64,000 nt of DNA from an uncultured Thermoplasmata archaeon. Its GTDB lineage: Archaea > Thermoplasmatota > Thermoplasmata > Halarchaeoplasmatales > Halarchaeoplasmataceae. Positions 1-64,000 of this stretch are shown piece by piece. The notes under the pieces are model-generated. The model searched no databases, had not been told where the DNA came from, and saw only the letters and a program-made list of their open reading frames with translations. Each line of letters starts with the position of its first letter. The stretch's first letter is position 1. The stretch is taken from positions 28,324-92,323 of the forward strand of contig CAYSTL010000001.1 in NCBI GenBank assembly GCA_964433785.1, given 5' to 3'. The translations under genes were made by a program, and so were the position numbers.

Positions 1-134
1 GAAAGTTTCTTTAAAAAATAAATAATGAACTTGTACACTAATATATGAATCAATTGAATATTTAAGATAATAGATTAATTACATAAATAATAAATACCTA
101 CAGCCCTTATTATATTGTTTGAGGAGGTTGAGAA

Positions 135-1802
135 ATGCAATTACCCTTAACAAATCAAATGATGAATTTAGCACTACAGATGGATGTAATCAGAGACCAG
201 GTAGACAACATCGTTGACAAATTTTGGGAAATAGTTCCAGGGATACTATTTTTCATAATTTTCATAATAATAGGTTACGTTGTAGGAAAGATAGCCTCAG
301 TGATCTTCAGAAAATTCTTGGAAAAAGTAAAGTTCGAAAAGGCTATGGAAAAAGTCAAGATCAGTAAACACTTTAAGAGCATAGGTTTCAAGAGTACAGC
401 ACACTTCTTGAGCATCTTTGTGTTCTGGTTCATATTCCTGATATTCCTGCAGATCGGTCTAGGTGCGATAGAGATACAGATAATCACAGATATACTATCC
501 CCGATAATACTCTTCATACCAAGAGCGTTGATCGCAGCATTACTGATAGTTATAGGCCTTTACATTGGAACATTGGTTGCCGATATCGTAGAAAAAGCAC
601 TGAACAAATCAGGTCTAAAGAGATCTACCAGAAGAATCGATGAACAGCTCAAAGGTACGAAGTACACACTATTCGGAATCCTAGGGATAATCATCAAGGT
701 ATGGATCCTTCTGTTGTTCGTACAGGCTGCTCTAGACGTTCTAGCGATTCAAGCATTGACTCAGTTTGTCACTCCAATAATACTCTATTTCCCAAGAGTA
801 GTGGTGGCATTCTTCGTGGTGCTTATAGGCCTGGTGATAGCTGATTATGTAACAGAAAAGATCAAAAATTGGCTCGAAGGAACACCTATGGGAAAAAGGA
901 TATCCAAGGCTGACGAGAAAACAACGACTGAAGGTTTCAGTATAATGAGTCTTGTACTCATATTCATAAAAGTATGGATACTTCTATTGTTCGTTCAAGT
1001 CGCACTTGACATACTAGCAATACCGATACTTACCAGAGTGATCGAACCTATACTGCTGTACTTCCCGAGAATACTAGTAGCGATGGCAGTGATAATCATC
1101 GGTTTACTAGTCACAGATATAATCATCAAGTTTGTCCACAAGCTATTAGATGAGTTCGAATCAGAGAAGTTCATAGAGCCTGTAGAAGACATAATCAAGA
1201 AACCAGGATTAGTGATGAAGTTCGTAGATGCCCTAATCAAAGTTACAGTGATGCTGATATTCATCGATATCGCAGTAGCAATACTTGGAATCGCAGTGAT
1301 AGCCAATCTCGTATCTGAAGTCGTCTTATGGATACCGAATCTTTTCGCTGCAGCCTTGATCGTGATAATCGGTCTTTGGGTTGCTGGATGGGTGTCCGAT
1401 AAAGCACTAAAGATGTCTAAGGATAACGAATTACCTTTCCCAAGAATCGTATCAAATGCCGTTAGATTCCTGATAATATACATAGTTATAACCATGGCAC
1501 TGGCACAGTTAGGTATCGAAGTACCTATCCTTTACCTTGTCTTTGGAATCGCCTTCGGTGCAGTCATGATCGGTTTAGGCGCTGGTTTTGCCTTCGGTCT
1601 CAGAGACGTGATGACCAATATAGGTGGATATCTGCAGGTGAATGAAATCGTAGAACCAGGTAAAGAGATCGAAGTGGGAGAGTACTCTGGAGAGGTGAAA
1701 AAGATAACAAGATACAATACTATAATCGAAGACGAGTTTGGAAATGAAAAAGCTATACCGAACAACTATCTGGTTGAGAACACAGTGACGATTAAAAGCT
1801 AA
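135..1802 (+). CDS. MscS-like mechanosensitive channel family membrane protein with four tandem conserved-TM-helix modules
   Basis: 555-aa ORF with a GGAGG RBS upstream of the ATG. Four hydrophobic modules, two nearly identical (IKVWILLLFVQAALDVLAI / IKVWILLLFVQVALDILAI). C-terminal EIEVGEYSGEVKKITRYNTIIEDEFGNEKAIPNNYL fits the MscS beta (Sm-like) domain pattern. Confidence 0.6.
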   Translation: MQLPLTNQMMNLALQMDVIRDQVDNIVDKFWEIVPGILFFIIFIIIGYVVGKIASVIFRKFLEKVKFEKAMEKVKISKHFKSIGFKSTAHFLSIFVFWFIFLIFLQIGLGAIEIQIITDILSPIILFIPRALIAALLIVIGLYIGTLVADIVEKALNKSGLKRSTRRIDEQLKGTKYTLFGILGIIIKVWILLLFVQAALDVLAIQALTQFVTPIILYFPRVVVAFFVVLIGLVIADYVTEKIKNWLEGTPMGKRISKADEKTTTEGFSIMSLVLIFIKVWILLLFVQVALDILAIPILTRVIEPILLYFPRILVAMAVIIIGLLVTDIIIKFVHKLLDEFESEKFIEPVEDIIKKPGLVMKFVDALIKVTVMLIFIDIAVAILGIAVIANLVSEVVLWIPNLFAAALIVIIGLWVAGWVSDKALKMSKDNELPFPRIVSNAVRFLIIYIVITMALAQLGIEVPILYLVFGIAFGAVMIGLGAGFAFGLRDVMTNIGGYLQVNEIVEPGKEIEVGEYSGEVKKITRYNTIIEDEFGNEKAIPNNYLVENTVTIKS

Positions 1803-1822
1803 AAAACCTTTCTTTCTTTTTT

Positions 1823-2353
1823 TTATATATTTTGATCTGCTGCTTTCCCAATATCTTCTACTATTTTAGATTCTATCGATACTCCAGATCTTTTTTTGAA
1901 CACTTCTGGATTCGGGTCTGCTACCGCTCCATAAAGATCGTAGACTTTCACCATCCTCTGGATCTTTTTTATCGCTTTAGATCTGAGCCATATACCTTCT
2001 TCCCTTTCGAGATCATCATCTTTGAATCTGGATGAAAAATCTATCAATCCTAAGAAACGTAGATCAGGAGTACTCTTAACGACCTCTTCGATCTTACCTA
2101 TCATATCCTTCAGTTGATAGGCAGTAAAACCCCTAGCTATGATTATATTCTCCAGCACAGTGTCTATATCATAACCGTACTCTTTGCAGATTCTGACTAT
2201 CCAGTATGGATTTATCCTGGCAGTCCCGTCGATTATCAGCGCTTTAGCATCTAATTCACCTATCACCTTTACAGCGAGAGCACTGATGGGTTGGTGGTTA
2301 GAAGTCTCAAAAGTTCGTATCTCACCAGCTGTCAAAGGTATATCTGCATCCAT
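1823..2353 (-). CDS. RecA-superfamily (RadB/Rad51-paralogue-like) protein lacking a Walker A P-loop
   Basis: 176-aa ORF. The segment AKALIIDGTARINPYWIVRICKEYGYDIDTVLENIIIARGF...LRFLGLIDFSS parallels RadB/KaiC core strands, but the GxxxxGK[ST] position reads ETSNHQPIS. Assignment is by eye only. Confidence 0.35.
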   Translation of the reverse strand: MDADIPLTAGEIRTFETSNHQPISALAVKVIGELDAKALIIDGTARINPYWIVRICKEYGYDIDTVLENIIIARGFTAYQLKDMIGKIEEVVKSTPDLRFLGLIDFSSRFKDDDLEREEGIWLRSKAIKKIQRMVKVYDLYGAVADPNPEVFKKRSGVSIESKIVEDIGKAADQNI

Positions 2354-2427
2354 GTAACATGATACTTTGTTCTCTAGATATAAGAAAGGGATCGGAGGGG
2401 GTTAGTGAAATTAGAAAAAGACTTTGG

Positions 2428-2435
2428 TTTTATAT
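2428..2435 (+). promoter_or_regulatory. candidate TATA box for the ubiquitin-like gene
   Basis: TTTATATA lies about 25 nt upstream of the ATG at 2460, implying a leaderless or near-leaderless mRNA. Confidence 0.3.
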
Positions 2436-2459
2436 ACCTCCTCTCTAACTTCGATATCG

Positions 2460-2651
2460 ATGAAAGTAAAAGTCGAAGGCAAAGGTGAAGTCGATCTACC
2501 GGATAAGAGTGACGTTAACACTTTGATCAGAGAATTAGGTCATCACATAGATTCAGTAATAGTCCTCAATGATGGTGAACCTGTACCAGACGATGCTGAG
2601 ATCAAAGAAAACGAGGAATACAGAGTCATTTCTGTTGTTTCTGGTGGATAG
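2460..2651 (+). CDS. ubiquitin-like small archaeal modifier (SAMP/MoaD/ThiS beta-grasp family)
   Basis: 63 aa from the internal ATG; the track ORF starts at an upstream TTG inside the putative promoter. Small acidic beta-grasp-like sequence ending ...RVISVVSGG-stop, the diglycine terminus typical of SAMP/MoaD/ThiS. Confidence 0.7.
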   Translation: MKVKVEGKGEVDLPDKSDVNTLIRELGHHIDSVIVLNDGEPVPDDAEIKENEEYRVISVVSGG

Positions 2652-3459
2652 GTTCTCTTTTGTAAAGTGTGATCACCGACATTATATTTTCATGGAATTG
2701 AGGCATCATCTCAAAGACCAACAATAACAACACAATCAGTAATATCACAGATCCTGTTTTAGCTATCTCATTGTGTGCTAGGTCGAAAGAAGCTATCCCC
2801 TCATTTGTGAGATATATAACCATAGCGTTCCTGAATATATTTGCGATGTATATGGTCGGAAGGACCAGTAACATGCTTTTTATCTTGACCATCTTTTCGG
2901 CAGTAGTGACATAGAGTAAAGCACCTGCAGCGGCCAATGTCTGCAAGGCAGTACAGGCTAAGATTATATGTATACCGCTCCCCTTGATAGGCACATAGAT
3001 CGTCTCGTGGTTTGTTCTGTAGAAAAGAGGATTTCCAGCATACTCCACTGCACCTGCATCGAAAGTGTAGCCCATCAGATCGGTCATCCATGTGGTCTGT
3101 TCTGCTACTATCTTGATCAAGAAACCGGATACTGCAGGTATCCTTTGAATCCCAAAATACACAAGAGATGCTATCGAAATACCACCTGCTAAAAATTTCA
3201 TTACCTCTGGATCTTCATCCCATTTCTTAGAAAGATACTCATGATATGCAAAGTAAACAAATAACGGTAATGCTAACAGAGCCATACCAGCGTTTACGTA
3301 ATCGTCTATATGCAGATAATATGGAACTTCACCAACCCAAAATATACCTATAAGAGAAAATCCGACCATCCTAAATTCATGAAAATGATATCTGAACAAG
3401 TAACCTATAAGTAAAGTCACGATACCTATCCATAGAAATATGTCGAAAATTCCATCCAA
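2626..3459 (-). CDS. artA: archaeosortase A (PGF-CTERM protein-sorting transpeptidase)
   Basis: 277-aa polytopic membrane protein with the exosortase/archaeosortase catalytic signature in order: ILACTALQ (Cys), NIFRN (Arg), AHNEIAK (His). A PGF-CTERM substrate is encoded at 14998..16671. Confidence 0.75.
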   Translation of the reverse strand: MDGIFDIFLWIGIVTLLIGYLFRYHFHEFRMVGFSLIGIFWVGEVPYYLHIDDYVNAGMALLALPLFVYFAYHEYLSKKWDEDPEVMKFLAGGISIASLVYFGIQRIPAVSGFLIKIVAEQTTWMTDLMGYTFDAGAVEYAGNPLFYRTNHETIYVPIKGSGIHIILACTALQTLAAAGALLYVTTAEKMVKIKSMLLVLPTIYIANIFRNAMVIYLTNEGIASFDLAHNEIAKTGSVILLIVLLLLVFEMMPQFHENIMSVITLYKREPIHQKQQK

Positions 3460-3578
3460 TTTATCTCCTCTTTTGTTTCGCGGGTTTACATTACAAACAT
3501 CAGATAGTTAAATATATTGGTCAATTTCTAGGGATTATTTAAAGGTAAAATATTTACCGCCAGGGATCATGGAAAAGG

Positions 3579-3587
3579 TATAAATAT
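3579..3587 (+). promoter_or_regulatory. candidate TATA box of the 5S rRNA transcription unit
   Basis: TATAAATAT lies about 25 nt upstream of 3612, the first base of the long terminal helix. Confidence 0.4.
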
Positions 3588-3611
3588 CAGATGCCTTTAA
3601 AGAACCATAAC

Positions 3612-3845
3612 GAGCAACATGACGGCCATAGTGGTGGGGACACACCCGGTCCCATTCCGAACCCGGAAGTTAAGCCCACCCACGTCCTCTGTGGTACTAT
3701 GGTGCGCGAGCCCATGGGAAGCTTAGGTCCGATAGTGGACCCCTGGAACGGTGGCTTAGGTTAGGAGCCTTGTTCCCTTCGGGGAAGAAGGTAAACCTAA
3801 CTGTTTGAAGGCTATTTCCGCTCCCTGGCCCGCTGTCAGTTGCTC
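3612..3845 (+). rRNA. rrf: 5S rRNA, apparently enlarged by about 100 nt of extra structured sequence before the helix-I 3' strand
   Basis: Canonical archaeal 5S motifs at 3620-3725 (CCATAGTGGTGGGG, CCCGGTCCCATTCCGAACCCGGAAGTTAAGCCCACC, GGTACTATGGTGCGCGAGCCCATGGGAA). The 5' GAGCAAC-A-TGAC-GGCC (3612-3627) pairs only with GGCC-CGCT-GTCA-GTTGCTC (3827-3845). GC-rich island in AT-rich flanks. The mature ends are uncertain. Confidence 0.8.
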
Positions 3846-3846
3846 A

Positions 3847-3879
3847 CTTTTACTCTCCTTTACTTTTTAATTATTTTTC
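3847..3879 (+). terminator. oligo-T archaeal terminator region after the 5S unit
   Basis: T-rich tract with T5 runs at 3864-3868 and 3874-3878, immediately after the closing helix. Confidence 0.35.
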
Positions 3880-4023
3880 TAATCGATCATTAAATTTGCT
3901 TCTAACAGAATATTATCTAGATTCTCATCTCTTCTAAAAATTTTTACTAAACTTCCAAATAATGAGTAAGAAAATCAGAAAACAATATTAGAAAAGGATT
4001 TTTTTAATGGGTTTTTAATAGGT

Positions 4024-5256
4024 TTAATTGATCTCGCCGTATCCGATAAGGTGCCATTTACCTTTGATCCTACGGCTTATAGCTATCCTTTGACCTTCTT
4101 CAGCACAAACTGATCTTTTCAGTTTGACTTCTGCCTCATCGGCTCTAGCAGATGACACAACACCTACTGTAGTAGCTGAACCAACGGTAAGCATCAAAGG
4201 TTCTCTTGTCTTTATGTTCTCGACATTTTTGTCTTTCTCCATGCCAACGACCCTGTCGAGCAGGTTGACCTTCATCGTGAAGCTCTCTTTTATCGGTGGT
4301 AGATCACCTGGATATCCAGCTACCCTACCTGCTAAAGAATCAGATTTGGTTATACTTGGATCGAGTTCAGTTCCAACTCCTATCAGGCCACCTGGTCTAA
4401 CTTTATCTAATTCCAATTTACCTGAAGAAAGTGTCTTTACTGTCGTGGTTATCTCTTCCCATTTCTTGACACCACCTTCTTCGACCCTAGTACCGGGTCT
4501 TATCTCTATCTCATCACCTATCTCGAGGATTCCTTTTTCTAGGGAACCACCAATTACCCCACCTTTGATATCATCTATGGGTATTCCAGGCTTGTTTATA
4601 TCAAAAGACCTGGCTATCGAAAGTTTAGGTAAGTCATCTTCACTATGTTCAGGAGTCGGTATCTCCTCTTCGATAGCTTGGATCAAAATATCGATATTGA
4701 CATCGTGATGTGCTGAAACTGGGATTATAGGAGCATCTTCAGCTACAGTGCCTTTCGTAAATTCTTTGATCTGCTTATAGTTCTCTTTAGCTCTTTCTGT
4801 AGTCACCAGATCAACCTTGTTTTGAACTATGATTATGTTCTCAACGTTAGAGATGTCCAACCCCATCAGATGTTCCTGAGTTTGAGGTTGTGGGCACTTC
4901 TCGTTAGCTGCAATAACCAAAACTGCACCATCCATCATCGAAGCCCCTGAAAGCATGGTAGCCATCAGAGTTTCGTGGCCTGGTGAGTCTACAAAAGACA
5001 CAGATCTTAAGAATTCTGTTTCTGCACCACAATTTGGACAGGTCGTTTTAGTCGTATAAGCTTCCGTTCCTTCACAATCTGGACATTTATAGAATGCTGT
5101 ATCAGCATATCCTAAACGTATACTGATACCTCTTTTTGTTTCTTCTGAATGACGGTCTGTCCATTCACCACTCAAAGCTTCTGTAAGAGTGGTCTTTCCG
5201 TGATCGACATGACCTACCATCCCGATATTTACTTCTGGCTGTTCTGGTACTTTCAT
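4024..5256 (-). CDS. eif2g: translation initiation factor aIF2 gamma subunit
   Basis: 410 aa. GTPase motifs [18 protein letters not shown]. Zinc-ribbon insert CPDC...CPNC typical of a/eIF2-gamma. Confidence 0.95.
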
Positions 5257-5654
5257 TCGTTATCTCCTTCTTCTAAAAGTTCAGGTACATCTTGAGGTCC
5301 GTGCTCTATGATCTTCATATTTACCTGATTTATATTGGTAGAGATTGTATTACCTCTAACGGTTTTTTTACGTTTAACCCCACTTTCTTTTATGTTAAAT
5401 CCTGTTCCACCCTTACCTAGAACCTTCTTCCTAGCTGGTCCTGGTATGTTCTTCTTCATGGGGAAACCGTCTATGTCGCTTCCACCTGTTACCTGAAGTT
5501 TGAATCCGGGTAATCCAACGAAAATACCGTCTACTTCATCACCTATACGTTTACCTATCAAAGAATTCGCATGGTGACCGTCAACTGTAGTCTGATATGA
5601 CTTTCCTTCTTTTGAATCTGCTATAACAACCTCATATTCTACCATAGGATACAA
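5253..5654 (-). CDS. rps6e: 30S ribosomal protein S6e
   Basis: 133 aa. [20 protein letters not shown] matches the S6e signature. 4-bp overlap with the downstream eif2g gene. Confidence 0.9.
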
Positions 5655-5827
5655 TACCCCTTTTTATTTTTGATTTCACTATATCCTTCTAGTATAAAAC
5701 TTTGGTGGGTATGGATATATTTATACCTTTTTTTTACGATCAATACGATATTTAATCATGAATTTTAGAATCAGTCAACAAATTATAAATAATACTCTAG
5801 ACTAAATCATTTTATCGAGGTGCCTGG

Positions 5828-5998
5828 ATGGAAGAAACCCTATGCTCAATCGAGATAGTTAAAAACCACAACTCATTTAAAGCCAAAGTTCAAAGTGGCT
5901 CTGGTAGATACGTAGAATATGAAAACGAAGATTTCGAAAATTTACTACAGCAAGTTTATGAAGATATAGAAGAAGAGATAGGCGCTGCAGTATATTAA
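5828..5998 (+). CDS. small acidic hypothetical protein (56 aa, below the ORF-track cutoff)
   Basis: ATG preceded by a GAGGTG RBS. Reads MEETLCSIEIVKNHNSFKAKVQSGSGRYVEYENEDFENLLQQVYEDIEEEIGAAVY-stop. No recognisable family. Confidence 0.35.
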   Translation: MEETLCSIEIVKNHNSFKAKVQSGSGRYVEYENEDFENLLQQVYEDIEEEIGAAVY

Positions 5999-6073
5999 AG
6001 ATTGATTTGAAAAGCTTATATGTAACCTCTTTATTTCGAAATTATAAGTAGATATAAAAGCAGGAGGAACAAA

Positions 6074-6427
6074 ATGACTGAAGTAGAAAATCCGGAAGAG
6101 TATGAAGACGTGATATCTAGTTACTATGAAGGACGTGGTGTAAGTTCGATTATTTCATTCAAAGTAGATACAAAGAAATCCGATGACATAGCAAACAAAC
6201 TCTCTGAATATCAAAATATTGAGGATATATCACTTGTGACTGGAGATGTTGATCTGGTCGTTAAAGCAAGGTTCAAAAATTACGATCATATGAAGACTTT
6301 CTTGACCGATGAAGCTTCACATCTTGATGGTGTACAAGACTTGACCAGTATGATGATAGTCACCACCTACAAAGAAAATGGTAAACTCATCGAAGCTTCA
6401 TTTGAGGATGATGAAGAAGAGGATTAG
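6074..6427 (+). CDS. stand-alone Lrp/AsnC ligand-binding (RAM) domain protein
   Basis: 117 aa with an AGGAGG RBS. ISLVTGDVDLVVKARFKNYDHMKTFLTD...GVQDLTSMMIV fits the AsnC-type C-terminal domain. No HTH is present. Confidence 0.6.
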   Translation: MTEVENPEEYEDVISSYYEGRGVSSIISFKVDTKKSDDIANKLSEYQNIEDISLVTGDVDLVVKARFKNYDHMKTFLTDEASHLDGVQDLTSMMIVTTYKENGKLIEASFEDDEEED

Positions 6428-7401
6428 TGAATTTCATCGATAATCCATCCTTCCCAATCTTTTTCTTTTAACGCTATTTCAAATTCATCAGGTGTTATCA
6501 TAACAGCATCATAATTGTTGGCATCATCTAACGCTATCCTTGGACAGGCTGTACAAACAGCGCAGTCCCAATCAAATGAATCTACAAGGTCTGGAGTGAT
6601 CTCATCGAACTCATATATAGTACATTTTTCTGATAACTTCTTTTTTAAATATTTGGCTAACTCATATCTCCTTTGTCCAGCTTTGCTAGATACGATTATA
6701 CCTATCTTGTCAGCATCTTCGGCTAAAGTTATCAGACCAAATCTTCTTCTTAACAATCTATCCTTCTCATCTCCTATCTTTTCGAGTTCTCCAGATAGTG
6801 GGTTCAACCTTATCACTTCTTTATCTAGCGATAGGGACAGCCCAAGAGGATGAAAATCACCAGTACCTACATACAAATGACTGTCAGCATCTTTTACTTT
6901 GACTGAATAGTTACATCCTAATACCTGACCAGGATATTTGATCCGGTTATCTCCTTCTCCTATCACAACTTCGTACCCTTTTTCTTCCAACTCTTTTTTG
7001 ATCGTTTCTAGATGATCAAGATATTGAACGGAAGAGTAGAGAGCCACTTTTCCTTCCAGCATCTCATACAATTCATCAGGCACTCCACTGAACCTAGTGC
7101 TTCTTCCTTCGATATAGATGACTGGATAATCAACATCCATGTTGGGTATCTCGGAATGACCAACGTGTATCAGTACATCAGCATCACCTATCTCTAACGG
7201 CAGGTCACATGAACCATAACAGGAACCACCCCATATCGAAACTTCTATATCAAAGGATTCTGCGATCTTATCTGCTTTCCTTCTCAATCCATCAGGAACT
7301 TGTAACAGTGCCTTTTCTGCACCGATCTCTTTTATCTGCTCTTTAGCGGATGCTATATCGAATCTAAATTCTCCTATCTCTAATCGTTCATCTTCTTTCA
7401 T
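6424..7401 (-). CDS. dph2: 2-(3-amino-3-carboxypropyl)histidine synthase (diphthamide biosynthesis Dph2)
   Basis: 325 aa. Archaeal Dph2-like length and layout, with conserved Cys residues spread over three domains (GGSCYGSCD, GCNYS, CTACPR). Confidence 0.8.
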   Translation of the reverse strand: MKEDERLEIGEFRFDIASAKEQIKEIGAEKALLQVPDGLRRKADKIAESFDIEVSIWGGSCYGSCDLPLEIGDADVLIHVGHSEIPNMDVDYPVIYIEGRSTRFSGVPDELYEMLEGKVALYSSVQYLDHLETIKKELEEKGYEVVIGEGDNRIKYPGQVLGCNYSVKVKDADSHLYVGTGDFHPLGLSLSLDKEVIRLNPLSGELEKIGDEKDRLLRRRFGLITLAEDADKIGIIVSSKAGQRRYELAKYLKKKLSEKCTIYEFDEITPDLVDSFDWDCAVCTACPRIALDDANNYDAVMITPDEFEIALKEKDWEGWIIDEIH

Positions 7402-8561
7402 ACGATATCTCCCAATATATCAGCCATATCATCGATAGACTCTTTTTTAACATGAGGCATTATCACGAATCTTAGCCCCGATGGATTTATCGTCAATGAG
7501 ATGTTCCAACCCATGCCATTCACCTCATCTACAACTCTTTTAGGTTCATCATGATGGAATGAAGCTATATTCATAATCGGATCTATAATAGGTTTCAAAC
7601 CTATCTCTTTCATTTTATTTATCGTGTAATGAGTGTTCTCCATACACTCAGATATTATCTCTTTATAACCTTCTTTTCCCAGGAGGTTCATAGCAGTCCA
7701 GAAGGCAGGAACAGAAGCACTGGATCTTGTACCTCTTATAGTTTTCTGTTCTCCACCAGTGAGATAAGGTGATTTTATAGAGATATTATCTTTATCTCTT
7801 GAATAGAATAGACCTAGTGGTACCGTAGAAAGACCCATCTTGTGAGGGTCGAGTACTAGAGAATCTACTCCATCTATCTTAAAATCAAATTCAGGTAAGT
7901 CATCTCCCAATTCTTTCAAGAATGGTATCACAAATCCACCGAAAGCTGCATCTACATGCAGGTATGTATCTCCAGCGATCTCAGCCATCTCCTCTATCGG
8001 ATCTATTACACCCAGCTCAGTAGTTCCAGCTACACCAACCACTGCAGCAGTTTCTTCATCCAATTCTTTTTCCAAAACATCGGTATCAAGAGTGTAGTTT
8101 TCAGTCAATGGTATGTAGACAGGTTCCATATCTAAAAGTGAACAGGCTTTTACGAAGGAAAAATGAGCGCTTTCTGGAAGTAATACTTTTCTTTTTCCAC
8201 TCTTTTCTCTAGCCCTCCATAGAGCCAATATATTTCCTTCAGTCGCTCCGCCAACAGATAGGGCTTCATAGTCATCAGCATGTATAAATGAAGATACTGC
8301 GGAATGTATTTCTTTTTCCAGCATCTCCGTTCCCCTGCATAAACCTGGATTACCAAGATTGGCTTCTAAGAACATACTGTGGATTCTTTTACTCATCTCC
8401 AAAGGTTCAGTACACATAGAACCCAATATCTTACCAGAGCTAAAACTCAAGTCCTCTTCTTTAGCTTGGTTTATCCTTTCGAGGATCTCTTCCCTTCTCT
8501 TCCCTTTTACTGGAAAAGGATCTTTCAAATCTTTTACCTCCTGTTCAAGTACGTCTGTCAA
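7398..8561 (-). CDS. mfnA: PLP-dependent tyrosine/aspartate decarboxylase MfnA
   Basis: 387 aa. Group II decarboxylase with the DPHKMG PLP-lysine motif and HVDAAFGGF. 4-bp overlap with dph2. Confidence 0.85.
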   Translation of the reverse strand: MTDVLEQEVKDLKDPFPVKGKRREEILERINQAKEEDLSFSSGKILGSMCTEPLEMSKRIHSMFLEANLGNPGLCRGTEMLEKEIHSAVSSFIHADDYEALSVGGATEGNILALWRAREKSGKRKVLLPESAHFSFVKACSLLDMEPVYIPLTENYTLDTDVLEKELDEETAAVVGVAGTTELGVIDPIEEMAEIAGDTYLHVDAAFGGFVIPFLKELGDDLPEFDFKIDGVDSLVLDPHKMGLSTVPLGLFYSRDKDNISIKSPYLTGGEQKTIRGTRSSASVPAFWTAMNLLGKEGYKEIISECMENTHYTINKMKEIGLKPIIDPIMNIASFHHDEPKRVVDEVNGMGWNISLTINPSGLRFVIMPHVKKESIDDMADILGDIV

Positions 8562-9288
8562 GTGCGATTATCTTTCCCCTTACAAATCTTATGGCTGTGA
8601 TCGCAAATACAAAAGCTACTATCAAAGCTAATAAAGGCAATCTTCCTTCGAACATCTGATTGATAGATGCTAGAAAATTGAAGCTTCCATGCATGAAAAC
8701 TGCTAGAAGATAGTAAGGGATGAACGAGTTCTTTCCCTTGAACATCCCTTTAGAGATGCCGTAACCAGCCATGGCACTTGCACTTCCATGTAATAAGGCA
8801 CTGGAAATACTTCTAACGATCACTATTGTGATGAAAGCTGTTCCAAAGCCTTCAGTTATAAATGTATTAGTTTCATACAGTAAATTTTCAGTAGCAGCGA
8901 AACCTAAACCACAGGCTGCACCGAATACGAGTCCATCTTCGATCTCATATATCTTGCTTTTTACAGAAAAAACACCTAACACTTTAGCGAATTCTTCCAC
9001 AATAGGAGCTATAACACAGACCAAGATCAAACTCTGTATGGTTCTATCTGCTAGAAATTGATATTCTCTTTGTAATTCAGTTGAAAATATGAAACCCGAA
9101 AATGCTAAAGATAGTACAACAGCGATGACCACTGCAAAGATAGCACCCCATGAAAATGTTTTGAATAGATTGGACCATCTTTGCCTACCTATCTTTTCAG
9201 CGTTCCTTACCCACCACAGATATATGAGTGAAGGAATAAAAGCCGCCCCTACAAGTATCAAAGCAGTAAATATGGTCTCTTGATTCAT
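8545..9288 (-). CDS. PrsW-family intramembrane metalloprotease
   Basis: 247 aa, polytopic. EEFAKVLG (EExxK) and HGSFN motifs characteristic of PrsW. Confidence 0.7.
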   Translation of the reverse strand: MNQETIFTALILVGAAFIPSLIYLWWVRNAEKIGRQRWSNLFKTFSWGAIFAVVIAVVLSLAFSGFIFSTELQREYQFLADRTIQSLILVCVIAPIVEEFAKVLGVFSVKSKIYEIEDGLVFGAACGLGFAATENLLYETNTFITEGFGTAFITIVIVRSISSALLHGSASAMAGYGISKGMFKGKNSFIPYYLLAVFMHGSFNFLASINQMFEGRLPLLALIVAFVFAITAIRFVRGKIIALDRRT

Positions 9289-9329
9289 CGGGTATCTTAA
9301 AGTGGAGAAATATTATAACTTTTTTGTAA

Positions 9330-10712
9330 TCATAGCCCTAAAAGATACTTGATCTCTTTGAAGGCTTCGTTCACGTCCTCATCACTTTCTACTTTCATCC
9401 TTTGGATCAGTGCTTCTTTAGCATCTTCAGTTTCGATATCGTCGCTGACATCGAAGATATAGTTACCTAGTGTTAGAACTGCCTGAGTCCTTACCCATTT
9501 GTCATTATCTTCGATCCTTTCGGTCAATTTTCTAAAAGCCTTATCTGTTTGTGTTTTACTGAGATCATTAACATCGATCTGCTTCAAAGCTTCGATCACT
9601 TTCTGTCTGATCTTCCACCTGTCGTCATCGATATAATCCAATATAGTAGGACTCATAGATGAAAAACCTGCTTTACCAAGCGCCACAGATAAGATTATCT
9701 TCTTGTGACCATCATATCTTTTAACTTTGTTCTCTATATTTTCTAACTCTTCTTTTGGGAATTTCGAAACAGCTTCTGATATAGACCACAAAACCCTAGG
9801 ATTCTCTTCAAAATCTATATGTTGAGTTATCAGATTCAACGATCTTTCTGTGTTAACTTCTCCAAGTGTGTAAGCTGCGGCTGATCTTATAGATGGGTCA
9901 TCATCATCTAATTTATGTGATACTTTTTCTATGATATCTTCATCACCGAGTTTACCCAGACTTTTCAGAGCTGCTTCTACCACGTACTTTTTATCGTCCT
10001 CTAGCAGTTGTAGCAGTGGTTTTACAGCGTCTTTGTCTCCTTTATTACCCAGAGCTAAAGCACTGTCTTCTCTTACTCTCCAGCTGCTGTCTTTAAGACC
10101 TTCTAGAAGTACTTTAGTCGCTTCAGATGACTCGATCTTGCTCAATCCTTGTACTGCTGTTTCTCTCACCCATCTATCTCCTTCCTTGAACATCTCTGTC
10201 AGGGGTTCCAATGCTTCTTCTGTACCGATATTACTGATTGCTTTAGCAATATCTTCTTCGAGCTCTATATCATCCATATAGCTCTCTAGGAATGGGATGA
10301 CTTCATTATCGCCTATCTCACCTAGAGCTTCTATAGCTTTCTGTTTTACTTCGAGTTCCTCATCCTCGACAAGATCCTTTAAAGGTTCTATGAATTCTTC
10401 ATCCTTCATCTCTCCCATGGCTATCGCTGTATCATGCCTGACTTCCCACGCATCGTCATCTTTCATATCGATCATCTTCTCTTTTACATGTTCACCATCT
10501 ATGTGACTGATGGCTATGACAGCGTTGGCTCTTACTGTCTTTTCCTCGTCATCTAATCTTTTGACAAGTACTGATAAAACGTCGCTGTCAGCAATCAAGC
10601 CCAGTGCCTTGACAGCCTCTGCTCTTTCTTTACTATTTCCGTCTTCGGCTAACTCGACAAGACCATCGATATCTTTATTTTCCTTCATATCTTCGATATA
10701 CTTCCTAGCCAT
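9330..10712 (-). CDS. HEAT-repeat (PBS-lyase HEAT-like) protein
   Basis: 460 aa of about 30-aa repeats of the form D..W.VR..AA.ALG..GD..A...L. Very acidic. Confidence 0.8.
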   Translation of the reverse strand: MARKYIEDMKENKDIDGLVELAEDGNSKERAEAVKALGLIADSDVLSVLVKRLDDEEKTVRANAVIAISHIDGEHVKEKMIDMKDDDAWEVRHDTAIAMGEMKDEEFIEPLKDLVEDEELEVKQKAIEALGEIGDNEVIPFLESYMDDIELEEDIAKAISNIGTEEALEPLTEMFKEGDRWVRETAVQGLSKIESSEATKVLLEGLKDSSWRVREDSALALGNKGDKDAVKPLLQLLEDDKKYVVEAALKSLGKLGDEDIIEKVSHKLDDDDPSIRSAAAYTLGEVNTERSLNLITQHIDFEENPRVLWSISEAVSKFPKEELENIENKVKRYDGHKKIILSVALGKAGFSSMSPTILDYIDDDRWKIRQKVIEALKQIDVNDLSKTQTDKAFRKLTERIEDNDKWVRTQAVLTLGNYIFDVSDDIETEDAKEALIQRMKVESDEDVNEAFKEIKYLLGL

Positions 10713-10718
10713 AGTAGT

Positions 10719-12587
10719 TCATATCCTGTTTTGGATCTCCTCTCTCAGTATCTTGCTTATCTCTTCACCATCAGCTTTACCTTTGAGATCTTTCATCAGT
10801 ACGCCCATCAACGGACCTACAGCACCCATCTCTCTTTCTTTTACGAAATCTATCCTCTCCTCTACCACTTCTACTATCTTTTCTCTTAATTTTTCTTCAC
10901 CGAGAGATTCCAAACCTGCACTTTCTATCGCATCGTCTATATTTTTACCTTTTGATAGTTCTTTAAGTAGATCGGAGATACCTTCCTTAGCAAATTCACC
11001 CTCATCGAAGCTTTCGAATAGTTCCATCAGTTGCTCATCGGTGATATTTTCCATATCATGATCTTCTTTTTCCAAGTCAGGGTAGATATGTAAAAACATA
11101 TTAGCCGCCACCGAAGGATGCTCGTATTCACTGACCAGATCTTCGAATATGATATCATATCCTTTTCTAAACAACTGTTCACTCTGCTGTTGGTTGAGAT
11201 CATATTCAGATTGAAATCGTTCTATCTTCTCATTCGGTGTTTCGGGGAGATTCTTTTTTAGATATTTTAGGTGTTCTTCTGAAACTGAACACGGTGGGAT
11301 ATCTGTTTCGGGATACATCCTCGCTTCTCCCGATAGAGGTCTAAGGAAAGTTGTAGTTCCATCTTGCTGTGCTTTTCTTGTCTCTTCAGGTACTCCCTGC
11401 AGAGCCATCTTCGCTCTCTCTATGACCTTTTCCAATGCATTTCTCGATTTTTCTTCTGATTCTGTTACTAATGCAAATGCATCATCTTCTCCAACATCTA
11501 ATCTCTCAGATACGTTTTCAATCTCTTTCTCTGTTATACCAAATTTAGGTAATTCATCGCTGTGGAATATTCCTGCAACACCAGTCTTTTTTGCATAATC
11601 CGCGAACTCGGGACCTAGTAGTGCTTCTCCTTCTTCACCTCTCAGCATCCCATCGAATCCTTTTAATTTGATGGCAAAGACACCATTACCTTTGTTCAAA
11701 CTACCTTTGATGATACCGCTGTCACAATCTTCGAACAAGTCAGTCACATCGTGTATTTCTTCTTCAACCTCAGCATCTCTTTCATTCAATTCTTCTTTGA
11801 TCTCCAACAATCTAACTTGTCTATCTACTTCGTTCTCAACATATTCAGGGAGCATATCTAGTTCTTGAACACCTTTCATCTCGACACGTGCACCTTCTTC
11901 TATGGAAACATTAAGATCTTCACGTATACTACCGATGCCTCTTTTGACTTTCCTGGTACCTCGGAAAAGACCACCTATTGTCTGTGCAACGGTTTTAGCT
12001 TCGTCAGGTGATGTGATATCCGGGTCTGTAGCTATCTCAACAAGTGGAATACCAAGTCTGTCCAATCGATATACTTTTTCACCTTTCTTCTCCTCGATAC
12101 TTCTAGCTGCATCTTCTTCCAAACATATTGAGGGTATTCCGATCTTCTTACCTTCGACTTCTAATTCACCATTCATCGCTATTAAGCTGGTCCTCTGGAA
12201 TCCACTAGTGTTAGAACCATCGATAACTATCTTCCTCATGAACTGTATCTCGTCCATTATATCTGCATCTGCGTAGAGTGCCATCGTTAATGCAAGGTCT
12301 AACGCTTCTTCATCTGGACCCTCTGGTGGTTCTTCATCTAACTCAACTAAACAGGATGATGATTTAGGAGATTGATATCTAAATTTCAGTCCTTTGAGAG
12401 CTTCCATCTTGGCAGCTTCATCGACCTCGCCTAGCTCGCTTTCAGTGGGTCTCAATTCTCTTTTGTAGGTATCTCCTTCGTCATCAACAAGATTTGAGTC
12501 GCAGTCACAGAACAGTTTTTTCGTATCCAACTGCTGGTGTATCTCTAGACCACATTTCAATCCGAGTTCTTCATAATCTCTTTCCAT
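10719..12587 (-). CDS. gatE: Glu-tRNA(Gln) amidotransferase subunit E
   Basis: 622 aa. N-terminal GLKCGLEIHQQL and the GatB/E core. Directly downstream of gatD. Confidence 0.95.
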   Translation of the reverse strand: MERDYEELGLKCGLEIHQQLDTKKLFCDCDSNLVDDEGDTYKRELRPTESELGEVDEAAKMEALKGLKFRYQSPKSSSCLVELDEEPPEGPDEEALDLALTMALYADADIMDEIQFMRKIVIDGSNTSGFQRTSLIAMNGELEVEGKKIGIPSICLEEDAARSIEEKKGEKVYRLDRLGIPLVEIATDPDITSPDEAKTVAQTIGGLFRGTRKVKRGIGSIREDLNVSIEEGARVEMKGVQELDMLPEYVENEVDRQVRLLEIKEELNERDAEVEEEIHDVTDLFEDCDSGIIKGSLNKGNGVFAIKLKGFDGMLRGEEGEALLGPEFADYAKKTGVAGIFHSDELPKFGITEKEIENVSERLDVGEDDAFALVTESEEKSRNALEKVIERAKMALQGVPEETRKAQQDGTTTFLRPLSGEARMYPETDIPPCSVSEEHLKYLKKNLPETPNEKIERFQSEYDLNQQQSEQLFRKGYDIIFEDLVSEYEHPSVAANMFLHIYPDLEKEDHDMENITDEQLMELFESFDEGEFAKEGISDLLKELSKGKNIDDAIESAGLESLGEEKLREKIVEVVEERIDFVKEREMGAVGPLMGVLMKDLKGKADGEEISKILREEIQNRI

Positions 12588-12591
12588 GATA

Positions 12592-13851
12592 TCACCTCGT
12601 CCTCCTTTCGCTTATCTCACCAGCGATTTTAGTTTTCATCATCTCTTCAACATCTTCGTCTAGACTCAAAGCCCACATCAGTTTTACAAGAGCTGTTTCT
12701 GGAAGCATGTCCCCTACAGGTATCACACCTGCTTCAAGTATCTGTCTTCCTGCGGAGTAAACGTGATCATTTACAGTCCCATTCAAGCACTGACTGGACA
12801 TAACAACTGGTTTTCCTTCATCAATTATTTTCTTTAATTCTGGTATCAATTTGGTCTTCATATGGCCTAACCCAGTACCAGCTATCACGATACCTTTGCT
12901 CTTTCCAGCACTCTTTATATCCTCTTCCATAATTCCTGGATGAGCGTATATCATGCTTACGTCCTCTACCACACTACCTTTCTTTTCAAGCTCTCCATCT
13001 AGCTTCTTAGGTTCGATATTCAATTCTATATCTCCAGATTCTGGAATCACAAATCCTACAGGTTCCGAGTTTATAGATCGGAATGCATCTCTTCTGCTCG
13101 TGTGCATCTTCCTTACCTTCGTTCCTTTATGTATCGCACATCTATCATCCGACATGCTTTCATGCATCACTACGTAGACTCCATTCAGCTCGGATTTGGC
13201 GACCTCTACAGCCGCTAACAAGTTCAAGTGTGCATCGCTGGAAGGTCTATCGCTGGAACGCTGTGAACCGACTAATACTACCGGTACTGGTAAATTCTGT
13301 AAAATGAAAGATAAAGCTGCTGAAGTATATCCCATAGTATCGGTTCCATGAGAGATCACTATACCCTCAGCACCATCTTCTACCTCTTCGATCACTTTAT
13401 CAGCTATATCTACCCAATCTTGAGGTTCTATATTTTCACTCAACTTGCTGAACAATATCTCGACTTTAGGATTGCATCTTTCACCGATCTCAGGATTCGA
13501 ATACAATACGTCTTCAGCACTCTGAGCAGGATGTACAGCACCGGTCTTATACTCTACATAACTCGCTATCGTTCCACCTGTGCCAATTATCGAAATGTTA
13601 GGTTTGCTCTCATCCACTTCCACTCTTTTTTCCTTCTCCGTCTTTATACCCTCTCTCTTCTGGATGAGATCAACTTCTGTATCTTCATCTATCTTATAAC
13701 CTATATTGTAACCGTTATCCAACTTGATCGTGATTATATCCTCACCGCTGAAACGATGATGAGGCATCAATATACCTTCGTAACTTCTCTCTTCATCTTC
13801 TATCTTTATACGATCGCCTACATCGATCCCTTCTAGTAACTTCTCTCTCAT
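12592..13851 (-). CDS. gatD: Glu-tRNA(Gln) amidotransferase subunit D
   Basis: 419 aa. Asparaginase-type motifs IIGTGGTIAS and SHGTDTM. Archaea-specific GatDE pair. Confidence 0.95.
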   Translation of the reverse strand: MREKLLEGIDVGDRIKIEDEERSYEGILMPHHRFSGEDIITIKLDNGYNIGYKIDEDTEVDLIQKREGIKTEKEKRVEVDESKPNISIIGTGGTIASYVEYKTGAVHPAQSAEDVLYSNPEIGERCNPKVEILFSKLSENIEPQDWVDIADKVIEEVEDGAEGIVISHGTDTMGYTSAALSFILQNLPVPVVLVGSQRSSDRPSSDAHLNLLAAVEVAKSELNGVYVVMHESMSDDRCAIHKGTKVRKMHTSRRDAFRSINSEPVGFVIPESGDIELNIEPKKLDGELEKKGSVVEDVSMIYAHPGIMEEDIKSAGKSKGIVIAGTGLGHMKTKLIPELKKIIDEGKPVVMSSQCLNGTVNDHVYSAGRQILEAGVIPVGDMLPETALVKLMWALSLDEDVEEMMKTKIAGEISERRTR

Positions 13852-14006
13852 GATATCTGCAATGAAAAAAGAGTAGTAGTAAAAAACAATTTTTGTTTAG
13901 AAGGAAGTTTACTGAAAAGATTAATTTTTATTTTGCAAAGCGAAAATTAATATTTAAAAAGTGAAAGGAAAAAATTATATAAGTTTTGATTCAATATTTG
14001 AATAAT

Positions 14007-14213
14007 ATGGAATCCTTAGAAAAAATGATTAAATCTCTACCACCAGAACTACGTGATGAGGCTAGAGATTATATTGAATTTTTAATCGAAAAGCATCATA
14101 GGGGTAAGAAAAAGAAATTATCTTTGAACTGGGCTGGGGATCTAAAAAAATACAAAGATGAATTTACATCATTAGAATTAGAAGAAAAAAGTAAAGATTG
14201 GTGGGGGGAATAA
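14007..14213 (+). CDS. type II antitoxin (DUF2281/VapB-like)
   Basis: 68 aa from the ATG at 14007. SLPPELRDEARDYIEFLIEK motif. Its stop abuts the GTG start of the PIN gene. Confidence 0.55.
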   Translation: MESLEKMIKSLPPELRDEARDYIEFLIEKHHRGKKKKLSLNWAGDLKKYKDEFTSLELEEKSKDWWGE

Positions 14214-14612
14214 GTGTACCTTGTTGATACAAATATATGGTTAGAAGTTTTACTTGAACAGGATAAAGAAAATGAGGCACATGAGTTTTTATCTAAACAT
14301 GAATCATCTTCACTCTGTATAACAGATTTTTCAGTATTTTCAATTGGAGTAATTTTTTCTAGATTAGATGAGATGGATGTTTTAGAAAAATTTTATGATG
14401 ATGTAATAAGAGATTCAGAAGTAAATATATTAAGATTATATCCAAATCATCTTCACAAAATAATAAAAGTTTCAGATAAATTTGGATTAGATTTTGATGA
14501 TTCCTACCAATACTTATCTGCTTTAGAATATGACTTAGATTTAATAAGCTTTGATGATGATTTTGATGATACTGATTTAGAACGGTTTACACCGAAACAG
14601 ATTATTAGTTGA
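14214..14612 (+). CDS. vapC: PIN-domain ribonuclease toxin VapC
   Basis: 132 aa. N-terminal YLVDTNIWLE (first PIN Asp) and acidic residues later (FDDSYQY, SFDDDF). Confidence 0.75.
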   Translation: MYLVDTNIWLEVLLEQDKENEAHEFLSKHESSSLCITDFSVFSIGVIFSRLDEMDVLEKFYDDVIRDSEVNILRLYPNHLHKIIKVSDKFGLDFDDSYQYLSALEYDLDLISFDDDFDDTDLERFTPKQIIS

Positions 14613-14638
14613 TCTAATTATAAAATTATATTTGCGAT

Positions 14639-14947
14639 TTATTTTATTATTTCATCTAACTTCTTATTAGCTAATTTTTTTGAAATCTTTTCGATCTCCT
14701 CTGTTTTCTCTTTTTGCAATTTAATTTCCTCTTTATTGTTACCAATATAATCGATAGCTGCTTCTACACCTTCTTTTTCAACACAATAATGTTCACAAAT
14801 TTCCTGTACACTGAGATCTGATTCAAAATACCATATATAAATATTCAATACACTGATTCTAGTACCTTCAATTCTAGGTTTACCATTAAGTGTGTCTTTG
14901 GTTGATACAATCCAACCTGATTCATCTAGTTCTTTTGTTTCAGTCAT
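14639..14947 (-). CDS. DUF433 domain protein (antitoxin-like HTH)
   Basis: 102 aa. GKPRIEGTRISVLNIYIWY...SVQEICEHY...EAAIDY matches the DUF433 pattern. Confidence 0.65.
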   Translation of the reverse strand: MTETKELDESGWIVSTKDTLNGKPRIEGTRISVLNIYIWYFESDLSVQEICEHYCVEKEGVEAAIDYIGNNKEEIKLQKEKTEEIEKISKKLANKKLDEIIK

Positions 14948-14997
14948 ATAATTTATAAATTATTTCTCACTATTTTTAACTTTGTTTATTCAAACAA

Positions 14998-16671
14998 TTA
15001 TCTTTTCCTATTTCGATTAATGCCCACTATCACTAGGCATATTATTAGTATTATCATCGTAAACCCAGGAACTTGATCTGGATCTTCTTCCACTGGTACT
15101 GTTTCTCCCACAACTAGAGATTTAGGTCCTTCACCAGCTTCGTTCACCGCACTTACGCAATAGAAATATTCTTCTCCCTCTTCAACATTTACATCTGTAT
15201 AATTTATATCGGTATAATCATCAGATGTGACAGTATCTAACAGTGTTAGATTCTCTTCTGAAGTACCTCTATAAATATTGTACTTCTGTATTCCACCCAT
15301 CCCTTCATCTTCAGGTGAACCCCATGAGAGTTCAACTTTATCAGGTTCCATTTGAATATCTAATTCCATTATCTCTGAAGGATATGGATCTTCACCTATA
15401 GCGTATATAGTTTTATTTACTCTCGTGTATATCGTTCCATATTCACCGATAACAGGAGATGTAAGCATACCAGAGTCTTCGTAAGTGTAGTTCCATTTTT
15501 GTGTTCCATCAGGTGAGATAGAGAATAATATTTTTTTATCGAAGGTAGATTGCATAGCGAGTCTTTGAGCTGTCAGGTAAACGATACCATTCTTTCCAAC
15601 AACAGGACTAGAAGCCATGTTCCTTTGAAGATTCCAAGGCAGTTTTTTATCAATTTTGAATGTCCATCTTGTCTTACCATTTGGGCTTATACGATATAAT
15701 GAAGGTGGTTCGTCGATGGATTTATCGCTTCCAACAGTCAGATAAATAGTGCCATTCTCCGTTATAGCCGGTCCTCTTGCAATATAAGAATCAAAATATT
15801 TCGACCATTTTTTATCTCCATTTTGATCTAATGCGATTATCGATGATTCATCACCATAGAAACCACCTGTATATACCGTATTAGAAGGTCCAATGCTGAC
15901 AAAAGTGATCATCTCTAGGTCTTCTTCTAAAGAGACATTCCATTTTTCCTCACCCTGCTTATTCAGTGCATATATGGTATTGATCCCATCCACATATATT
16001 GTTCCATCATCGATCGCTGGTCTAGAATAATTATTAAATGTCCACTTGATTTCACCCTGCTTATTCAAACAGTAGAGTTTATTTTCCCCTTTACCTAAGT
16101 TAAAAGCACCCACATAAATAGACTCTGAATCTATCACGATATTATCGGTAATATTACCGAATAGTGTTTTACTCCATCTCTCTGTACCATCTTCATTTAA
16201 AGCATATATCGTGTTGCCAGAACCTGTATATATTGTGTCTTTATCTAAACCTAATAGTTTGATGTTTTTATGATCTAGAGTATATTCTTCATAGATAGAA
16301 CCGTCAGATTCATTCACAATAGTTAAGACACTCTCATTTTTACCAGATGATCTTCTGATATAAACTAGACCATTCTCTCCAACGAACATATCTGACATGA
16401 TCTTGGAATTTTTGGAAGAAGTATTATGCATCCATTTAAGTGATCCTTCGATATAAGAAGTATCATAAGGAGATCTGCGAGTATGTAATGGATTCTGATC
16501 TACCATAGGCCAAGGTAGACATTCTGAAGATCCATCCACAGTACTTTTTTCTATTTTCTTTACTTTTTCTTCTGAAACATCTAAAGAAACAATAAAAGTC
16601 GAGAATAACAGTACTAAAATTATGAGGATAGTCAGTAATTTCTTTTTATAGATGTTCTTCATATATTTCAA
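14998..16671 (-). CDS. secreted PQQ-like beta-propeller repeat protein with FN3 domain and PGF-CTERM sorting signal
   Basis: 557 aa. N-terminal signal/TM. Repeated ...IYALN..G...W... blades. FN3-like YNIYRGTSEENL...YFYCVSAVNEAGEG. C-terminus VPGFTMIILIICLVIVGINRNRKR has PGF, a TM helix and a basic tail (nt 15001-15069). Confidence 0.75.
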   Translation of the reverse strand: MKYMKNIYKKKLLTILIILVLLFSTFIVSLDVSEEKVKKIEKSTVDGSSECLPWPMVDQNPLHTRRSPYDTSYIEGSLKWMHNTSSKNSKIMSDMFVGENGLVYIRRSSGKNESVLTIVNESDGSIYEEYTLDHKNIKLLGLDKDTIYTGSGNTIYALNEDGTERWSKTLFGNITDNIVIDSESIYVGAFNLGKGENKLYCLNKQGEIKWTFNNYSRPAIDDGTIYVDGINTIYALNKQGEEKWNVSLEEDLEMITFVSIGPSNTVYTGGFYGDESSIIALDQNGDKKWSKYFDSYIARGPAITENGTIYLTVGSDKSIDEPPSLYRISPNGKTRWTFKIDKKLPWNLQRNMASSPVVGKNGIVYLTAQRLAMQSTFDKKILFSISPDGTQKWNYTYEDSGMLTSPVIGEYGTIYTRVNKTIYAIGEDPYPSEIMELDIQMEPDKVELSWGSPEDEGMGGIQKYNIYRGTSEENLTLLDTVTSDDYTDINYTDVNVEEGEEYFYCVSAVNEAGEGPKSLVVGETVPVEEDPDQVPGFTMIILIICLVIVGINRNRKR

Positions 16672-16742
16672 CCCATTTAAACAATATAGTAGTTATATTT
16701 TAATTTTTTTTTGATTCGTGATATAAATAAATCAATATATGT

Positions 16743-19700
16743 CTAATCTTTAGTTTTTAAATAATATATCGCAACAGAGATCATCATACCCATTATCAAA
16801 GCAATTACTAGATATCCGATTGAACCTATTCCATCCGACTTCCCTCCATCTCCCCCTTTAACTTTTATTTCAACAACATCAGTATCTGTGTTTCCTGCTT
16901 TGTCGGTAACTGTCAAATTGACCTTATAATTTCCCTTCTTATCGAATTCATGTTCTACAAACTTTCCATATTCACTCTCCCCGTCACTAAAGTTCCATTC
17001 ATAGCTTACTATTCCAATGTTATCAGTAGATCCAGAGCCATCAAGTGTAAATTTCTCCCCAATATCCACAGTTATATCATCTCCTGCATCTGCAGTGGGT
17101 GGTTCAGATGATCTAACGGAAACTTGTAGATGATCTTCATCCAGGTGTTCTCCTTTATCAAAAACCCTCAGATATACATCGTATTCACCTGGTTCTTCAA
17201 AAATATAATTTTCATTTTCTCCAAAAACCTTTTTATCCTCAATTATCCAGGTGTAATTCGTTAGCTCTCCATTGTCAGTGGATTTGGATCCGTCTAAAGT
17301 CACTTCTGCACCTGCTTCAGTAATTATATCTCCTCCAGCATCTGCAACTGGGGGAGTGGTATCTCTGACGGTCACGTTAAGTGAATCTGTATCAAAATTA
17401 TCACCATGATCGATCACTTTCAAGGTAACTTTATATCTGCCTGGATCCTCAAAAGTATAGGTTATAGATTCTCCTTGATAATTATAACCTTCTATGGTCC
17501 ATAAATAGCTCTTTATCCCGTAATCATCCCATGATCCAAAACCGTTTAAACTCACTTTTTCATCTTCGTCAGTTATGATATCATTACCAGCAACTGCTAC
17601 GGGATCATCAAAATCTTTGACAAAGACTTTAACTGTATCTGTATCCACATTACCTGCAGCATCCTTAACTTCAAGAGTTGCTTCATACGTTCCAATCTTT
17701 TCAAATCTATGTTTTACAGTTTTTCCATAAAGTGTTTCATCACCTATATCCCAGGTATAATTTACAATATCTCTATTGTCGTAGGAATCTGAAGCATCTA
17801 ATTTTACATCTTCTTTATAACTTATCGTTTTATCGTAACCTGCATCCGCTGTAGGATCTATCGTATCATGTGTTAGAAAATTGAATGAGTAAGGTGTTCC
17901 TTTATTTCCATACTCATCTTCAAAATCATATATCTTGACTGTGACTTTTTCATTAGGATTCCATTTTTCAACCGACCATACTGCTGTATCATTTTCATTT
18001 ATAGTGGTTTTCCAACCTAAGAACTCCCAACCACCCGGATCGGTTCCGTTGACCACTTTTAGTTCAGGTATTTTAGAAGTGTTCATCGATTTAGTAAATA
18101 CTACACTTACATCTTTATCAGAGTCTTTGATAAAGGAATTATCTTCAGGTGTGGTATTGAATATATTGATTTCTCTCAAACTTTCATACCAATGATCCCT
18201 TCGGTATGGATATCCATCACCTTGGTCAAATCTTATCAGATCAACTTGTTTTTCTTCTGTATCTACGGTTTTAGCCATGAATGGTCCCTGAGAGGAGAAT
18301 ACATGACCATATCTTTCATAGAAATGTATTATCGAATTGATCTCAGAGTTATACTGGTTTTGTGATAATGTGATGGGAGCGTTATTTTCTTCTCTCAGAT
18401 ACCAAGGCATCCAATCTTTTCCGGTCATATTTTCTAATGTACTGACAAAATCTTCACCCTGTGATTTTGACAGCCAGTGGATCCAGTTATCTGCTGTGTA
18501 ATCCCAACTATATGTACTACTATTTGATGGAATGAATGTCTCATTTTGAGTGACCAAAAACTGAGCAGCTTCGTAGAGCTGATGTGGAACTACCGGGAAA
18601 GTGTATTCTGTATAATACTTTCCTACCTCATCATCGATAGGAGAATTAAAGTTCCCCCATATCGTATAGGTTCCATTGTTTTCATCCCATTTAGTAGCAA
18701 CGATTGAATCGTACCATGGTTTAGCATCATTGCTGAACCCTTTATTGTACCATGTATTGTTTTCATCATCTTTGTAGACTAATTCTTTCATGAAAGCGTA
18801 ATTCGATATGAGATCTTTAAGAGTCAGATCGTGACCATCATGCCATTTACTCGTTTTTACATCATACATGACTTTTACAGCGGATCCTGTGTTCGAATCA
18901 ACATTTTCCCATCTCTGAATCTTTGTATTGTATTTTACAGCATCTTCAGGAACTGAAATATTTTTATCTAGGATCATCGCACCAGTTTCATTCTCATACC
19001 AGTGGTAATCCTTCACAACTCGATTTTTTTCACCGTTAGTTGTCCAGTCACATCTGAATGGGATCGGTTTACCTGTTCTAGGATGAAAGGCTGCTCCAGT
19101 ATCCATAAGCATCCGTTTCTGCTGTAATCCATATGGATGGGCAGAACCATCTATTTCATTCCAATTATCCCTGTATAAAGTACCCTGTGATGAATAGCTA
19201 GCGAACGTTAAATTATCTTTATAACTGTAAATAGTTCTAGGAGTAAAATAGTCACTCCATCCTGTAATAACATCAGTTACTGCTGTTTTGACTTTGTTTT
19301 TGTTATATGTGTAGTATTCGTTTTTAGTTGAAAGAAAAAGCCTAATCGATTCGTTTACACCTATTCTGGTTACTTTTTCCATATATTTCCAGTACTGATC
19401 GATACTGTTTATTTGGTTTTCATATAATCGCTTAGATATTCTTTCTAGTGTTTGATTTCCAGTTCCATTATATCCATAATTATAATCTGGATCATCTATA
19501 AAGCCACCTGGCATATAATCGTACCATCCAGCGTACATATGAGCGGGTTGTTTACTTTGATAATATTTAGCTGACTGACTTATCCACCTTCCTGTGTAAA
19601 AACTCCAATGTAAATCAGCGGGATCACTTCCCCAAACTATTGAACCATATCCATAATCAAATTTAGGCACATATGATTCTATGCCACATTCTTCTAGTAT

Positions 19701-20453
19701 ATCAGAGAAATATTCTGCTATTTCTTCCCTCTCATCCCTCCAACCAAGTCGACCTACTGCTTCTATGTCCTCAAATGAACCTTTTCCTTTAGGTTTATAT
19801 TCCCAATAACCGTCATCACCCTTTCTTAATTCTCCTTTTAATGCAGAATCGTTCATGGCTGAATTTAAAGCTTCTTGAATCATCTCTATACCTTTTTGCT
19901 TGTTACCTTCAGCTGTAAACCCGTTATCTTCTACGATATCTTCAAAATGATCATAAGAAGGAGATGATCTACTGAAAGGTAGATATCTAATATCTCCATG
20001 TCCATTGTAGAAATCTTCAACGATCTTACTTCGGTTTACTAGAAAATTAGCAGCATATCTTACTTCTTCGATCGAAAATGGATTGAATTGTAGTTCACCA
20101 TTAACGTTGCACTCGTAAGGTGAAACAGTATGCGCTGGGTTGAAAAATAAAGTATTATATGACTTCTCACCTTTCCAGGTCTCAATATTTTCTCTTGTTT
20201 CTTTATTCAGGTCTTTGATAAATTTCCCTTCCACAGATTTTAAAAAAAGATCTAATTTACCATCGGCAACTTTTCCTACTGCTGTTTGCTCATTAGTCAT
20301 CGTTTCTATTGTGATATTATTTACAGGATCTAGAGTCTCATCTTTCTCATTTATACTGTTATTCACTTCCTGAAAAGAACCTAAAGAAATAGATAAGCTG
20401 CTGAATAAAAAAATAATGATTACAGCCAATGTAAATAATCGATTATATTTCAT
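16743..20453 (-). CDS. large surface protein: signal peptide, family-5 (peptide/nickel type) solute-binding-protein-like domain, four PKD domains, C-terminal TM anchor
   Basis: 1236 aa. The N-terminal ~750 aa resemble ABC SBP family 5 by eye. Four PKD repeats of 82-86 aa (aa 866-1200). Ends in GGDGGKSDG linker, TM helix and KTKD. Confidence 0.65.
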   Translation of the reverse strand: MKYNRLFTLAVIIIFLFSSLSISLGSFQEVNNSINEKDETLDPVNNITIETMTNEQTAVGKVADGKLDLFLKSVEGKFIKDLNKETRENIETWKGEKSYNTLFFNPAHTVSPYECNVNGELQFNPFSIEEVRYAANFLVNRSKIVEDFYNGHGDIRYLPFSRSSPSYDHFEDIVEDNGFTAEGNKQKGIEMIQEALNSAMNDSALKGELRKGDDGYWEYKPKGKGSFEDIEAVGRLGWRDEREEIAEYFSDILEECGIESYVPKFDYGYGSIVWGSDPADLHWSFYTGRWISQSAKYYQSKQPAHMYAGWYDYMPGGFIDDPDYNYGYNGTGNQTLERISKRLYENQINSIDQYWKYMEKVTRIGVNESIRLFLSTKNEYYTYNKNKVKTAVTDVITGWSDYFTPRTIYSYKDNLTFASYSSQGTLYRDNWNEIDGSAHPYGLQQKRMLMDTGAAFHPRTGKPIPFRCDWTTNGEKNRVVKDYHWYENETGAMILDKNISVPEDAVKYNTKIQRWENVDSNTGSAVKVMYDVKTSKWHDGHDLTLKDLISNYAFMKELVYKDDENNTWYNKGFSNDAKPWYDSIVATKWDENNGTYTIWGNFNSPIDDEVGKYYTEYTFPVVPHQLYEAAQFLVTQNETFIPSNSSTYSWDYTADNWIHWLSKSQGEDFVSTLENMTGKDWMPWYLREENNAPITLSQNQYNSEINSIIHFYERYGHVFSSQGPFMAKTVDTEEKQVDLIRFDQGDGYPYRRDHWYESLREINIFNTTPEDNSFIKDSDKDVSVVFTKSMNTSKIPELKVVNGTDPGGWEFLGWKTTINENDTAVWSVEKWNPNEKVTVKIYDFEDEYGNKGTPYSFNFLTHDTIDPTADAGYDKTISYKEDVKLDASDSYDNRDIVNYTWDIGDETLYGKTVKHRFEKIGTYEATLEVKDAAGNVDTDTVKVFVKDFDDPVAVAGNDIITDEDEKVSLNGFGSWDDYGIKSYLWTIEGYNYQGESITYTFEDPGRYKVTLKVIDHGDNFDTDSLNVTVRDTTPPVADAGGDIITEAGAEVTLDGSKSTDNGELTNYTWIIEDKKVFGENENYIFEEPGEYDVYLRVFDKGEHLDEDHLQVSVRSSEPPTADAGDDITVDIGEKFTLDGSGSTDNIGIVSYEWNFSDGESEYGKFVEHEFDKKGNYKVNLTVTDKAGNTDTDVVEIKVKGGDGGKSDGIGSIGYLVIALIMGMMISVAIYYLKTKD
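16854..17858 (-). repeat. four tandem PKD-domain coding repeats
   Basis: Repeats begin DPTADAGYDK, DDPVAVAGND, PPVADAGGD and PPTADAGDD. Each contains the Y.W motif and ends in D.D...V.V. Confidence 0.8.
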
Positions 20454-20624
20454 CCCCTATCAATTTATATTATTTACGTATCCTATATTTAAAGATTGGC
20501 AGTAAATGATTAAATTACAAGGTTAACAAAATTAGAATCAATACATACTTCCTTACTCGTATTTCAAACAAAGAATTTTATATTCCTTTTTAACTAGTCG
20601 ACCGTAAATAGATTATTTTAACAG

Positions 20625-21707
20625 GTGAAGAAGATGGATGATAGGATAAGGAAACATGCAGAAATACTTGCTGATTGGAGTACGGATATAGAAGAAGATG
20701 ATAATGTCGTGATCGTTGGCAACCCAGAGGCTCACGAACTGTTCGTTGCATTACATGAAGAGGTAGGAAAGAGGGGAGCTTTCCCGACTACAATTTACAC
20801 ATCTAATGAGATGAATAGAGCTTACCTGAAGAATTTTGATGGCGAGTTCAAAACTCCGGAACATACTTTAAATCTTTACGAAAACGCCGATGTCGTGATC
20901 TTCGTAAAATCAGACCCGAACGAAAAAGCGATGAATGACGTACCAGGAGAGGTAGTTTCTGAATACTCTAAAAGTAGGAAACCTATCAGCGACCTCCTTC
21001 AAGAAAAGAAATCCTCGATAACTGCTTTCCCGACAAATGGAGCAGCACAATTAGCTGACATGTCTCTATCAGAGTACCAGGATTTCGTATGGAACGCAGT
21101 GATCAGAGACTGGGAAGAAGTTCATGAAAAGCAGCAGATATTGAAAGAAAGATTGGATGAAGCTGATGAAGTTCACATAGAAGGACCAGAAACTGATCTC
21201 ACCATGTCTATAAAAGGAAATATCGGGGTCAATTCAGACGGGAAACACAACCTACCAAGCGGAGAGGTTTATACAGCTCCTATACCTGACAGCGTTAACG
21301 GAAAGATAATGTTCGATAAACCACTGATGTATATGGGCAGGGAGATTAAAGGTGTCAGGCTAAAATTCGAGGACGGAGTCGTTGTAGAACACTCTGCCGA
21401 GATGAATGAAGAACTACTCTCAGATCTATTAGATACGGATGAAGGTGCAAGAAAACTTGGTGAACTGGGAATAGGAACTAACAGAGATATTCAAACTTTC
21501 ACAAGAAACATGCTCTTCGATGAAAAGATGGGTGATACCATACATCTCGCCCTAGGTAGAGCCATAAACAGATCGATAGGAGAAGATGGAGAAGGTAACG
21601 AAAGTGCCATTCATATGGATATCATCAAAGATATGAGTAAAGGAACGCTCAAATTGGACGATGAGATCGTTATGGAGAACGGTAAATTCATATGGGAGAT
21701 GGACTAA
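20625..21707 (+). CDS. M29-family aminopeptidase (AmpS/PepS-like)
   Basis: 360 aa. LGELGIGTN...LFDEKMGDTIHLALG and ESAIHMDI motifs typical of thermophilic metalloaminopeptidase family M29. Confidence 0.8.
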   Translation: MKKMDDRIRKHAEILADWSTDIEEDDNVVIVGNPEAHELFVALHEEVGKRGAFPTTIYTSNEMNRAYLKNFDGEFKTPEHTLNLYENADVVIFVKSDPNEKAMNDVPGEVVSEYSKSRKPISDLLQEKKSSITAFPTNGAAQLADMSLSEYQDFVWNAVIRDWEEVHEKQQILKERLDEADEVHIEGPETDLTMSIKGNIGVNSDGKHNLPSGEVYTAPIPDSVNGKIMFDKPLMYMGREIKGVRLKFEDGVVVEHSAEMNEELLSDLLDTDEGARKLGELGIGTNRDIQTFTRNMLFDEKMGDTIHLALGRAINRSIGEDGEGNESAIHMDIIKDMSKGTLKLDDEIVMENGKFIWEMD

Positions 21708-21754
21708 AAAAACCTTTCAAAAACATTATTACTACTCTTTTCTTTACTTTATCT

Positions 21755-22939
21755 ATGACATTCAATCCTCCTTATTGGAAAGAACCCGAGAAATTAGTAT
21801 TTGAAAGTAAAGTTAAATCCCTGAATGGAAAGAAAGTAATTTTGACAAAATCTTACTTTCATCCTGAAGGAGGCGGTCAACCCGCAGATAAAGGAACTAT
21901 CAATGGTTATGAAGTTACGGATGTACAGAAAATTGATGGCGAAATTGTACACACTGTCCTAGATCATGATATTGAAGTAGGTGATAAGGTAGATTGCGAG
22001 ATAGATAGTGAATACAGATTATACTGTATGCGATCTCATACTGGCTCTCATATTGTCTATGGCGCAGGAAGAGAAGTATTAGGGGATATCGGTTATTCTG
22101 GATTCGGTATCAGTGAAGACAAGGTCAGGATCGATTTCAAAACTGATGCACATATTGATAGAGACAAGATGCTTAAGATGGAGAAATTGGCAAATAAAGT
22201 GATATTAGATGCAAGACCTATTGATTCTGATCTGAAAGGTAGAGATGATTTAGAAGAACTCACTGACTTAGCTTATGCTAAAGAGATGCCAGATGAAGAA
22301 AAAGTAAGGATCGTATCAATAAAGGATTGGGATACTGCTACCTGTTCAGGAACTCATTTCCAAAATACTATCGAAATAGGTAGGATAACTATAATCGGTA
22401 AGAAAAAACTACAGGAAGGAGTCACCAGGATCGAGTTCAAAGTCGGTCAGAATGCTCTTAAAGAGGATTACAAGCAAAAGCGAAATCTTCTTAGAGCAGA
22501 AAAAATGCTGGAAACTGACCATCAGAATTTAACAAAAGAGATAAGACGATTGTTAAACAGAGAAAGCGAATTAGATGAAAAGGTCGAAGACCTAGAGTCT
22601 AAATTATTGGAATCAAATTTTGAAGCATTGAAAAGACACAAGACTGACGATTTTGATCTCTTACTAGGTACAGTCAGTACTGATAAAAGTGATATATTAT
22701 CTAAGATGGTCAAAGACAGTATTGAAGATGGAGAAGTTATAGCAGTGATAAACAGATCTGGATCCCTATCAGCAGTTGTAGGTTCAAAAACTGATTCAGT
22801 ATCAGCTAATGGAGTAATACAGAGTCTCAGCAGTGAATTTGGAGGCGGTGGTGGCGGTACTGATGAATTCGCCCAAGGTGGCGGATTCCAAGGTGAACCT
22901 GAAAGCCTAATAGATCACCTGAAGAAAAATCTACTTTAA
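21755..22939 (+). CDS. alaX: alanyl-tRNA editing protein AlaX (AlaXM type)
   Basis: Start taken at MTFNPPYW; the track ORF extends upstream. HTGSHIV (HxxxH) and CSGTH zinc motifs of the AlaRS editing domain. C-terminal glycine-rich DHHA1-like tail. Confidence 0.8.
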   Translation: MTFNPPYWKEPEKLVFESKVKSLNGKKVILTKSYFHPEGGGQPADKGTINGYEVTDVQKIDGEIVHTVLDHDIEVGDKVDCEIDSEYRLYCMRSHTGSHIVYGAGREVLGDIGYSGFGISEDKVRIDFKTDAHIDRDKMLKMEKLANKVILDARPIDSDLKGRDDLEELTDLAYAKEMPDEEKVRIVSIKDWDTATCSGTHFQNTIEIGRITIIGKKKLQEGVTRIEFKVGQNALKEDYKQKRNLLRAEKMLETDHQNLTKEIRRLLNRESELDEKVEDLESKLLESNFEALKRHKTDDFDLLLGTVSTDKSDILSKMVKDSIEDGEVIAVINRSGSLSAVVGSKTDSVSANGVIQSLSSEFGGGGGGTDEFAQGGGFQGEPESLIDHLKKNLL

Positions 22940-22952
22940 AAGGTGTTGACAG

Positions 22953-23726
22953 ATGAAATACGATGAATATCTTGAACTTGCTAAAGAATCTGCTTTAGAA
23001 GCAGGAAAGATAATAACTAAAAATTTTGGAGAGAGGATAGAAGTAGGTCATAAAGGAAAGTATGACCTTGTGACAAAGATGGATATGAGATCTGAGAAGT
23101 ACATAGTTGATTCTATAAATGAAAGATTTCCAGATCATGATATCGTTACGGAAGAGACCGATCTTGAAAAAACTGGAAGTGAGTACGTATGGTATATAGA
23201 TCCTATAAGCGGAACTACAAATTACGCCCATTCTTTACCTGTTTTCTCAGTATCTGTAGGATTGACTTACCAAGGCGAAGTGATAGTGGGTGCTGCTAAC
23301 GATCCATTGAGAGAAGAACTATTCTATGCATCTAAAGGAAATGGAGCATATCTAAATGATGAAAAGCTCCATGTATCTGATGTTGATAAACTTAAAGATG
23401 CTGTTCTAGGAACGAGTTTTCCGTACGATGAAGATGAAAGGAAGGTCAATCTGAAATATTTCAATAGATTGATGCCGAATGTACAGGGGTTGAGAAGAAG
23501 TGGTTCTGTTGCTGTTGATCTACCTCACGTTGCCTGTGGCAGGATGGACGGTTTCTGGGCTATCCATCTGAAACCATGGGACCTTGCTGCTGGTAAACTG
23601 ATAGTTAAGGAAGCAGGGGGAAAAGTGACTAAGTTGGATGGAGATGAGCATGACGTTAAAGATTCATACATTATGGCCACTAATGGTAAGATACATGATG
23701 AGATGATCGAGGTACTAAATTCATAA
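22953..23726 (+). CDS. suhB: inositol monophosphatase / fructose-1,6-bisphosphatase family protein
   Basis: 257 aa. Motifs EETD, WYIDPISGT, WDLAAG. Confidence 0.85.
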   Translation: MKYDEYLELAKESALEAGKIITKNFGERIEVGHKGKYDLVTKMDMRSEKYIVDSINERFPDHDIVTEETDLEKTGSEYVWYIDPISGTTNYAHSLPVFSVSVGLTYQGEVIVGAANDPLREELFYASKGNGAYLNDEKLHVSDVDKLKDAVLGTSFPYDEDERKVNLKYFNRLMPNVQGLRRSGSVAVDLPHVACGRMDGFWAIHLKPWDLAAGKLIVKEAGGKVTKLDGDEHDVKDSYIMATNGKIHDEMIEVLNS

Positions 23727-23756
23727 AAAAGATAAAAGGTATGATTTTTAAGTTTT

Positions 23757-24206
23757 TTAATTGTAACTGACCCTTGTCTCCTCATCAGAAAGAGTTGGTT
23801 CGATCATCTCTTCCCATTTTGAAGAATCCCAAGTACCTAAATCACTGTGCGTTTCATAATATTTTTGAGGTATCGGATGAGTGCCAATAACCACTTTTAA
23901 TCCATATTTTTCTTCAATAAAATCTTTGAAATGATTTATTCTTGGACATGGTGGATAACCTACTACCAAACCTGTAGCTAGATGTATAACATCTGCTCCA
24001 TTCTTCTTCATCTCTTCAGGCGCATACTCGACATTACCACCTGGACATCCACCACATGATGTGTAACCAACTATCTCTAAATCCTCATCTTCATCATATA
24101 TGTCGAAAGCACCATCTCTATTTTTCATCGATTCAAAACATTTACCTCCGGCACAACTGCTGTAACGGTCACATATTATAATTCCGATATTCGTTTTATC
24201 GCTCAT
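23757..24206 (-). CDS. CGGC-domain protein
   Basis: 149 aa. YTSCGGCPGG motif plus an N-terminal CDRYSSCAGGKC cysteine cluster. Confidence 0.65.
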   Translation of the reverse strand: MSDKTNIGIIICDRYSSCAGGKCFESMKNRDGAFDIYDEDEDLEIVGYTSCGGCPGGNVEYAPEEMKKNGADVIHLATGLVVGYPPCPRINHFKDFIEEKYGLKVVIGTHPIPQKYYETHSDLGTWDSSKWEEMIEPTLSDEETRVSYN

Positions 24207-24348
24207 TTTAAAACCTCTTCTAAATCTGTAGATTATTTTTACACATATCGGTAGAAAATCATTATAGAAATACTTTTCCTAGATTTATTTGCAAAAAAAT
24301 GATATTTATCATAAAAATATATTAACTGAAACCCGACCTACTAATCAT

Positions 24349-24522
24349 ATGAATGTGAAATTACGTTTATATATCAATATAATGGTCCTCATCGTGACAT
24401 TGGTTGCTTCTATAGCTCTGGTATACCTTGGAGAACACCTTCAAGCCGTCTTCCCAGCGATAGTTGTTATTATATCTTTAGTGAACATCAGGAAATACAG
24501 CAAGATGGAAAAGGATAGATGA
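24349..24522 (+). CDS. small two-TM membrane protein
   Basis: 57 aa from the internal ATG (MNVKLRLYINIMVLIV...). Two hydrophobic helices. No family recognised. Confidence 0.3.
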   Translation: MNVKLRLYINIMVLIVTLVASIALVYLGEHLQAVFPAIVVIISLVNIRKYSKMEKDR

Positions 24523-24619
24523 ATCTATATCTTTGACCAGATATATTCTAAATAATTACAGGTAAGAATATACTAAAGTATTTAAAGGAGAATGATAAAC
24601 TTAGAGAAAGGAAGAATTT

Positions 24620-25105
24620 ATGGAACAATTTCGTAAAAGAAAATATGAGAGCATCTCTGAATTCATAGATGATATCAAATTTCTACTCAAAAACCACAAA
24701 AAAATCAAATCGGTTCAAAACGGCAATATGATCAGTGATGATTTCCGCGAACGTTTGATGATGGCAGTTACAGCTGTTAATGGGTGTCGTTATTGCTCTT
24801 TTTTTCATTCCAGATTGGCTTTGAAGTCTGGTATTTCCTCTGAAGAACTTGATTCCCTCTTAGACGGTACATTGAAAGACTCACCGGATAAAGAAAAATT
24901 AGCCTTATTTTATGCCCAGCACTGGACTGAAAACGGTGGTGAGGCAGAAAAGGATTTTGAAGAAAAACTTGTAAAAACGTATGGAAATAGAAAAGCTATG
25001 GCTATCAAACTTGCGTTAAGATCTATATATTTTGGCAACCTCTTAGGAAACACCTTTGATTATATCCTGTATAAGATTACGTTTGGAAAAATCGGAAAAT
25101 CATGA
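24620..25105 (+). CDS. carboxymuconolactone decarboxylase / AhpD-like family protein
   Basis: 161 aa. VNGCRYCSFFH CxxC motif typical of the AhpD-like core. Confidence 0.6.
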   Translation: MEQFRKRKYESISEFIDDIKFLLKNHKKIKSVQNGNMISDDFRERLMMAVTAVNGCRYCSFFHSRLALKSGISSEELDSLLDGTLKDSPDKEKLALFYAQHWTENGGEAEKDFEEKLVKTYGNRKAMAIKLALRSIYFGNLLGNTFDYILYKITFGKIGKS

Positions 25106-25166
25106 TAATCCCAAAATGATACTGATTATTGGGTGATTCGAACCTTCTTTAAATAATCAATACATA

Positions 25167-25183
25167 TGCCCGATCGGGGATTC
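25167..25183 (-). repeat. 17-nt exact copy of the tRNA-Arg 3' end (att-like scar)
   Basis: TGCCCGATCGGGGATTC is identical to 25271-25287 and lies 104 bp further downstream of the tRNA. A weaker T-loop-like copy (GGGTGATTCGAACC) sits at 25131-25144. Confidence 0.7.
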
Positions 25184-25270
25184 TAATAAGAAAAATTCAT
25201 TTCATTCATTTTTCTCATAGCTCACAGATTAAAATCTGTTCGCGAACCCAAAGGTTCTCATCCAAAAAAG

Positions 25271-25344
25271 TGCCCGATCGGGGATTCGAACCCCGGTAGA
25301 AGGCTCCGCAAGCCTTCATGATATCCAGACTACATTAATCGGGC
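25271..25344 (-). tRNA. tRNA-Arg (anticodon GCG)
   Basis: The reverse complement folds as a cloverleaf: GCCCGAT/ATCGGGC acceptor, AAGGC-TTGCGGA-GCCTT anticodon arm, CGGGG-TTCGAAT-CCCCG T-arm, discriminator A. Confidence 0.9.
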
Positions 25345-25376
25345 TTATGGTATTCAGGTCACCGATAAATTAGAGA

Positions 25377-26510
25377 TTAATTTAATTTGTGGTACTCTTC
25401 TATCACTCTTTCATAAACTTTCTGTAGAGGTATATCTTTTTCTTCAGCTATTTTCTTACAATCCTCGTACTCGGGAGATACCCTTTCTTCAGAAACTTTG
25501 ACATCGATCTTACCGAATTCAGTATCTACTTCGATTATTTCCCTATCGGTGACGATACGCATGTCTCGATTTACCCTCATACCTAAAGTAGAGGTCTCAT
25601 CAAATATCATCTCTCTAACTTCATCTAGATTCTCTTCTTTACAGAGCAGAGTCACTTCCCACCCATCTCTAGATTTCTTTCCTCTAGCATTTTTATGATA
25701 TACATCCACAGCGATCTCTCTTATCTTATCCAAGGCATAGGAAAATACCTCTGGATTCATATCATCGATATAGAATTCCAGCCTATAAACCGATTCACAC
25801 ATGTTGGCACTTTCACCAGAGAAAATTCTCAGTGCATTCGGTTCTTCCATCTCCCTGTTTCCATAACCCACACCAATCTTATCTAGATCGATATCGGGTG
25901 GATTATGTTGTACAGTTAAGGTTCTTAGCAGAGCTGCACCTGTAGGAGTGACCAGTTCACCATCTTTATCTGTAAATTTAACGTCCAACCCTTTTATTAT
26001 ATCTGAAGTGGCTGGAACTGGAACCTTCAGCTTTCCATGTGCACTTTCAACAGTTCCACTACCGAAATTAACTGTAGAGCAAAATGCTTTATCGAAACCC
26101 AGGTCGTCGAATAAAGCAACCGATCCAACTATATCTATTATCGAATCTATCATCCCAACTTCGTGAAATTCTATCTCATCTTTATCCATATCATGAACCT
26201 TAGCCTCAGAATCACCTAACAGTTCAAAAGCATCTAAGCTCTTCTCTTTGACAAAATCGTTCAATCCTGAGTCTTCTATCATATCGACAATAGTGCTCAA
26301 CCGTCTGTGTGGTTGGTCCTTATATTTTATCTTCACATCTTTACCTCTCAATGGATCTCCTCTATCTTCGATCAATACGTTCACATTTTCCAAACCCAGT
26401 TCATCTATCACATCGTTCAACAATTTTTCAGATGCACCAAGATCTAGAAATGCACCCAATAACATGTCTCCACTTATACCAGAACTCAAATCAAAATAAG
26501 CTATCTTCAT
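25377..26510 (-). CDS. larC: nickel insertion protein LarC (NPN cofactor biosynthesis)
   Basis: 377 aa. N-terminal YFDLSSGISGDMLLGAFLDLG typical of DUF111/LarC. Confidence 0.85.
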   Translation of the reverse strand: MKIAYFDLSSGISGDMLLGAFLDLGASEKLLNDVIDELGLENVNVLIEDRGDPLRGKDVKIKYKDQPHRRLSTIVDMIEDSGLNDFVKEKSLDAFELLGDSEAKVHDMDKDEIEFHEVGMIDSIIDIVGSVALFDDLGFDKAFCSTVNFGSGTVESAHGKLKVPVPATSDIIKGLDVKFTDKDGELVTPTGAALLRTLTVQHNPPDIDLDKIGVGYGNREMEEPNALRIFSGESANMCESVYRLEFYIDDMNPEVFSYALDKIREIAVDVYHKNARGKKSRDGWEVTLLCKEENLDEVREMIFDETSTLGMRVNRDMRIVTDREIIEVDTEFGKIDVKVSEERVSPEYEDCKKIAEEKDIPLQKVYERVIEEYHKLN

Positions 26511-26511
26511 T

Positions 26512-27246
26512 TTATCTATCTCCTAACATATGATGAACGAAGGCTGCTGCCCCGTAACCGTTATCAATATTCACAACTGCTAAACCAGTAGAACAGCTGT
26601 TCAACATCGTTTCCAATGCACTTCTACCTTCTCTTGCTGTACCATATCCAACACTCGTAGGGATACCGATAACTGGTGCTCCAACCAATCCAGCTACGAT
26701 ACCCGGTAAGGTCCCGTCCATACCTGCTGCTACGATGACCGCGTCTGAATCTCTGATCTTTTTTATGAATGGTAGTAACCTGTGAATGCCTGCAACGCCG
26801 ACATCAAATATCCTATCGATATCATATCCTAGATTCTCAAGCGTAACAGCAGCTTCCTCAGCCACTTCGATGTCACTTGAACCTGCTGTAATGACGCTTA
26901 CTTTTCCCTCAACATCCTGTTCAACATCGCCTACTACTACTATCTTTCCTCTTTCATAGTATTCAGAATCTTCTCTAACGGATCTTATTGTATCAAAATT
27001 TTCTTTAGTAGCTCTGGTAAAAAACCGGTCACCATTTTCAGCGACCTTCTTCAACTGTTCTTCAGTCTTCCCAGGACAAAATACAGCCTCAGGCAATCCC
27101 TTTCTCATCTCTCTAAAATTATCTATCTTTACATCTCCATAATCAGAATAAGGTAATTCCATAAGAGTTGCTTTTACTGTTTCTAGGTCGACTTCTCCAT
27201 CTTTAAATTTTATCAATAATTCTTCAATATCTTCCATATTTATCAC
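26512..27246 (-). CDS. larB: nicotinic acid adenine dinucleotide carboxylase/hydrolase LarB
   Basis: 244 aa. AIR-carboxylase-like AAGMDGTLPGIVAGLVGAPVIGIPTSVGYG. Confidence 0.9.
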   Translation of the reverse strand: MINMEDIEELLIKFKDGEVDLETVKATLMELPYSDYGDVKIDNFREMRKGLPEAVFCPGKTEEQLKKVAENGDRFFTRATKENFDTIRSVREDSEYYERGKIVVVGDVEQDVEGKVSVITAGSSDIEVAEEAAVTLENLGYDIDRIFDVGVAGIHRLLPFIKKIRDSDAVIVAAGMDGTLPGIVAGLVGAPVIGIPTSVGYGTAREGRSALETMLNSCSTGLAVVNIDNGYGAAAFVHHMLGDR

Positions 27247-28025
27247 TTCGATATAGATCCAGTTTGGTAACCTTCTAAATCCAAGAATATGTTTTCGTAT
27301 CCATCATCCTTAAGGAGTTTAATTATCTTTTCTCTATTTTCTAAAATTATACTCATATCTTCAGGCCATACTTCTATTCTAGCAGTATCACCAAAGTCTC
27401 TAACTCTTAACTGTCTAACACCTAAAGAAAATATCTCATCCTCTATCCTCTCTATCCTATACAACTTGTCTTTAGTCAACTCCTCTCCCGGTGGAAACCT
27501 TGTTGCTAGACATGCAAATGAAGGCTTATTCCAGATGTTGATTTCCTTCCATTTCAGGATATCTCTAACTTCTTCTTCCTCTATACCCACTTCATAAAGA
27601 GGTGCCCTCGCTCTTTCTTTAACAGCCTCAAATCCAGGTCTATGACCTTTAACTTCCGAAGAATTGGTTCCCTCAAGTATTGTCCTTTCATCATTCATTA
27701 GATCAAACAACTGCTTTTTACAATAATAACACCTGTTCTCTGGATTCTCAGCGAAGCGTTCATCTTCTAATTTCTCAGTTTCGATCACTTCAAATTCTAC
27801 TCCAAGCTCTTCAGCTAGACAGACAGCTTCCTCTGTCTCCTTTTCAGGGAAAACTTCAGCATCCACTATCACAGCTTTAACATCATCCAATGCTTCTAGA
27901 GCAGATATAAGAACCAAAGTACTATCTTTACCACCAGAAAATGCAACAATAGATTTTCCGATATCTTCCTCATGATACCAATCGATCAATCGGTCCCAAA
28001 GTTCTTTTACTCTCTCTTCATCCAT
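27243..28025 (-). CDS. larE: ATP-dependent sulfur transferase LarE
   Basis: 260 aa. PP-loop FSGGKDS. Cys triad CYYC plus FACLATR, which suggests the Fe-S-dependent LarE class. 4-bp overlap with larB. Confidence 0.85.
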   Translation of the reverse strand: MDEERVKELWDRLIDWYHEEDIGKSIVAFSGGKDSTLVLISALEALDDVKAVIVDAEVFPEKETEEAVCLAEELGVEFEVIETEKLEDERFAENPENRCYYCKKQLFDLMNDERTILEGTNSSEVKGHRPGFEAVKERARAPLYEVGIEEEEVRDILKWKEINIWNKPSFACLATRFPPGEELTKDKLYRIERIEDEIFSLGVRQLRVRDFGDTARIEVWPEDMSIILENREKIIKLLKDDGYENIFLDLEGYQTGSISK

Positions 28026-28071
28026 GTTTATTACCCAAAAATAACTATGTTATTAATTATTTACCTATCTC

Positions 28072-29181
28072 TCATTTCAAAGGCCATCTTTCGACTTCTA
28101 ATCTGTCATCGGTAGGATACTCTTCTATCCCAAAGCATTCATATTCTATTTCATCATAGATCTCATCCAATATATCTAACGCGATCTCAACCCTGCTCTT
28201 CTCCTCATCGAACCATACCATCTCATCAGGGATCTCATATCTTTCTTTCAATACATCCACAAATCCTTCAGGATCATCTGCTAAAATTATCCCTCTTATC
28301 AAAATACCCTCTTCAGTGATTATATCTCCAGGTTTAGCTACATTTTCCGCTCTTCTTTGTATCCTCTTTCTCAGTTGAACTCCATCTTTAAATGATGAGG
28401 AACAATAATGTACCGATGTGTGAAAATCTTCTTTCAAGAATTTCATAGCGAACTCCTGACTCCCTTTCACAGCACCAGATATGTCACTCTTCTTTTTGTA
28501 ACCTCTTTCAACCAGTTCTTTCCAATTTGTTGAAGAGAATTCAAGTTCATTTAGATTAACGAAGTCAAGAAGCGGACCTAATCTTTTCAATAGATGGTGT
28601 GTTCCGTGTTTTTCTTCTGGAATACTCGGGATTTCAACACCAACATCAACATCAAGCTTTTTGAGGTCTTCTAGAAGTATGGGATATTCAGTTTCCTCTA
28701 TAGTCTCCCATAATTTAACAGGTGGATGAAATCTGATCTCATCCAAGCCTGCACCGATAGCTCTTCTGATCTTATCCATGTCTGTTATCTGTGTGTATAG
28801 ATGTATGTGGTGTTCAGGACCAAAATGTGCTTTTAGCATCTTTATATATTCAAAGGTATCATTACACAATAAAGGGTCTCCACCAGTGATGCCTGTTCCA
28901 GTAGCATCTATCATTTCAGCTTCATCTATGATCTCTTCTGTAGTTTCGACCTTTTTTTCATTGGAATAGATCACATCCTTCCCTTTCTTCTTTTCTGATA
29001 AAGGGCAGTACCAGCAGACTCCTTTACATCTACCTGTAACTAGAAGTACCATCTTACTGCCATTACGACAGTGCTGACAACCGACTGGAAGTTCACCAGT
29101 ATATGCCGAATCTTTCTCCATCTCGTTTATTTTCACGATTTTTAAACCTACATCAACATAAATAAACCTTTTCGCATTCAA
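28072..29181 (-). CDS. radical SAM protein (uncharacterised archaeal family)
   Basis: 369 aa. CKGVCWYC CxxxCxxC cluster motif, preceded by CQHC. Confidence 0.7.
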   Translation of the reverse strand: MNAKRFIYVDVGLKIVKINEMEKDSAYTGELPVGCQHCRNGSKMVLLVTGRCKGVCWYCPLSEKKKGKDVIYSNEKKVETTEEIIDEAEMIDATGTGITGGDPLLCNDTFEYIKMLKAHFGPEHHIHLYTQITDMDKIRRAIGAGLDEIRFHPPVKLWETIEETEYPILLEDLKKLDVDVGVEIPSIPEEKHGTHHLLKRLGPLLDFVNLNELEFSSTNWKELVERGYKKKSDISGAVKGSQEFAMKFLKEDFHTSVHYCSSSFKDGVQLRKRIQRRAENVAKPGDIITEEGILIRGIILADDPEGFVDVLKERYEIPDEMVWFDEEKSRVEIALDILDEIYDEIEYECFGIEEYPTDDRLEVERWPLK

Positions 29182-29215
29182 AATCTTTTTAGGGCTTAAG
29201 ATAATTCGTTATAAT

Positions 29216-30025
29216 ATGATAAGATTAGGACCAGGTGGTACTCCACACGGCGTTAGTGGTACTAAAGACAGCATGAAATATCTTGCGGAAGAAGGACTGA
29301 ATGCTATGGAAGTTCAGTTCGTGAGAGGAGCTAGGATGAAAGACTCAACAGCAGAAGATATCGGTGAGGAAGCTGAAAAACACGGTATTCACCTCACGAT
29401 CCACGGTCCTTATTATATCAACCTCAATTCAGAGAACGAAGATACTATAGAAAAGAGTAAAGAGAGGATAATGAAAAGTTCAAGATTAGGTGATCTGATG
29501 GGTGCTAAGGTGATAACGATCCATGCAGGTTATTATTCCGACATGTCTAGTGAAAAAGCTACCGAGATTATCGGTGACGGAGTTGTTGAATGTGGTGAAA
29601 AGATCAAAGAAGAAGGTCTCGACGTGAAGATAGGCCTAGAGCAGATGGGAAGAAAAAAGAGCTGGGGGACTTTGGACGAGATCGAAAAGGTCTTAGAAAG
29701 GACAGATGAAGCAGTTCCCGTTTTGGACTTTGCCCATTACCACGCTAGATATGGTGGGATACTTCAGGAAGAAGAAGATTTCAGAGACTTGTTAGATCAG
29801 TTCGAATCAATATATGATGGTCCATTACACTCACATTTCTCATCCATAAAATACAATGAGACTGGGGAAAAAGAACATCTCAATTTGGAAGATTATCAAC
29901 CTGATTTCAGACAGTTAGCACCTATATTGAAAGAAAAGGACTACGATATCACAATAATCTCAGAAACACCTGAACTGGACAGAGACAGTTTAAAGATGAA
30001 GGATATCTTGGATCTAGATTTTTAA
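29216..30025 (+). CDS. AP-endonuclease-2 / endonuclease IV-like TIM-barrel protein
   Basis: 269 aa. IHGPYYINLNS, ITIHAGY, GLEQMG and LDFAHYHA resemble the Nfo/xylose-isomerase-like TIM-barrel motif order. Confidence 0.55.
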   Translation: MIRLGPGGTPHGVSGTKDSMKYLAEEGLNAMEVQFVRGARMKDSTAEDIGEEAEKHGIHLTIHGPYYINLNSENEDTIEKSKERIMKSSRLGDLMGAKVITIHAGYYSDMSSEKATEIIGDGVVECGEKIKEEGLDVKIGLEQMGRKKSWGTLDEIEKVLERTDEAVPVLDFAHYHARYGGILQEEEDFRDLLDQFESIYDGPLHSHFSSIKYNETGEKEHLNLEDYQPDFRQLAPILKEKDYDITIISETPELDRDSLKMKDILDLDF

Positions 30026-30032
30026 AAATAGT

Positions 30033-32447
30033 TTAACTTATCCTGGTAACCTGAGATATTCCATCCCTTTTATCCACCAGATACTCTACATCAGCTAGAT
30101 TTACTATCTCATTCTCATGAGAAACGATTATGACCTGATCGGCTGTTATCTTCTCCATCACATCCTTTAACCTGGTCAACTGCTCTCTACTGAAACCTGT
30201 GGTGGGTTCATCTAATACCAGTAGATTACTCTTCAGACCTAACTCTTTCTTTATCATGGTGTTGAAAGCTAAACGATAAGCCAATGCTACAGAGGTCCTT
30301 TCGCCACCACTGAGATCATCTACAGAAGTTTCATTGGTCTGCACTCTGACTATGGGTGTGAAATTCTCATCAAGTTTAGCGGTGATATCCGGATCATCTA
30401 ATATCTCGTTGAACCATCCCTGAAAGTAATCCTCAAAATCTCTATTTATCTGTGCCATCCTGCTCTCTTCCATAGCCTTAATACTTTCTTCAAAATCTCC
30501 CGTCATCCATGCACGTAATTTCTGATACTTCTTAGCCTTCTTTCTGCTCTCCTCCATCTTTTGTATCTCTTCTTTTCTATCTTCTATGTCCTTTTCTATC
30601 CTATCGATCTCACTCTCGATATTTTTTGACCTCTCCTGTAGTTGACTGGTCAATCTCAATAGTCCCTGATGCTTATCCTTTATCTCTTCAAATTCTTCTC
30701 TTGAAAACTCCTCTGATATCTCTTCATGTCTTTCTCTCAATTTATGTAGCTCTTCTTCAGTACTTTTCAATCTCTCTTTTTTACTTTCTTTTTTGTTCAC
30801 TAGATCATCCTTCTTGCTGACTTTCTCTTTAAGACCGATATATTCATCTCTATATGCTCTCAGGTCTTTCTTTCTTCTTTCAAGTTCCTTTAGATCTTCT
30901 TTATCATATTCGTAAGAATCGATCTCTTCTTCTATTTCAGATATATCATCCCTGTATTCCTCGACCCTTTCTTTGATATCTTCAAGATCTTCAGTCTCTT
31001 TCTTGAGTCTTTCTTTTTCCTTCCTTTTGTACTCCAGATTCCTTTCTTTTGATTCGAGTTGATCTACTTCTTCATCTAGTTTTTCTAGTTTCTTTTTTAT
31101 CTCATTCTTATCTTTCACAAGTTCTTTTTTATCTCCGATAAAATCTTCCTTCCTCTCTTTGAGTTCTTCTATGATCTCATCTATATGTTCCTGAGTGATA
31201 GGCTGCTTACACTTTGGACATTCCCCTTCACCCTCTAGCTCATTCATCTCTTTGATCTCGTTTTCGGCCTCTTGGATATCATTATTCAAAACTCTGATCT
31301 TTCCCTTCACATCGTTGAGATCATCCCTTAGATCATCCCTCTCTTGTCTTTTATAATCTAATTTATCTATCTCTGGGATCAGATCCTCTATCTCCTCTTC
31401 GAGTGTGATTATCTTATCCGAGTTTTCCTTCATTTTCTCCAGTTTTTCTTCTTGATTCTTTAATCGAAGTTTAAGGGCTTCTAGCTTTCTCTCTTTTTTC
31501 TCTTTCTCATCTATCACATCTTTGACTTCTTCGACCTTTTCGACGAGTTCTTCATACTCCTCTTTCTTTCCCTTTATCTCGTTCAGTCTTTCTTCACCCT
31601 CTTTGATCTCTTCAAGTTCATCGTCTAATTCTTCAATATCCTCTTCTAGATCATCGATAACTTCATCTTTTCTTTCTATCTTATTCTCAAGTTCTTTTAT
31701 CTTCTCGTTGAGTTCTTCCAGCTCTTCTTTCTCTTCTTCTGTCTCCTCCAACTCTTCTTTCTTACTTTTTAGTTTACTTTCGATCTCAGTTTTTTCTTCC
31801 TTCTTCTCTCCCAATCCTTCCTTATCCTCTTCCAATCTTTTCTTCACTTCATCTATCCTCTCAGCCCTTGTTTCCAATTTAGTTATCTCGTTGTCCATCT
31901 CTTTTTTGATAACCCTGATATTATCTACAGCTCTTTTGTAATCCTCCAGATTGAATATCTTTCTGATAGATTCCAATCTCTCATCATCCCTCATCGAAAG
32001 GATAGCCTTCATCTCTTCCTGTGGGGTGTATATAGACATGTGGAAAGTATCAACACTCCCTCTAGCACCTTCTCTCAATTCGAGTAAATCGACTATCTTC
32101 TCCCTCATCTCCTGCCATGAAAGCTCCATCTTAGTATCATTTCTTTCTATGTAGGATTCATCAGCATGTATAGAATCACTCCTTCTTTTGATACTCCTGA
32201 ATGCTGTATAATCGACATCATCTACCTCAAAAGTCAGTTCTACACTAGCTTTCTTCGCACCATGTCTCATTATCTTATCATAAAAATTACGCTGAGTTCC
32301 ACCGAAAAGTACGAACTCTAAGGAATACAGTATCGAAGATTTGCCAGAACCGATATCACCCTGGAATATCAAAACTCCATCTTCAAAATCTATAGTTTCA
32401 TCTTTATAACTTCTGATATTCTTGATCTTCATCTTCTTTAAAAGCAT
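30033..32447 (-). CDS. rad50: DNA double-strand break repair ATPase Rad50
   Basis: 804 aa. Walker A QGDIGSGKSS. Long E/K coiled coil with a CPKC zinc hook. Signature LSGGE and Walker B LLVLDEPT. Confidence 0.9.
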   Translation of the reverse strand: MLLKKMKIKNIRSYKDETIDFEDGVLIFQGDIGSGKSSILYSLEFVLFGGTQRNFYDKIMRHGAKKASVELTFEVDDVDYTAFRSIKRRSDSIHADESYIERNDTKMELSWQEMREKIVDLLELREGARGSVDTFHMSIYTPQEEMKAILSMRDDERLESIRKIFNLEDYKRAVDNIRVIKKEMDNEITKLETRAERIDEVKKRLEEDKEGLGEKKEEKTEIESKLKSKKEELEETEEEKEELEELNEKIKELENKIERKDEVIDDLEEDIEELDDELEEIKEGEERLNEIKGKKEEYEELVEKVEEVKDVIDEKEKKERKLEALKLRLKNQEEKLEKMKENSDKIITLEEEIEDLIPEIDKLDYKRQERDDLRDDLNDVKGKIRVLNNDIQEAENEIKEMNELEGEGECPKCKQPITQEHIDEIIEELKERKEDFIGDKKELVKDKNEIKKKLEKLDEEVDQLESKERNLEYKRKEKERLKKETEDLEDIKERVEEYRDDISEIEEEIDSYEYDKEDLKELERRKKDLRAYRDEYIGLKEKVSKKDDLVNKKESKKERLKSTEEELHKLRERHEEISEEFSREEFEEIKDKHQGLLRLTSQLQERSKNIESEIDRIEKDIEDRKEEIQKMEESRKKAKKYQKLRAWMTGDFEESIKAMEESRMAQINRDFEDYFQGWFNEILDDPDITAKLDENFTPIVRVQTNETSVDDLSGGERTSVALAYRLAFNTMIKKELGLKSNLLVLDEPTTGFSREQLTRLKDVMEKITADQVIIVSHENEIVNLADVEYLVDKRDGISQVTRIS

Positions 32448-33865
32448 CAGTTATCACCTCCAAAATCGGACAGAGTGATCTGACCTTTGTTTTTCTTTTG
32501 TTCATTACTCTTATCTTCTTGATTTTCTTCTACTTTTTTCTCCACTTCCTCTCTTTTTGTTTCTATTTCCTTTTCTTCTGTACCCTCTTTTTGCTCTTTA
32601 GAATCCTTTTCTTCATCAACCTCAGATTCAATTTCAGATTTTACTTCATCTTCTTTCTCTTCTGCTCTCTCCTTATAATCATCTATATTCTGAAGTATAT
32701 GCCATGACTCCTCCCATATCCTGTTTTCATAATCTGATTTCGTTTCACCCTCTTTCTGCTTCTCTTTAAGTACTTTGAGTAAATCTTCAGCAAATTGTAC
32801 AGGTACATTATCAGGAGAAGTGTACTCGTTCAACACCCTTTCTTCAAGCTCTTCCTCTTTCTCCTGCTTGACCTTTATCCTTTCAGTCTCCTTTCCTTCC
32901 AGATTTCTTCTATTCAGATATACAGTTTCTGCACCATTCTCTTCTATTCTTTTCCTTATCCTGTTGAAATCGATATCTTCGGGATAGCCTTCAGTAAGGG
33001 TACCTTTTACTTTCAGAAGCACTACATCATCTGCAATATCCTTCTCAGAGAGCTTCAATAACTCGTCTTCAAGCTCATCTATCGTCCATCCATCCGCAAT
33101 TATGATCTCTCTTTTTATATCAGCCACATTAATGGGTACATACTCTTTCTCCCAATCATCAACGATGAACATCCCTCTGTGGATATCTTTCTCAAGATCG
33201 GTATAAGAAGAACCAAAAGTCGGACCGGGATACACTATAGGAACACCTTCTTTCTCATCCACTAGTTTCCTGTGGATATGTCCCCCGGCATAATACTTGT
33301 ATCCCTCAGGTAAAGAAGATTTAGGAACAGTCTTTTCTTCGTGTATGTCAGCTGGCTTCATCTCGGTGATCGGGGAGTGGAAAACAAATATCGATTCATC
33401 ATCCGGTTCTTTAAAATCCAGATTTTGATAGTAGCTCACATCCATCCTATTCTTTCTACCGCTCAATCCAGCTATCGAAACACCAGTAGGATCTGTAACA
33501 TGTTCAAGACTTCCTTCATCATCCAAATAATGTACGACTTTCTTAAAAACATCTGCACTCTCTAACACATCTATCAACGAAGCTCTAGAGATGTTAAAAT
33601 CATGAGAACCATAAACAGAATAAACACTTATACCGTTTCTGCGTGCTTTCATCAGAGACTGGACAGCCCTATTGACTACATCCATATCTGGATGAGGATT
33701 GTGGAATAGATCACCTGCTATTATCATAAAATCAACATTTCTATCAATACTGATCTTTACAGCCTTTTCAAAAGCCTTCAGATTGTATTCACGGAGAACA
33801 GGATTCCTACCGAAAGCACCTAGATGACAATCTGCGATATGTGAAAATTTTACCAATCTTATCAC
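32447..33865 (-). CDS. mre11: DNA double-strand break repair nuclease Mre11
   Basis: 472 aa. Phosphoesterase motifs [23 protein letters not shown]. Acidic/KE-rich C-terminal tail. Confidence 0.9.
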
Positions 33866-35370
33866 CCAAAGAATTCCAATGTCTTATTATCGTTCTTTTC
33901 ATCACTCTCTTCAACAACATCCCCGAAGAAATCTATCTTTATAGGAACCGCGAATTTAGTAAATATACTGCTGACAATAGCTTCACCCTTATCCAAACTA
34001 GCGATGTTCTTACTATCCTTAGAGAGATCTTGTGCAGCACTACCTATGATAGCGTCTCTTTCGCTCTTCATCTCGTTACCGAGTATTATCTTTGTGTTCA
34101 TGTTTGCTAATATCTCTCTAGGTATCATGCTGGAAAGCTGAGTTATCGCGATCAGTCCAACTCTGAACTTACGTCCCTCTCTAGCTATCTGGTGGAACAC
34201 GTTCCTACCAGCCCTATCACCTAGAACTCTCGGAGCCTCTTCTATAACCACACTCACTGTTGGTTTGTCTTTCAGCTCACCTTTTTCTTTATAACCTTTA
34301 TATCTTGTAAACAATCGCTCAGTGATTATCCCAGCTATCAACAACTCCTTTTCCTGCGGCATCGAGCTCGTATCCAAGATCACCTTTTTACCTTTCTCTA
34401 TAGCGTTCACTACATCATCGACCAAGCTCTCGCTTCCATCGGTCACGAAAATATTCCCTTTGGGCCTCACTTCACCGTTTTTTACACCAAGGTCAAAGGT
34501 CAGTTTCAATTTTCTTTTCAGTGCATCGAGTGTAGTTTCCTGAACACCATAACCGCTGATCTCCTCCGAAGTAGCAGTCAAGATAGCTTCCAGCCAATCT
34601 CTTCGATAGTGCTGATAGAACACATACATTGCTTGGCTCTGAGCATCGCTAAGGTCAACGATTCCGTTCAGGTTCCAGGGTTTCAATACCGATACATTGA
34701 TCCTTAAACTTATACCACCTTTGGGTGGATTTGTGGAGTAATAATCAACTTTCTTATCAGATTCCGGATGATCTTTCGCACCCTTCTCATTCCTACCATA
34801 ATACTCATCGTGAGGATCTATAACCAAAACACCACAGTATTCTTTAGGTATCAGGTTCCACAACATAACCTTGACCAGGTTACTCTTACCTCTACCAGTT
34901 GTAGCCGGGATCAAAATATGATGAGAAAGAGCCTTCTTTCCATTGATATGTATCGGCACCTCCAGAACCTGGGTTCCGCTCCTTATCTTCCCTAGATATA
35001 AGCTGTTCTCAGGTTCTTCCAGAAAATGAAAATCTTTTTTACTGACTCTATCTAAACTTCCAAAGAATTTCGGCAGAGTCTTAGGTATCTTTGGCTCACC
35101 ATCTCTGATCTGCACCAATGGCTTGGCTTTTGCATAGGTGTAATTCCTGATCTCTTCCTCCATCAAACTTGTCTCTTCATAACCCTCCAGTTCCATCCCA
35201 CTCATACGTGCTAAATCATCATCTTCAAGCAGGGAACCATATGACAGGTCGTGGACCTGCATTATAACATCATCTATAGAAAGCAGGTCTCCGATCTCGA
35301 TGATCTCTCCGCTCTTCTGTCTGATCAAAACTTCTCCATATTCTCCTCCGATTATCTGACCTATAGGCAT
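33862..35370 (-). CDS. herA: HerA helicase (FtsK/HerA-type ATPase)
   Basis: 502 aa. Walker A TTGRGKSN, Walker B VVIEEA. Operon context with nurA, mre11 and rad50. Confidence 0.9.
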
Positions 35371-35380
35371 ATTATCTACC

Positions 35381-36412
35381 TCATAAATTACTCAATCTAT
35401 CATGAGCATTTGAACAATTGACCTTGTATCTGAGCGATGAGCTCATCTTATTAGAACCCATATTTTTCAGATACTTAACTTCTTCATCCGTCACCCTAGC
35501 TCTTTTATCAGCATCCACCAAACAATATGGATATCCTAAAAAGGTAGGGTCCTTTGCATGTTCTGCAATATGACCCAATACATCCTCAACAGGGGACTCA
35601 AATTCCCTATAAAACTCAGTTCTGAAAGCGTACTCTGAGGACGGATGATATTTCACTATGTACATCTCACCTTTGTGATCTGGATGCTCATTTTCAGCTA
35701 TAGGATGATAATACCATAAACCATCATCAAAATCTTTTGATAATTCCTGAACAGAAGCGATCAATGGATATCCTTTATCAGTCATAAGAGAACTAGTTTT
35801 TGCGAGCCCCACCAGATTCACACCATTATCAACAACACTTTCGTAGGCATCCTCTGCATACTTCCTTTCATCCTCGACAGAGGTTTGAAGCACACCATCT
35901 CTTATCAGAATGTCTCCTTCATACAGATATTCCTTAGCAACATATTTTAGAGTCTTCCATTCCAGATATTTACGGATAGTCTGGGCAGCAGTACTGTGAT
36001 TACCATTTTCAAGTTCATCCTTATTAATCGAATATTCACTTTTCTCTATAGGAACGCTTTCATTCAACGGTCTTAGTTCAACCTTGACACGATCTTCATC
36101 TTTTTTGCATATCAAATAAGAAGTCAACGGGTCCACATTCACTTTTCTCTTACTACCTTCGAATAAGTTGAAATAAATTTTCAACAGATGGACTGAATCC
36201 GTTGGTGATTCGTATATCTTGTTGTTGCCACCATCGACTGAAGCTACTGTCCTCTCACCGGATCTAAATTCAAATGGTTCAAAATTATCTTTAGAAAGAG
36301 AGATAGGTTCATAATACCTACCCTGAGTGAATTGTGGTTTGCCCCACTCTTCTGGTTTACTATCTAGATCATCTATTATATCATACAAATCTTTAAGCAT
36401 CCGTTCCAACAT
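35381..36412 (-). CDS. nurA: NurA 5'-3' nuclease
   Basis: 343 aa. VASVDGGN catalytic-Asp region. Position directly upstream of herA. Confidence 0.75.
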
Positions 36413-36520
36413 CCCAGAGGCATTACTTAAAGGTTAAGAGGAGAGGTAGATGAAAGTTATTCAAAAATATTTGATACCTATTAGTAAAGTTTAATAAATT
36501 TAATCATTATCTTCTCACAG

Positions 36521-38956
36521 ATGAATCAATTCAGTGGTCAAGTTAAAGACAAAAAAGAATCTATTTTTATCAACAGGGACGAAATCCTAGATAGGTTGAA
36601 CGATATCAAAGAAGATGTGATAGATGGTGATGGCAGAGTTGTATTTTTGAAGGGAGAAAGAGGTATAGGGAAGACACAGATAGCTGAAAAATTTATCGAT
36701 AGGTGTGAAAGAGAGGGTTTCAAAGTTTTCCAAGGAAGATGTTTGTATTACGAAACTTCAGAACCATACATACCTTTTTATGATGCTCTTGAAGGTCACT
36801 TTGATCAGCAACAAGTGGATGAAGAAAAAGAACAGCCTTCTAATATAGGCCTGATGGCACAAAGAGGTCTTAGTTCTTCTCAGCAGGGAAGAAGTCATCT
36901 TGGGCTCATAGGTACTGAGCAGGTGGAAGAAAAAAAGAGTAAAAAATTATCTAGAGATTCAAAAAAAGAGATGATGTTCAATCAACTCACTGATTTCATA
37001 TTAGACACTTCAAAGGAAAGTCCTGTGTTATTATTTTTGGACGACCTTCAGTGGATAGATGAATCTTCATCACAGCTTCTTCATCACCTATCTCGTAATA
37101 TATCTGAAAACAAGGTAATAATCCTGGGTGCTTATCGGCCTGAAGAACTTAAAATAAAGCAAAATGAAAATCCTTTACAAAATACTTTAAGCCGTATGAA
37201 AGAAGAAAAACTTGTCGACATCGTCGAGATACCTAAGATGGACCAGGATGATGTAACTGAACTCATCGAAAAGATGACCGATCAAAAGGAGATACCAGGA
37301 GAATTTATCTGGTCACTATATAATCAAAGTGAAGGTAATCCATTTTACATCGTCGAGTTTATCAATTCATTAAAGGATGATGGATTGCTAGAAGGAGAGA
37401 CTTCATTATCTGAATATAGGACACAGATGTCAGATACTTCAATACCCACATCAGTAAAAGACATAATAGAAAGGAAAATAGATGAGCTTGGTAAAGAAGA
37501 GAAGAAGATATTGATGGTATCATCTCTTATAGGTAGCGACTTCAACTTTGAAGTTTTGGAAAGAGTGATGAAAATAGACGTTTTAGACCTTTTAGATGGG
37601 ATCGATAACCTGATAGATTATGATCTAATAGAGGAGAAGGAAGGAACTGAGGAAGAAATATACACATTCACCCACCTACATACAAGATCTGTTTTACTGG
37701 ATAACATGGGTAAGAGCAGGAAAAGAGTCTATCATCAAAAAATCGGTTCAGTGATAGAAAACTTCTATTCTAACAAGATAGAAGAGCATTATTATGACCT
37801 GAGCAGGCATTACTTCAAAGGTAAAAAATACAACAAGTCATATAAATATTCAGTCGAGGCTGCTGAAAAGGCTGTTGATTCTCTTGACCTTCATACAGCT
37901 ATAGAATATTTTGATAAGGCTATCGAATCTTTACAAAAATCTAGGAACATAGATCATAAAGATGAAAAATACATCGAAGTACTCAACAGGAAGGCTGAGG
38001 TTTGCTATCAGCTAGAAAAGTGGGCCTTGTTAAAACACTCCTATGAAAAGATTATAGAGACTGCCGATAAGATAGACGATGATAAAGATAAAGCTGAAGG
38101 ACTTTTCAACCTGGGTAACCTCTATATCGATCTTAGAGAATTCGAAGAAGGTCTATCTAGAACAGAAAAAGCGTTGAAAATCTTCAGAGTATTGGACGAT
38201 AAAAAGGGAATAGCACGATGTGAAAGAAATATTGGATATATCAAGCAAAATAACAACGAATTCGATGAATCGATAGATCATTACAAAGAATCTATTCAGA
38301 ATTCTGAAGAAATAGGTGACGAAGGTATTTTAGTCTCATCATATTTTGAATTAGGTAGTACATATTCCCTGATAGGCGACCATGAGAATTCTATAAAATT
38401 CTTGGAAAAGAGCATACCGATACTTGAATCTCTAGAGGACTATAGTGATCTCAGCGAAGTTTACAACAGGATGGGAGATCAGTACATGAAAAATGGTGAA
38501 TGGACTAAAGCTAAAAACAGTTTTGATAAATCTATGGAATATTCAGAAAAATTAGATAATAAGATATTCGTAGGTTGGAGTTCATTCAATGCGGCAGAAT
38601 TACTGACTAAAACCTCTGACATCACAGAGGCTAAAAGTTATCTTGCTGAAAGCAAAGAAGTACTAAAAACAACAGATAATAAAGTAGGTCTTGCAGCGGT
38701 CTACAAAGTTGAAGGTATCATAGATAAGATCGAAGGTGACTATGAAAGTGCGGTTGAGAAGTTAGAAAAGTCTATAGATATACTAAAAGAACTGGATATT
38801 CCATTCAAGATCGCTGAATATAAACAGGAATTATCAATCATCTATAAAGAAAGGGGAGATACTTTAGAAGCAGATAAATTGATGAAAGAATCGAGATCTA
38901 TCCTGGATGATCTAAACAAACAGAACCTTCAGGTAGAAATTGAAGGAAAAGTGTAA
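36521..38956 (+). CDS. STAND-type (AAA_16-like) NTPase fused to a C-terminal TPR array, with no recognisable effector or DNA-binding domain
   Basis: 811 aa. Walker A GERGIGKT at about aa 44 and Walker B LLFLDDLQWIDESS. The C-terminal ~400 aa consist of 34-aa TPR-like repeats (for example AEGLFNLGNLYIDLREFEEGLSRTEKALKIF). Confidence 0.7.
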   Translation: MNQFSGQVKDKKESIFINRDEILDRLNDIKEDVIDGDGRVVFLKGERGIGKTQIAEKFIDRCEREGFKVFQGRCLYYETSEPYIPFYDALEGHFDQQQVDEEKEQPSNIGLMAQRGLSSSQQGRSHLGLIGTEQVEEKKSKKLSRDSKKEMMFNQLTDFILDTSKESPVLLFLDDLQWIDESSSQLLHHLSRNISENKVIILGAYRPEELKIKQNENPLQNTLSRMKEEKLVDIVEIPKMDQDDVTELIEKMTDQKEIPGEFIWSLYNQSEGNPFYIVEFINSLKDDGLLEGETSLSEYRTQMSDTSIPTSVKDIIERKIDELGKEEKKILMVSSLIGSDFNFEVLERVMKIDVLDLLDGIDNLIDYDLIEEKEGTEEEIYTFTHLHTRSVLLDNMGKSRKRVYHQKIGSVIENFYSNKIEEHYYDLSRHYFKGKKYNKSYKYSVEAAEKAVDSLDLHTAIEYFDKAIESLQKSRNIDHKDEKYIEVLNRKAEVCYQLEKWALLKHSYEKIIETADKIDDDKDKAEGLFNLGNLYIDLREFEEGLSRTEKALKIFRVLDDKKGIARCERNIGYIKQNNNEFDESIDHYKESIQNSEEIGDEGILVSSYFELGSTYSLIGDHENSIKFLEKSIPILESLEDYSDLSEVYNRMGDQYMKNGEWTKAKNSFDKSMEYSEKLDNKIFVGWSSFNAAELLTKTSDITEAKSYLAESKEVLKTTDNKVGLAAVYKVEGIIDKIEGDYESAVEKLEKSIDILKELDIPFKIAEYKQELSIIYKERGDTLEADKLMKESRSILDDLNKQNLQVEIEGKV

Positions 38957-38978
38957 AAAAAGAAATAAAAGGTATTTT

Positions 38979-40658
38979 TTACATACCTGGACATTGCTCT
39001 ACTACTTCTTCATCGATATCTTTGTCAGCGTATGCTTTTTCAAAGTGTTCTTTGAAGTCATTAGCAATATCTTCAGCTCTCTCATCGTACTTCTCTTTAT
39101 CATCCCATGTGTTCTTTGGCCATAGAACTTCATTCGGTACGTCTGGACATTCTTTTGGAACCATGACTTTGAAGAAAGGATGTCTCCTATATTCTACATC
39201 TTCTAATTTTCCAGTCAAAGCTGCATCGACCATCGCACGGGTGTAATCGATATCTATCCTGTGACCAGTACCATATGGTCCACCAGTCCAGCCAGTATTT
39301 ATCAAATACACATTTGTACCGTGTTCTTCCATCTTATCTCCGAGCATCTCAGCATATACATCTGGATTTCTCGGCATGAAAGGTTCACCAAAGAATCTTG
39401 AGAATACTGATACCGGTTCATCGATCCCTGTTTCAGTACCGGCTAATTTACTAGTATATCCCATCAAGAACCAAAGCATTGCTTGTTTCTGTGTGAGTTT
39501 TGCAACAGGTGGTATAACACCGTTAGCATCTGCCGTCAAGAAAAGTATGGTTTCTGGATGTCCTGATTTTGAAGATTCTTTTATATTAGATAGATACTTC
39601 AAAGGATAAGATGCTCTTGAATTCTTAGTCAATCTATCGTCATAGAAATCGAAAGTCCCGTCGGGATACATCATCGCATTTTCTACTATAGAACCGTGTT
39701 TCTTCCAATCATCTTCATGCATCACTGCATTGTATATCTCAGGTTCTTTCTCTTTGTCTATATCTATCATCTTTGCGTAGCATCCATTTTCAAAGTTCGC
39801 TATCCCGTTATCTCCCCATCCGTGCTCATCATCACCAAGTAAAGCTCTACTCGGATCAGCTGAAAGTGTAGTTTTACCTGTACCTGAGAGACCTAACAAT
39901 AATGCAGAGTCTCCTTCTTCTCCTTCATTTGCGGAACAGTGTATCGGTAATATACACTCTTTGGGCAATAGGTAATTCATCACAGTAAACATGAGCTTCT
40001 TGACTGAACCGCCATATGCAGACCCATAAACAAGACCTATCTTGTTATCAAAATCCATGGCTACTAACATGTTCGATGTTTTACCTTCCTCTGTCTTTCT
40101 TAACCTTCCTTCATATCTATCTCTGTCCAATTTATCATAGGGTAAAGCGATCAAAACGAATTCCTCGTCTGAAAAAATACTTTTATCTATATCGTCAGGG
40201 ACAGGTCTGAACATGTTATCGGTGAATAAAGCGTGCATAGCGTAATCAGATATCGTCTTCGTAGGTAGTGCCCAATTTGAATCTGCACCGATTACACGGT
40301 CTGTGATGTATAGTTTATCTTTTTCCTCTAATGTTTCGATCGCATTGTGAAGAGCCATTTCGAACGTTTCTGGATCCAGTGGAATATTGTTAGGTGAATC
40401 CCAATCGATATTCTCTTCACTCTCTGGTCTTCTTACTATCATCGTGTCTTTTGGACTTCTTCCAGTTGATTCAGGTGGTGTCCACGTAGCTAAGGCACCA
40501 TTTTTACTGATGAAAACCTCATCGTTTTCAAAACTATCTTCTATCATCTGTTCCCTTTCAATGTTATCTTTTATACCGTCATGACCCTCCAGGGCTTTAT
40601 CAAGTGAACTTCTAAATTCTTCAACAGCAATTTTTTCTATATCAGGCATTTGAACCAC
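38979..40658 (-). CDS. pckA: phosphoenolpyruvate carboxykinase (ATP)
   Basis: 559 aa. GLSGTGKTTLS kinase-1a motif and overall PckA layout. Confidence 0.9.
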   Translation of the reverse strand: MVQMPDIEKIAVEEFRSSLDKALEGHDGIKDNIEREQMIEDSFENDEVFISKNGALATWTPPESTGRSPKDTMIVRRPESEENIDWDSPNNIPLDPETFEMALHNAIETLEEKDKLYITDRVIGADSNWALPTKTISDYAMHALFTDNMFRPVPDDIDKSIFSDEEFVLIALPYDKLDRDRYEGRLRKTEEGKTSNMLVAMDFDNKIGLVYGSAYGGSVKKLMFTVMNYLLPKECILPIHCSANEGEEGDSALLLGLSGTGKTTLSADPSRALLGDDEHGWGDNGIANFENGCYAKMIDIDKEKEPEIYNAVMHEDDWKKHGSIVENAMMYPDGTFDFYDDRLTKNSRASYPLKYLSNIKESSKSGHPETILFLTADANGVIPPVAKLTQKQAMLWFLMGYTSKLAGTETGIDEPVSVFSRFFGEPFMPRNPDVYAEMLGDKMEEHGTNVYLINTGWTGGPYGTGHRIDIDYTRAMVDAALTGKLEDVEYRRHPFFKVMVPKECPDVPNEVLWPKNTWDDKEKYDERAEDIANDFKEHFEKAYADKDIDEEVVEQCPGM

Positions 40659-40712
40659 ATGGTGGTCATTTGCGAAGGATATATAAAATGTTTGGAAGAT
40701 TAGGGAGATGAT

Positions 40713-41138
40713 ATGCGATATGAAACACCCGATATCTCTGAGTACGAGAGGATTTTGGAACTCTGGGACGAATGTGATCTACCGTACAAACCAGAAGGTC
40801 GAGATACCAGAGAGAACATAGAGAAGGAGATTAAAAGACAACCTGAATATTGGCTCGGTGCATACGATGATAAGAAACTGATCGGTATTATCGTAGGTAC
40901 CGACGATGGAAGAAAGGGATGGATCAATAGATTAGCGGTCGATGAGGAATACAGAGGTCAAGGTATCGGAACAAAATTGGTTAAAGAACTCGAAAAGGAG
41001 TTCGAAAATAAAGGTTTCAAGATCTGGGCAGCTTTGATCGAACCAGATAACCCGAAAGGGATGGAGTTCTTCGAAAAGATGGGCTTTGAAGATCTTGATA
41101 TAAAGTACTATTCTAAAAGAGAAAGTGATAAGGTCTAA
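40713..41138 (+). CDS. GNAT-family N-acetyltransferase
   Basis: 141 aa. RLAVDEEYRGQGIGTKLV acetyl-CoA binding motif. Confidence 0.8.
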   Translation: MRYETPDISEYERILELWDECDLPYKPEGRDTRENIEKEIKRQPEYWLGAYDDKKLIGIIVGTDDGRKGWINRLAVDEEYRGQGIGTKLVKELEKEFENKGFKIWAALIEPDNPKGMEFFEKMGFEDLDIKYYSKRESDKV

Positions 41139-41241
41139 AACAGGTTTTTAGACGGATGATACACTACAAGAGATAAAAAAATATGTAAAAAATAACTTAA
41201 CTGACGAGTCTTCAGGTCACGGTTGGCGTCATACTGAAAGA

Positions 41242-41793
41242 GTGTGGCAGATGTCTAAAACGATAGCTGAGGATGAGCAAGATTTAGATAGTTTTGTTCT
41301 GGAAGCATCTGCACTCCTGCACGACATGATAGATTGGAAATTAGGGAATAAAAAAGATGCTGATGAAATAAAAGATCATCTAAACTATCTTGATATAGAA
41401 CAAGAAAAAATTGACAAGATAATCAAAATAATCAGAAGTGTATCTTTTAAAGGAGCAAAAACAAAATCTGAAATGGAATCTATAGAGGGAAAGATAGTTC
41501 AGGATGCTGATCGCTTAGACGCATTAGGTGCCATCGGTATAGCCAGATGTTTCGCATATGGTGGTAAAACAGGGCAAAAAATGTACGATCCAGACATCTT
41601 ACCAAAACTTCATGATAGTTTTGACGATTATAAAAATAGTCAAACCACATCTTTGAATCATTTTTACGAAAAATTGCTTTTACTTAAAGATAGGATGAAC
41701 ACAAAAAAAGGTAAAGATATCGCTGAGGAAAGACACCGATACATGATAGAATTTTTAGATAGGTTTTTCGAAGAGATCGAAGGAAAAAAATAA
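41242..41793 (+). CDS. HD-domain phosphohydrolase (start unresolved; conserved in-frame sequence extends up to 41152)
   Basis: HD motif LLHDMID and a downstream DADRLDALGAIG. The in-frame upstream translation TLQEIKKYVKNNLTDESSGHGWRHTERV carries the first metal-binding His but has no canonical in-frame start codon. Confidence 0.7.
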   Translation: MWQMSKTIAEDEQDLDSFVLEASALLHDMIDWKLGNKKDADEIKDHLNYLDIEQEKIDKIIKIIRSVSFKGAKTKSEMESIEGKIVQDADRLDALGAIGIARCFAYGGKTGQKMYDPDILPKLHDSFDDYKNSQTTSLNHFYEKLLLLKDRMNTKKGKDIAEERHRYMIEFLDRFFEEIEGKK

Positions 41794-41795
41794 CT

Positions 41796-43049
41796 TTATT
41801 CTAACCGTTCTGGTTCTTCAACACTTAAGAAGATGATCAAGGTTCCTATCAAACCAACTCCGAAAGCGAACACGAAAGGATATCTTATCCCGATAAAATC
41901 TGCTACCAATCCACTGGCTGTAGAACCGATTGCCCAAGCCATATTTTGAGCAAATGTATAGACTCCCATACCCATCCCTCTATGTTCTTTAGGTGTAAGG
42001 GATGTGACGAATGCTGGGAAATTAGGTCTAGCCATCGATCTACCTAACGTGTAAAAAGCAATTATAGCAATCAATGTATAGAATCCTAGAGAGATCGATA
42101 TAGCACCACTAAATATCGCTGCTACCAAGCTACCGTAAACTATCAATTTCTTACGTCCGACCCTATCTGCTAGGCTACCTGAAGGGAACATTATCAACAG
42201 CTGTACAAGACCGATCACCGCATATATGACTCCAACTCCCAGGATGGTAGCTCCAAATTCACCTTTAGCAAATATAGGTAGCATCGGATAAACCATCGCT
42301 AAGCCGAAGAAAACAGTGAACGAACCAACAGTCAATGCCATAAACGTTTTAGGATGGATAGTGAAGTTACTCAATTTAAAATCCTTCAAAGCAAATATGG
42401 ATTTCTTTCTTTTGGTCTTTGATTTTTGGCCCTCGTAAGATTCCTTTATCCCGGTTAATAAAAGAACAGTACTTATCAACGCTAATATCGAAGTACCATA
42501 AAATGCCATGGAAAAGCTGAATTTGGTTGCTATTACTCCGCCTAAAATCGGTCCAACTGCATTACCACTGGCAAAGCTCATGGAATAGATACCCATCGCC
42601 TTACCTCTTTCACTCTCTTTAACAATATCTCCTACATATGCATAAGTTACAGGCCAAACTAGTCCAGAAGCTGCTCCTTGGGCTCCTCTATACAAGAACA
42701 CTTCTGGTACGCTGTTAGCAGTACCAAACAGGAACATCACGATAAAGTAAAGGAACATCCCACCGACCATAACCGGCTTTCTTCCCACTTTATCTCCCAG
42801 ATAACCACCGACTGGAGAAGAAAAAACTCTTACAACAGCAAAAAGTCCCATCATCATGCCTATCTCAGTATTGGTAGCACCATACTGCTGGGCATATTGA
42901 GGTAAAAAGGGCATGATCAAACCGAAGCCTATCATACTAACAAATATTGCAAAGCTGAGGATCAGTAATTCTCTATTTTTCACCATCAGCTTCAGCTCGG
43001 CAATTAACGATTTAAAACCAAATTTTCCTTGCTCTTCGCCCTTTTTCAT
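41796..43049 (-). CDS. MFS transporter
   Basis: 417 aa, about 12 TM helices. GYLGDKVGRKP and LADRVGRKK MFS loop motifs. Confidence 0.85.
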   Translation of the reverse strand: MKKGEEQGKFGFKSLIAELKLMVKNRELLILSFAIFVSMIGFGLIMPFLPQYAQQYGATNTEIGMMMGLFAVVRVFSSPVGGYLGDKVGRKPVMVGGMFLYFIVMFLFGTANSVPEVFLYRGAQGAASGLVWPVTYAYVGDIVKESERGKAMGIYSMSFASGNAVGPILGGVIATKFSFSMAFYGTSILALISTVLLLTGIKESYEGQKSKTKRKKSIFALKDFKLSNFTIHPKTFMALTVGSFTVFFGLAMVYPMLPIFAKGEFGATILGVGVIYAVIGLVQLLIMFPSGSLADRVGRKKLIVYGSLVAAIFSGAISISLGFYTLIAIIAFYTLGRSMARPNFPAFVTSLTPKEHRGMGMGVYTFAQNMAWAIGSTASGLVADFIGIRYPFVFAFGVGLIGTLIIFLSVEEPERLE

Positions 43050-43138
43050 CTAGGAATGCTCAATTAAACAAATTACTTAAACATTTGCATGATTATACAA
43101 GTGTTATTTTAAAATACCATTATGTTATTATCTATGGC

Positions 43139-43615
43139 ATGGAATATCTAGATGTAGTCGATGAGAACAATGAAGTTATAGATAGGAGAGCTCGTAAAGA
43201 AGTTCATGATAAACGATTAAGACATCGAACTGTCATGTTCTTCGTCGTATCACCGACTGATAAAATCCTTGTGACCAAAAGAAGCGAGGATAAGGAATTC
43301 TTTCCAGGGTACTGGAGTATCGTTTTAGGTGGTCATGTTAAATCAGGAGAGAGCTATGAAGAAGCATTGATATCTGAAATGAAGGAAGAGATCAACGCTG
43401 TCGGAGATCATGAGAAATTAGGTGAATTCGTTAAGGACATTGATGAGGAGATCGAACATGTTTCACTATTTAAAGTAAGGATCGACCCTGAAGATATCGA
43501 TCTGCTTGATAAGGAATTTCAGAAGGGGGAGTTCTGGAACATAGATGAAATAAAAGGTAAAATCGATGAGCTCGATTTCCTACCTGAAACAGAGGAAGTC
43601 CTCAAGTACCTATAA
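43139..43615 (+). CDS. Nudix hydrolase
   Basis: Start taken at MEYLDVVDE. Nudix box GGHVKSGESYEEALISEMKEEIN. Confidence 0.75.
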   Translation: MEYLDVVDENNEVIDRRARKEVHDKRLRHRTVMFFVVSPTDKILVTKRSEDKEFFPGYWSIVLGGHVKSGESYEEALISEMKEEINAVGDHEKLGEFVKDIDEEIEHVSLFKVRIDPEDIDLLDKEFQKGEFWNIDEIKGKIDELDFLPETEEVLKYL

Positions 43616-44695
43616 CCATTCCTTTTTCCTGAAATAATATACCATAAATAATGAAACAACCAACATAGCCAGTAGGGCTACCGGATACCCATATGCCCAG
43701 TTCAATTCAGGCATGTTATATACTGAAGTAGCTGGATCGAAATTCATACCATATATCCCTGCGATGAAAGTCAAAGGTATGAATATTGTTGCAATTATAG
43801 TCAACACTTTCATAACTTCATTCATTTTATTACTGATACTGGACATATAAAGATCAAGTAGTCCAGAAAGAGTGTCTCTGTAAGCTTCTATTGTGTCTAT
43901 TACCTGTATCGTATGATCGTATAAATCTCTAAGAAATAGATCGGTGGTTTCCTTTATCAATGGCGATTCTTCTCTCATGAGATTATTTATAACTTCTCTC
44001 AAAGGCCAAACCGACTTTCTTAAGTATATCATCTCTCTTTTTAGAGAATGGATCGAATACATAGTTTCTTCAGTTGGTTCTTCCATCAATTCATTTTCTA
44101 TATCTTCTATCTCTTCTCCGACCTTTTCCATCACTATGAAATAATTATCGATAATAGCGTCTATCAAAGCATAAGAAAGATAATCTGCTCCGCTTGTACG
44201 TATCCTTCCTTTTGACTTCTTGATCCTATCTCTTATGGGATCGAAAACATCACCGGTACTCTCCTGAAAAGACAGTACAAAGTTCGAACCAAAAACGATG
44301 CTGATCTGTTCACCAGTTATCTCTTCTCTTGATTGGTCAAAATATATCATCTTCATAACGAAGAATATATGATCCTCATAATCTTCGACTTTTGGCCTTT
44401 GGGTCGTGTTCAAAATATCTTCCTGCAGGAGTGGATGTAACCCATACATATCACCCAATTTCTTTATCAGATCTATGTTATGGAGTCCATCTACATTTAT
44501 CCAGGTAACTGTTTCCCTCTCTCTGTATCTTTTACATTCGGTTATATCCTCGATTTCTTTTTCGGTCAATTCTTCTGAATCATAATCGATTAGCTGTATC
44601 TTCACTTTTTCCATCTTTCTTTCTCCAACATGTATCAAAGTTCCAGAAGGTAGACCAGCTTTTGTACCTCTTTTTCTAGATGGGATCAATCTCAA
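43610..44695 (-). CDS. corA: CorA magnesium/cobalt transporter
   Basis: 361 aa. YGMNF signature followed by two C-terminal TM helices. Confidence 0.9.
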   Translation of the reverse strand: MRLIPSRKRGTKAGLPSGTLIHVGERKMEKVKIQLIDYDSEELTEKEIEDITECKRYRERETVTWINVDGLHNIDLIKKLGDMYGLHPLLQEDILNTTQRPKVEDYEDHIFFVMKMIYFDQSREEITGEQISIVFGSNFVLSFQESTGDVFDPIRDRIKKSKGRIRTSGADYLSYALIDAIIDNYFIVMEKVGEEIEDIENELMEEPTEETMYSIHSLKREMIYLRKSVWPLREVINNLMREESPLIKETTDLFLRDLYDHTIQVIDTIEAYRDTLSGLLDLYMSSISNKMNEVMKVLTIIATIFIPLTFIAGIYGMNFDPATSVYNMPELNWAYGYPVALLAMLVVSLFMVYYFRKKEWL

Positions 44696-44806
44696 TCAAA
44701 TCACCCCGTTACATATTGATTTATAAGTATATAAAATTAATTAAATCTAATAAAAAATGATCTTAGGGAGAAAATATATAATATATGTTTTACTCATGCT
44801 CTAACA

Positions 44807-45436
44807 ATGGCTGATAGACTAGAGGACGTAAAACCAACGAGGATGGAACTTCTCAGGATCAGAAAGCGTAAGATGCTAGCTGAGAATGGACACGATCTAT
44901 TGAGCGAAAAGAAGGACGCTCTTATCAACGAATTCTTCAATATAGTCGACAGAAGAAAAGAACTCCGTGATGATCTTGAAGAGAAACTAGAGATCAGCTA
45001 TGAATCACTGATAGAAGCTCAGATGCTGATGGGTAAAGGTGAGATCGAATCCATTGCAGATGGTGCCAAATCCATGGGTGGTGTTTTGATAGAATCATCA
45101 AATATCATGGGGGTTAAAGTTCCTGAGTTGAAGCCAGAAGTTCCCGATGAAAAATTTTATGGCTACGCAGATACCACTGTAAAGTTAGATGAAGCGGTCG
45201 ATAACTTCAGAGAGGCACTAGAGATATCTCTAGAATTATCAGAAGTCGAAGGTAAACTGGACAAGTTGGCGGATGAGATAGAAAAGGCTAAAAGAAGGGT
45301 CAATTCTTTAGAATACAATTATATACCAAAACTAGAAGCCACGATCAAATACATAGAGAGACAGCTGGAAGAGAGAGAAAGAGAGGACTTCTTCAGAAGG
45401 AAGAAGATCAAATCGATCCTAGAAGAGCAAGAATAG
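44807..45436 (+). CDS. atpD: A/V-type ATP synthase subunit D
   Basis: 209 aa. VKPTRMELLRIRKRKMLAENGHDLLSEKKDAL N-terminus typical of subunit D. Coiled-coil composition. Confidence 0.9.
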   Translation: MADRLEDVKPTRMELLRIRKRKMLAENGHDLLSEKKDALINEFFNIVDRRKELRDDLEEKLEISYESLIEAQMLMGKGEIESIADGAKSMGGVLIESSNIMGVKVPELKPEVPDEKFYGYADTTVKLDEAVDNFREALEISLELSEVEGKLDKLADEIEKAKRRVNSLEYNYIPKLEATIKYIERQLEEREREDFFRRKKIKSILEEQE

Positions 45437-45456
45437 TATCCAATAATGGTGATAGT

Positions 45457-45597
45457 TTGAAAAACCTGATAGAGGAGTATTTCGATACTCCTGAAAAGAG
45501 AGCTAAATTATATCTTTTGATCACTATAGGTCAGATCTGGGCGATCATAGCAATCATCATCGGTGTGATCGTTTTTGTCTGGTATTATCTACTGTGA
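45457..45597 (+). CDS. possible 46-aa single-TM protein (TTG start)
   Basis: Small ORF just after atpD (…KLYLLITIGQIWAIIAIIIGVIVFVWYYLL-stop). Supported only by ORF integrity and the hydrophobic helix. Confidence 0.2.
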   Translation: MKNLIEEYFDTPEKRAKLYLLITIGQIWAIIAIIIGVIVFVWYYLL

Positions 45598-45640
45598 ATA
45601 ACGATAAATGTCTTATATCCATATCTTATGATGATAAAAT

Positions 45641-46879
45641 ATGTCAATCGATCTTATAGTCAAAAATTGTTCAGAACTGCACACTATGAGAGGACCAAAA
45701 AGAGCCAGGATAGGAGAGGAGATGAAGGAAACAGGGCTTATCGAAGATGGTGCTCTTGCAGTCGATGATGAAAGAATCATAGATGTAGGGACAACTGAAG
45801 AAATCAAAAAGAAATATGAAGCAGAGAAGATGATCGATGCTTCTGGAAAGACTGTTGTCCCAGGTTTTGTAGACCCACATACTCATCTTGTATATGCAGG
45901 TTCCAGAGAAGATGAACTGATCATGAAGATCAAAGGAAAGACTTATATGGAGATACTGGAGAGTGGTGGGGGAATATTAAGGACCGTAAAAGCAACCAGG
46001 GATGCTACCAAAGATGAACTGAAGCAAGCGATGAGGAAGAGAATGGATAAAATGCTCAAATACGGGACCACCACCGCTGAAGCAAAAAGTGGTTACGGGT
46101 TGGACCTGGATAACGAGATAAAAAGCTTGGAAGTCATCCAGGAGATGTCTGAAGAACATGATATCGATCTGATACCGACCTATCTTGGAGCTCATTCTTT
46201 ACCACCAGAATTTGAAGATACAGGTGAATACATCGAATACTGTATCGAAGAAGTCCTTCCAGAGATCAAAGAAAAAGAATTAGCTGAATTCTGTGATGTC
46301 TTCTGTGAAAAGGGTGTCTTCGATTCTAAAGAGAGCAGAAAATTACTGAAAAAGGCGAAAGAATTAGGATTAAAAGTAAAAGTACACGCTGATGAAATCG
46401 AAAACATCGGCTGCAGTAAGATGGCTGCTGAGATAGGAGCTATTTCATCAGAACATCTAGTAAAAACCAGTATGGAAGACATAAAGAAGATGGCAGAGGC
46501 CGGCACAATAGGTATCTCTTTACCAGGTACACCGTTCATGCTGATGGAAGATGAATATACACCTGTCAGGAAGATGATAGATGAAAAAGTACCAATAGCA
46601 TTGGCTACTGACCTAAATCCTAACTGCTGGACTGAATCGATGCAGATGATTATAACCTTAGCCTGTTTACAGATGAAGATGGAACCTGAAGAATCCCTTA
46701 CCGCCTGTACAGTCAATTCAGCTTACGCTGTTGATAGAACTGATATAGGTGTCTTAGATGAAGAATACAAGGCTGATTTTCTGATACTTGACATCCCTAA
46801 CATCATGCATCTACCATACCATTTTGGAGTGAATCTAGTAGATGAAGTTTATAAGAGTGGAAAGAAGGTAGAACGATAA
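45641..46879 (+). CDS. hutI: imidazolonepropionase-like amidohydrolase
   Basis: 412 aa. PGFVDPHTHLVYAGSRE, KVHADE and ATDLNP metal-ligand motifs of HutI-type amidohydrolases. Confidence 0.8.
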   Translation: MSIDLIVKNCSELHTMRGPKRARIGEEMKETGLIEDGALAVDDERIIDVGTTEEIKKKYEAEKMIDASGKTVVPGFVDPHTHLVYAGSREDELIMKIKGKTYMEILESGGGILRTVKATRDATKDELKQAMRKRMDKMLKYGTTTAEAKSGYGLDLDNEIKSLEVIQEMSEEHDIDLIPTYLGAHSLPPEFEDTGEYIEYCIEEVLPEIKEKELAEFCDVFCEKGVFDSKESRKLLKKAKELGLKVKVHADEIENIGCSKMAAEIGAISSEHLVKTSMEDIKKMAEAGTIGISLPGTPFMLMEDEYTPVRKMIDEKVPIALATDLNPNCWTESMQMIITLACLQMKMEPEESLTACTVNSAYAVDRTDIGVLDEEYKADFLILDIPNIMHLPYHFGVNLVDEVYKSGKKVER

Positions 46880-46925
46880 AAAAGTATATTACGTATGTTC
46901 AATTTCGATACTTAGGTAGACGCAA

Positions 46926-47942
46926 ATGGATGGAAATGGTTATAAAGAAATTTTGAAGAAATTATCATCGAGATTTGAAAAGCCAGATGATCCAAAATAT
47001 GCTATCTTAAAATATGTGGTATACGTATACGCTATCTCATTACCTTTTATAATTATTCTATCCTATTTCAATCCCTGTTTTCTTAATCTTGTAATACCCG
47101 CCATAGCAGTTTTGGTCCCATATAAACTTTTTAAAGAAAAAAGTCTCAAGAAAGTCTTCATTGCAGGTATTATCGCTGTATTACTGCTTAATTTTACCTT
47201 TACTGTATACCAAGTTGAAGGGATCTATTTTTCTCAGGAACCCGGTGATCTATCATCTGATGTATTATCAGATGGTACTGTTAACAAGGTATACGGAGAA
47301 CAAAAAACAAAATTTAATTTTACCGTAGATCTGGAAAAAAACAAACTCCAAACTGATAATTATACGATCTATCTGAATATCACATGGCTGACGACAACCC
47401 CAGGAGAAGAAGACAATTATAGATCATTTACGATGGATGAAATCCAGAACTCACAGTACTATTTTATTTTTAATTTGGAAGAACAAGATATGCAGGATAG
47501 ATTGTACTCTCATCACTTCTCTATAAAAAAGAACACCACCGATGGAGTAGAATGGGAAGAGACAGATTCAAGTTTCGGACCTTTCACCATAAGTAGATTA
47601 GATGCTTATCAAAGGATAATGCTACAGCAGGTTATATCGAGTGTGTTATTCTTTGTTTTGGTACTAGGTATAGTTTGGTGGCGAAACCGTATGTCTAGAA
47701 GTAGAGAAAAAAGCACTGAAGGTTTGGAGGATAAGGAAAAAGAACTAGATGATTATTGTCCTCAATGCGGTGCATTATTGGAGGGAGAAAAGACTTGCCC
47801 CGAATGTGGAATCGATGTAGAATCGTATATGGAGAATAAAGAAAAAATTAAGACCAAAAAAGCAATCGAAGAAGTAGACCAAATGAAAGAAGAAGAGGAA
47901 GAAGAATCTTTTTTTGAAGATGAAGAAAAACAGGAGGAATAG
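46926..47942 (+). CDS. membrane protein with C-terminal cytoplasmic zinc ribbon and acidic tail
   Basis: 338 aa. Three N-terminal TM helices, an extracytoplasmic domain and a fourth TM helix, then CPQCG...CPECG and a poly-E tail. Confidence 0.5.
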   Translation: MDGNGYKEILKKLSSRFEKPDDPKYAILKYVVYVYAISLPFIIILSYFNPCFLNLVIPAIAVLVPYKLFKEKSLKKVFIAGIIAVLLLNFTFTVYQVEGIYFSQEPGDLSSDVLSDGTVNKVYGEQKTKFNFTVDLEKNKLQTDNYTIYLNITWLTTTPGEEDNYRSFTMDEIQNSQYYFIFNLEEQDMQDRLYSHHFSIKKNTTDGVEWEETDSSFGPFTISRLDAYQRIMLQQVISSVLFFVLVLGIVWWRNRMSRSREKSTEGLEDKEKELDDYCPQCGALLEGEKTCPECGIDVESYMENKEKIKTKKAIEEVDQMKEEEEEESFFEDEEKQEE

Positions 47943-47988
47943 TCATCGTTAAACCTAATTACCTCTTTTAGGATTATTATACGATAAT

Positions 47989-48471
47989 ATGGAATTGAAG
48001 AGGGTCAAAATTGAGAAGGAAGAGGAAATGAACATAATATTAGGTCAAAGTCATTTCATCAAAACAGTTGAGGATGTCTATGAAGCTCTTGTGACTTCAG
48101 TACCAGATATCAAATTCGGCATCGCTTTTTGTGAAGCATCTGGAGATCGATTGGTACGATACGATGGGACAGATGAAAACCTAGAAGATCTAGCTGTGAA
48201 GAATGCCAGGAAAATAAATGCTGGTCATTCCTTTGTAATCATGATTGAAGATTCTTATCCGATCAATGTTTTGAACGCAGTAAAAGATGTGCAGGAAGTA
48301 TGCAGGATATACTGTGCTACCGCTAATTCATTAGAAGTTTTGATTGCAGAGACAGATCAGGGTAGAGGTATCGTTGGTGTGATAGATGGAAAAACTACTG
48401 TAGGAGTCGAAGAAGAAGAGGATAAAAAATGGAGAAAGGATCTTCTCCAGAATATCGGCTATAAACGCTAG
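47989..48471 (+). CDS. adenosine-specific kinase family (PF04008-like) protein
   Basis: 160 aa. [16 protein letters not shown]...[10 protein letters not shown]...GHSFVI pattern recalled from this archaeal family. Confidence 0.6.
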
Positions 48472-49691
48472 GCACCGAACTTCTCGATCCTATCGCTGAG
48501 ATCAAGCAGGATATTCAAAAGATCTTTCCCTTCTATCCTACACAAACCACCTTTAGAACACGCTCTTTCATTGAACTCTGTGACATCGTCTACCCTCACC
48601 TGCTCCCCGCATATTGTCAAGGGTAGAGGATCACCGCTGTGATCCATTATAGATACAGGTGTAGAATGATCACCAGTGAATGCACAGTAAACATTTTCTA
48701 TACCATCTAATTCTGTGATAGCAGAATCTATCTTCTCTATGAACTCCTGTTTCTGTTCAGCCAATCCGTCATGACCTGCTAGATCAGTACCCTTTATATT
48801 CACCAATAAAAAGTCATAATCCTCCAAAGTCTCTTTAGTGGCTTTCATTATTGCGTCTACATCGGTGTCCATACCGCCGGTCGCACCCTCTACATTCACT
48901 ATATCCATGCCTGCTAAATTACAGACACCTCTAACCAGAGGTATACCCGAGATAGCTGCTCCACTTATCCCTTTTTTCTCCTTTAATTCTTCCATTTTGG
49001 GGACTTTACCAGAACCTCTTGATAATATTATATTGGCTGGTAACTTACCTTCATCTTTCCTTTTCTTATTGATAGCGTGATCTTTTAAAACCTCTATAGT
49101 TTGCTCTGTGAAATCCTTCAGTATCTCTGCTGTCTTACGATTTTCAGGAGAATCGACGATGGGGTCAGGTTCATGATAATCGACTCCGGTCTCGTGTGGA
49201 TCCAAATCGGTCACATCTCCACCCAATCCTTCACCTTTGAGTACCAAAACTGCCCTGTGTTCGACAGCATGTTTGAATTCAAAATCTATGTCCAATGAAA
49301 CCTGCTGTCTGATCAATTCTGCTATCTCTTCAGTATCCTCTTTTATCCTACCTGCTCTTCTATCGATTATCTTACCATCTTCGTAAGTTCCAAAATTACA
49401 GCGGAAGGCAATATCATTTTGATCCAATTCAACACCTATGCCAGCTGCCTCAAAAGGTCCTCTTCCTGTATATACTTCAAAAGGGTCATATCCCAATATG
49501 GCAAGATGACCAGTATCACTTCCAGGTCTTATACCAGGAGAGATGGTGTCCATCAATCCAGAGATACCTTTAGAAGCCAATTCATCAAGGTTAGGGGTAT
49601 CAGCATTTTCTAGTGGTGTCTTACCATCAAATTTATCCACAGGTCTATCCCCGATGCCATCAAAAATCACTATCAGAATTTTATCATCCAT
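48468..49691 (-). CDS. apgM: cofactor-independent phosphoglycerate mutase, archaeal type
   Basis: 407 aa. [11 protein letters not shown]-terminus, TGDHSTP and DHSGDP metalloenzyme motifs. Confidence 0.9.
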
Positions 49692-50446
49692 AATATCACT
49701 CCAAATATAGTTACAGTTATACTTACTGCGGTGAGGTTAACAGTCGATTTTGAGATATAATTCTTTCGTTCAAGCGTAGCTCCCAATAAACTGTCTATCT
49801 GGCAGCTCATAAATCCAAATAGGATACCTAATAAAGCTATTGAGAACGAAAAGGGTTTCCCATTCAATAACGTGAAAATTCCATAAGCAATTAGAAATAT
49901 ATATGCTGAGCCGATGAATGACCAGATCTCTCCATATAAGGAAATACCACCATTCACACCTGGTTTAACTCTTTTAAGGTTGGTTATCAAATAAGTTTTA
50001 TCGGATAAAAGACCCATCTCTGAAGCAAATGTATCCGCTGCTGCAGCGGCGACTCCCGTTATAAAAAGTATCAAAGCTAGGTCATCGGAGATCACACCAA
50101 AACTGATCAAATTACCTGGATTTCTTAAAAGAGCGATCATTACGGGAATAATACCATTCCCTAAAACGTTGATACCGCTCCTCTCCCCACCTTTGCCCTC
50201 TTGAACTCCTCTGCTAACTTTATATTTGAATTTGTACTTGGTAGCGATATACGCACTAAAAAGAAATATCAACAATAGTAAGATCCATAATAAACCACCC
50301 TCGACACCTATAATTATACCTAGTACTAAAGCTGTTAGGGCCCCACTCTTATTAAGCATCCCTCTTCTATATGTGATCACTGCGAGGATAGAGCAGATAC
50401 CAATAATCAGTCCTATATCTAGAATATTCATTCTAAAATTTAACAA
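49673..50446 (-). CDS. DUF92/TIGR00297-family integral membrane protein
   Basis: 257 aa, polytopic. GGISLYGE and SLLGATLE motifs. 19-nt overlap with apgM. Confidence 0.6.
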   Translation of the reverse strand: MLNFRMNILDIGLIIGICSILAVITYRRGMLNKSGALTALVLGIIIGVEGGLLWILLLLIFLFSAYIATKYKFKYKVSRGVQEGKGGERSGINVLGNGIIPVMIALLRNPGNLISFGVISDDLALILFITGVAAAAADTFASEMGLLSDKTYLITNLKRVKPGVNGGISLYGEIWSFIGSAYIFLIAYGIFTLLNGKPFSFSIALLGILFGFMSCQIDSLLGATLERKNYISKSTVNLTAVSITVTIFGVILWMIKF

Positions 50447-50486
50447 AAGGGGAGAATATAAAAGTTATGATTTATTTCAGGGTTAT

Positions 50487-51101
50487 ATGGAAGATGCACA
50501 CAGAGCCGCCAGGACTTTCGACTCTATAGCAGATCATTTTGATAAAACTCGTAACAGACCTTGGAAGGAGGTAGTAGAGTTCCTGGAAAAAACGTCAGGA
50601 AGAACCATTGATATCGGTTGTGGAAATGGAAGGCACTCTGAAATAGCTCTTGAAAAAAAACATGAAATAGTCTGCTTAGATGCCTCTCTTAATCTATTGG
50701 AGATTGCTAGAGAGAAATTAGGAAAAAAAGCTGAATTCGTGCGATCAGGCATCAAAAAAATGCCTTTCAGAGAAGATTCTTTTGATAATGCTGTTTACAT
50801 CGCAGCTATCCATCATCTCAAAAAAGGGGGAGTAGAAAGTCTAGAGGAGACAAAAAGAATATTGAAATCAGGTGGAAAATTAATAGTTTCCTCATGGGCA
50901 AGAGAACAGGATAGGTGGGATCTGGAGGAAGACGAGCAGGACGTGATAGTCCCTTGGACCAGAGAGGATGGTGAGGTGATCGAAAGATTTTATCATCTTT
51001 ACAGGTTGGAAGAGTTAAAAGATGATGTAAAAAAGTCTGGTTTTAGGATTATAGAATCCTTTTATTCTAAAGGAAACAACTACGTGATAGCTGAAAAATG
51101 A
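50487..51101 (+). CDS. class I SAM-dependent methyltransferase
   Basis: Start taken at MEDAHR; the upstream part of the track ORF is antisense to the DUF92 gene. Motif I IDIGCGNGRH. Methyltransf_11-like. Confidence 0.8.
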   Translation: MEDAHRAARTFDSIADHFDKTRNRPWKEVVEFLEKTSGRTIDIGCGNGRHSEIALEKKHEIVCLDASLNLLEIAREKLGKKAEFVRSGIKKMPFREDSFDNAVYIAAIHHLKKGGVESLEETKRILKSGGKLIVSSWAREQDRWDLEEDEQDVIVPWTREDGEVIERFYHLYRLEELKDDVKKSGFRIIESFYSKGNNYVIAEK

Positions 51102-51132
51102 CGTATCTGGATTTCTCGTCACCATTAAAAAA

Positions 51133-51141
51133 CTTAAATAG
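51133..51141 (+). promoter_or_regulatory. candidate TATA box for the SRP RNA
   Basis: CTTAAATAG lies about 21-29 nt upstream of 51162. Confidence 0.3.
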
Positions 51142-51161
51142 TAGATTGAATTAGTGCTTGT

Positions 51162-51473
51162 TGCTAGGTCTAACCGGGGCGGTCGGCGTGCCCTTATACA
51201 CCGAAAGCGTCGATACGCGGGGGTGACGACCAGGGACGGTGTAATCAGCCCGTTGATGAGCCGGACCCAGACGATGAGACCTCGTCCTTCGGGATCAGAG
51301 GTCCATGGTGGGACAACCGGAGGGTTGTCTGCCATGGTTTGCCGTGCTGACCAGGCCAGGCCCGGAAGGGAGCAGCTGACGCATGGACTCCTGATGCTCG
51401 ATGGGTAGCGGGGTCGAGGATGGGTCTGGAGTTACTCACCAACGTGCTGAACACCAACCCTGGCGACCTAGCA
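51162..51473 (+). ncRNA. ffs: signal recognition particle RNA (archaeal 7S)
   Basis: 312-nt GC-rich island. The ends TGCTAGGTC and GACCTAGCA pair. Contains the helix-8 motif CAGGCCCGGAAGGGAGCAGC and GGTGGGA. Confidence 0.85.
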
Positions 51474-51476
51474 TAA

Positions 51477-52364
51477 TCATCTATATTTTGCACAGATGTA
51501 AATTCCTATCAACGTTACCGCTGCACCGACTATCGTCAATGTGGGAGGCACTTCTGAAAATATCAAAAAAGCGAATATTGACGATAAAACAGGCTCACTT
51601 ATCAAACTCACTGATACGAAGCTAGCTTTTACATACTTTAATGCCCAGTTATACAGGGTGTGGCCAAACATAGTTGGGATTATAGCCAATGCTAAAAATA
51701 TAATGTACTCGCGGGGTGCATATATTTTAAAGGTCGTAGAAAATAGTATTGAAAAAAAGGCCAAAAATAAAGCGCTTGAAGAGTAAACGATAAATGCATA
51801 TGGTATCAACGACATCTTCTTTCTCATCTCTCTACCTCTTATGAGGTATCCTGCCACAGCAAGCATCCCTATCAGAGCTAAAACATCTCCAAATAAGGCT
51901 AATCTACCGACTGTATAATCGGAAAAGGTCATTATTACAATTCCAAACATTGCAATTATTATTCCAAAAATAGCTATTTTAGTGGTTTTTTCATTCAGAT
52001 ACCAGCTTGAAATCCATGCAACTATCAAGGGATGAGCGGACACCAAAACTACAGAAGAAGCAACAGTAGTATATTTAAGTGACGCAAACCATGCACTGAA
52101 ATGAACAGCTAAAAATAATCCCGTTGTTAAAAGTATGATAATATCTCTTTTACTTATCGATCTTATTTCTTCTATATATTTAGGGATGAATAGAAGTAAT
52201 ATCAAGGAAGCAAATAACATCCTATAAAACGCTATGGCTATCGGATGTGAATCTGAAAACCTTATGAATATTGCTGCGAATGAAACAGATATCATCGCTA
52301 TCGGTATTATTATCTTACTAGCTTTTTGTTCGATCGAAGAATTCGTTAGAAATTCGCTTACCAT
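51477..52364 (-). CDS. EamA/DMT-family transporter
   Basis: 295 aa, 10 predicted TM helices in two EamA-like halves. Confidence 0.8.
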   Translation of the reverse strand: MVSEFLTNSSIEQKASKIIIPIAMISVSFAAIFIRFSDSHPIAIAFYRMLFASLILLLFIPKYIEEIRSISKRDIIILLTTGLFLAVHFSAWFASLKYTTVASSVVLVSAHPLIVAWISSWYLNEKTTKIAIFGIIIAMFGIVIMTFSDYTVGRLALFGDVLALIGMLAVAGYLIRGREMRKKMSLIPYAFIVYSSSALFLAFFSILFSTTFKIYAPREYIIFLALAIIPTMFGHTLYNWALKYVKASFVSVSLISEPVLSSIFAFLIFSEVPPTLTIVGAAVTLIGIYICAKYR

Positions 52365-52583
52365 CTACAAGTAAAATAATTATCTGATTTATGTATCTTT
52401 TCTATGATCAATAAAAGGATTAATTAAAAAACATAACCAAAAGAAATATAAAATCAACAGATTTTATGTAAAATTAACGTAACACATATAAGGGTGAAAC
52501 AGTTGCTTGTATAAAATCGATAAAACCCTAGATTTAGCAACATTTAGTTTATTAGTTTGAGAGGAGACCAAGGGTAAGATAAA

Positions 52584-54185
52584 ATGAATGATGATTTAAG
52601 TAAAGAGGTACTTGAAGAGAACAAGAACAAGATAAAAAACCTACATGAGGCTGCTGTTAAGCTTGAAAATATGCACGATAAAGATGAGGTCTATCAATTT
52701 TCCATAGAAACCGCAGAGAATATATTGAATTTCTATATGAGCACTATTTTGATCGAAGGTGAAGGTGGGTTGGTAGTAAGATCTTCCCATAGTAAAGGTA
52801 TAGAAAAGGGGGCTGTATTAGATAAAGAGGATGGAATATATGGCTTAACATATATGAATGAAGAATCCTATCTGATCAACGATTTGGATGAGTTCCCTGA
52901 AGCAGCACCATATAATTCTGACTTCAATTCTGTGATAAGTGTTCCTATAGGTGATTACGGTGTGTTTCAGGTCATCTCGGTTGAGAAAGACTATTTTAAC
53001 GAATATGAGTTAGAGATGGCTAAGATATTAGTGAAGCATATCGAAGAAGCAGTTAAAAGGATCGAATTTGAAAATGAATTGAAAAAGAGAGAGGAAAGAT
53101 ATCGTTTGATAACTGAAAATTCAAATGATATGATATCTCTTATAAATAAGAAAGGAGAAATAATCTTTGCTAACGAAGCTCACGAAAGAATATTAGGATA
53201 TTCAAAAGATGAATTAGAAGGTAAAGAAACAATAGAGCTGATACACCCAAATTTTAAGGATAAAGTTGAATGCGAAGTAGATAAATTAATAGATAAATCT
53301 CAAAAAAGGAATATTGAAGCTAAGATAAAATGTAAAGACGGAGAATATATATGGATAGAAAGTAACATACATTTTTTTGATGAAAAACAAACCCCAGAAC
53401 AATTTGTCATCGTTTCAAGAGATATAACTAAAAGGAAAAAAGCCGAGAAAAAACTGAGAGAGGCTGAGAAATTATACAAAAACATATTCGAGAATACTGG
53501 TAACCCTACATTAATTGTGGAAGATGATATGACGATTTCATTAGTAAACAAAGAATTCACAAAATTGACTGGTTATGAGAAAGAAGAAGTCGAAAATAAA
53601 ATGGATCTTTCCGACTTTATAATTGAAGAGGATCTCAAAAAAATCAAAGAATATCATCAAGATAGAAGGGATGATCCAGATTCTACTCCTTCCGAATATT
53701 CGTTCAGGATAATCAACAAATTTGGTCATCCTTTAGATGTATACTGTAAAGTAGGTCTTATCCCTAATTCTACTAAAAGGATCACTTCCATCATAGATGT
53801 AAGCAAATATAGAGAGACCATGCAGGAACTGAGAAAGTGTCAGGAAACTTTTAGAGTGATTTTTGAAAATATGCCTTATGATATGATCTTGTTAGATTCT
53901 GACCTCAATATAATAGAGGTCAATCCAAAACTACTAGATATACTACGATATAATGAAGGCGAGCTAAGTGGTCAAAGTATCCTCGATATTTTGACATCAA
54001 AATCAGAACATAAACTGAAGGAAAATAAAGAAAACCTTCAGGAGAATAGATCAGATACTGAAAAGCAGAAAATAAAGATATTCAATAATGATGACGAAAC
54101 GGTAGATTTTACATTGACTATGAGCGTGGTTTTAGATACCCAAGATGAACCGATATATTTCATATGTGATGTACAAAAAGAATAG
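52584..54185 (+). CDS. GAF-like plus multi-PAS sensor protein without recognisable output domain
   Basis: 533 aa with a GAGGAG RBS. PAS-like blocks begin at ERYRLITENSNDMISL, LYKNIFENTGNPTLIV and FRVIFENMPYDMILLD. No HisKA/HATPase or HTH seen. Confidence 0.65.
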   Translation: MNDDLSKEVLEENKNKIKNLHEAAVKLENMHDKDEVYQFSIETAENILNFYMSTILIEGEGGLVVRSSHSKGIEKGAVLDKEDGIYGLTYMNEESYLINDLDEFPEAAPYNSDFNSVISVPIGDYGVFQVISVEKDYFNEYELEMAKILVKHIEEAVKRIEFENELKKREERYRLITENSNDMISLINKKGEIIFANEAHERILGYSKDELEGKETIELIHPNFKDKVECEVDKLIDKSQKRNIEAKIKCKDGEYIWIESNIHFFDEKQTPEQFVIVSRDITKRKKAEKKLREAEKLYKNIFENTGNPTLIVEDDMTISLVNKEFTKLTGYEKEEVENKMDLSDFIIEEDLKKIKEYHQDRRDDPDSTPSEYSFRIINKFGHPLDVYCKVGLIPNSTKRITSIIDVSKYRETMQELRKCQETFRVIFENMPYDMILLDSDLNIIEVNPKLLDILRYNEGELSGQSILDILTSKSEHKLKENKENLQENRSDTEKQKIKIFNNDDETVDFTLTMSVVLDTQDEPIYFICDVQKE

Positions 54186-54260
54186 TTAAATCGAGTTACA
54201 AGCAAAATATTTATTAATTAAACCATGTAATACCTCTCCCGATACGAAGTAATCAATCGA

Positions 54261-54404
54261 GGAATAATTATGAACACCCTCAGAATTCACATACGCTCAT
54301 TCTTGCGGGTGTAAATCGGAATAAAATTCCTTACACTCCTCATTCACACTGCGGGTGTAAGCAGAATGTAATTCTGCCCACCCTCATTCACACTGCGGGT
54401 GTAG
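54261..54404 (+). repeat. three tandem ~45-bp units duplicating the AT-rich promoter-like element, leader and first 10 nt of tRNA-Gly
   Basis: The 22-nt CCTCATTCACACTGCGGGTGTA is perfect at 54338-54359 and 54382-54403. A degenerate first copy ends at 54314. Units align as GGAATAA..CAC.CCTCA..TGCGGGTGTA. Confidence 0.85.
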
Positions 54405-54467
54405 TGTAGTTTGGTATCACCTAGCCTTGCCAAGGCTAAAACCTGGGTTCAAATCCCGGTACCCGCA
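54395..54467 (+). tRNA. tRNA-Gly (anticodon GCC)
   Basis: Cloverleaf: GCGGGTG/TACCCGC acceptor, TAGCC-TTGCCAA-GGCTA anticodon arm, CTGGG-TTCAAAT-CCCGG T-arm, discriminator A. Confidence 0.9.
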
Positions 54468-54480
54468 CTTTTCTTTTTTT
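54468..54480 (+). terminator. oligo-T terminator after tRNA-Gly
   Basis: CTTTTCTTTTTTT lies immediately 3' of the tRNA. Confidence 0.4.
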
Positions 54481-54604
54481 AAAAACTCATCTTATTTCAA
54501 TATATTATATCTTTAAATTCTTAGATCGATTTAATTTTGCTCGTTGTTTACCTCAATTTTTATATATATCTTAATAAATGTTTAATATAGGGAAATCAGG
54601 AGGT

Positions 54605-55087
54605 ATGATTTTGAAAGACATATCTGAAATGTCTATGAAAGAACTTCTGGAGCAAGGTATTGCTTCAGAGATGAATGCTCAAAAAGTCTATGGAAAAGTG
54701 GCTAAAGAAAATTTCTCCTATGCATTACATGATAAATTGAATTTCTTACAAAAACAGGAAAAAAGTCATGAAAAGATGCTTAGAAAACTTTTCAAAAAGA
54801 AATATCCTAATAAAAAACCAGATATACCTGAAAAGGTGTTAAAACCCGCACCAGATATAGATCTAAAGAGTGAATCCATAGGGGAGTTATTTAAAGAAGC
54901 TATGGAATCTGAAAAGGAATCCATGGAATTCTACGAACATTTAGCAGATAGAGTAGAAGATGAAAAGATCAAGAAGACTGCGAAGTACTTTGCTCACATG
55001 GAAGAAGGTCATTATAAGATACTTAAACACGAATTAGACTCGATGAAGAAATTTGGAGGAAGTTGGGGAGAAGTCAGAGCATTTTAA
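54605..55087 (+). CDS. rubrerythrin/ferritin-like diiron protein
   Basis: Start at the ATG preceded by AGGAGG. Two E...ExxH pairs (ASEMNA...QEKSHEKM and ESEKES...MEEGHYKI). Confidence 0.7.
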   Translation: MILKDISEMSMKELLEQGIASEMNAQKVYGKVAKENFSYALHDKLNFLQKQEKSHEKMLRKLFKKKYPNKKPDIPEKVLKPAPDIDLKSESIGELFKEAMESEKESMEFYEHLADRVEDEKIKKTAKYFAHMEEGHYKILKHELDSMKKFGGSWGEVRAF

Positions 55088-55179
55088 AAACTATTAATCC
55101 ACTTCTTTTTTTTTATTATGATAAAAAGAATAGTAAAAGATTACAAAATATTTAAATAGGATATCACACCGTTATTTCT

Positions 55180-55320
55180 ATGCGTGGTATAATGTTGGGA
55201 AAAATAAGAAACTTTTATAAAGGGGCATTTGATTACGACTCACCCTCAGCAGGGTCCGGTTGCAGTAGTATCGGAGCCGATCCTAAAATAATAAAAGAAT
55301 ATAAAAGGAAGAAAAAATAG
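55180..55320 (+). CDS. possible leaderless 46-aa ORF upstream of cstA
   Basis: TTTAAATA lies about 25 nt upstream of the ATG. Reads MRGIMLGKIRNFYKGAFDYDSPSAGSGCSSIGADPKIIKEYKRKKK-stop. No homology recognised. Confidence 0.2.
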   Translation: MRGIMLGKIRNFYKGAFDYDSPSAGSGCSSIGADPKIIKEYKRKKK

Positions 55321-55481
55321 ATGTAAATTATATCTTTTTTAACTCTTCTATTTAGATTATTTATAATTTATATAGGCGAATATACACTTTAACATATTTA
55401 TATATATTATATAATTAATCTCCTAATTATAAAACAAAACTTTTATATCCTTCCTATCCATAATTAATCTCAGGGATTAAA

Positions 55482-57236
55482 ATGTATATGAACGGCATTA
55501 TCCTGATGCTTTTTGCTTTTGTAATGTTCGTACTAGCATACAGATTCTACGGAAAATTCTTAGCAAACAAAATTTTTAAAATAGATCCAAGCAGAACACC
55601 ACCTTCCAAGGAATTCGAAGATGGTATTGAATACGTCCCCACAAACAAAGAAGTTGTTCTTGGACACCATTTCACATCTATCGCTGGTGCAGCACCTATT
55701 GTTGGACCAACACTAGCAGTGATCTGGGGATGGGCCCCAGCTATACTTTGGATCGTCTTCGGTACTATCCTGATGGGCGCTGTACACGATTTCGGTACTT
55801 TGGTTATTTCACTACGAGAAAGGGGAAGGTCAATTGGTGATTTCATAGCAGACGTCATCGGACCAGAAGCTAGGTCTTTGATGATGGTAGTAACATTCTT
55901 CCTACTCGCCCTAGTAGGAGCTGTTTTCGCGATAGTGATCGGAATACTATTCGATCTATACCCAGAAGCAGTCATACCTATCTGGACTGAGATGGTATTG
56001 GCGGTGATCGCAGGAATTGCGATGTACAAATATAACGTGAACCATTATGTTGCCGGACTAGGTGCTCTAGCAGCTATGATAGTTACGATAATAATCGGAG
56101 TTAACTACCCTATAGCTATGCCTTCGACGACATTCATCGGTTCAAGTGTTGATACATGGATCGTAATAGTGGCAATCTACGGATTCTTTGCTTCTATTCT
56201 CCCAGTATGGACACTACTACAACCAAGAGACTTTATCAATGCGCACGAGTTATATTTCCTATTGGGACTGTTCTTCATAGGACTGATAGGATCAGCGTTA
56301 GTATCTGGTGCACATGCTGAAGTTGTTGCTCCTGCATATCGGGCAAGCAGTGAAACTGGAGCGCCACCGTTCTATCCGTTCCTGTTCATAACGATAGCGT
56401 GTGGGGCTATATCCGGGTTCCACTCGCTTGTGGCTAGTGGTACAACACCTAAACAGCTCGAGAGCGAAGAAGATGCTCCACTAGTAGGATATGGTGGAAT
56501 GCTTCTAGAAGGTATTCTAGCAACAGCAGCTGTTTGTGCAGCTACAGTTGGTTTCGCATCAAGAAGTGAATGGCTTTCCCATTACGCAGCTTGGGGTCAA
56601 GCTAGCGGACTTGGAGCAAAAGTAGCTGCTTTCGTTAACGGTGCAGCATACTTAACTGAAAGCATAGGATTACCCGAAAAGTACGGATTTGGGTTCTTTG
56701 CTGTACTTGTGGTCAGCTTCGCTATGACAACATTCGATACTACTGTAAGGTTAGAAAGATATGTCATAGGGGAGATCGGTGAAGCATATAACTTCAAAGC
56801 AATCTCTAACAGATATCTCGGAACGATAATAGCTGTTGTAGTGATGACTTTCTTAGCACTACAAGAATACGCTGGAGCTGCAGCAGGATTGGTATTATGG
56901 CCAGTATTCGGTGCAACAAATCAGATACTAGCTGCCTTAGCTCTCTTGACTATAAGTGTCTGGTTATACAAAAGGAAAAGGAACATGGTATATACGTTAA
57001 TACCGATGATATTCATGGTTATTACAGCTGGAAGTGCGATGTTGTATAACCTGATCGAAAACTGGATACCCAATTGGGATACAGCGGGAACGATATCCTT
57101 AGTGATAATCGGTTCAGTGATAGTCATCTGTATGGTAGGATTGGTAATACTGGCGATCAGAGCTTTCCAGAGAATAAGGAAGGGAGAAGCATTGGAAGAA
57201 GAGGAAGAAGAAACAGAGGCAATCGAAGAAGAGTAA
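55482..57236 (+). CDS. cstA: carbon starvation protein A family transporter
   Basis: 584 aa. GHHFTSIAGAAPIVGP and ISGFHSLVASGTTPKQ motifs. Acidic C-terminal tail. Confidence 0.9.
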   Translation: MYMNGIILMLFAFVMFVLAYRFYGKFLANKIFKIDPSRTPPSKEFEDGIEYVPTNKEVVLGHHFTSIAGAAPIVGPTLAVIWGWAPAILWIVFGTILMGAVHDFGTLVISLRERGRSIGDFIADVIGPEARSLMMVVTFFLLALVGAVFAIVIGILFDLYPEAVIPIWTEMVLAVIAGIAMYKYNVNHYVAGLGALAAMIVTIIIGVNYPIAMPSTTFIGSSVDTWIVIVAIYGFFASILPVWTLLQPRDFINAHELYFLLGLFFIGLIGSALVSGAHAEVVAPAYRASSETGAPPFYPFLFITIACGAISGFHSLVASGTTPKQLESEEDAPLVGYGGMLLEGILATAAVCAATVGFASRSEWLSHYAAWGQASGLGAKVAAFVNGAAYLTESIGLPEKYGFGFFAVLVVSFAMTTFDTTVRLERYVIGEIGEAYNFKAISNRYLGTIIAVVVMTFLALQEYAGAAAGLVLWPVFGATNQILAALALLTISVWLYKRKRNMVYTLIPMIFMVITAGSAMLYNLIENWIPNWDTAGTISLVIIGSVIVICMVGLVILAIRAFQRIRKGEALEEEEEETEAIEEE

Positions 57237-57284
57237 AAACCTATAAAACCCTTTAACTCTTTTATTTTAATTGGATGTTCTATT

Positions 57285-57623
57285 ATGGATGATGAGAAAA
57301 AAGAAGTCGAGAAAAATGAAGATGAGGACCGAACATCGTCCCAATCATCAATCGAGGATACCTCTAAAGATCAACATGAAGAAGTAGAGAAAACTGAAGA
57401 CGATAAAGATGAAGAAAAGGGTGGCTTAAGGTTCGCACCTTGGATAGGTGCTGGATTTGGCCTAATAGCTTCTGGTTATCTGGCAAAATATTTTCTTGAT
57501 TTATTCAAATCGATGAAAGTGAATATATCTCCAAATGTCGGTAACATATTCATTACTTTAGGGATTATCGTTCTACTGGTAACACTTACAGCAGAGATAT
57601 TTACTGCAGTTAAAGAAGATTGA
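57285..57623 (+). CDS. hypothetical membrane protein with acidic N-terminal region and two TM helices
   Basis: 112 aa. D/E/K-rich first 45 aa, then two hydrophobic helices. Confidence 0.4.
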   Translation: MDDEKKEVEKNEDEDRTSSQSSIEDTSKDQHEEVEKTEDDKDEEKGGLRFAPWIGAGFGLIASGYLAKYFLDLFKSMKVNISPNVGNIFITLGIIVLLVTLTAEIFTAVKED

Positions 57624-57629
57624 ACTGAT

Positions 57630-57839
57630 TCATCCCCTTAACCTAAGATATCCTGATATTACTCCGAATATCACTGCAATCACAACCATTATTTTAACGA
57701 TCAGAGAAAAGCTATTATTCTGATAGTAGAGAAAGATGGCTACCAAAATGAACAGTAGTGACAGTAAATTCATAAAAGTCCGAGATAAATATTTCTTATC
57801 CATATTATTTCCCAATGGTTTATAGATTAATAGATACAT
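57630..57839 (-). CDS. hypothetical small two-TM membrane protein
   Basis: 69 aa, two hydrophobic helices. Confidence 0.35.
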   Translation of the reverse strand: MYLLIYKPLGNNMDKKYLSRTFMNLLSLLFILVAIFLYYQNNSFSLIVKIMVVIAVIFGVISGYLRLRG

Positions 57840-57913
57840 AAAAGTTGAGGTTGGTAAAGGTTAAAATAATAGAAAAACCAAATATATATTTAAAAGGTAA
57901 GCTGGTGAGCCTT

Positions 57914-58072
57914 ATGAAAAATATTAAAGAAAAATTAGAAGAAAAGACAAATGAAGATCTAATAAAGATGGCAAAACTTAAGGGTATTAAAAACTATGAT
58001 GATATGGATAGAAAAGAATTGATCAAAAAGTTGGTCGATCAATATGAAAAAAATTATAGCACCACATGTTAG
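57914..58072 (+). CDS. small protein with Rho-N/SAP-like helix-extended-helix motif
   Basis: 52 aa from the internal ATG. EDLIKMAKLKGIKNYDDMDRKELIKKLV resembles the Rho N-terminal/SAP-like motif. Confidence 0.4.
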   Translation: MKNIKEKLEEKTNEDLIKMAKLKGIKNYDDMDRKELIKKLVDQYEKNYSTTC

Positions 58073-58088
58073 GTGCCTGGAGGTGTAG

Positions 58089-58355
58089 ATGATGATTGAC
58101 GAAATTAAAGATTTTTTTAAATCTAGCTTGGCATACGGTTCGATGAACAAAAAGGATGCCTATGAAGATCAGGATGCATTTTACCTGATGTGTTTTTCAG
58201 ACTTGATAGGTGTACCTAACCCATATTCGTACTATATGGCTGAACTACTTCCATACATCGCTGAAGACCTGCCTTCATGGCAGTGGAGAATAATCCAGGA
58301 TAAGGCTGAATTCCTCGGAGATGCCGAACAAAAATATGATTTCCATACATTCTAG
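58089..58355 (+). CDS. hypothetical 88-aa protein, tightly linked upstream of the ArsA-like ATPase
   Basis: RBS GGAGGTG. Ends 12 nt before the ATPase GTG start. No family recognised. Confidence 0.5.
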   Translation: MMIDEIKDFFKSSLAYGSMNKKDAYEDQDAFYLMCFSDLIGVPNPYSYYMAELLPYIAEDLPSWQWRIIQDKAEFLGDAEQKYDFHTF

Positions 58356-58367
58356 AGGTGTATTGTT

Positions 58368-59282
58368 GTGTCAGATCTTCAAAAATTTGTATTCTTCGCT
58401 GGCAAGGGAGGAGTAGGTAAAACAACATGCAGTTCGATCTATGCATTGAAAACTTCAAATGAAGGTTTAAAAACGTTATTGGTCAGCACTGACCCAGCTC
58501 ACTCTACCGATAAGATCTTAGAGATGGAATTAGGAGAGAAACCTAAGAAAGTGAAAGAGAACTTATGGGCTAAACAGATAGATGCTAAAAAAGAAGCAGA
58601 AAGACATAGAGAGAAGATCAAAGATGAGATGGAAAAGGTAGTGGGTCCTGACATGGTAAACAAGCTGAAAGGATACCTTAAGATGACTCATAATTCACCT
58701 GGAGTTAAAGAATCTGCTTTGCTCGATGCTTTGATAAAAACGATGAAAAATTCAAAAAAATTTGATAAGGTGATATTCGATACTGCTCCGACTGGAGAGA
58801 CCATGAGATTATTACAATTACCTGAACTCTTAAGTGCCTGGTCCGAGCAATTGGTTGAAAGAAGGAGAAAGAACCTAGAGAAGCTCGGTAAAGTCGGAGG
58901 TAAAAATAAGATCGATCTAGAAGATGATCCATTGGTCCAAAGACTCAACAGCAGAGAAAAGAAATTAAAATTTGGAAAGAAGATGTTGTTGAATCGTTCT
59001 TCAGTGGTACCCGTGATAACCCCAGAAAAACTATCTTTGCTTGAAACAATGGATTCTATTGAATTCTTACAGAAGATGGGCGTACATATTCCAGGCATCG
59101 TCTTGAATCGTGTTTCTGAAGAAGGGACGTCAGGAAAAAGGAAAGATTACGAAGAAAAAGTACTGAAAGAGATCAATCAGAAAGTGGACAAAGAGATATT
59201 GGGCAAAATACCATTGATGGAAGAAGAGATCATAGGTGTGGATCAACTTAGTAAGCAGATTGATAATCTAAAAGTGATATAG
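58368..59282 (+). CDS. ArsA/Get3-family P-loop ATPase (single domain)
   Basis: 304 aa. FAGKGGVGKTT deviant Walker A, STDPAHS, DTAPTGETMRLLQLP (the canonical His of DTAPTGHT is Glu here). No CxxC dimer motif. Confidence 0.8.
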   Translation: MSDLQKFVFFAGKGGVGKTTCSSIYALKTSNEGLKTLLVSTDPAHSTDKILEMELGEKPKKVKENLWAKQIDAKKEAERHREKIKDEMEKVVGPDMVNKLKGYLKMTHNSPGVKESALLDALIKTMKNSKKFDKVIFDTAPTGETMRLLQLPELLSAWSEQLVERRRKNLEKLGKVGGKNKIDLEDDPLVQRLNSREKKLKFGKKMLLNRSSVVPVITPEKLSLLETMDSIEFLQKMGVHIPGIVLNRVSEEGTSGKRKDYEEKVLKEINQKVDKEILGKIPLMEEEIIGVDQLSKQIDNLKVI

Positions 59283-59365
59283 ATCTAATTTCAAAAAAAG
59301 AACTATTAAATATCTCATCCATCATAACTAGCTTAGAAGAAATTTTAGAAAGGGGAGAAGATAAA

Positions 59366-60652
59366 ATGTTAGATTTTTTGAAAGAACCTTCGGAAACTCC
59401 TGCGATAGGAGAAGCGATGACTAGAGTTTCAAAGCGTAAAGAAAAAGGTTTACCCGTATACAATTTTGCAAGTGGGAACGTAGGTCAGATGCCTGCTAAC
59501 ATCGAATTTATGGATATTCAGATGAGTTCAGGTGGAGATTTACCTGAAGAACTAAAGAACTTATCTAAAGCAATCCAGAAAGGTATAAAGAACGCATTTG
59601 AAAAACCCAAAGGACTTTCTTATTCTTCTACAGGTGGAGTCGATGACCAAAAACGATTGGCTTTAAAATATTTTGAAGAATTCCATGATATTGACCATGG
59701 AGATATAAAAAGAGTTATCGTGACTCCAGGTGGCCAAAGAGCGTTGGCATCCTCTCTAAGGTCCATAAAAGAAGGTACGGACATATTCATGTCTCAATGG
59801 GAGTACGCACCATCTCTTCCGATAATAAAAGATAACAATTGTAATCCGATCAAGATCGATGTCGATGATAAATTAAAATTAGATATTAATCAGTTGAGAG
59901 AAAAAGTAACTGAAGGTTCGGTATTCTATACAAGCATGCCCAACAATCCTTCCGGATACGTCTCTCCAGAGTTGTTTAGAGAGATCGTAGAGATAATGGT
60001 CGAGAACGATGGAGGAGTTATATGGGATGCACCGTACATCTTTACCACATTGAAATTTGAGGATGGTAGATTCACATTTGATGATGATTTTCTAGGAGAT
60101 CAACTTGAGCAATTCAATTCGACATTATCTGAATATTCTGAACATATCTGCCTTCTTTCAAGCATCTCGAAGACATGTTTGGTGGCGGGTCTTCGTTTCG
60201 GCTTCGCAACTGGACCGAAAAAATGGATAGACAACATGAACAATATTATAGGTAGAGAAGAGCTAAGCAGTCCAACCGCTTCATTCATGATCGGTCAGGA
60301 AGTTCTCTCTGATTTCCTCGAAAATAAAGAAACGTACAAATGGTTAGATAAGATCTTAGCAGATAGATTGAACGTTCTGATGGAAAATGATCTACCAGTT
60401 ATTTTACCAGATAACGGTAAGTTCGGAAGTCTATACGCTCTGATCAGAACTGGAAATATGGATGGGAGCAGATTCATAGAAGAAGCCTATGAAAAGTATG
60501 GTGTAGTTCCTATACCTGGTGAAGCTTTCTATGGAAAACCAGTTAATGCGATAAGGATCTCTTTGGTATCTACTCCTTGGAGTGAAGGAGACAAAGGATG
60601 GAAAGAGAACGTGGAAAATCTGAAAAAGGCCCTATCCGATATCACTGATTAG
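59366..60652 (+). CDS. class I/II PLP-dependent aminotransferase
   Basis: 428 aa. NNPSGY and SSISKTCLVAGLRFG (PLP Lys) motifs. Confidence 0.8.
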   Translation: MLDFLKEPSETPAIGEAMTRVSKRKEKGLPVYNFASGNVGQMPANIEFMDIQMSSGGDLPEELKNLSKAIQKGIKNAFEKPKGLSYSSTGGVDDQKRLALKYFEEFHDIDHGDIKRVIVTPGGQRALASSLRSIKEGTDIFMSQWEYAPSLPIIKDNNCNPIKIDVDDKLKLDINQLREKVTEGSVFYTSMPNNPSGYVSPELFREIVEIMVENDGGVIWDAPYIFTTLKFEDGRFTFDDDFLGDQLEQFNSTLSEYSEHICLLSSISKTCLVAGLRFGFATGPKKWIDNMNNIIGREELSSPTASFMIGQEVLSDFLENKETYKWLDKILADRLNVLMENDLPVILPDNGKFGSLYALIRTGNMDGSRFIEEAYEKYGVVPIPGEAFYGKPVNAIRISLVSTPWSEGDKGWKENVENLKKALSDITD

Positions 60653-60715
60653 GTGGATAGTAAAACACTCTTTCCTACCGCAATATTTTTACATAAAACC
60701 ATACTTTATCCATCT

Positions 60716-61393
60716 ATGACCCGAAAATTAAAGGAATATCTACCAGACAGAGAAAATATGGATATCGGTGATTCAGTGTTTCTAGACCCAACAGTAAGAA
60801 TGATTGGTGACGTTACAATTAGAGAAAAGGCTAATATTCTGACAGGTTCGATTATCGAAGCGGACAAATCAGGTATTGAGATAGGTGAAGAATCAGTTAT
60901 AATGGACGGAACTTCTATTAAATCCACAGAGAGACATGAATTATCTATAGGCGACCAATCATTGATAGGTTCTGGTGCTAGATTAGAGGGATGTAAGATA
61001 GGTGAAAACAGTTTGGTAGGTATCGATGCAGTCGTTATGGAAGGGGCTGAGATCGGCGATAATTCCATAGTAGGTACTAACGCTATAGTAAAAGAAGGCA
61101 CAAAAGTTCCTGATAACACTTTAGTGATGGGTCAACCCGCTGAAGAGATAAGAGAAGTTTCAGATGAAGAGCTCGATCAGATAAAGGATATCAGATCTCA
61201 TGTTAACTGGAAATCAGAAGAATACAAGACCATGATAGAGAGAGGGGAAGAGTTCGATGCCTTCGAATCTCCTAAACGACCTGATGAGATAATGGATGAT
61301 GAAATAAATCTGGATGATATCGAAGAAAGAGACGATATCGACGAACTCAGAAAAGAATTAGAAGATATGTTAGAAAACAAAGTGAATGAATAA
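60716..61393 (+). CDS. gamma-carbonic-anhydrase-like left-handed beta-helix (hexapeptide repeat) protein with acidic C-terminal extension
   Basis: Start taken at MTRKLKEY. Hexapeptide repeats (IGENSLVGIDAVVMEGAEIGDNSIVGTNAIV). The usual metal-binding His positions appear substituted. Confidence 0.75.
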   Translation: MTRKLKEYLPDRENMDIGDSVFLDPTVRMIGDVTIREKANILTGSIIEADKSGIEIGEESVIMDGTSIKSTERHELSIGDQSLIGSGARLEGCKIGENSLVGIDAVVMEGAEIGDNSIVGTNAIVKEGTKVPDNTLVMGQPAEEIREVSDEELDQIKDIRSHVNWKSEEYKTMIERGEEFDAFESPKRPDEIMDDEINLDDIEERDDIDELRKELEDMLENKVNE

Positions 61394-61399
61394 GAAGAA

Positions 61400-61477
61400 T
61401 GGTGGGGCCACCGAAATTTGAATTCGGGTGTCGGACTCCCAAAGCCCGAAGGATCGACCAAGCTACCCCATGGCCCC
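61400..61477 (-). tRNA. tRNA-Pro (anticodon UGG) with genomically encoded CCA
   Basis: The reverse complement reads GGGGCCA...CGGGC-TTTGGGA-GTCCG...CCGAA-TTCAAAT-TTCGG-TGGCCCC-A-CCA. Confidence 0.9.
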
Positions 61478-61620
61478 GCGTGTGATATCTATCCACAAAA
61501 AGTTGTAGAATATATATTTTCTGCTCTAAATTGGATGTTTTTTTTATTTTGTTATTGATTACTCATTGTTTTAGAGAAAATCTTTATTATCACTTCTATA
61601 TTGACTAAAACGGAGATAAC

Positions 61621-62448
61621 TTGAGAAGAGAAGACATAAATGTGGCGGTTCTAAGGATCGAGGGTACAAACTGTGAAGAGGAATCACATCTTGCATTCTC
61701 TAGACTCGGTGCCAATGCTGAAAAAGTCCATATAAAACAGATTTTAGGACAGGATGTTACCAAAGAAGAAGAGAGAGATCTGGAAGATTATCATATCCTG
61801 ATGATACCAGGTGGTTTTTCAGCAGGCGATTACATCAGAGCAGGTGCTATCTTCGGAGCTAGGCTTAAAAGTGCCATCGGAGAGGAGTTGAAAGAATTCG
61901 TCGAATCTGGTAAACCTGTGCTGGGAGTCTGCAACGGTTTCCAGGTATTGGTGGAACTGGGTCTTTTACCAGCCATCGATGAAGTGATGAGTGATGTTCC
62001 TAAGGCTGCACTGGAGACGAATGACAGTAATAAGTTCGAATGTAGACCTTCTCTACTCAAGATCGAGAATAATTCTTCATGCGTCTTTACAAAAGAGTAT
62101 GAAGAAGATGAAGTTGTTCTGTTCCCATCAGCTCATGCAGAAGGAAAGTTCGTTTTGAACGAAGATAGTGACCTTGATAGATTAAAAGAAAATGATCAGA
62201 TAGTCTTCAGATATACTTCTCCTGAAGGAGAAGAAGTAGAGTACCCATGGAATCCGAACGGTTCTATCGACGATATCGCTGGTATCTGTAATCCAAAGGG
62301 TAATGTCCTAGGACTTATGCCTCATCCAGAAAGAGTCTTTTTCAACCATACTAATCCTGATTGGACCAGAAATGGATTGGAAAACAGTAGAGGTGACGGT
62401 AAGCTGATCTTTGAAAGTGCTTTAAAATATGTGGAAGAGAACTTTTAA
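61621..62448 (+). CDS. purQ: phosphoribosylformylglycinamidine synthase subunit PurQ (glutaminase)
   Basis: 275 aa, TTG start after a GGAG RBS. GVCNGFQ nucleophile elbow and MPHPER. Confidence 0.9.
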   Translation: MRREDINVAVLRIEGTNCEEESHLAFSRLGANAEKVHIKQILGQDVTKEEERDLEDYHILMIPGGFSAGDYIRAGAIFGARLKSAIGEELKEFVESGKPVLGVCNGFQVLVELGLLPAIDEVMSDVPKAALETNDSNKFECRPSLLKIENNSSCVFTKEYEEDEVVLFPSAHAEGKFVLNEDSDLDRLKENDQIVFRYTSPEGEEVEYPWNPNGSIDDIAGICNPKGNVLGLMPHPERVFFNHTNPDWTRNGLENSRGDGKLIFESALKYVEENF

Positions 62449-62449
62449 T

Positions 62450-63109
62450 TCACATCTTCACGTATTTGTTTAATTTATGGATATTCTCTATCTTTCCGAT
62501 AACTATCAATTTATAATTTGGTCTTATAACTCTCTCACTGCTAGGATTGGGTATGAACTTGTCTCCTTTTCTGATACCTATCACGGTAGAACCGGTCCTC
62601 TCTCGGATTTTAGAATTTTTCAATTTCCTCCCGATTAAGTTGGAATCTGAAGGTACCTCGATATGAGTTATCTCGATATCTTGAGCTAGAGTTATCTTAT
62701 CCAGGAATTCAGCAATATACGGATCTAAAGCGTATTTAACGATGTACTTACCACCGATCACTGTTTCTGGAACTACATAATCCGCACCAGCCCTGTACAG
62801 CTTCCCTATATTTTCTCTTCTATCTGCGATGCTCATGATCTCTAGGTCTGAGTTTATCCCTTTAGCTTCAAGTATTATGAAGGCATTAGTTACATCACTT
62901 TCAGTAGCAGCGATCAATTTATCAGCATCCATTATCCCTGCACTGATCAATGTTCGTTTCTCTGTAGGATCTCCGGTTACAGTTGGAGCTGGTGTTGTAG
63001 ATAACAGATCTTCATCCTCATCTATGATGGTAGTCCTGCACTGAGATTCAGCCAGTCTTTTCAATATACTCTGACCTACGCTTCCAAAACCACACAATAT
63101 CACATTCAT
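62450..63109 (-). CDS. soluble RCK/TrkA-like K+ transport regulatory protein (TrkA-N plus TrkA-C)
   Basis: 219 aa. Rossmann VILCGFGSVGQS. C-terminal TrkA-C-like domain. 4-bp overlap with the upstream channel gene. Confidence 0.8.
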   Translation of the reverse strand: MNVILCGFGSVGQSILKRLAESQCRTTIIDEDEDLLSTTPAPTVTGDPTEKRTLISAGIMDADKLIAATESDVTNAFIILEAKGINSDLEIMSIADRRENIGKLYRAGADYVVPETVIGGKYIVKYALDPYIAEFLDKITLAQDIEITHIEVPSDSNLIGRKLKNSKIRERTGSTVIGIRKGDKFIPNPSSERVIRPNYKLIVIGKIENIHKLNKYVKM

Positions 63110-64000
63110 CCTACCAGCTCCTTGAATCTTTTCAGATCTTCACTTTCTCCTAGTGCAAGTATTATATCCCCTGGTTTCATCCTTCTAGATGGAGATATAC
63201 CTACATCCAGTTCTCCTTTCTTCCATATACCAACAATTGCTACTCCTGTCCTTGAACCGATATCCGCTTTCCTGATGGTCTTGTTAGCTAGTTCAGAATC
63301 TTTTTTCATCTTGACTTGCTCGACTTTTAATCCAGTCAATATCTCCTCGTCCTCTTTTTCAATTCCAACTATGGATTCATTTATAGCCTTTCCACCGATC
63401 ATAGCGCCGGTTATCGATTTTGGTGAAACGATGTGGTTGGCCCCTGCTCTATGTAAGATGGCATCATGGTGTGATTCCTTCACACTACTAACTATCCTGA
63501 TCTTAGGATTTACCTTCTTGGCTGTCAGACAGATGAAAGCATTCGTTGCATCGTCTGACACTGCTATCAGTGATAAGGCGGAATTTATATTGGCCTTTTT
63601 CAAAGTCTTAGTTTTTGTCGGATCACCTTTGATATACGGGATCTTCTTTTTGTGAAGCTTTTTACTTTCATCACCAGAGTCGGTGATAACTACAAATTCA
63701 ACATTATGGGATTTTAGATTTCTGATGACTTCCTTACCAATCTCAGAATAGCCACAGACGATGACATGATTTTCTTCAGGTAATGGTTTACTCTTCGTTT
63801 TAAGTGCTTTTTTCATCGTCTCTTCTATCCATGGACCTATGGCTATCTGGAGACCTATGAATAGTGTGAGTACGCCAGAAAGGACCATAAGCACCGTCAG
63901 GATCTTTCCATTTACACTAGTGAATCCAACGTTACCAGGATAAGCACCAAGTGTAGTTAAAGTAACTAAGGTCCAATAAAACGCATCTACAAAAGTTGGA
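63106..64000 (-). CDS. K+-channel-like pore fused to RCK domains (MthK-like), 5' end beyond the window
   Basis: The reading frame stays open to nt 63999. Pore helix and filter read FVDAFYWTLVTLTTLGAYPGN, then an inner helix, a Rossmann segment VIVCGYSEIGKE and a TrkA-C domain. The track start at 63894 is an internal GTG. Confidence 0.75.
   Translation of the reverse strand, partial: PTFVDAFYWTLVTLTTLGAYPGNVGFTSVNGKILTVLMVLSGVLTLFIGLQIAIGPWIEETMKKALKTKSKPLPEENHVIVCGYSEIGKEVIRNLKSHNVEFVVITDSGDESKKLHKKKIPYIKGDPTKTKTLKKANINSALSLIAVSDDATNAFICLTAKKVNPKIRIVSSVKESHHDAILHRAGANHIVSPKSITGAMIGGKAINESIVGIEKEDEEILTGLKVEQVKMKKDSELANKTIRKADIGSRTGVAIVGIWKKGELDVGISPSRRMKPGDIILALGESEDLKRFKELVG

Follow-up and report, generated by a model that had tools for sequence, protein, structure and literature searches.

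The segment between positions 3612 and 3845 (plus strand) of the window, as we call the 64-kb stretch of DNA from an uncultured Thermoplasmata archaeon analysed here, constitutes a self-contained 5S rRNA gene of about 234 nt, almost double the usual size, whose 120-nt core is split by a 101-nt insert (positions 3726-3826). Comparison with related loci established this as a conserved, evidently expressible 5S gene carrying a structured insert between universal positions 104 and 105. We consider it quite probable that it represents a working, separately transcribed Thermoplasmata 5S gene with an expansion segment of the Halococcus type. A 5S gene with some 100 nt of extra structured RNA had been proposed in a first-pass annotation of the same DNA. 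This part of the proposal stood, since the unit and covariation within it recur in three relatives and the remainder is collinear with a normal 5S gene after removal of the insert.

An Rfam scan identified a single 5S rRNA in the 64-kb window (RF00001, positions 3618-3738, plus strand; 81.8 bits, E = 7.7e-16, gathering score 38). Helices II-V and loops C, D and E fit the Rfam 5S model above the gathering score. The core (3627-3725, plus strand), which comprises loop A, helices II and III with loop C, and helices IV and V with the loop E region, ends at universal position 104 and is 78-87% identical to insert-free 5S genes of related archaea. On the contiguous Rfam match, helix I has four non-canonical pairs out of nine and, consequently, the sequence 3' of helix V fails to close the molecule. 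The first-pass description of a normal archaeal core without a closing strand after helix V was thus correct. Standard helix I pairing is satisfied by positions 3612-3626 and 3832-3845 once the insert is skipped; standard annotation yields a 121-nt 5S ending at position 3738, with the wrong 3' end. In the whole-window scan, a 78-nt tRNA-Pro (UGG) predicted by ARAGORN at positions 61400-61477 (minus strand) fell below the Rfam tRNA gathering score.

The unit is set apart by its base composition, with a GC fraction of 0.58, whereas the flanking intergenic DNA has 0.27 and the window, AT-rich as originally described, 0.38. (An archaeal SRP RNA scoring 199 bits, at positions 51162-51473 of the plus strand, forms a second GC-rich structural RNA island.) The minimum free energy (MFE) of the 251-nt segment from 3605 to 3855 is -101.8 kcal/mol (z = -3.5), and none of 200 shuffled sequences folded equally well. 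No open reading frame of at least 60 aa was found between positions 3460 and 4023. A TATA box (TATAAATA, 3579-3586, plus strand) lies approximately 26 nt upstream of G3612, a spacing typical for archaeal promoters; its ATAAATA portion (3580-3586) is invariant in all four orthologous loci, in a flank that has otherwise diverged. Directly 3' of helix I, a first oligo-T run (3848-3851) likely serves as an archaeal termination signal and is followed by additional T-runs at 3858-3860 and 3863-3867. T-rich sequence at this place is common to the relatives, to the GC-rich group described below and to insert-free 5S genes. Of the TATA-like box and oligo-T tracts originally said to bracket the unit, the former was borne out; the first T-run turned out to be the one at 3848-3851. 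From the TATA box some 26 nt before G3612 and the T-runs starting at 3848, we infer a stand-alone transcript of about 235-240 nt. Driven by the conserved TATA box, transcription would begin a few nucleotides 5' of G3612 and stop at the T-runs past 3845; the two ends of the RNA would pair as a 14-bp helix I and the core would fold as usual.

RNAalifold analysis of four sequences, complemented by a pair-by-pair check, defined the outer helix as 14 continuous pairs between positions 3612-3626 (GAGCAAC-A-UGACGGC, the 5' strand of helix I) and 3832-3845 (GCUGUCAGUUGCUC, the 3' strand), both on the plus strand. A3619 is bulged in the window only and G3624-U3834 is a wobble pair. In the first-pass annotation, a 15-bp outer helix had been drawn between 3612-3627 and 3827-3845. 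The long terminal helix is real, but the CGCT bulge included in that drawing is unneeded, since 14 pairs form without interruption. The continuous helix leaves G3827, G3828 and C3829 (plus strand; universal positions 105-107) free to close helix V by pairing with C3687, C3686 and G3684, respectively. These three nucleotides are collinear with GGAUCGCUGUCC of the insert-free 5S gene in contig L086. When positions 3726-3826 are left out, GGGAAGCUUA and GGCCCGCUGUCAG become collinear with the normal 120-nt 5S of related archaea (for example, GGGAAGCCU-GGAUCGCUGUCC in L086), and positions 3827-3839 align with the 3' end that related 5S genes normally have. In the Rfam alignment, A3725 corresponds to universal (E. 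coli) position 104 and the GG that follows the insert to positions 105-106. Thus, rather than preceding the closing strand of helix I, between helix V and helix I, as initially thought, the insert interrupts the 3' strand of helix V, with A3725 on its 5' side and G3827 on its 3' side (universal positions 104/105). As GG follows each junction, its limits can be placed to within about 2 nt. Folding energies leave the choice undecided: -82.9 kcal/mol with G3827, G3828 and C3829 closing the helix, versus -83.9 kcal/mol with G3726, G3727 and U3728. Comparison settled the matter: the GC-rich group and Halococcus have no GG at the 5' junction, which leaves the GG behind the insert as the sole one able to close helix V.

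These data bear on the possibility that the outer helix is a precursor-processing stem, with a normal 5S ending near position 3738 and the extra segment being a trailer or a separate small RNA. The length of the helix, 14 bp as opposed to 9 bp in the Rfam helix I, could be taken in its favour. However, terminal helices of 12-13 bp, directly followed by T-runs, are also found in insert-free related 5S genes (L086). Furthermore, a molecule ending near 3738 would lack a proper helix I, as four of the nine pairs are non-canonical, and 3827-3839 align with the normal 5S 3' end. Finally, the segment by itself matches no Rfam family: a search with E values up to 10 returned no known RNA, just a lone 12-nt chance match. 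We regard this explanation as very improbable.

The expansion segment itself (3726-3826, plus strand), delimited by end-to-end covariance-model matches, is predicted to form a short hairpin and a long arm, which were recovered by both MFE folding and RNAalifold and are accompanied by covariation. P1 (3726-3741) is a 5-bp hairpin, GGUCC-GAUAGU-GGACC, identified in the MFE fold. The long arm is closed by P2, whose 5' and 3' strands (3745-3756 and 3810-3824) pair in both the RNAalifold and MFE structures. P2 is followed by an asymmetric internal loop in which UA (3757-3758; CA in the other groups) faces GUUUGAA (3803-3809; GUUACAAC in the GC-rich group and Halococcus), both sides being conserved. 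The distal part of the arm (3759-3802), again found by both methods, consists of P3 (3759-3765/3796-3802) around P4 (3767-3777/3782-3792), which is capped by a UUCG loop (3778-3781). All elements lie on the plus strand, and the junctions carry just 0-2 unpaired nucleotides. In the proposed structure, which the covariation supports, the 3' strand would detour between the helix V pairs U3688-A3725 and C3687-G3827 into P1 and the P2-P3-P4 arm with its conserved 2-nt/7-nt internal loop, so that helix V would become a four-way junction. Both the GGTCC/GGACC hairpin (3726-3741) and the composite stem-loop with UUCG (3760-3801) had been correctly located in the first-pass annotation.

The genes neighbouring the 5S unit in the window are archaeal (aIF2-gamma, S6e, Dph2 and MfnA), and the window's proteins are acidic (pI 4.2-5.2), ribosomal protein S6e excepted (pI 7.0). 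The source samples are soda-lake sediments, and runs ERR5414699 and ERR5414700 contain DNA of the organism. Elsewhere in the window, positions 135-1802 (plus strand) encode a 555-aa membrane protein with several internally repeated hydrophobic modules. In a search with one genome per species, the closest aIF2-gamma relatives were found in Thermoplasmata genome bins (94% and 80% identity), followed by Methanomassiliicoccales (61-68%). Three of the relatives at the 80% level (L005, L006 and L007) contain the entire 234-nt unit, 85-88% identical to the window's. As in the window, the aIF2-gamma gene is closely followed by the unit, which is encoded on the other strand so that the two converge. 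In the four-locus alignment, the conserved block begins with AACGAGCAAC and stops just past GTTGCTCAC; outside these limits the TATA box alone is kept. Thus, the insert is nowhere missing among these relatives: all three retain the complete unit between diverged flanks. In the remaining 76 loci, from more distant relatives, no 5S gene was found near aIF2-gamma; hence, these provide no insert-free orthologous locus for comparison.

A covariance model built from the L005-L007 inserts gave the window insert 88.9 bits. Among the four sequences (window and L005-L007), compensatory changes affect six base pairs of the insert stems, a signature that the first-pass annotation had proposed looking for in related genomes. 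They include G-C to A-U and A-U to U-A replacements in P2 and changes at four pairs in P3/P4. Helix I and P1 are invariant among these close relatives and thus show no covariation of their own there. In L001, an independent assembly of the same organism, nucleotides 3756-3845 are identical to the window within and after the insert, which excludes an assembly artefact. Short-read contigs from several assemblies (L001-L003, L088, L095 and L105) end inside the 5S or the insert. The idea that such breaks betray a second 5S copy was discarded: the three JGI contigs (L088, L095 and L105) represent the same syntenic locus from co-occurring related populations, and the breaks are better explained by rRNA sequence shared between populations, which tangles the assembly graph. 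An origin of the insert by partial duplication of the 5S, suggested in the first-pass annotation, was likewise rejected. The longest internal repeat is an 8-mer, GCTTAGGT, which was matched or beaten in 258 of 1000 shuffled sequences, and neither the GC-rich group nor Halococcus has the repeats.

The survey of JGI metagenomes with a 36-nt loop C pattern, by which divergent copies would be missed, yielded 24 loci. These included three of the window's clade, at the same syntenic position on contigs ending inside the 5S, several normal insert-free 5S genes, and eleven loci forming a GC-rich group (63-69% GC; contigs L084, L085, L087, L091, L092, L097, L099, L100, L101, L104 and L106). In the latter group, the 5S core is 86-89% identical to the window's and is interrupted, at the same site in helix V, by a 99-nt insert of different sequence. 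We found no published description of this insert in the literature searched. A PibD-type peptidase and an archaeal TFB are encoded on the GC-rich contigs; the named homologues closest to this TFB (78-85% identity) come under the label Thermoplasmata archaeon. A genome bin possessing this TFB, GCA_035283165.1 (L109), contains the same expanded 5S. Contigs L109-L112, likewise GC-rich, all carry the 5S with the 99-nt insert, at about 16850-17081. A giant ORF called in these contigs, starting at 17036 (15868 in L112), overlaps roughly the final 45 nt of the expanded 5S, whose full length probably went unrecognised at gene calling. Expanded 5S genes are currently overlooked in genome bins. The giant ORF measures about 1900 aa where full length on record, and its homologue in L101 has zinc ribbons, TPR and DUF11 domains. 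Separately, a SufB/SufD-like gene of 842 aa in L109-L112 (1776-4304 in L109) shows a faint LAGLIDADG match, compared to 481 aa in L113 (2471-3916), which suggests the presence of an intein in some GC-rich genomes.

Plain alignment of the window insert with the GC-rich inserts was not significant. Reciprocal covariance-model matches, however, provide strong support for their homology, as judged from gene sequences. A model of seven GC-rich inserts, run with filters off, recovered positions 3726-3826 end to end as the top match in the whole window (24 bits, E = 0.007; runner-up E = 9.7) and matched L005-L007 with E values of 0.002-0.016. Conversely, a model made from L005-L007 only found eight GC-rich inserts (those of L084, L085, L087, L092, L097, L100, L101 and L109) at 31-44.5 bits (E = 1e-9 to 5e-6), over a background of at most 13 bits. 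In the joint alignment, pairing holds in 97% of the cells and two-sided changes occur at 14 of 32 pairs, the alignment being model-fitted so that the counts lean towards structure; in the same model-fitted frame, both sides change across groups in three of the five P1 pairs and eight of the 17 P3/P4 pairs. At the place of P1, the GC-rich group has the equivalent hairpin CCUGCC-UUCG-GGCGGG and Halococcus has CCUC-GCAA-GAGG. All three groups keep AGG, and G.U...A.GG opposite it, unchanged (alignment A4), and the invariant positions cluster in the asymmetric internal loop and its flanking base pairs. A neighbour-joining tree from the core only placed the two insert-bearing groups together with bootstrap 180/200, a rough figure for so short a molecule. 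We infer that the window's lineage and the GC-rich Thermoplasmata lineage both received the module from a common ancestor.

Conservation over this range also weighs against the view that the locus is a decaying or silent copy, a normal 5S elsewhere in the genome serving the ribosome. The view has some basis, as our vision is limited to one 64-kb window, and some bacteria are known to possess normal along with expanded 5S genes, as well as 5S-like pseudogenes with inserts (PMC7812874). Yet those pseudogenes lack one or both termini and lie behind terminators (PMC7812874), neither of which applies to the window locus. Here, four species-level relatives have kept the TATA box, the terminator and both ends of the 5S intact while their flanks diverged, the stem substitutions are compensatory, and the same arrangement persists in a second lineage, the GC-rich group. 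Moreover, no second 5S with the loop C pattern was found in the metagenomes Ga0209341 and Ga0209751 (GC-rich group) and Ga0207421 (window's clade); in Ga0207421 all contigs end before the insertion site, so that they speak to the lack of an extra copy rather than to a lack of insert-free copies. We judge a silent copy to be rather improbable, and favour the working gene.

Large insertions are, to our knowledge, very rare in prokaryotic 5S rRNA. One of 108 nt was reportedly described by Luehrsen et al. in 1981 in the 5S rRNA of Halococcus morrhuae. Inserts of this type are also known from Halalkalicoccus, Halomarina and Halodesulfurarchaeum (PMC7530397, PMC7812874; Tirumalai et al. 2020; Stepanov and Fox 2021). 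The Halococcus insert, 108 nt, is located "between positions 104.1 and 105" (PMC7812874), that is, at the C108/G109 site of H. marismortui, where it creates a four-way junction with two extra helices (PMC7530397). The precedent invoked in the first-pass annotation was therefore apt, as site and predicted layout are the same and the size similar. As a haloarchaeal reference we used a plasmid-borne rRNA operon of Halococcus dombrowskii. Its 107-nt insert occupies the same junction (GGGAAAACUG / insert / GGUUCGCC) and, upon independent MFE folding, adopts the same layout, with a short hairpin, a closing stem, a loop with CA opposite GUUACAAC, a further stem and a larger apical domain. With the model of the GC-rich inserts, it was the top match at the exact insert coordinates (21 bits, E = 0.05). 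With a combined model, it was again the top match at the exact coordinates, at 17 bits (E = 0.1) over a background of about 15 bits; thus, combining the models did not improve the Halococcus score. An exact 13-mer, CCGTTACAACGGC, is common to H. dombrowskii and L084, and CCCAGG is also common with the GC-rich group; five of 2000 shuffles reached this score (p about 0.0025). Neither plain alignment of the window insert with the Halococcus insert (not significant) nor the L005-L007 model on the H. dombrowskii insert (no match) revealed a relationship. Taken together, these comparisons of gene sequences make a common origin of the window's module and the haloarchaeal insert probable, although the model scores are marginal and this link is weaker than that within Thermoplasmata. 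The first-pass annotation had regarded the window as an independent lineage. This is accurate for the host, whose lineage is separate from the haloarchaea. The insert, however, was not invented anew; it belongs to a structural family that includes the inserts of the GC-rich group and probably that of Halococcus.

By analogy with H. morrhuae, the segment would stay in the mature 5S and project from the central protuberance of the large subunit, leaving the core undisturbed; the conserved internal loop would then be its likeliest part to make a specific contact with a protein or 23S rRNA. The alternative is that the segment is transcribed and then removed, either as an intron with religation or as an intervening sequence that is cut out without ligation, in which case helix I would hold a 5' fragment of about 114 nt to a 3' fragment of about 19 nt. 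The 14-bp helix I could indeed hold two fragments together, the insert folds as an independent module, and, as pointed out by Stepanov and Fox (PMC7812874), expansion segments are indistinguishable from introns or intervening sequences on the basis of sequence alone. Archaeal rRNA and tRNA introns with bulge-helix-bulge (BHB) motifs resemble the window's case in that an extra segment lies within a stable RNA gene. Our scan of 3600-3860 for two 3-nt bulges separated by a 4-bp helix detected no BHB motif whose bulges fall on the 3725/3726 and 3826/3827 junctions. The 15 loose candidates would all fail to rebuild a 5S, and a BHB intron was thus dismissed. We know of no 5S rRNA intron. In addition, the distal internal loop is the best conserved part across core identities of 86-89%, and probably as far as Halococcus, which is unexpected for a spacer. 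In Halococcus, the insert at this site remains part of the mature RNA, as shown for H. morrhuae by sequencing of that RNA and by cryo-EM (PMC7530397, PMC7812874). Removal of the segment therefore seems unlikely to us, though less so than the other alternatives, and a retained expansion segment is preferred.

To date, large 5S insertions in archaea have been ascribed to four haloarchaeal genera only, all of one structural type, and the RefSeq survey by Stepanov and Fox listed archaeal expanded 5S solely in Halobacteriales (PMC7812874). Our full-text searches, in a literature collection of incomplete coverage, found no expanded 5S reported from Thermoplasmata. What passed for a rarity of a few salt-loving genera now extends to a second archaeal class, with the same site and architecture in two Thermoplasmata lineages. 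The proteins of the GC-rich group are non-acidic (pI 5.5-9.3 in a small sample), so that this lineage is apparently not a "salt-in" halophile and the module is neither tied to high salt nor a haloarchaeal oddity. Since a shared origin with the haloarchaeal insert implies either transfer between classes or great age, the question arises whether the module passed between the classes or is ancient and has been lost repeatedly. On a tentative note, one may imagine the module of about 100 nt as a laterally transferable rRNA element that moved between Halobacteria and Thermoplasmata, being accepted or tolerated at only one position of helix V, and whose loop binds a specific partner to give ribosomes a distinct property. 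Plasmid-borne rRNA operons such as those of H. dombrowskii could possibly have been the vehicle. In that species, rRNA operons with an expanded 5S reside on two plasmids (260 kb and 351 kb; NZ_CP095007.1, our L108, with the 5S at about 399-632, and NZ_CP095009.1); PLSDB lists no feature under the H. dombrowskii 5S match. For structural and binding work, the conserved asymmetric loop provides a well-defined place at which a contact may be sought.

In bacteria, 15 structural types of 5S expansion segments have been distinguished, with Thermoanaerobacterium among the carriers (Stepanov and Fox 2021; PMC7812874). Like the window insert, these are extra self-folding modules in an otherwise normal 5S, but they occupy other sites (for example, a bulge in helix III), differ in sequence, belong to a bacterial core and are frequently accompanied by normal copies. 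The Halococcus type differs from the window in several ways. The host of the window is a Thermoplasmata archaeon of 38% GC, not a haloarchaeon, and its 5S core is just 64% identical to that of H. dombrowskii. Its 5S gene stands alone, whereas that of Halococcus ends an rRNA operon, and the apex of its insert is a simple 5+5-bp stem with a UUCG loop in place of a larger domain. Retention in the mature RNA is documented for the Halococcus insert and predicted by analogy for that of the window. Direct similarity between the two inserts is undetectable, the link running only via the GC-rich Thermoplasmata group. This group differs from the window in its non-acidic proteins, its GC content of 63-69% and its neighbouring genes, SdhB and the giant protein; like the window, it has a free-standing 5S gene, an extended helix I, a T-run and an insert with the same four helices and internal loop at the same site. 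Features shared with the Halococcus type are the location in the 3' strand of helix V, between positions 104(.1) and 105, the size of the insert (101 versus 107-108 nt) in an untouched core, the short 5' hairpin and long arm predicted to produce a four-way junction, and an asymmetric loop of 2 nt facing 7-8 nt (GUUUGAA here, GUUACAAC there).
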